Of a stretch of DNA of 33,806 nt, positions 1 to 33,806 are shown piece by piece. The position numbers and the translations under genes were made by a program. The notes under the pieces are model-generated. The model saw only the letters and a program-made list of their open reading frames with translations. It searched no databases and was not told the DNA's origin. Numbering within the stretch: position 1 is the stretch's first letter; each line of letters opens with the position of its first letter. The stretch is from Selaginella moellendorffii (Eukaryota > Plantae > Lycopodiophyta), in NCBI RefSeq assembly GCF_000143415.4, contig NW_003314293.1, forward strand, positions 1,806,774 to 1,840,579. The letters are read 5' to 3'.

Positions 1-847
1 TGAGGAACACACGCTTTGGGCTTTCACCCCAAGCCTCCCTTAGTACCAGGAGTTAGTCTCTGGGACAAGCTCAAAACTTACTAAATATGGAATGTCCTTA
101 GATTGCGAATTTGGACATGGGACGAACACCGATCTCTACATTCCGTAGATATGCCAAATGAGTGAATCTAGACATTTTCCATAAATAACATTTGGGACTA
201 ACACAAAGGGCATGATAGCAGGGGTGTTTGGCAAATATGGTAACCTATCATCTAGCGAATATTGAGGGATTAGTCTCAATATCACGGGGTTCCCAGCACT
301 AGCAAGTGCAAGCCAACATCATGAGTTTCTCGTCACCGTGTCAAGTATGCTTGACTTAATGACAACTTAAGATTTCCTTCCTTAGTGCCCTTGCAGTCTA
401 AGTGCACATGTGCTGACCAGTTTCTCAACTAGCTTGGGCAGAGACCATAAAAAGAACCAGCAGTACCAACCTCCTGCCATTGTGGCAGTAAGAAGAGAGT
501 TTCCGTAAGGACTGGCCGACAAGTATCTTTCGATACCCGAAGTCACATTTGTGACAGCCACGTTGCTCGCTTCACTTTCTTCTTCTCACGTTTGGTCTTC
601 CTCTTGCTGAAGGCATCATGTTCCTAGAACTTAAGTATGCCATTTGACTGTTAATCCCGTGAGTGCTCTGTTTCTGGCTCTCTGAGTCTCACATCAACTG
701 TTGGTATTGGCGTGACATCCACCTTGCCACCTTGCTCTTGAGCCCATGTGTCAAAGAGATCTGCTTACTGTGTGGCTACTGCCGTTGTGATTAATTCCTA
801 AGCTTTGCATAGTGCAGATCCCAACATGAGGTCCTCTCCCAAAGGAT

Positions 848-2461
848 TCAGGTTAGTTCTCTAATTGTGCACATCAAAGTTGACTGAAGTTCTTTGTGTA
901 CTGGAAGCGGAGACCTTTGGATCCTTTCCTCAAAGTGGCAAGGGTCCCAGACCAACATCCCTGCCTCATCAAATCTCAGAAGTGGAGAGGGGAGCAACAC
1001 CTTCTGCCCCTCCTGAGGTGCTGTGGGAGAGTCTAAGTCTGATTTCCTCACTTGTTGCAAGTGTGCAAGGTCCACCTAGCATGCTTCTTCTTGCACTCTT
1101 GCATGTACTGGATCAAGGATGAGCCCAGCCTCGTTTGCAGGCATCTTTGGGTGGTACAAGGCGTTCCCACCAGCTGGGCGTGAGCTTGACACATTCCCAT
1201 GAGCAGGGAGTGTGCCAGCTGCCCAGTCCTTGCGAGTCTTGAGGTTCTCTGTTAGAATTCCAAGAGCTGCTCAACGTGCATCCCACAATGAGACGTTCTC
1301 CATGTCTTCCACGTCATCCAGTTGGTGAGTTAGTTGCAAGACTTTCTATTGGATTCACTGTGTTGACTCATGATGCATCTGTTTCATGAACCTCTCACTG
1401 TTCCAAAATACTATACCACCACCTACAAGTTTTAGCAAGAGCAAGTGTAGACAATCTACACTGTCTCCAACCTGCCTCGAGTCGGTGTAGAGCCTTGCCA
1501 TTGGGGGTTGTGAGCTAGATCGGGGCCTTACACTTGAGGACCAAGTTGGTGAAGATGGGCATGAAGCCCTATGCTTGTTCATAAGGTTTGACAAGCATCT
1601 GTGGGCAAACTTTAGTGTCCGGAGTGGCTGTTCCTTGCTCAGGGCCATGCCTGAACGGTCGGTCTCCTTGGAGATCTCCTAGATTGGTTGTGACTCTAAG
1701 CGAGGGATTATGGACTCACCTTCTAGTGAGGCTTCCATGTTGATTTTGCAGGACAGAAGTGCATCCATGCTAGGGCTTTGTTCCTCTATGTTCTTGGCCG
1801 TTCTGGGTGGGGCAGACTTGAGTTCTCCTGTCCCACACCCTAGCTCTGCTGCTGCTGCACGTGATGCTGCTCTGGTGGTGACTCCTGACCTAACCCTGGT
1901 GTGCTGCTCCTGTGCTTCTGTGAGACATCCATCCCTACGAATCCCCTCAACTGCAAAAGTGCTTAGGATGATTCCCCACAAGCCTTCCTAACTTGTGACT
2001 GGCCTGAGACTCTCATCAAGCTCCCATACTCCAGCTAGTGACCAGGCAAGTGGGTGAGGGGAGGTAGCTTCATCCTCTCCTCCACTCTCAATAGACACTT
2101 CACCTCTGGTGTGGCTTACACTTCCAGCTTTTTTTAGGACTTGGCCATCCCCCAACTTAGAAACGTCCACCACATCTATCTCACGGTTTTCATCTTGCTG
2201 AGTTGCTACTTTGCATGGCTCACTTGCTGCCTTATGCAACAGTGTTCTGGCTGTTGATACAGAGGCCCCTTTCCTGTCCTAGCTTGCTGCCATGCGTGTT
2301 CCAGGACCCCGACCTTGTAGCAGTCCTCCTTGTGGGAGCCGAATGCTAAGGCCCCTACCTCGCACTCCACGACCTTGAGAGCTTAGATTGATGGGTGTGG
2401 ATGCTGTGACTCCCTTGTAGTTGTTCTCCATGCTGCTGGCAAGAGAGTGAGTACACAGCAA
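848..2461 (-). pseudogene. Degenerate long reading frame of unknown, probably transposon-derived, protein
   Basis: Five ORF-track segments (2279-2461, 1988-2239, 1679-1981, 1355-1648, 848-1075) lie in the same minus-strand frame; the first four are separated by single stops. No domain recognised. Confidence 0.35.
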
Positions 2462-2661
2462 AAGCCAAAAAAGGGAACAATGCTTCCTTGAATCTCATGG
2501 CGGATGCCCCCATTGATAGTAGCAAGTGCGGGGAGATTGCACGCTCTCCCCTGTGCACTCTTCTACCTCTGGCTGCACTTTCGATCATGGCAGCCATGGT
2601 ACTGGGTGCCTTCCACCACTACCTCCCCAAAATTCGTCTAATATTAGGGTTCAAACACTAA

Positions 2662-3830
2662 GTAAGTTTGCAAAACTCATGGAGTTTGGGGGGTTTTTTA
2701 TTGAGCACGTATGGGGAAATTGAATGTGGTGACCAATGTTTTATCTGATGTTCATTATGTGATAGAGCTACATATACAATTTTGTCATCATTTGAGGAAA
2801 ATGGCTAGCAAATTTGGGCCACTTAGTTGAGCATCCTCAGGTTCAAGATGTTGAGGTGGTCTCTTTGTGAGCCCAAATGAAAGCCCCTTTCTCATTAGTA
2901 GATGGAATTTTCTACTACAATGGCTATAGATATTTACTTGTAAGCTCCACTTCACTCAGCCTAGTATTATTCAAACTCAAGGACGTTTAGCTCTAAGTAT
3001 CCCAAGACCTTTAACCGATTGGAAAAGGGGGTGCACTCTTATTCATGGGCTCTTTCCATATTTGAACCCTTATGGATCGTCTTTCAAGTTGTTCCCTTTG
3101 GTTGTTTATATTATTATAGATGGATATATTAATTAATCAGGTTTAATTCCATTATTATAATTGTCTAGAGGCTGGCCATTTTGGGGGGAAAGACACATGA
3201 GCTGATTAAGTGTTATGAAGGTTAATATCCTTAGGTATTGCAAATCATATAATCTTTATTAGTAAGTAAAAGTGCAACATGAGAAGTTGAAGGGACTTTT
3301 ACACCTTTTGCCTATTCCTTAGAGTTGGTATAGTATTTCTATGGACTTCATCACTTTTTTGCCACGAACATAAAGACAAAAGGAGTAAGTATAGGTTATA
3401 ATGGATTAAGTGACAAAGTATGTGTGATTATTAGCTCTTTAGAAAATTGTTACTACCTTAAATTTAGTTGCAGGTTACTTGGAAAAAACTTTTTTGAATT
3501 ATAGGACAAGTGATTGATAATTAAAATTCACTAGTGGATTTTAGAAGAGCTTTGTGAAAGTTATACAAGTGACTTTGAAACTATTGAGTGGAGATCATCC
3601 TCAAATAGGTAGCAAGTTGGGCATATGAATCAAGTGGTGGAGGATATGCTTGCTATAACATTCGTTAAAGCAAAGATAATGGGATTTATATCTTATATTG
3701 ATGCAATCCATTACAATAATAACCAATATAGTGGAATTAAACTAAGTCTTTACTTTGCCATATTTGGGAGACATCTTCAATCAACATTGGAGTTAGGATT
3801 GCATTTAAGCAAGGATATTGTAGCATATAT
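2662..3830 (+). mobile_element. Decayed Ty3/gypsy pol fragment (RNase H end to integrase core), element C family
   Basis: Colinear with element C pol: KLMEFGxFxIEH, APFSLVDGIxYYNG, EAGHFGG, LLSGDHPQ, NQVVEDML. Many stops and frameshifts. Confidence 0.9.
2939..3110 (+). mobile_element. 172-bp solo LTR of a small (TRIM-like) element inserted in the old pol fragment
   Basis: Absent from the homologous site of element C. Begins TGTAAGC and ends GTTTATA (decayed GCTTACA). Flanked by near-identical 5-mers TTACT/TTATT (TSD). A related copy lies at 4062-4170. Confidence 0.75.
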
Positions 3831-4061
3831 AGTTTTCACCATTTATGATTTACTATAAGATAACCCACGTATCTAAGGGCAATGGAGTGAAACCCATATT
3901 TCAAGGCCTTAAGCCACTAACTGAAATGACAGAGCCAAACTCCTAAACATACAGCTAAAGAGTAAATGAATCAAAGCACAAAACAACTCTTGAGTGTTTA
4001 TCCCAATGAGTAAAAGGACAAAAGCACAAAGTAACATAGGAACAATTCTAAAGCATCCAAT

Positions 4062-4170
4062 TGTAAGCAACTAAAAAGAACAATTCAAAAGATGATCTAT
4101 AGAGCCCATGAATAAGGGATAGTTGGGGTTAAGTGTGCTTAGGTTTAAGTAATATTAGGTTGGGCGACCT
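4062..4170 (-). mobile_element. Second, partly deleted copy of the same short LTR, inverted
   Basis: Reverse complement shares CCTAxTATTAxTxAAAC, TTATTCATGGGCTCT and the 3' end TTGTTCxxTTTxGTTGCTTACA with 2939-3110. Confidence 0.65.
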
Positions 4171-4364
4171 CCATAAAAATAATGCTTAAACACCCCCATC
4201 ATCAACCAATTAAATGTGGTGTAAATAACCAAAGAGTATTTGACTCTAAAAACAATTTATAAAAGTTTAAATATAAAGAAAAAGGGCCTAAAAACAAGAG
4301 TGCTAGGATATTTATAGTTAAATGTCTTTAGGTTTAGGAAGTCCATGTAGCATCAACATTTTAT

Positions 4365-5519
4365 CCTTTACTATCTTTTTATTTTTAAGCTATAGACAAT
4401 TAATCTTGTAATGTTTAAGTTCACCACAAAGATGACAACTTTGTCTATAATTTTTTATAAAAAATTTTTACTTCTTTTTTACATCCAAAGTAGTCACCAC
4501 AAACTTTAAATTATGATGTTTATTCCTATCCTTATGTCCACAATGATCATCATGATAATTCTCAATAGCTTGAATGTTTGCAAGATTTGTGCTTATCATT
4601 ATCAAGTTGACGAGCCACATTAAAAAGCTCTTCCAAATTCTTTATAGGTTGAAAATGACACAAGTGCTACCATATGCTCTTATTGTGAAGGCCATTAATG
4701 AAGTAAGATTTATTTTAATTTGGATTTTCATTAAAACATAGCTAATCAAGTAAGTAAACTTTTCAATATAATCTCTGAGTATCATTTTTCCTTACTGGAA
4801 ATGTCAAAGTTCTATATAAGGATTCTCCATGTTATAGTAAAATGTAAATGTAAATTCATCTATATTAGACATTAATGGTTTTTTATCCGTAACATAAGAC
4901 TCCTCAAACCAAATCCACAATAAAAACTCTACACATAAAATTACTAGAATAGCCACTAAAGCTTTTGCATCTAGAGTTCTTCTAGCAGCCAAAAATTTCT
5001 TCACATTAACTAGCCAAACCAAACACTTGTCCATGCCACCATTACTAGAAAAAGTTGGAATCTTAAGTTGATCCACCAAAGAAGTCTTATTTGGAGTACA
5101 ACCACGTGCAACCTCGAGTGCCTCAACATGATAAGCATCATGTTATACATCTCGTCTTATATGGAGTTTTTGATTTTGATTAAAGGCTTGTAACTCATGA
5201 ATAACATATAGATAATTTAAACCTTTGCACCTCTATTAACACCATCATTGGCACCACCATCAACATTAAGATTTGAATGTTCCATCTTCGTTAACCATCA
5301 CAATCAACTCTTTTAATACCAATGTTATAACTTAAAGACAAAAAGTTTCACTATACTACACCTCTTTTAAGATTCTTTACCCCTAAAATTACTTCAAAAA
5401 CTCCACTATGCTACTAGAGTCCTTAGGATAAATTTACTTTTACTTTTAAGTCTATGCGTTAATATTTCAAACTTCTCTTTGACCCACGTTGACCACGGAG
5501 TCAAAGTTGGTGCTTAACA
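4365..5519 (-). mobile_element. Old 5' portion of a C-family element: 5' LTR (5323-5519), decayed PBS and gag
   Basis: LTR TGTTAT...GGTGCTTAACA is homologous to 19030-19262. TAATACCAA is a decayed TGATACCAA PBS. Gag peptide VDQLKIPTFSSNGGMDKCLVWL matches C gag VDRLKIPTFSGDGGVDECLAWL. Confidence 0.9.
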
Positions 5520-5530
5520 ATCATGCATTA

Positions 5531-5640
5531 GAGCATATGAATTTGTTTTAATTTTTCTCTTGTTGCTGCCTTCTAGGCTGTATTTTTCTTTGGAATTTCG
5601 TATTTGTTGGAATACATAGCCATATTAGTGTTTTCGTGTA
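5531..5640 (+). repeat. Diverged direct repeat, copy 1 (copy 2 at 8141-8277)
   Basis: GAGCxTATGAAT...TTTTTCTCTTGTTG...CTTTGGAATTTCGTATTT(T)GTTGGAATACAT...TATTAGTGTTTTxGTGTA occurs at both sites, with one internal indel of about 20-25 bp. Confidence 0.85.
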
Positions 5641-5641
5641 A

Positions 5642-6600
5642 GAGGATCAATGAGGCGTTCGATCAAAGCCAGGGAAAGAATGTGGTGTCCTGGAATGTAG
5701 TTCTAGCGGCATATGCCCAGGCAGGACTGGATGTTGGGGTGTTGGAGCTCTTGGATTCGATTGATGTGGAGCTGAATGTGCTCATCTGTGTGCCACTCTC
5801 TGGGATCTTGCTGTAGGGCTGCGGCTCCACGATTGCCCAGGAGCTGGAATCCGAGAGCACGGCCGTTATTGGTTGATCAGCGCTAGCATGCATGCGCCAG
5901 TGTGGGAGCTGGGGTCGCGCAAAGCGTCCTAAGGAAGGACAATCTGGGGAACGCAATGATTTCCCCGGCTTTGCAGTTCAATTGGCTGGATCTGGTGCTG
6001 GATCTCCTCTCTCCTGGAGACGGTGCACATTCACGCTTGCGGAGATCTTCAAGCTCATGGAATTTGGCGGCAAGGCTGTACTTCCACCCTGATCGATGGG
6101 ATGATGACGGAGGCCAGGGCGCGGATTGATGGACGATGCCATTCGATCGAGCCGAGAGACTTTCTTCTCTGTCAACTCACCACTCGTTGTAATGTTTTCA
6201 TATCGAGATCACTCTTTTTTGTCCTCAATCGCAAACAGCCGGTCTATTTCCCCGAATGTTTCTCTGACCTGGAGATTTGAAGCCGCCGGGCACTATCTAT
6301 CTAGGCGGAGATCAACAACAGAATGATGCCACGGAATGCACTCCAACCTGTTGCATTGAAGTGCAACTTAAGCATAGCAACGCCACCATTATGCCGAGAG
6401 TGGAGACTGTGAAGTGGTCGGACGTCGAGGGCCTTGCTCCGAATTGAGTGACTTATCTGGCAGCGATCAAAGCGCTTGAGGAAAGCTTGTCAAGCTCCGA
6501 GCTGTGAGGAGCGGACATATTCGTGGCCAGCTGCTCTGGAATCTGGAACACTTTGAGATGGTAATCTGGATGTAATTTGAGCTGGTCTGCATCTACTAGA
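5642..6600 (+). pseudogene. PLS-class pentatricopeptide-repeat (PPR) gene remnant
   Basis: RINEAFDQSQGKNVVSWNVVLAAYAQAG...VLELLDSIDVE resembles the plant PPR motif (FD.M..+NVVSWN.M+AAYAQ.G...AL.LF..M). Downstream frames are broken and the 3' limit is uncertain. Confidence 0.6.
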
Positions 6601-6671
6601 GAAGCAAGAGAAATATAGACTTCCACATTGATTAAAAAACCGCGTGCCCTAATAGGACAAAAACGTATCTT

Positions 6672-7750
6672 CTATTTATAATAGTTTATTCTTCTTCCAA
6701 ACAAGCCTTGTATCGATCTGTTGTTATCACCCTGTACACAGAATGTTAGAAGCTGTATAGCGCATGAATTAATTCTTACATTGAGGGCATTCATCAAAAG
6801 CCGGTACTGGGTTTTCGAGATCGTTCGTGGCTGCAACATCAGAACCATGGTCAGCGGAAAAGAAACAAAAGATTAAGGAAATAATTTGTTTACTCTTCTC
6901 AACACGCTCCATGTCACTTGCTCGGTGCAGGGCGGTGATGTCAGTGATCCAACATATCTGAAGAATCGCTTGCCTCCAACATTGAGCAGCGAGGGATCCA
7001 CCACTTGAACATCTTGCTCGCCACTCAGCTCAGGTAGAAAATGCTCAACCTTACAAAAAACGACAGTGAAAAAAACTCTCAGAAATCACAAAGAAAACCC
7101 AGATCTCTATTTACCTGATCGATAAAAGGGTCGTCCTCGGATCCAATCGTGTACATGACGGCGACGACTGCAAGCCTGTTGTCTTCACTCCTGTGGACGA
7201 GATGCCCCTCGACTGCGAGATGCTTCCCATTCACAGTGTGCTCGCTGGGAGCATGGATATGATACTCGCTCACCCTGTACAAGGTGCCATCGATGATGAG
7301 CGATCCCGATGAAGAATCGCCAAACTCGAGCTATTGCACAAACAGAGAAGAAAAACGAGGGGCCCGAGCCATGATTAGATGGAGATCTTTCGGAGATGAG
7401 ATGGATTCAGGAGATACATACTGCTATGTCGTGGTCGAGATTGGTGAGAGTGGCATTCGTTGGTTTGTATCTCGTCTGGAGCAGCTTCAAAGAGCACACT
7501 GGTTGGAGCTCCTCGGATTGAATGTCCACCGGAGATTGCATTCTGCCGCTGCTGCAAGCCCTCCATTCTTGTCTCAAGTTTCCCCAGTTTGCCTGGCCTC
7601 GAGTCCCATTCGAGTAGTCATACTCCTCGGCTAAGAAAAGAAAACAAGATATGATCGATTGATTTCGCTTGAAAACTATATACCTGCTTGTGCGATGATC
7701 ATGGCTTGTGCAAAAACGAACAGCAATAGTATGAGATTGGTTCTCTCCAT
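6672..7750 (-). CDS. Secreted alpha-carbonic anhydrase, 252 aa, 6 exons: 7750-7684, 7630-7422, 7330-7115, 7049-6894, 6830-6780, 6731-6672
   Basis: Manual splicing at GT-AG introns (53, 91, 65, 63, 48 nt) gives an uninterrupted 759-nt CDS. Signal-peptide-like MERTNLILLLFVFAQAMIIAQA; WGNLRQEWRACSSGRMQSPVDI; Zn-ligand motifs YHIHAPSEH and EGHLVH; YVGSLTSPPCTEQVTW; C-terminal NNRSIQGLFGR. Confidence 0.95.
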
Positions 7751-8140
7751 CTCTCCTCGTCTCAAATCTACACCTGGTTTCGTTTGAGACGCAAGAAAGA
7801 AAGAAAAATATAGAGTAGCTGCTTCCTCCTCGAGTGATTTGCTTCCCTGGGTCCCCAGAACGGTCCTTAAAAATATAAAGGCGACGTGGGAAGCTACTCA
7901 GCAGATGGATACAAAGTCTCGAATAAACTGCCGCTGTTCTGGACTAGATCTAGGAAATGCCAATAGGAATTTGGCCCTACCATCACGAACGCTCCATGTT
8001 TCGTCGGCCAAGTTTCTTTCGTGCCCAAGAAAAGGCCTCGATTGCAACATACAGGAACGTCCCCAAGCCGTTTCCACGTCCTGGAGAAAGTGGAAGGGCC
8101 TGCTCAGTCAATAGTGACTGTTGACTTTGGTCGTGCACGA

Positions 8141-8277
8141 GAGCGTATGAATGTGCTTTATTTTTTCTCTTGTTGTGACCTTCTGGACTGTGCCGCCAAA
8201 TAGGGAGAAACCATATTCTTCCTTTGGAATTTCGTATTTTGTTGGAATACATCCCTGCCTATTAGTGTTTTTGTGTA
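8141..8277 (+). repeat. Diverged direct repeat, copy 2 (copy 1 at 5531-5640)
   Basis: Direct visual alignment with 5531-5640. Confidence 0.85.
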
Positions 8278-8475
8278 GGCAGTAGCTTCTCTGCTTCAGA
8301 AAAGATGGGCCGGTTTGGAGAAATCAAACGCGGCATCTGGCTATAGAGAGAACGTTCCATTCTAAAACTTTATGTGTCACGAGGAATTTTATTCTGGATG
8401 ATGATGTCAGGTGACAAACATAAACAGTTTGGTATTTTCCTTATGCTTAAAACAATTCTTGTAAATGTAACAAAT

Positions 8476-8528
8476 GGGGCATTCCGGGAATTGAACTCGG
8501 GACCTCTCACACCCTAAGCGAAATGCCC
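8476..8528 (-). pseudogene. tRNA-Pro(AGG) pseudogene lacking the D-arm
   Basis: Minus strand reads GGGCATTT-CGCTTAGGGTGTGAGAGGTCCCGAGTTCAATTCCCGGAATGCCCC. This has the plant tRNA-Pro acceptor stem, AGG anticodon loop and T-arm, but about 19 nt spanning the D-arm/A-box are missing. Confidence 0.85.
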
Positions 8529-8764
8529 ATTAACACTTTAGTCAACGAAACTTCCATGTTCTTCCATGATCCGCGAAAGAAATTTTTTGAACGAATGTGA
8601 ATGTTTCTGATTGAAAAAAAAAGCATCAGCATCAGAAGCTTGTGGGTTTTCTTCCTGGGCGTTGGGTATGGAATTCCATACTATAGGATAGGTTTTCATA
8701 TCGTTTCTTCCTCTTGTTCTCCATGTGATTCACTCATTAATGGATCACTGGTTTCCCATCCTAG

Positions 8765-9372
8765 AGAACCGATCTGGGCAGATTCAGCAATGCCAGCAGC
8801 AATCGCCGCGACCTCACGTCCTCAGACGAGCCCCGGCGCCTGTTCAAGCTCGTTCATCCGGATCTCTTCCACAGTTACCCGCAGCACCATGCGCAATCGA
8901 GACTCCAATCGCTCCAATCGTCACTGGTAGGAGATCAATCAGCGCTCCTTCCAGCTCCTGCAGGACTACCTCCGTGTCGCCAAGGGCGGCCAGGTGAATC
9001 GCTCGGTCAATGAGTACAAGCTCGAATTCTACGTCTGGCGTGAGCGAGAATCCAAGAATGAGGAGGAGGAATTGATCATGAAGGTGGACTTGCCACCGCC
9101 ACAGGCAACGCTGCCTGGATGAGATGCTATCGGCGCTGGGCTTGCTGCTCCCCTCGTTTGGACTCTCACCGGAGTTCTCTGGGAGCCTCACGGGCGATGG
9201 CGAGATCCTCTCCAAGAGCACTGACGATGAAGCTCTCGGAGCTCCAGCGGCAGAAGGGCAGGAGCAGCGGATGATACGCGCTCTCTCACAAACTTACCCT
9301 AAAACTTGGTTTGGGATTGAGGCTGGTTTCCAGGCACACCTCTTTCGGAAGCATCGTCTGTGGCAAAGCTGA
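8765..9372 (+). pseudogene. DUF4460 / TCAIM-like gene fragment, probably pseudogene
   Basis: Joining 8765-8890 to 8931 onward gives RRLFKLVHPDLFHSYPQHH|EINQRSFQLLQDYL...YKLEFYVW, resembling the DUF4460 signature (VHPDxF...P...E+NE.SL..L..YL) as I recall it. A frameshift near 9120 precedes ALGLLLPSFGL. No start exon identified. Confidence 0.65.
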
Positions 9373-10199
9373 GACAGTTCACGGCTGCGGCGGTGACCAC
9401 AATGGTGCAAAGAAAGCCATTGATGCCCATAGAAGTCTGAGGCATTATACAAAGTGGTGATCAAAAGCTGCGCTAGAAGCCAAGTGGAAAGGTCAAAGCT
9501 GAAGAATCAATGCTCTCCCTTTCATGCTATGTAAAGAGTGTTAAGAGAATCTCTAATGTCCAGGAGTCCTATTAAAAAGGCACTGAAGTTGTGAGAAAGC
9601 TGCAAAGTGTTTGTGTCTAGCACCTTTGTCGCTGTGAAGCCGTCGAATAAATGAGGTGCTTTGATTGACTGTGGATGGCCATGGTCTAGAGTTGAGTTTG
9701 GCTGAAAAAAGTCATTGCTCCAAGTCCAAGTAGGAAAAACATGCTGGAATCTTGCAAATGCCACCTTGTAGAATCTGCTTTATGAGTGGAGAATTACAAA
9801 ATCACTTTTACAATGATCTTGTAAATTCTCTCTAATCTAAACTAAATCCAAACATAAAAAGGAAAGAAATACTTAGCTATGTTATTGCAAAGATGTTGAT
9901 GCTAAGATTGATGTGCATCTCACAGCCTTGATCCCCAAAAGGCAGTGAGTAAAATAAGCATGGAAGAGAAGAGTAAATGTTGAGCAAGTGGAGTGTATGT
10001 TATTATGGCCAAGGATATAAAAAGACAGAAAGGGGATAGGTCTGGTGTAATATCACCAGCTTATATAACCATTGCATGCCTAATCATCCAAGTCAGGAAT
10101 TTAGACCGAGAGAAATCCTGATCTCAATTCTTAACTCAGGAAATGCCTTTGTGCGAAAATCACAATGCAAAATGCATGTACCTCTCTACTCTCCGACAA

Positions 10200-12210
10200 C
10201 TAGAGTTGAGCAGCTCTTGCAGCTCAAGCTGCCATTGTAGTGGTAGTAACAATTGTGGTGTTAGCCTTTAGTTCTTCCTCATAGTCCTTGAGCTCATCAC
10301 GAGTGTAATTCTTAATGGCAGTCTCAAGCACTTGAAGTCAAGCCTTGAGCTCCATGTTCTCTTTGGTGAGGTGGGCATTTTCGAGTTGGTACTATTGCAC
10401 TAACTTGAAAGATTCTCGGCAAGTGTTTGGTGTTAGGAGTCCATGAGCCTGTATAGTGCAAAGGATTCCCTTTACCTGATCAAGTTCCTGAGCCATGCTC
10501 GCCATCTTCTCCTCGTGTGGGCATGCAAAAACGTTGTGAAAGAAGCTCTCCATGCCATCCTGCGTGTACACTGCCATGTTGGAGTTATGGTACTGCTCCA
10601 AGAAGTTTGTAGGCATGGGACGGATCACTTTCAATTGCTACTGCTCCTGATGATGATGCTTTTGCTGCTTTGGATTGTAGTGGTGGCACTTGTTGCTCAC
10701 GCACTCATGATGAAACTGGCGTTGCATTGTTGAACAAGGCGGCTGCATGTCGTTAGCAGTGGTGTCTGGAGCAAATGTCTAGTGCGGCTCAGCTGGCTGC
10801 TGTAGCTCAATTGGCTGTTGCGGCAAAGATGGTTGCTCCTCAGCACGCTGGTGTGGTGGAGACGGTTGCTCAGTAGGCTGTGGCAACGAATGTTGGTGCT
10901 GCTCGATGGGCTGCAACGGTGAAGGCTGCTGCTGCTGAGGCTGGTGTTGCTCGGTGGTCTGCTCCTGCTGCATGGGTGGTTCGTAAAAAGTGTTGTGCCC
11001 CTGCACAACGGATGGTGGATTTGTAACCGTCTCAGGATTTTCAAGAATATCTTGCGTCAGCAAAATGTGATCGTCCATTGGAATTGTTGTCACTGGAGAC
11101 AGAGATGGTGCCGGTTCATGTAGTGGTAATGGTGGCAAATCCGGCTGCAGTGAGCTAGGAGGCTGCAAGCTCTTCGTTGATGGCTGAGTAGGTGCCAAAC
11201 TTTGCTACTGTTTTGTTTTGGAGCTAGAGGTTCTCGTTGGTTGTTGTCATTTCAGCACTTTGTGTTAGATTGTTTGCACATCACTGTCGTCACTATTAAT
11301 CTATGGAGGCACAACATTTCTTCAGCCTTGTCCCCGTGTCTTTCTTCGTGGAGTTGCTGCTGTCTTTCACTGGACCTTTTTCTTCTCGGTGTTCATCAAG
11401 TGGTCTTCAGCTTGGCGCTTTGAACTTTTTGTGGCTGCATGCTGCGGAGGTAGAGGTGGTGGACTGTAGATCACCATGGCTTGACTTCTATGCATGATGA
11501 TGGCTTGGACATATGGTAGTATCAGTGTCTTCACACATCTCCTCGTGTTGAGATCTGCTATCACCTTCTTAAGTTCCCTGCGAAACTTCGGGATCACATA
11601 TCCTGCTAAATCCACTTTCTTCCTAGCTTGAAGATCCTCGTAGATGAAGGCCATGGATCTGCTCACTGTCGTGGCAGTCTTCCAAAACTCCAAGTTGAGA
11701 ACAAGGAACTTGAAGATTTTGTAGAGCTCGTCCTTGACGTTGGAGAATTGCAAACTAAGCACTGAGTTGTAGCTCTCGGAATCTTTCATGATGTCGTGAC
11801 TTAAAGCCCGTGTGCATGGAGCAATGACTAGCTTGCCTTCAGCTGAGAGACATAGAGCTGCTGCCAACTCTGAATCATCAAGTTCAACTTGGCTGGTGGC
11901 GAGATCCATCAAGTGAGCCTTCTCGTTGCTCACTTGATTCATGAGATATCCCGCCATTCATTCTGCAAAGTTGAAGAGACCGTGAGTGCGAGTCCAACAC
12001 TTAACATCGGCATTGAATTGCCACTCAAGATTTTGAGAAAGGATGACGGTATCTATCTGGGGTGTTTGCTTGGTTCGCATTGTGTCAACTCTTTGGCACT
12101 GTTGAGAATGCTCTTGTACTCTTGTGATGGTCCAACACGTGCTTCCTCGCCGTTAGGGTTAGAGCTAACTCTGTTTTATTGTTTCGTTCATATGGTGTTC
12201 TTGCATTTTC
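10200..12210 (-). pseudogene. Degenerate accessory ORF downstream of element A pol
   Basis: Sense-strand ORF pieces 11367-11957, 10779-11198 (Pro/Gln-rich) and 10392-10634 continuing into a coiled-coil-like tail (LTKENMELKA...LETAIK...). Interrupted by stops and frameshifts. Confidence 0.55.
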
Positions 12211-13334
12211 ACTAAGTCTTTGCTTAAGTAGAGTTGTTTGTAATTGTTGTGGACTTGTTTTGTGGACAACGTGAGTTGTATTGGTTTCATTGGTAGTTAA
12301 TTCCAGCATGGTGTGCTTGGCTTGCATATACGCTATACTTGGTTCTTGATATTTTCTCAATTTGCTGAGATTAACTATTTGAATTTCTTCATCATCGAGT
12401 GTCGCTAAATGAGTTGTGCCAGGTGTTTGCATACTTGTGATCTTAAATGGTCCTTCCCATTGATGTACCAATTTGCCTCCGATTTTGTCAACATTTCCTC
12501 TATACTATAGAACAAAATTTCCAACTTCAAATCTATCAGTTTTCTTTTTAGTCTGTTTTCTATTGTGATAAGCTTTTCTCCTTGCTTATATGGCTTCAAT
12601 TGTCCATAAAGCATATAATCTTTCTTCATCTAACTTTTCTAGTATAACCAATCTTTTCTTGATTAATTCTTCTTAATTAATTTGCAGCTGAATTGCCATT
12701 CTCAAGGATGGTACAGTATATTTTAGTGGTGTCAAAGCTTCAAGTCCATAAGCTAATTTGAATAGAGTTGAATTTGTTGAAACTTTATATGCTATTCTAT
12801 AAGCCCAAAGAGAATCATAAACTCTATTATCCCAATCTTTAAGATTGGTTTGCATTATTTTCTTCAATATATTTTTGAGTGTTTTGTTTGTGGATTTGGC
12901 TTGGCTGTTGCCTTGTGGATAATATGGTGTAGATTTCTTAGGTTTGATGAAGAATTTATCTAGTAAAATCTTGATTGTTTCATTAAGGAAATGTGTTCTT
13001 CTATCCGTTACTATTTCTCGAGGTAATCCATATCTTGTGATAATCATTTCATAAAGAAACTTTGCTGTATTTTTTGCTATCGCTTTCTTGAGTGGTTGGG
13101 CTTTTGCCCATTTTGTCATATAATCTGTTGCCACCAAAATATATTGATTTCTATTTCTGCTCTTTTGTATGGGTCCTACAAAATCTAGGCCCCATCTTGG
13201 AAAGGTTCCATTGCTATAGTCAGATTCAATTCTTGTGTTTGTTTCTTGGGTGGAAATTGTGTATGCTGACAAATATCACAAGTTTGACAAAACTGTTAAG
13301 TGTTTTTCCATAATGTAGGCCACCATAGGCCTAT
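12085..13334 (-). pseudogene. Element A integrase (disrupted)
   Basis: ORFs 12673-13272, 12405-12629 and 12085-12471. LWWPTLW...CQTCDICQ at the right end continues the HHCC domain begun at 25708-25911. Confidence 0.9.
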
Positions 13335-13999
13335 TGTAAGCCACAAATTTTTCTTTTCTAATTTGCCAGCTTACCTCGTCTATCCGTCCAACACTGCCTT
13401 GGTTTTTGCTAAGTTCCTTCGCCAAGGTTCCCGCCTATGGTACTAGCTCCTACTTGGTTCTACTTGGTTTTAGCTACTCACTGCATGAGCAACAGAGCGC
13501 TAGCCATCCATCCACAGATTCCCAAATCTCTCCCAATCCCCCTCCCTGGGTTAGATTGGACTTAAGGTTCGGCTACACTCCCCGCAGGCACAAACAACCA
13601 AGCACACCAAGCCTCCAGGTTCTTGGTACCACAAGACTTGATCATGGGACCCTCTAAATCCCAAGTCTTGGGTGCAACACTTGCTTCAGGACGCCAGGGC
13701 GAAACACCATGGCCTAACGGCTCGGTATGGGTACCTCTACCCCACCACTTCCATCCCGAAGGAAGGCCCAAGCCCCTAGGAAGGGCGAGGACCAATGAGC
13801 CACATGATACTCAAGTGGGGCACCACTCCACATGAGCTAGGACCACCGCAGTCGGTTTCCCTTTCAGGAGTGGGAGTTGCTCTTGAGCACTTCCTGGGGT
13901 GGCCCCTCTGGCACCACCCAAGTCCCTGCTCACTCCCACCCAAGGTCCCTTGGCCCCAGTCTCAACCTCAAGTCAGTTTAGAAGCACCATGAAGAGTTC

Positions 14000-14099
14000 N
14001 NNNNNNNNNNNNNNNNNNNNNNNNNNNNNNNNNNNNNNNNNNNNNNNNNNNNNNNNNNNNNNNNNNNNNNNNNNNNNNNNNNNNNNNNNNNNNNNNNNN
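14000..14099. other. Assembly gap (100 N)
   Basis: Run of N. The flanks match the sister LTR, where the equivalent stretch is 25246-25328 (83 bp). Confidence 0.99.
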
Positions 14100-14132
14100 T
14101 TTGGGCTTTTACCCGTTGACCCGTAGTAATAT

Positions 14133-14365
14133 TCAGACTTGATCTCGAACCCGACTTCGAACTCGTTCTCGGACTCGATCTTGGACCTGATCTCGGACTC
14201 GACTTCGGACTCGACCTCGGACTTAGTCTCGGACCCAATTTGGATCTCGGACTCTGTCTCGAACTCGGTCTCGAACTCGGTCTCCGATTCGGCCTCAGAC
14301 TCGATCCCGGACTCTATCTCGAACTTGGTCTCAGAGTCGGTTTTGGACTCGATCTTCGACTCGAT
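14133..14365. repeat. CpG-rich 6/12-bp-period tandem array (GACTCGATCTCG-like) in B LTR
   Basis: Visible periodicity; the same array occurs at 25359-25618 and, inverted, at 26474-26768. Confidence 0.9.
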
Positions 14366-14672
14366 TGTTATGATCCGGTGCAAAAAGACAAAGATTTAGT
14401 TGCCCTAGACTATGCTACGCCACCTCTTGAGGTTCCTCACCACCCAACCACCCCCGAGCTACCTCAAAAGCTCCACTGCGCCGCCGCTCCACTGTGAGCC
14501 CTAGGGTAGGTTAAATCCCTTACCCTAACATGCCTTAATACACCCTTGAGCCTCCCTTTGACCGATGTTGACCACGTAGTCAAAGCTGGTGCCTAACAAT
14601 TCTTCCCCCCCAACAAAGTCCTTGTCCCAAGGATGAGTTGTACCAGTGATCACCCTTTCTGGGGAATCCTGC

Positions 14673-17600
14673 TCAATCTCTTGGTCCATCTTCCACAGCC
14701 AAATACATCAAGGAGGCATTGGGCCCGCCACTCTGAGATAGTACACCTTTCAACTGGCTGACATAAAATACCGGATGAATTTTCACCCCAGTTGGCAGCC
14801 ACACCCGATAAGCCACTTTACCAATGCGCTCCAGCACTTCATATGGACCAACATATCGATGGGAGAGTTTATCACTCTTCCCTGTCCGTAAAGGCACCAA
14901 AGTGTTCCATCGCTCACTTGACGGAAAGATCACTCGCACAAAGATGAGATCACCCACCTTATATTCCCGGAATTGGTGATGCTCATTGGCAAACTTCTCC
15001 ACTCTATCCTGAGCTGCTTGCAAATTCCGTTTGCACACCACCAGAATCTCATCAAGTTTTGTGGCTAGATCAGTTGCCTCGGAATCAAGCTTATCTTAAA
15101 CGTCCTTATTCAAATGTAATCCCAACTCCACCGCTGTTCGAGGATGCCTTCCAAACATGGCAAAGTAAGGACTTAGCTTGGTTCCACTGTGTTGACTATT
15201 GTTGTAAGAAAATTGCACCAACGGAAGATATAGATCCCACTGTCCTTGCTTTTGACCAATGCTACAACGTAGCATATCCTCCACCACCTGATTTACACAC
15301 TCAGTTTGCCCATCCGTCTGAGGATGATCTCCACTCAAGAGTTTCAAAGTCACTTGTATAGCCTTTGCAAAACTTTTCCAAAATCCACTGGTGAACTTTG
15401 AATTTCAATCACTAATGATGTCCTCTGGCAAACCAAAATCAGGAAAAACCTTCTCCAAGTAAACCGCAGCCAAGTCTGAGGTAGTGACAGTTTTCCGAAG
15501 AGCCAACAACCGCACATACTTCGTCAACCGATCCACTATGACCCATACTTGCTCCTTTTGCCTCTGTGTTCATGGCAAACAAGTGATGAAATCCATAGAG
15601 ATACTATATCAACGGCTCTGAGGAATAGGTAAAAGTTGCAAAAGTCCCCCCGGCTTCTCCCATGGCACCTTAACCCACTGACAAAGCTTGCATGATTTAC
15701 AATACTTGAGGATATTAGCCTTCATATTCCTCCAATAAAAGTTGCGCTTAATCAACTCATATGTCTTCTTCCCCCCCAAAATGACCGGCCTCTGGACGAT
15801 CATGATAATGGAATAAAACTTGAGTAATTAACACATCCACCTGTGGCAAATATACACGGCCATTGTAGTAGAGAATCCCATCCACCAATGAGAAAGGGGC
15901 TTCCATCTGGGCTCGCAAAGAGACCACCTCAGCATCCTGAGCCTGAGCATGCTCAACCAACTGCCCAAACTCGCTGACCACCTTACTCAAATGATGACAA
16001 AATCGTGTTCGTAACGTCGTCACATGACGAACACGAGATAAAGCATCCGCCACCACATTTGATTTTCCCGAACGATGCTCAATAAGAAACTCCCCAAACT
16101 CCATGAGTTTGACCATCCAACGAGCTTGCCTAGTGTTCAACTCCTTCTGTGTGAAGAGATACACAAGTGGTTTGTGATCTGTCAACACCACGAACACTGC
16201 ACCATAAAGATAGTGCCGCCATGTCCGCAAAGCATGAACAATAGAGAGTAACTCTTGCTCATATGTGGAATAGCATTGCTCCGTGGAATTCAAAGTTCGA
16301 CTCTCATATGCAATAAGCTGTCCCTCTTGCATGAGAACTCCTCCCAGTGCATAACCACTCGCATCGCATGTCACCTCGTAAGGTTTCGATGGATCAGCAA
16401 TGCGAAGCACTAGAGTCTCGCTCAACAATCGTTTCAGCGCCACAAAACTCTCCTCTTGTGGCTTCTTCCACTTGAATGGCACATTCTTGCATAACAATCG
16501 CGTCAAAGGAATAGCCACCTCTGCAAACTTATGCTGGAAACGTCGGTAGTAACTAGCCATACCAAGAAAACTGCGCAACTCAACCACTGTAGTCGGTGTA
16601 GGCCAGTTTTCCACCACAGCCACCTTCCTTGGATCCATCTTGACACCCTTAGATGTCACAATATGGCTTAGATATTCCACCTTCGACTTTGCAAATTCAC
16701 ATTTGCTCTTCTTTGCATAAAGTTTGCTGTCGCGAAGTAACAAAAGAACCTTGCGCAAATGCACCCTATGCGCCTCCATATTCTTGCTAAAAACAAGAAT
16801 ATCGTCCAAGAAAATCTCCACAAACTCATGAAGATAACGCCTAAATACCTCCGTCATCAACCGAGTAAATGTGGCCGGTGCATTCATCAAATCAAACGGC
16901 ATAACTGTAAACTCAAAATGTCCGAAGCTTGTGTTGAATGCCGTCTTGGAGATAGATGCATCATCCATTGCAATCTGATGATATCCACTCCTCAGATCAA
17001 TCTTGGTAAACACTTGTGCTTCACCAAGCTTGTCCAGGATATCATCCACACGTGGCATCGGCATCTTATCCTTCATTGTCTTCTTGTTTAAAGCGCGGTA
17101 GTCAATACACATTCGCATTGAACTGTCCTTCTTCTTCATAAGCAAGACCGGAGCACCAAACGGAGACTTACTTGGTTGAATAAATCCAAACTCAAGTAAC
17201 TCCTTGACTTGTCGTTGAACTTCTTGCTCCTCCGCATAACTTAACCGAAATGGACGTCGGTAAATTGGCCGCGTCCCCGGCTCCAATGTAATCCCATGCT
17301 CCACACCTCGTAATGGAGGCAATCCATGAGGAAGTTCAGCTGGAAAAACATTAGAAAACTCATCAAGTACATCCCGTACTGCTGCTTCTCCCCCACACAT
17401 GCCTTGGTCCCCCAAGTCACGAACAAACAGCAAGTAACTTGAAAGTGCTTTTCCATTACGACAAGCCCGCTTCAAAGATGTAGCAGAGAGCATAACAACT
17501 GGTGGTTGAACGCCCTCGCCAAACCACACATCTTTAACGCCACCATACTCTAGCGAGATACGCTTAATGCTCCACTTTATCTCTGGATCCACCTTCACCA

Positions 17601-19015
17601 ACCATGGCATCTCAAGAATGAGATCCACACGATGGATATCTGCGAGATAAAAAGTCTCCACAAGTGTGGTTTTGCCAACCAACACTTCCAGCCCCTCAAC
17701 ATAAGCATCGAAATGCTAAGCAGAGGTAGCTGCACCTTCCACTGTGTATGGAAGAACTCCATGTGTGTTCAGGCGATGCTCCGCAACAAACTTTGCCGAA
17801 ACAAAGTTGTCATCGCTCCCACTATCCAGTAAAATCCGCACTGGATCGCCACGGAACATGCCCTCCAGCATTAAAGCTGATTCATGCGTATCCTCGAGCT
17901 CCATCTTGTTCCACACATAGTTGAGTTGACGAGCAACGATCGAAAGTCTCTTCCTCCGACCGGAATGGTTGTTCTCGTCATCCTCACGCTGTAAAGCTTG
18001 CAACTTTTTAGTATCTGACTTACTGTGAGAAGATGATTGGCCATTCTTCTTGTCCTGCTGCTTGTTCTTCAACTGCGGACAATCAGCCTTGTAATGTCCA
18101 AGTTCGCCGCAATGATGACAACTCTGTCTATAATTCTTCACAAAGAACTTTTGCGTCTTGGACCCCTTTGCATCTGAAGTAGTCACCACTGACTTCAACT
18201 TGTGATGCTTGTTCCCATCCTTGTGTCCACGGCGATCATCACGACGATTCTCGACAGAAGGACTCTGCGAACGCTTGCGAGACTTGTGCTTGTCATTGTC
18301 AAGTCGACGAGCCGCATCAAAGAGCTCCTCCAAACTCTTTGTAGGCTGAGAATGACGCAAGTGTTGCCACATGCTCTCACTATGTAGGCCATCAATGAAG
18401 TAGGACTTGTTTTGATCTGGATCTTTCGTTGGAACACAACTAATCAAGCGAGTAAGCTTCTCAATATAATCCCCAAGTGTCATTTTCCCTTGCTGGAAAT
18501 GGCGAAGTTCTGTACGAGCATTCTCCACGTCGTAATAAGGGGCAAAACGTAAAAGGAAAGCAGCCTCAAACTCATCCATGGTAGACACTAGTGGTTTCTT
18601 ATCCGCAACACAGGACTCCTCAAGCCAATTCCACCATCAAAGACCTGCATCATGCAAAACCATTGGAATAGCCACTAAAGCCTTTGCATCTGGAGTTCCT
18701 CTAACAGCCAAGAACTTCTTCACATTGGCTAGCCAAGCGAGACACTCGTCCACACCACCATCACCGGAAAAGGTTGGAATCTTGAGTCGATCTACCAAAG
18801 AAGGCTTACTTGGAGCGCTGTCCAGCCTCGAGTGCCTCAACACGCCCACGCATGGTATCCATCATGCCATGCATCTCATCTTGCATCTCTTGCTGATTTC
18901 GATTAAGGGCTCGCAGCTCATGAACCACATCTTGAATGCTCCAAATCTCTACAGTTTCATCGGCACCATCGACAATAGGATTCCAGCGTTCAGCTTGGTC
19001 GGCCATCGCAACCAA
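14673..19015 (-). pseudogene. Element C gag-pol (few stops and frameshifts)
   Basis: CHHCGELGHYKADC knuckle; LLDSGSD protease; RT with DLRSGYHQ and FLDD; RNase H TCDASG...ADALSR; integrase HPQTDGQTE and YVGPY. Confidence 0.95.
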
Positions 19016-19016
19016 T

Positions 19017-19028
19017 CCTCTGATACCA
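19017..19028 (-). promoter_or_regulatory. Primer-binding site (tRNA-iMet type) of element C
   Basis: TGGTATCAGAGG immediately inside the 5' LTR. Confidence 0.9.
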
Positions 19029-20135
19029 ATGTTATGATCCGGCGCAAAAAGACAAAGATCTAGTTGCCCTAGACTATGTTATGCCACCTCTTGAGGTTCC
19101 TCACCACCCAACCACCCCCGAGCTACCTCAAAAGCTCCATTGTGCCACTGCTCCACTGTGAGCCCTAGGGTAGGTTAAGTCCCTTACCCTAACATGCCTT
19201 AATATACCCTTGAGCCTCCCTTTGACCGACGTTGACCACGTAGTCAAAGCTGGCGCCTAACATCGGTCCCATCTGATGAACTCTTTGTCATTTTGGTCAT
19301 GCTTTTGGGGATCCTTTAGCCTACGACTCCTTAAAGAGTTGGTTCCTTACAATTCCACCATCCATAGAAGAAGTTCGATGCCCACACCAAACGTCTCTTT
19401 TTTATCCTACGACTTGTTGACCATGTCTCCAGGGGCATCCCCCCACTTAGCGGTGTGCCTAAGTTAGCCTCCCCAACCAAGAGCCCATGACAACAGAATA
19501 TAGGTGTCCCTATACTCCTCACCTCACCATGCCCTAGTATGGGGTCGGGACTTGAACCCAGCCTTGCTTTACTAGGGGGTTGGGACTCGAACCCAACCTC
19601 CATAGAATATGTCTACGGATTCGACATCCTCGCAGGGAGTCAGGCATAGTTCCCTACACCTGGTTGACCTAGCTAACCCATGCTAATTAGCTTACCTTCG
19701 GCACGCCTTCGGGTCCCAACATATGCCATTGCTCAACTTCACAAATTGATACTTTAATTGAACTTTGCATAAGTACATAGAGTTCTACTTTGCAGAAATT
19801 CCTCCATTAGATCTCGCGCGTTCGCTAGGTTCTCCTCCGGTTCCCATGTTGCTTCGCAGTGTGGAAATCCTTTCCACTTCACATGGAACTCTCTCACCTC
19901 GTGTCCTTGTCGCTTGCTTTTGCACGCATTGAGGATGGCCTTAACTTCGTATTCCTCTTTCCCTTGGATAACCTCAGGTAAAGGTCTTACTTGGTCCTTG
20001 CAAAGCGGATCCTCAAAATACGGCTTGAGTAAGTTCACGTGGAACACGGGGTGCATCTTCCCCATCTCTTGAGGAAGTCGGAGACGGTAAGCCACTTTAC
20101 CGATTTGAGCCTCAATCTCATAAGGCCCCGCGAAC

Positions 20136-20187
20136 CTGCTTAAGGAACTCAAGATTAATTCATTTACAGGAATACATGCACTTTTAC
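20136..20187 (-). other. Putative 52-nt spliceosomal intron in element B integrase (GPY/F region)
   Basis: CAAAG|GTAAAAGTGC...AATTAATCTTGAGTTCCTTAAGCAG|GTTCGCG; removal restores KLTQR-FAGPY in frame. Confidence 0.8.
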
Positions 20188-20605
20188 CTTTGGGTCAACT
20201 TCTGATTGATCCCACTTGGTAGCCTAAGGTTCTTGGTGTTCAGCCACACCTTCTCCCCAACTTGGAATGCTACATCTTGGCACTTCTAGTTTGCGTACTT
20301 GGTTTGCTTTTGTTAAGCCTGTTCCAAGGAATCCCTCACTAGATTCCAAATGTTGAGTCTTTCTGCCGTGAATGCCTCCACTGCAGGTAACTCTCCATGA
20401 TACTCGGCCACGCCGAGTTCCACAGGACCTTCAATAGCTCGCCCATTGATGACTTCCCATGGACTCACCCTGATGCTCGAATGTGGTGAGTTGTTATAAC
20501 ACATTTCTGCAAGTCCTAAATGACTTACCCAATCGGTCTGGTCTCCCGAGACATAGCATCGCAAATAATCCTCCAGCTGCCTATTCACCCTTTCCGTTTG
20601 TCCGT

Positions 20606-20652
20606 CTGTTAAGAAGTGTTAGTGCCATCAAACTTGACTTAATACCCATTAC
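20606..20652 (-). other. Putative 47-nt spliceosomal intron in element B integrase catalytic core
   Basis: ATAG|GTAATGGG...GGCACTAACACTTCTTAACAG|ACGGA with a CACTAAC branch-point consensus; removal restores AYHPQI-DGQTERVN in frame. Confidence 0.85.
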
Positions 20653-20976
20653 CTATCTGTGGGTGATAGGCTGTGTTGAATTTCAACTTGGTGCGATACT
20701 GTTCCAAGAGTGTTCTCCAGAACCTACTGGTGAAGATCTTATCTCAATCTGAGATAATTTTTTCTGGCCTTCCCCGCACTCGAACCACTTGTTTAAAGAA
20801 TAGCTTTGCCACACCTTCCGCATCCACTTCCATTGTGGTGGGTATGAAATGTGCCATCTTCGAAAATCGATCCACCATCACGAATATCGCATTGAACCCC
20901 TCGCTTGGGGGGAGTCCCGTGATGAAGTCCATCGTAAGACATTTCCACGGACGATCTGGAATTGGGATGCTTTGTA

Positions 20977-21073
20977 AAAAGGTTGCTGTCGCGCTGGATA
21001 TTGCCAACTTCAAGCTCGCTAAGTCGAAAAGCGAGCTTGAAGTTGGCGATATCCAGCGCGACAGCAACCTTTT
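20977..21073. repeat. Fold-back palindrome: 44-bp arms (1 mismatch), 9-nt loop
   Basis: 20977-21020 is the reverse complement of 21030-21073. Confidence 0.97.
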
Positions 21074-21427
21074 GGGATGATGTGCGGACCACATACGAGG
21101 ATGATGGTCTAGCACAAGAAGTGTTGCTGAAAAATCTAGAGGCACGGGAAGCTCACCAGAGAGGTGAGCTGCCAACGGAAGAGAAAACGGGCTATGCAGA
21201 ACGCAACGGACTCATATATTACAAGCAAACGAAGGTGTATGTTCCAGAAGGGGAAATAAGGAAGGTAGCCTTAGAAGAGTGTCATGACGAACCTCTTGCC
21301 GGACACGGCAGAGTGCCCAAGACAATGGGCTTACTCAAGAGGAAGTACCACTGGCCAGATATGGCTAAGGACGTCCAAGACTATGTAAAAACATGTCCAA
21401 CATGTCAGCAGGTCAAAGCCGTAACTT
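21017..21427 (+). other. Inverted segment of element B pol (RH-IN linker and integrase HHCC zinc domain)
   Basis: LSRKASL...EECHDEPLAGHGRV...YHWPDM...CPTCQQVK reads on the plus strand, while flanking pol (…GKSNIMAD and LQSIPIPDRPW) reads on the minus strand. Confidence 0.95.
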
Positions 21428-24400
21428 ATCTGCCATGATGTTGCTCTTCCCAGGCATGTACAGAATCTCGCAATCAAACTTGGCCAAAGCATTGGCCCAC
21501 CAACCTTGTTTTCCCCTTAGGTTGGGCTGTGACAAAAAGTGTTTTGTTGCTACATTGTCTATGTAAACCTTGAAGTGTCTCCCAAGTTAGTGTCACCACT
21601 CCTTGAGCATCTTGACCACCGCAAACAATTCCTTCTTATGGGTGGGCCACTTCCATTGAGCCTTGTCCAACTTCTTGGAAAAGAACGCTACTGGATGGTT
21701 GTCTTGCCTCAAAACTACGCCCAACGCAAAGTCTGGTAATGCCAACATGGGAGCCTTCCTCAACTTCCCCTTGAGGTGGACAAATGCCGCCTCGCATTCC
21801 GTTATCCATACCATCTTCTCTTTTCCCATTTGGTCTGTTAAGGGTAGGGCTACTCTCGAATAGTGTCTGATAAACTTTCGATAGTAGTTGCATAGCCCCA
21901 AGAATGCCCTTAACTCGTGTACATTTGATGGTCACTCCCAATCCTAGATCGCTTGGACCTTCTCAAGGTCCACCTTGAGCCCGTCCTTGCCCACCACATG
22001 CCCGAGAAACTTTACCTCTTGCTGAGCAAAGTCACATTTGCTCTCTTTAGCATACAGCTGGTGTTCCCTTAGTTTCTCAAACACCTTCGTCAAGTGTTTG
22101 GCATGCTCCTCTAGCATTTCACTATAGCTCAAGATGTCGTCAATATAGACGATCACAAAGTGATCCAGATAGGGTACAAAGATATGGTTCATCAATGCTA
22201 AAAATGTTGCCGGCGCATTACATAGTCCGAAGGGCATCACCAAAAACTCGAAGCTCCTATACCTTGTCCGACAGGTTGTCTTCTCGACATCTTCCTCTAC
22301 TACCCTGATCTGGTAGTATCCTGACCTTAGGTCAATCCTCGAGAAGTATTTTGTCTTTCCCAATCTATTGAACAGGTCCTCAATCCTTGGCAAAGGGTAC
22401 TTGTTCTTCTTTGTATATTTGTTGAGCAACCGGTAGTCTATACACATGCGCATAAATCCATCTTTCTTTTTCACAAATAGCACCAGTGCCCCATACGGTG
22501 ACTTGCTCAACCTAACATACCTTTTGTCCACCAACTCCTTTAGTTGGCACTTGAGCTCCGCGAGTTCTTTTTCGTTCAAACGATAGGGGGGACAAATCAC
22601 TGCCTCGGCACCCTCGACAAGCTCAATCTTATGTTCTATTGATCGTGCGGGGGGGCAACCCCGCCGGTAGCTCCTCCGGCATGATATCCTGGAATTGGTC
22701 CAACACCCGCTGGATCACTAAAGGTACTTCTTCCGTTCCTGTCTTTTTGTCACTCCTCACCGAGATTAAGCACAAAAATGCAGCCTTGGTCCCTTTAGTG
22801 AGTTGTCCTCTCATGGACACCAGGTTTAGGCATGAATCTTTAGCCTTGCATTGCCCTACCTTTAGATCCTGGGGCTCCACCTTGGATCTTCTTCCTTGGG
22901 CATTCGCTAGTACCACAAGGTTCCTACCTTGTCCATGCAAGATTACCACAAACCGACTGAACCAATCCATCATGAAGATCACATCAAATCCCGCCATGTT
23001 TAACACGATGAAATCCATGTCTACTTTCCAAGTCTCTACTTCGACTCTCGTTTGTCGAAGTACCTTATCGGTGCTTTGGCTACCTTGAACAAACTCTATA
23101 GTCCTTGGTTGGCCCAGCCGCTACACCGTTAGTCGGGCTTGCCGGACTATGTCTGCAGCCACAAAATTATCTGAAGCACCCATGTCAATAAAAATCTTAA
23201 CAAAGCTACCTCCGAGCTTCCCTCGGAAGGCTAGTAGATATCGCGAATGACTCTCTACTAAAATTGCTCGTGTAATAAGTAACTTTGAGCTAGGGACTGG
23301 ATCACATACATCAGTTTGGACTTCACCCGACTTAATGGCTATATTGGCTCTGGCCTTCTTCGGGTAGGGACATTCCCTCGAAAAGTGTTCCCCTTCACCG
23401 CAGTTGTAACATACGTTGTTTCCCAAGCTGCTAAATGACTTGACCTTTTTATTCGTGGGTTTGTCTCTTTTTGCTTGACTCCCCCACGTACTTGCTCGCT
23501 AACCTCCAAATTTGCCTTTTCGGAACCCCAAGGACTCATTCTTAGAGAAACTCTTCTTGAATTTCCCTTTGTTATATGTTCCCCTTGGTTTAGCCCCTTT
23601 GCTAAACATGGACCCCGACCTCGTCGTGTTCCCCTTTTGCAAGTTATCGTTGAAATGCACCTTGATAGCCGCATCCAACTCTTCTTTGTAATTGGTTGGG
23701 TTCCAACGCATCACCTCGCCGCAAGCCTAGGTTTGCAAGCCCAATATGAAGGCATGGAACGCATCCATATCCCTCATGTCCATGACAAGTATCCTCTTTG
23801 CCATAAACCCATTCACATACTCCTGAATGGTTTCAGTCTGTTTCAGCCTACTCAGCTCGTCTCTTAGATGCAGAGTAGCATTCAGAGGAACGTAAGTCGC
23901 ACGGATCCTCACTTTCATCATGTCCCAAGTGGCCACTGGTCCTTCGTTGGCCTCTGTCATTCTCCACCAAGACTTGGCATTATCTGCCAAGTATAGTTTT
24001 GCACATGGGACCTTCTCCGAGCTCGGTAACCACAACGCTCGGAAGTAGTCCTCCATATCATAAAACCAATCCTCCACCACCTTATAGTCGTTCACTCCCT
24101 TGAAGACCGGTGGGGGCTTTGGTTTGTACTTGGGAATTGCCTGAGGGACTGATTCCACTTCAGTCTGTTCGACCTTGTTTGGTTCTGCCTCAGTCCCTAC
24201 TGAAGGGTCCGCACCTTCTGCGCTACCAGCATCCGCAGTCTTTTGCTTTTTCTTCCGCTTTTCGTCACGCTTTAGCTTGCGTACGAGAGTCTCCAGCAGG
24301 GCATTGGTTTGTGCCAATTGTCCTTCTAGAATGTCCAATCGAGCCTTGGACGACTGCACCTCGCCACCGGACTCCTGTTTGGAAGTTTCCTCACTGGAGT

Positions 24401-24553
24401 TCTCCTCATGCAAGGATTCCTCATCCATAGCCTCTTGTTCGACCGGAGGCTCCAGCTCTGGAGGAGGTTCTATCTCCGCCTTGGTTCATTTATGCCCTAC
24501 CTTTGCCATTTCCCAGCAATCCGCCTCTATCCATCGCTAGAATTGAGGAAAAG

Positions 24554-24565
24554 GCTCCGATACCA
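24554..24565 (-). promoter_or_regulatory. Primer-binding site (tRNA-iMet type) of element B
   Basis: TGGTATCGGAGC 3 nt inside the 5' LTR; one mismatch to TGGTATCAGAGC. Confidence 0.85.
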
Positions 24566-24568
24566 AAT

Positions 24569-25702
24569 TGTAAGCCATAAATTTTTCCTTTCCAATTTGC
24601 CAGCTTACCTTGTCTATCCGTCCAACACTGCCTTGGCTTTTGCTAAGTTCCCTCACCAAGGTTCCCACCTATGGTACCAGCTCCTACTTGGTCCTACTTT
24701 GTTTCAGCTACTCACTACACGAGCAACAGAGCGTTAGCCATCCATCCACGGATTCCCAAATCTCTTCCAATATCCCCTCCCCGGGTTAGACTGGACTTAA
24801 GGTTCGGCTACACTCCCTGCAGGCACAAATAGCCAAGCACACCAAGCCTCCAGGTTCCTAACACCCCTTGGTACCACAAGACTTGATCATAGGACCTTCT
24901 AAATCCCAAGTCTTGGGTGCAACACTTGCTTCGGGACGCCAGGGCGAAACACCGTGGCCTAACGGCCGGGTATGGGTACCTCTACCCCCCCACTTCCATC
25001 CCGAAGGAAAGCCCAAGCCCCTAGGAAGGGTGAGGACCAATGAGCCACATGGTACTCAAGTGGGGCACCACTCCACATGAGCCAAGACCACCACAGTCGG
25101 TTTCCCTTTCGGGAGTGGGAGCTACTCTTGAGCACTTCCTGGGGTGGCCCCTCCGGCACCACCCAAGTCCCTGCTCACTCCCACCCAAAGCCCCTCGGCC
25201 CCAGTCTCAACCTCAAGTCAGTTTGGAAGCACCACTGGAGAGTTCTTTCAAGACTGGTTCCTAGACCTCACTATCCCTACTATACTTTTGGAACCCCCTG
25301 CAGCCCCCCGCCCCTGGGAGACGCACGCTTTGGGCTTACACCCCTTGACCCGTATTAGTACTCGGACTCGGTCTCGGACTTGATCTTGGACTCGATCTTG
25401 GACCTGACTTCGGACTCGGTCTCAGACTCGATCTCGGACTCGATCTCGGACCCGATCTTGGACTCGACTTCAGACTCGACCTTGGACTCAATATTGGACC
25501 CGATTTGGATCTCGGACTCTGTCTCAAACTCAGTCTCCGATTCGGCCTCGGACTCGATCCTGGACTCTATCTCGAACTCGGTCTCAGAGTCAGTCTTGGA
25601 CTCGATCTTCGACTCGGTCCCATCCGATGAACTCTTTGTCATTTTGGTCATGCTTTCGGGGATCCTTTAGCCTACGACTTCTTAGAGAGTTGGTTCCTTA
25701 CA
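24569..25702 (-). repeat. Element B 5' LTR (1134 bp)
   Basis: TGTAAG...CTTACA termini; homologous to 13335-14365 plus 19263-19351. Confidence 0.95.
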
Positions 25703-26391
25703 CCTATTTACAATATTTTCCTTGCTGTAATTTCTTTTACAAAATGCCCTCCAGAGCAACCAGTATGGGCCTCTTCTAGTAACGTGTGTATCTCTTCTTG
25801 TGAACGTACACATCTTCTTAATATATTATCATATCCAATTCTATAGAGTCTTCCTCCAACGACTGAGTATCGTCGTGTCCTCAAGATGAATTGTTTCCTT
25901 TGATCTTGCATGGTACATAATGTGGGAACTTTTGTAGTAGTTAAATAATGAAAGATTTCTTGAAGTGTATTGTGGGTGGTAATTTTAAAAAGATGTGAAT
26001 CAGGTAAGTCATTGTTGCGGTCTTATATATTTTCTCCAGTTGTAATTTTGCTGAGATGAACAGCTTATTCGTGGTATTTGCCAGGTTTGTGAACTATTTC
26101 AAAATTGAATTCTTGTAATAACAAAAACCATCTTGTTATTTGGCCGCTAAAGATGGGTTTGTTGAGTAGATGAATCAATACTTGATGATCAATGAATATT
26201 TTGACTTTGTTGGAAAGTAAATAATGTCGGAATTTGGTCAAGGCATATATCATGCCTAAGGCTTCTTTCTCTGTAGTTGTATAATTCATTTCAGGTGGAG
26301 AAAGGCGTCAACTTGCATAATAGATGGGGTGATCACGATGATCATCTTTTCTTTGGCAAAAAATTGCTCCTAACACATAGTCAGAGGCATC
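25703..26391 (-). mobile_element. Element A, upstream part: RNase H and integrase N-terminus
   Basis: DASDYVLGAI...NYTTTEKEALGMIYALTKFRHYL...RWFLLLQEFNFEIVHKPGK; EAHTGCSGGHF. Joins 13334 across the CCTAT TSD. Confidence 0.92.
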
Positions 26392-27215
26392 TATAAGGAA
26401 CCAACTCGCCGAGGTGTTGTAGGCTAAAGGAACCCCGAAAGCATGACCAAAATGACAAAGAGTTCATCGGATGGGACCAAGTCGAAAATCGAGTCCAAGA
26501 CCGACTCTAGGACCGAGTTCAAGATAGAGTCCGGAATCGAGTCCGAGACCGACTCGGGGACCGAGTTTGAGTCCAAGTTCGAGACCGAGTTCGAGACCGA
26601 GTCCGAGATCCGAAATCGGGTCCGAGACTGAGTCCGAGGTCGAGTCCGAGGTCGGGTCCGAGATCGGGTCCGAGATCGAGTCCGAGATCGAGTCCGAACC
26701 CGAATCCGAAGTCGGATCCGAAATCGGGTCCGAAATCGGGTCCGAGATCGAGCCAGAGACTAAGTCCAAATACTAATACGGGTCAAGGGGTGAAAGCCCA
26801 AAGTGTGCGTCTCCCAGGGGGGGGGGGCGCTGCAGGGGGTTCCAAAAGTATAGTAGGGATAGTGAGGTCCAGGAACCAGTTTAGAAGGGACTCTCCAGTG
26901 GGGCTCCCAAATTGACTTAAGGTTGGGACTGGGACCGAGGGGCTTTGGGTGGGAGTGAGCATGGACTTGGTTGGTGCCGGAGGGGCCATCCAAGGAAGTG
27001 CTCAAGAGTAGCTCCCACTCCCGAAAGGGAAACCGATTGCAGTGCTCCCGGCTCATGTGGAGTGGTGCCCCACTTGAGTACCATGCAGCTCATTGGTCCT
27101 CACCCTCCCTAGGGGCTTGGGCCTTCCTTCGGGATGGAAGTGGGGGGCGAGAGGTACCCATACCGGGCCGCTAGGCCATGGTGTTTCGCCCTGGCGTCCC
27201 GAAGCAAGCGTTGCA
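26392..27215 (+). mobile_element. Third, 3'-truncated B-family LTR inserted in element A RNase H in opposite orientation
   Basis: Starts TATAAGGAACCAACTC (decayed TGTAAGGAACCAACTC). Reverse-complement homology to 24918-25702 ends abruptly at GCGTTGCA. Confidence 0.9.
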
Positions 27216-27347
27216 TGGAGGAGCCGTTGGAGCAGCCGCTAGAGGAGCCACTAGAGTAGCCGTTGGAGTAGCCGCTGGAGCAGCCACTGGAGTACCTGCT
27301 GGAGTACCTGCTAGAGTACCCGCTGGAGTACCCTCTGGAGTGGCCGG
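27216..27347. repeat. 12-bp tandem array (TGGAGTAGCCGC-like, about 11 units), followed by 7-bp TAACC/TAACT repeats
   Basis: Visible periodicity beginning exactly where B-LTR homology stops. Confidence 0.9.
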
Positions 27348-28462
27348 TAACTAGTAACTTGTAACCAGTAACCGGGGACCTATAACCTATAACTAGTAAC
27401 CCTTGCTCTCACTCCTACCCCTGCGCCTGCTCCAACACCAACTCCTATTCAGCGCTTGCTCCTACTGTCCCTGTTACTATGCCAATTCCTATTCCTGTTC
27501 CTACACCAACCTGTTCCTTGAAGATTGCTTCGTTCCCAAGGAACTCCCAACAAAGTTTACCCCAAATTTAAAGAGAAAAATGAGTCCTTTGGTCTTGATC
27601 CTTCCTCATTTTTACTGTTGGTGGGCTCGTTGGAAAGAGCTCAGCCCTGTTTACCTTCTATCGTAAGAATTTGGGAAGAAGCAGCCTCAATATTCCCTAA
27701 AATCCAAGAAGAGGTAGCCCAGAATGCCAATATTGTGAAAAAACATATGCATGTCACTAATGTAGATCGATACTAAGACGTCGTTGGTATTTTCGGAAAG
27801 CCTAGGACCAGGAGCACCTCTAGAAACAAAAGGCATCCAAAACAAAGCTTGGAGGAGCATGAAATCCTGCTACAAAGATGACCCAATCTAGCAAGAGAAG
27901 AAAACCCCTTTTGCATGCTGCCAATTTGGCCAAATCTAGCGCCAAAAATCACCTCTACTCATAGATCTAGGCCAGATCTACAAGCCCAAATGCACTACCT
28001 TGAGAAATTGGTTCGAAGATTCAGGCGAGAAAGTGAAAACCCCAAAATGCTCATCCAACCGAGCCAAGAAATGTTGTATTTCTTCAAATACTACACGGCT
28101 TGATGAGCGCCATACCTTGCTGGAAAGAGGAGCTCCAAACCTATCCAACACGCCCAAGATCAAACAAAAGCACTGCAAGACGAACAAGGAATTCCTTCCC
28201 AAAGTTTGCGACCCAAAAGAAAAAGAGAGAAATGACGCTTCAGAAAATGTTGCGTGTCACTTCGGGTTCACCATTTGTTGGGGGAAGGAGGGGTGCTTCC
28301 CCCAACGCTCGCTCAAACACGAGAAATGTTTCACTACTCTCCACAAAATGCCCCCCCTTACCCTTGTGGGGTAAGGGTTTTATACAAGGAAGATGGGGAA
28401 TATTCTGAGGACCAGAATATTCCCTCTCTCTCTCTCACTCTCTCGGTGGCCACGCCCTAACA
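27216..28462 (+). mobile_element. LTR-like non-coding segment upstream of element D gag
   Basis: Ends ...GGCCACGCCCTAACA just before the gag region and contains tandem repeats. No partner LTR in the window and no clear PBS. Confidence 0.45.
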
Positions 28463-28479
28463 GTTTAGTTACTGATAGA

Positions 28480-31400
28480 GGCATGCATGCAGCTAGTGGG
28501 ATGGTGAAAAAGAATCGTGCTGAAGACACTAAAACCTTTAGATGGGCGAATTGAGAGGAGGAAACTCTTGCTAGAGATGCTATGGAAGAGGCTGAGGCTG
28601 AGTTAAAAGAGGAAGAGCCAGATGCTATGGCACTGCAGCGTACGGCTCAAGAAATTGAGATCGCGAATTTGCGAAGAGAAATGCAAATTGAAGGAGAACA
28701 AGAAAAGGAAGAAAGAAGCTGAAGTAGCTAAACCAACTAAACCTAAGCAACCGGACTCCTCTTCAAGTTCTAAGGACAATGAAGTTTTACAATTGCCCCT
28801 AGTTGCACGAGTTTCAAAGTTTAAGCCTCTGAAACCACCCAATTTCAAAGGCATACGGGACTATAAGGTTTTGGAGGACTGGGTCTACGATATGGAAAAC
28901 TATTTCATAGTGGCAGACATAGATGATCGTATGAAAGTTGCATGCGCGCAATCCTTTCTCACCGATCATGCCAAAACTTAGTGGCGCCAAGTGTGTGCTG
29001 AAAAAGGGCAGACTAGAAGTTGGATCAAGATGCGGTCTCATATCCGTAAGGAATACTTGCCAGATGATCTTGGTCTGAGACTTCACACAAAGTTGCAACG
29101 GTTAAAGCAGTGAAGGGACCTTATACATTACATTAATACGTTTGCTCAAAAGCGCATTATAATTGCAAATATGAGTGACGAAGATGCTCAGAGTTATTTT
29201 CTGGGGGGTTTAAGTTCACTTTCTCGCAATGAGATTTGAAGTTTAAGCCTGGAGTGTAAGGAGGCAGCATAGCAAGTTGCCTTTAGTTATGGAACAATAT
29301 CAGCAACTGTATTTGGTACCTCAGATAAGAATAGGAATTTTGGAAATAAACAAGGTGATCGGAAACAGAGGGTGGAAAGAAGGTTCCACCCTGGAGGCTC
29401 ACAAAAAACGGTTAACAAAGGTGGTGGTGGTTGGAGACCACCAACAGCTTCTTCTGGTCCTAGGCCCTTTGTTCCTCCTCCTGGTGGGTACAAGCAATAG
29501 CAACTTGCAAAACCTGCTCCTAGCAAAACGGGTAATGTGGGTCATTGTTTCCATTGTGGAGAGTCAGGACATAGGTCCTCAAAATGTCCCAACAAGCATA
29601 AGACAAAGTCTTGTGTTAATGTCATGAGGGAAGATGGTGGTGGTGAAGCTGAAGGGGTTGACGAGTTGGTCAATGCAAACTATGAGGAAGAGGAGGTGAG
29701 TTACTTTCATTGCTTTCCTCAAGCTTTTCTTGTAGTTAATGCAAACACTGATCCGTTGATGTATTTGGTAGGCTTTATCTGCGGACATTGAATCCAAGTG
29801 ATGATTGACACAGAAGCTACACACAGCATGATATCCGAAAACTTAATTAAGTTTTTAGAATTGAATGCTGAGCAAATGTCACCTATGCACTTCCAGTTTA
29901 TGGAAAGTGGGCAAGTAGCCAAAAAATTTGTGAGTGATGTTCCAATAAAATTATCCAAATAGAAAGAAAGAATGGACTTGGTAGTGTTGAAAATACCAGA
30001 TTTTCAAATGATGTTTGGTATGGACTTGTATCACATTGAAGTTAGAAGGACGTCCTGATGTGTCCTTCCAATTGCAAAAGCACTCCTCAAAGGATTGGGA
30101 TGCTAAGTTTCTGATTGCGAGAGCTGCTTAAAAAGTAGTTAAAAAGGGATGTCGGACCTTTTGGGTTTAGGTGATGGAAGCTAAGGGTGTGGGTGCCTCA
30201 GTTCAAATTGGTGATGGAGTTGATCTTGTACCAAAGAAGATATTAGAGTTGTTGGCGCAGAATCAAGATATCTTCCCGAAGGATTTACTACTAGGGCTAC
30301 CTCCTAGCCATGAGGTTGATCATTGAATTGAGGTTATTCTGGGTTCTAAACCACCTACAAAAGCTCTATATTGTTTGAACATCAAGGAGATGGCTGAACT
30401 CAAAAAGCAACTCATAGAGCTTCTTGACAAAGGTCATATCTAACCAAGAAAATCACCTTATAGAGCACTAGTCCTTTTTGTTATGAAAAAGGATAGAACC
30501 ATAAGGATGTGTATCAACTATTGGGCACTCAATAAGATCACGGTCAAAAATAGTTATCCTTTGCCTCGCATTGATAACTTGTTTGACCAACTCTTAAAGG
30601 CTAAGTATTTTACGTGGCTTGATTTGCGGTTTGGGTATCATTAGATACGGGTGGCAGATTAAGATGTGGAGAAGACAACTTTTAAGGCTTGGTATAGATT
30701 TTATGAGTTCCTTATCATGTTGTTTGGGTTATGCAATGCTCCGGCAATGTTTAGCACTATGATAGATAGAATATTTGGAGATTATTTGGATGCATTTGTT
30801 GTCCTATATATCGATGATGTTCTAGTCTTTAGTGAAATGTTGGAGGATCATTTGAAACACTTGGAGTTGGTGTTTTAGAAAATATATGAACACCAATTGT
30901 ATGCTAAGGAAAGTAAATGCGCTTTTGGACAATTGCGCGTAAATTTTCTCGGACATATAGTCGGTGGTGGCATAATTGAGGTAGATCCAAAGAAGGTGGA
31001 AGCGGTGAAGTCTTGGGAAGTCTCGACCACTATATTAGATGTTCGTTCCTTTCTCGGTTTGGCGAGATACTATTGCAAGTTTGTCCGCAATTTTGCAAGA
31101 ATTACTCTTTCATTGACTAAGTTAACGAAGAGCAGCATACCATTTCATTGGACACTAGCTTGTCAGCGTGCTTTTGTACAGTTGAAGGAGATCTTGATTA
31201 CGGTTCCTATTCTCAGAATCCCAGATCTTGATAAACCTTTTGAAGTGCATTGTGATGCATCTGGCTATGCTATTGGTGCCGTATTGCAGCAAGATTGTGA
31301 CAAAGCGGTTGGTGTCACGCTAAGGCGACATGGTTGTCCCGTTGCATTCTATTTTGAGAAATTGGATGAAACCCAACGAAGATGGCTAACGCACAAGAAA

Positions 31401-33137
31401 GAAATGTTTGCTATAGTGTCGGCATTAGAACATTGAAGACACTACTTGGGTGGACACACCAAAGTTTATACAAATAGTAACACACTAAGCTACTTTGCTA
31501 TGCAGCCAAAGCTTACGCCAAAGCAAACTCGTTGGCAAGAGAAGCTTGTTAGATATGATATTGAAGTCATATATAAACCTGGTAAAGACAATATTGTTCC
31601 AGATGCATTGAGTCGTCAGGCTCAGTTTTAGGCAATGTCGGCAATCAGTTTAGACTGGTTAGAGGATGTTCGGACTTCGTATGGAAATGATCTATTGGCA
31701 AAAGTAGTCTTACACCATGCGGAGTTGTTAAAGTAGAACCCTGATAGCAAAGTGGCGAAAGTTGTTAGTTGAACCAATGTGAAGCTTCACTTCTCAGTTT
31801 GGGATGGGCTTATATTCTGTAAGCAAGAAAGATTGTATCTTCCCTCTAAGGATCTATAGCAATTGTTTCTGCGGGAACATCATGATGTTCCAGCAGCGAG
31901 ACATGGTGGAAAGCGAAAGACTCTGGTTTCATTGAAAAAGGGATTTTTCTGGTCTAGTATGGAAGGTGACGTAGCGGACTATGTCCGTTCTTGCCCTATA
32001 TGCCAGCAATGTAAGTGCAAAACTGAGAAGCAGGCTGGAAAGTTGCAATGCATTCCAGCACCGGCATGGCCATTTCAAAATGTGACACTTGATTTTGTCA
32101 CTTGTTTGCTGAAGTCTAAGGGTTATGATACTTTTATGGTGGTTGTGGATCGGCTGTCTAAGATTGCACACTTTATTCCAACTGTAGAAACAGTGAATGC
32201 GAAGCAAGCAACAAAACTCTTTTTCCATGAAGTCGTGTGGGTTTGTGGTCTTCCCAAAGAGATGATCTCGGATAGAGATTCGAGGTTTACAAGAAAGTTT
32301 TGGGGTATATTATTCCAGCTGTTTGGTACTAAGTTGAAGTTTAGTATAACTTATCATCCTCAAACTGATGGGCAGACTGAATGTGTGAATGCTCAAGTTG
32401 AGGATTATCTGCGGTACTATGTCGCAGTGAACCAATGCGACTGAGTTGAGCATTTGGATACAGCAAAAATCTATTATAACAACACATTTCACAGCACTAT
32501 TGGCTATTCTCCATAGGAGATGCTACAAGGAAATGCTTGTGGGGTGCCTCAATAGATTGTTGTACCGCAATCAATGTCCAAAGTGTAGGTCCCAGACTTA
32601 TGTGAGCAGCTACGCCAAGGTTGGTCTAGAGCTATTAAGGTGATGGGCAAAGCTCAGGATAGATATCGACGTGATAAGGATTAGCATCATTGGGATGTAT
32701 CCTATCAAGTGGGAGATCAGGTGTGGCTATCTTCCAGGAACTTGAACATTAAGGGATTTTTGTCTCGGAAGCTGTTACTGAGATATGTTGGACCCTATTG
32801 GGTGTTGAAATGACTTGGTGATGTATCCTATTAGTTGGATATTTCACAAGAGATGTCTAGACTTCATGATGTGTTTCATGTCAGTTTACTGGCCCAATAT
32901 CATGAGGATCCTGGCTGCTCTAGGGATGTTCGTCCAGCTCCAAATGTTATTGATGGTGAACCGGAGTATGAGGTTGAGACTATTCTTTTGTCTCATAAGT
33001 CACGTGGTGGTCGAACCAAGGAATATTTAGTTAAGTGGAAAGGTTACCCATCTTGCGAATCAACTTGGGAGCTTTTTAGGAATCTTACACATGCTCGTGA
33101 GCTTGTCATGGAGTATGAGAATCTTAATAAAGACTAG
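28480..33137 (+). pseudogene. Element D: degenerate chromovirus gag-pol related to element B
   Basis: Gag KPPNFKGIRDYKVLEDWVYDMENYF (compare B: KPPPVFKGVNDYKVVEDWFYDMEDYF); CFHCGESGHRSSKC; MIDTEAT; YIDD; CDASG; YHPQTDGQTE; chromodomain EYEVETIL...YLVKWKGYPSCESTWE. Many stops. Confidence 0.93.
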
Positions 33138-33732
33138 TTTTATAACTCATGTAATAAATCTTGCAAATCAATAAAGTAATATGTTTTTATAAATCAAACA
33201 TTTCATTTTTTTTGTTCGTTAGTACTTTGGTCAGTTTTGGCAAGCTGACTTTGGCACTTCGGTGCATGGGTCCAATCCATAACCATGGGGATAACTATTA
33301 TAAACTAATCACAAGTCCCTACCTCTCTCTCAATGACTCATTTTTGAAAAGGGGCATGGTCGTGTAAACAACTTAATCTGCTAGTTTATAATAGTTGTCT
33401 AAATCTTCCTGACAGGGTTGATTTTTTACTCAGGGGAAGTTCGGTTTTGGCCTTCTCCCTATGTTCCTGCGGGTAGGGATGTATCATTCCTTTGTAACCC
33501 GAGTGGCACTTGGAGTAGCAAGGGTGGCTAACTCCGTTAGTAATTTCTTTGTCGGCGACGGCCAGAGGGTGTCTGAGTCTTGACGTCTTTAGACGTAGAG
33601 GAGAGGTCGTTCCATAACTTATTTAAGTTGGTGTGTTTCCCATATAGTGTGCTTTCTGTTAACTTTCGGAGTTGTTTTCTTGATGGTCTACTAGACTCAA
33701 GTATACATTAACGAGGACGTCAATATTCCCAC

Positions 33733-33806
33733 AGGGGGGCGGGGGGGGGGGGAGTGTCGCAAATGTGACTTTAAGTATTGAAAATACTTGTGGCCAGTCC
33801 TACAGA
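33733..33806 (+). mobile_element. Polypurine tract and start of element D 3' LTR (TG at 33755)
   Basis: AGGGGGGCGGGGGGGGGGGGAG immediately followed by TGTCGC, about 600 bp after the chromodomain stop. Confidence 0.75.

Follow-up and report, generated by a model that had tools for sequence, protein, structure and literature searches.

In the 33,806-nt stretch of Selaginella moellendorffii DNA analyzed here (the window), the integrase gene of an LTR retrotransposon, element B, is interrupted by two short inserts. We consider it probable, at roughly 0.8 for this explanation taken as a whole, that both inserts are genuine U2-type spliceosomal introns that are part of the retrotransposon family. 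Retroelements should lose any introns when processed RNA is reverse-transcribed. Here, a very successful family keeps two host-like introns in its integrase, within the regions for catalysis and targeting, and its spliced and unspliced RNAs would thereby hold separate, obligatory roles. A first-pass annotation of the sequence had put forward an interpretation of this kind, and it is supported overall by the evidence below; splicing may in addition be a switch, or the introns a form of host-gene mimicry, as that annotation conjectured.

Element B lies on the minus strand (Table 1) and belongs to the chromoviruses (Ty3/gypsy, Metaviridae), a group of LTR retrotransposons. Pfam searches gave the domain order gag-PR-RT-RNaseH-IN on that strand, with a chromodomain (PF00385, E 7.7e-15) downstream of the SH3_Tf2-1 module, and the internal sequence is ~5.2 kb long. 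The earlier description of element B as a retrotransposed copy held up, as the LTR pair, the PBS and a CCTAT duplication on both sides were all found. The PBS, TGGTATCGGAGC, differs at one position from the usual form of the plant tRNA-iMet PBS, the type to which it presumably belongs. The family B LTR holds long arrays of 12-nt tandem repeats (14088-14411, 25329-25676 and 26470-26795), and a 100-N assembly gap in the element B LTR (14000-14099) adjoins repeats of this kind. A third partial LTR of family B, in inverted orientation (26394-27215), adjoins the element.

Table 1. Coordinates of element B, its parts and the neighboring host gene, numbered from the first letter of the window.
Feature	Position	Strand	Evidence or remarks
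5' LTR of element B, TG...CA, with 12-nt tandem repeats	24569-25702	-	direct repeats, self-BLAST, ends read
PBS TGGTATCGGAGC, after the 5' LTR	24554-24565	-	read in sequence
gag (Retrotrans_gag)	23730-24485	-	Pfam
CCHC knuckle, downstream of gag	23124-23498	-	Pfam
Protease, reverse transcriptase and RNase H	21596-23120	-	Pfam RVP_2, RVT_1, RT_RNaseH; frames
Integrase H2C2 zinc-finger segment, inverted	21017-21426	+	Pfam Integrase_H2C2
Integrase exon 1 part, core with both Asp, end ...YHPQI	20653-20980	-	Pfam rve, translation
Intron 1, 47 nt, phase 1	20606-20652	-	sequence; DNA contigs crossing; exact removal in X19 contig
Integrase exon 2, DGQTERVN ... KLTQR	20188-20605	-	translation, frames
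Intron 2, 52 nt, phase 2	20136-20187	-	sequence; DNA contigs crossing; exact removal in X19 contig
Integrase exon 3, SH3_Tf2-1 / GPY-F module and chromodomain	19757-20135	-	Pfam PF24626, PF00385
Integrase stop codon	19754-19756	-	after exon 3
3' LTR of element B, first part	19263-19351	-	self-BLAST
Nested element C, interrupting the 3' LTR of element B	14366-19262	-	self-BLAST, repeats
3' LTR of element B, remainder	13335-14365	-	self-BLAST, repeats, ends read
Target site duplication CCTAT, 5 bp	25703-25707 and 13330-13334		read in sequence
alpha-Carbonic anhydrase gene	about 6700-7650	-	introns of 63 nt (6831-6893) and 48 nt (6732-6779)

The two inserts had been reported as GT...CAG segments of 47 and 52 nt; their coordinates proved exact (Table 1), and the observation is confirmed. 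Read on the minus strand, intron 1 has the form AG/GTAATG...CACTAAC...AACAG/AC and intron 2 the form AG/GTAAAA...TTAAT...AAGCAG/G. Their GC contents are 0.36 and 0.33, respectively, against 0.46-0.48 in the flanking coding sequence. Both show the features of U2-type introns: they begin with GT and end with AG, have a YTRAY branch site 10-40 nt upstream of their 3' end, and match host introns in size. The integrase frame passes from 1 to 0 and back to 1 across introns 1 and 2, and skipping both gives YHPQI/DGQTERVN and KLTQR/FAGPY; precise removal thus restores the conserved motifs and regains the frame, as had been claimed. The likeness in size to introns of the neighboring carbonic anhydrase gene was also borne out (63 and 48 nt there, 47 and 52 nt here). 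The 48-nt intron of that gene and intron 1 share a CTAAC branch site, and the element B introns look like host introns in both size and signals. With respect to the idea that they might be introners, a search of the window for further copies of intron 1 or 2 returned only chance matches of 9-14 nt.

To place the introns in the wider family, the region 19600-21700 was compared with four sequencing runs at 85% likeness. In X1, a set of DNA contigs from the same species, 20553 contigs match this region. Summed word depth in X1 is 0.70-0.96 million in the bins that hold the introns, compared with 0.29-1.1 million in the other integrase bins, and there is no dip at either intron. Many of these contigs differ from element B by single letters inside the introns (93 contigs at position 20610, and 73 at 20156 and 20181), which indicates that many independent copies hold both introns. 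Seventeen contigs break off at 20182, and their loose ends resemble the interior of intron 2 with several differences. A second run, X4, is labelled as another organism and also covers both introns; its contigs are at least 99% identical to element B and for this reason it was not counted as an independent species. Among the variants listed and the best 15 of 48 joints, X1 and X4 showed no form that skips 47 or 52 nt. The weakest joint listed has a depth of ~150 relative to ~1e6 for the family, so a handful of intronless copies may exist. These data show that introns 1 and 2 are carried in DNA by essentially the whole of a very high-copy family.

The same data bear on the possibility that the element B copy acquired the inserts after integration, as filler DNA or as small insertions. 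This copy is indeed old (its LTR segments are 92-95% identical by BLAST) and carries a private inversion and stop codons, as such an origin might lead one to expect. However, depth is undiminished over both inserts in X1 and X4, and dozens of contigs cross them with single-position differences inside. The question of whether an insert is private to one copy is answered in the negative by the same X1 depth and by the 73-93 contigs that cross intron positions. A copy-specific insertion of both segments is ruled out by the family-wide DNA depth, and we regard filler DNA as having next to no likelihood.

The removal of both introns from RNA was assessed with X19, a set of contigs from a different study whose label, 'RNA?', is a guess and whose size, 26 Mb, is that of a transcriptome. 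Two X19 contigs fall on 19600-21700, and neither has intron sequence. One of them, record 9 (1083 nt, depth 9.4), aligns to 19797-20137, 20207-20608 and 20656-20974, and these blocks are ungapped in the record. A letter-level check of the junction between exon 3 and exon 2 showed a direct join with a net loss of 52 nt; the 17 unaligned letters at this first join are bases from the end of exon 2 that have diverged from element B. At the junction between exon 2 and exon 1, the same check showed that 47 nt are removed, and the 3-nt offset of the alignment there arises because the contig letter differs from element B at 20655, so that three letters from the end of the intron can take the place of the final three of the exon. 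Both exon-exon junctions predicted by the first-pass annotation are present to the letter in a contig of a run whose RNA nature we infer.

An alternative view of this contig is that it is DNA of a rare intronless retrocopy, so that it would record past splicing and not current transcripts. The guessed RNA kind of X19 leaves room for this, as does the fact that the joints listed for the DNA runs are the best 15 of 48. On the other hand, X19 has two contigs and no intron-bearing form, whereas the 20553 contigs of X1 are overwhelmingly intron-bearing. Since the DNA of the species is dominated by intron-bearing contigs and X19 has none, a genomic DNA source is very unlikely for X19, and its transcriptome-like size points the same way. 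Furthermore, if such an intronless retrocopy existed, it would be proof in itself that splicing had once taken place at exactly these positions. We therefore hold the retrocopy explanation to be very improbable and continue to read the contig as spliced RNA of the family. In the raw RNA run X21, the number of junction reads was 0; 1.38 Gb held 6 family reads, one of them on intron 2. With 6 reads only, the family is almost silent in the X21 sample, and no splicing ratio can be derived from it.

The position of the introns would have direct consequences for the integrase protein. The Glu of DGQTE lies exactly 35 residues after the Asp of the ISD motif, giving D,D35E spacing. Intron 1 falls between the second Asp and this Glu, four codons ahead of the catalytic Glu, and reading through it ends the frame after four codons. 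Intron 2 lies directly ahead of the GPY/F motif, and reading through it ends the frame immediately (AGG TAA). It follows from the sequence that unspliced RNA would give Gag-PR-RT-RNaseH plus a truncated integrase in which the catalytic Glu, the GPY/F-SH3 module and the chromodomain are all missing. An RNA that keeps intron 2 alone would give the whole catalytic core without the SH3-like module and the chromodomain, and full integrase would be encoded by doubly spliced RNA only.

The copy of element B in the window is an old, dead family member whose 3' LTR is split by element C, and its heavy decay went unmentioned in the first-pass annotation. Ten in-frame stops lie on its coding path, including one in exon 1 (20744-20746) and two in exon 2 (20313-20315 and 20286-20288), and in-frame stops also occur within the PR-RT-RNaseH region (21596-23120). 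There is also a 1-nt frameshift near 22700, at the PR-RT boundary. A third intron was considered for this change of frame and ruled out; it is a 1-nt indel within the GLPP motif. A 410-bp inversion has placed the zinc-finger segment (21017-21426) on the opposite strand. In contigs of X1, X4 and X19, position 21017 is joined to 21428 and position 20981 to 21426, each time with a change of strand, and these joins in three runs indicate that the inversion is private to this copy. A 44-nt inverted duplication, 98% complementary (20977-21020 and 21030-21073), is found at one of the inversion breakpoints, and the inversion looks like a repair or template-switch rearrangement that followed insertion. 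Compared with the X1 family majority over 19600-21700, element B showed 51 A>G and 49 T>C differences, with 39 C>T and 24 G>A, and it mostly has A/T where the majority has G/C. This bias is consistent with a silenced, methylated copy decaying through C-to-T changes, and all ten stops are in keeping with it.

We also compared element B with related sequences. In the window, element D (plus strand, 31600-33806) and element C (minus strand) have an integrase that is uninterrupted at both intron sites; both read straight through, as had been stated. By self-BLAST, these two elements share no more than ~65% nucleotide identity with element B. A search with exon 3 found two more distant relatives, on metagenome contigs (L003 and L004), whose integrase is continuous at both sites. 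Taken together, the lack of introns in L003, L004, C and D indicates that the introns are derived in the element B family or in a small group of families. A further sequence (P0028), on a 1.5-kb contig from a library of unrecorded type, has a continuous frame, which carries no information on the introns. When the exon 2 piece was compared with 1.84 billion representative proteins, no match exceeded 48% identity. The short exon 2 protein matches all have an uninterrupted HPQTDGQTE, and these are therefore not intron-split fragments. A word-based search with exon 2 gave no match, and the family has no entry in the protein collections searched. A search with gag found one Logan contig, L002 (ERR10900155_11727), from a related family at ~77% nucleotide identity and without integrase; it holds two shortened copies of that family, head to head.

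These observations provide a model for how the family might propagate. Since the intron-bearing copies have LTRs and target site duplications, the RNA from which they were reverse-transcribed must have retained both introns. In the model, unspliced RNA would be the packaged genome, and doubly spliced RNA would be the mRNA for the full polyprotein. The proposal that spliced RNA is the sole source of full integrase, with unspliced RNA as the genome, is thus upheld, as it follows from the DNA copies together with the sequence. By splitting transcripts into mRNA and genome, splicing may set the amount of integrase. Some bias would have to bar spliced RNA from particles or from being copied back, or else the introns would favor their carriers. 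Introns are known from plant transgenes to aid export and to shield from RNA silencing. An advantage of this sort, through better export or protection from RNA silencing, could keep intronless derivatives down.

The main rival to this model is that the inserts were passed down in a defective, non-autonomous lineage mobilized in trans by other elements, in which they are intron-like and incidentally spliced but have no role in the life cycle. The copy examined is dead and no intact one was verified; the intron-free chromoviruses D and C in the same genome could supply integrase; and the near silence of the family in X21 is also compatible with such a lineage. However, D and C are distant from element B in nucleotide sequence, and integrases normally require their own LTR ends. 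Both inserts have complete splice signals, and frame and motifs are regained exactly once they are taken out; two such accidents, each independent of the other, are unlikely. In addition, the copies that bear introns are essentially all of a very high-copy family. Based on these considerations, we judge a non-autonomous origin to be unlikely, although less so than the other alternatives weighed above, and favor introns that belong to the family and separate its mRNA from its genome.

We further speculate, tentatively and at less than even odds, that the introns are positively maintained as a mark of RNA fate, such that doubly spliced RNA is translated and alone yields active integrase with a chromodomain, and RNA unspliced at both sites is the sole packaged genome. 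The introns might form or gate a packaging signal, or splicing might shield the mRNA from RNA silencing. If this is true, the conflict between mRNA and genome would be solved in a way undescribed for LTR elements. The family could serve as a natural system for asking how retroelement RNA is shared between translation and packaging, and why intronless derivatives, which would be expected to be self-sufficient, fail to take over. It also has a practical side, as annotation pipelines that expect a single open pol frame would score such elements as defective.

A search of the full-text literature, in which journal coverage is incomplete, yielded no account of an LTR element whose integrase contains small introns. 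Such introns therefore seem to be undescribed so far, which is not proof of novelty, and intron-bearing LTR elements as such are already known from Ogre. According to a 2025 review, plant LTR elements are generally intronless, with Ogre and EVADE as notable exceptions (PMC12786077). Ogre, from the Tat lineage of Ty3/gypsy in legumes, is described in the work cited there as having a pol intron that a fraction of the transcripts lose by splicing (Steinbauerova et al. 2008, cited in PMC12786077). As far as that secondary account goes, Ogre is the nearest analogue, with an intron-interrupted polyprotein in its genomic copies, downstream pol domains that need splicing and an unspliced template. Ogre has one intron, which is larger and separates protease from RT, and the element itself is giant and lacks a chromodomain. 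In contrast, element B has two introns of 47-52 nt in the integrase of an ordinary-size chromovirus and has no intron at the PR-RT boundary.

Other elements use splicing in different ways. Drosophila copia makes a spliced subgenomic gag mRNA. The same is true of the plant Ty1/copia elements EVADE and BARE1 (PMC12786077). As in element B, host splicing in these elements yields a second RNA species and sets a protein ratio while the genome stays unspliced. However, in EVADE, BARE and copia a large coding part of pol is spliced out, so that the resulting mRNA has gag only, and complete Gag-Pol is still encoded by the unspliced RNA, whereas splicing in element B completes pol, and the 47 and 52 nt remove no coding domain within the 19600-21700 region covered. 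Retroviruses and Cer1 of C. elegans make spliced env or CERV mRNAs alongside unspliced genomic RNA (PMC10309623). They resemble element B in that splice sites are kept in the genome and intron-containing RNA is exported and packaged, but their introns span gag-pol, splicing serves to reach a downstream gene, and the pol frame is unbroken.

Retained introns are also known outside the LTR elements. Penelope-like elements retain introns, according to work that we know through later citations (Arkhipova et al. 2003, cited in PMC3846280 and PMC4209133). On these accounts, their genomic copies hold spliceosomal introns like those of element B, but the elements are of another class, with target-primed reverse transcription and a GIY-YIG endonuclease and without LTRs or integrase. 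The Ginger and GingerRoot DNA transposons have a gypsy-like integrase gene with introns (PMC2836005, PMC6839031). They resemble element B in that GT-AG introns interrupt a DDE integrase gene of gypsy type. These transposons move by cut-and-paste and have terminal inverted repeats, so that intron retention is expected of them; the integrase of element B, in contrast, forms one unit with RT-RNaseH in an element that has LTRs and a PBS.

Several minor features of the window were also recorded. The LTRs of element C measure 233 bp (14366-14598 and 19030-19262) and are 95% identical, and the element has open frames of 642 and 290 aa. AT-rich remnants at 2673-5328 (GC ~0.30-0.33) have 73-81% identity to element C and seem to be what is left, in degraded form, of an older copy of that family. 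The carbonic anhydrase fragment is nearest to streptophyte clusters and thus points to a green-plant host, whose introns in this gene are very short, and a PPR-like reading frame (5577-5813) lies near that gene.
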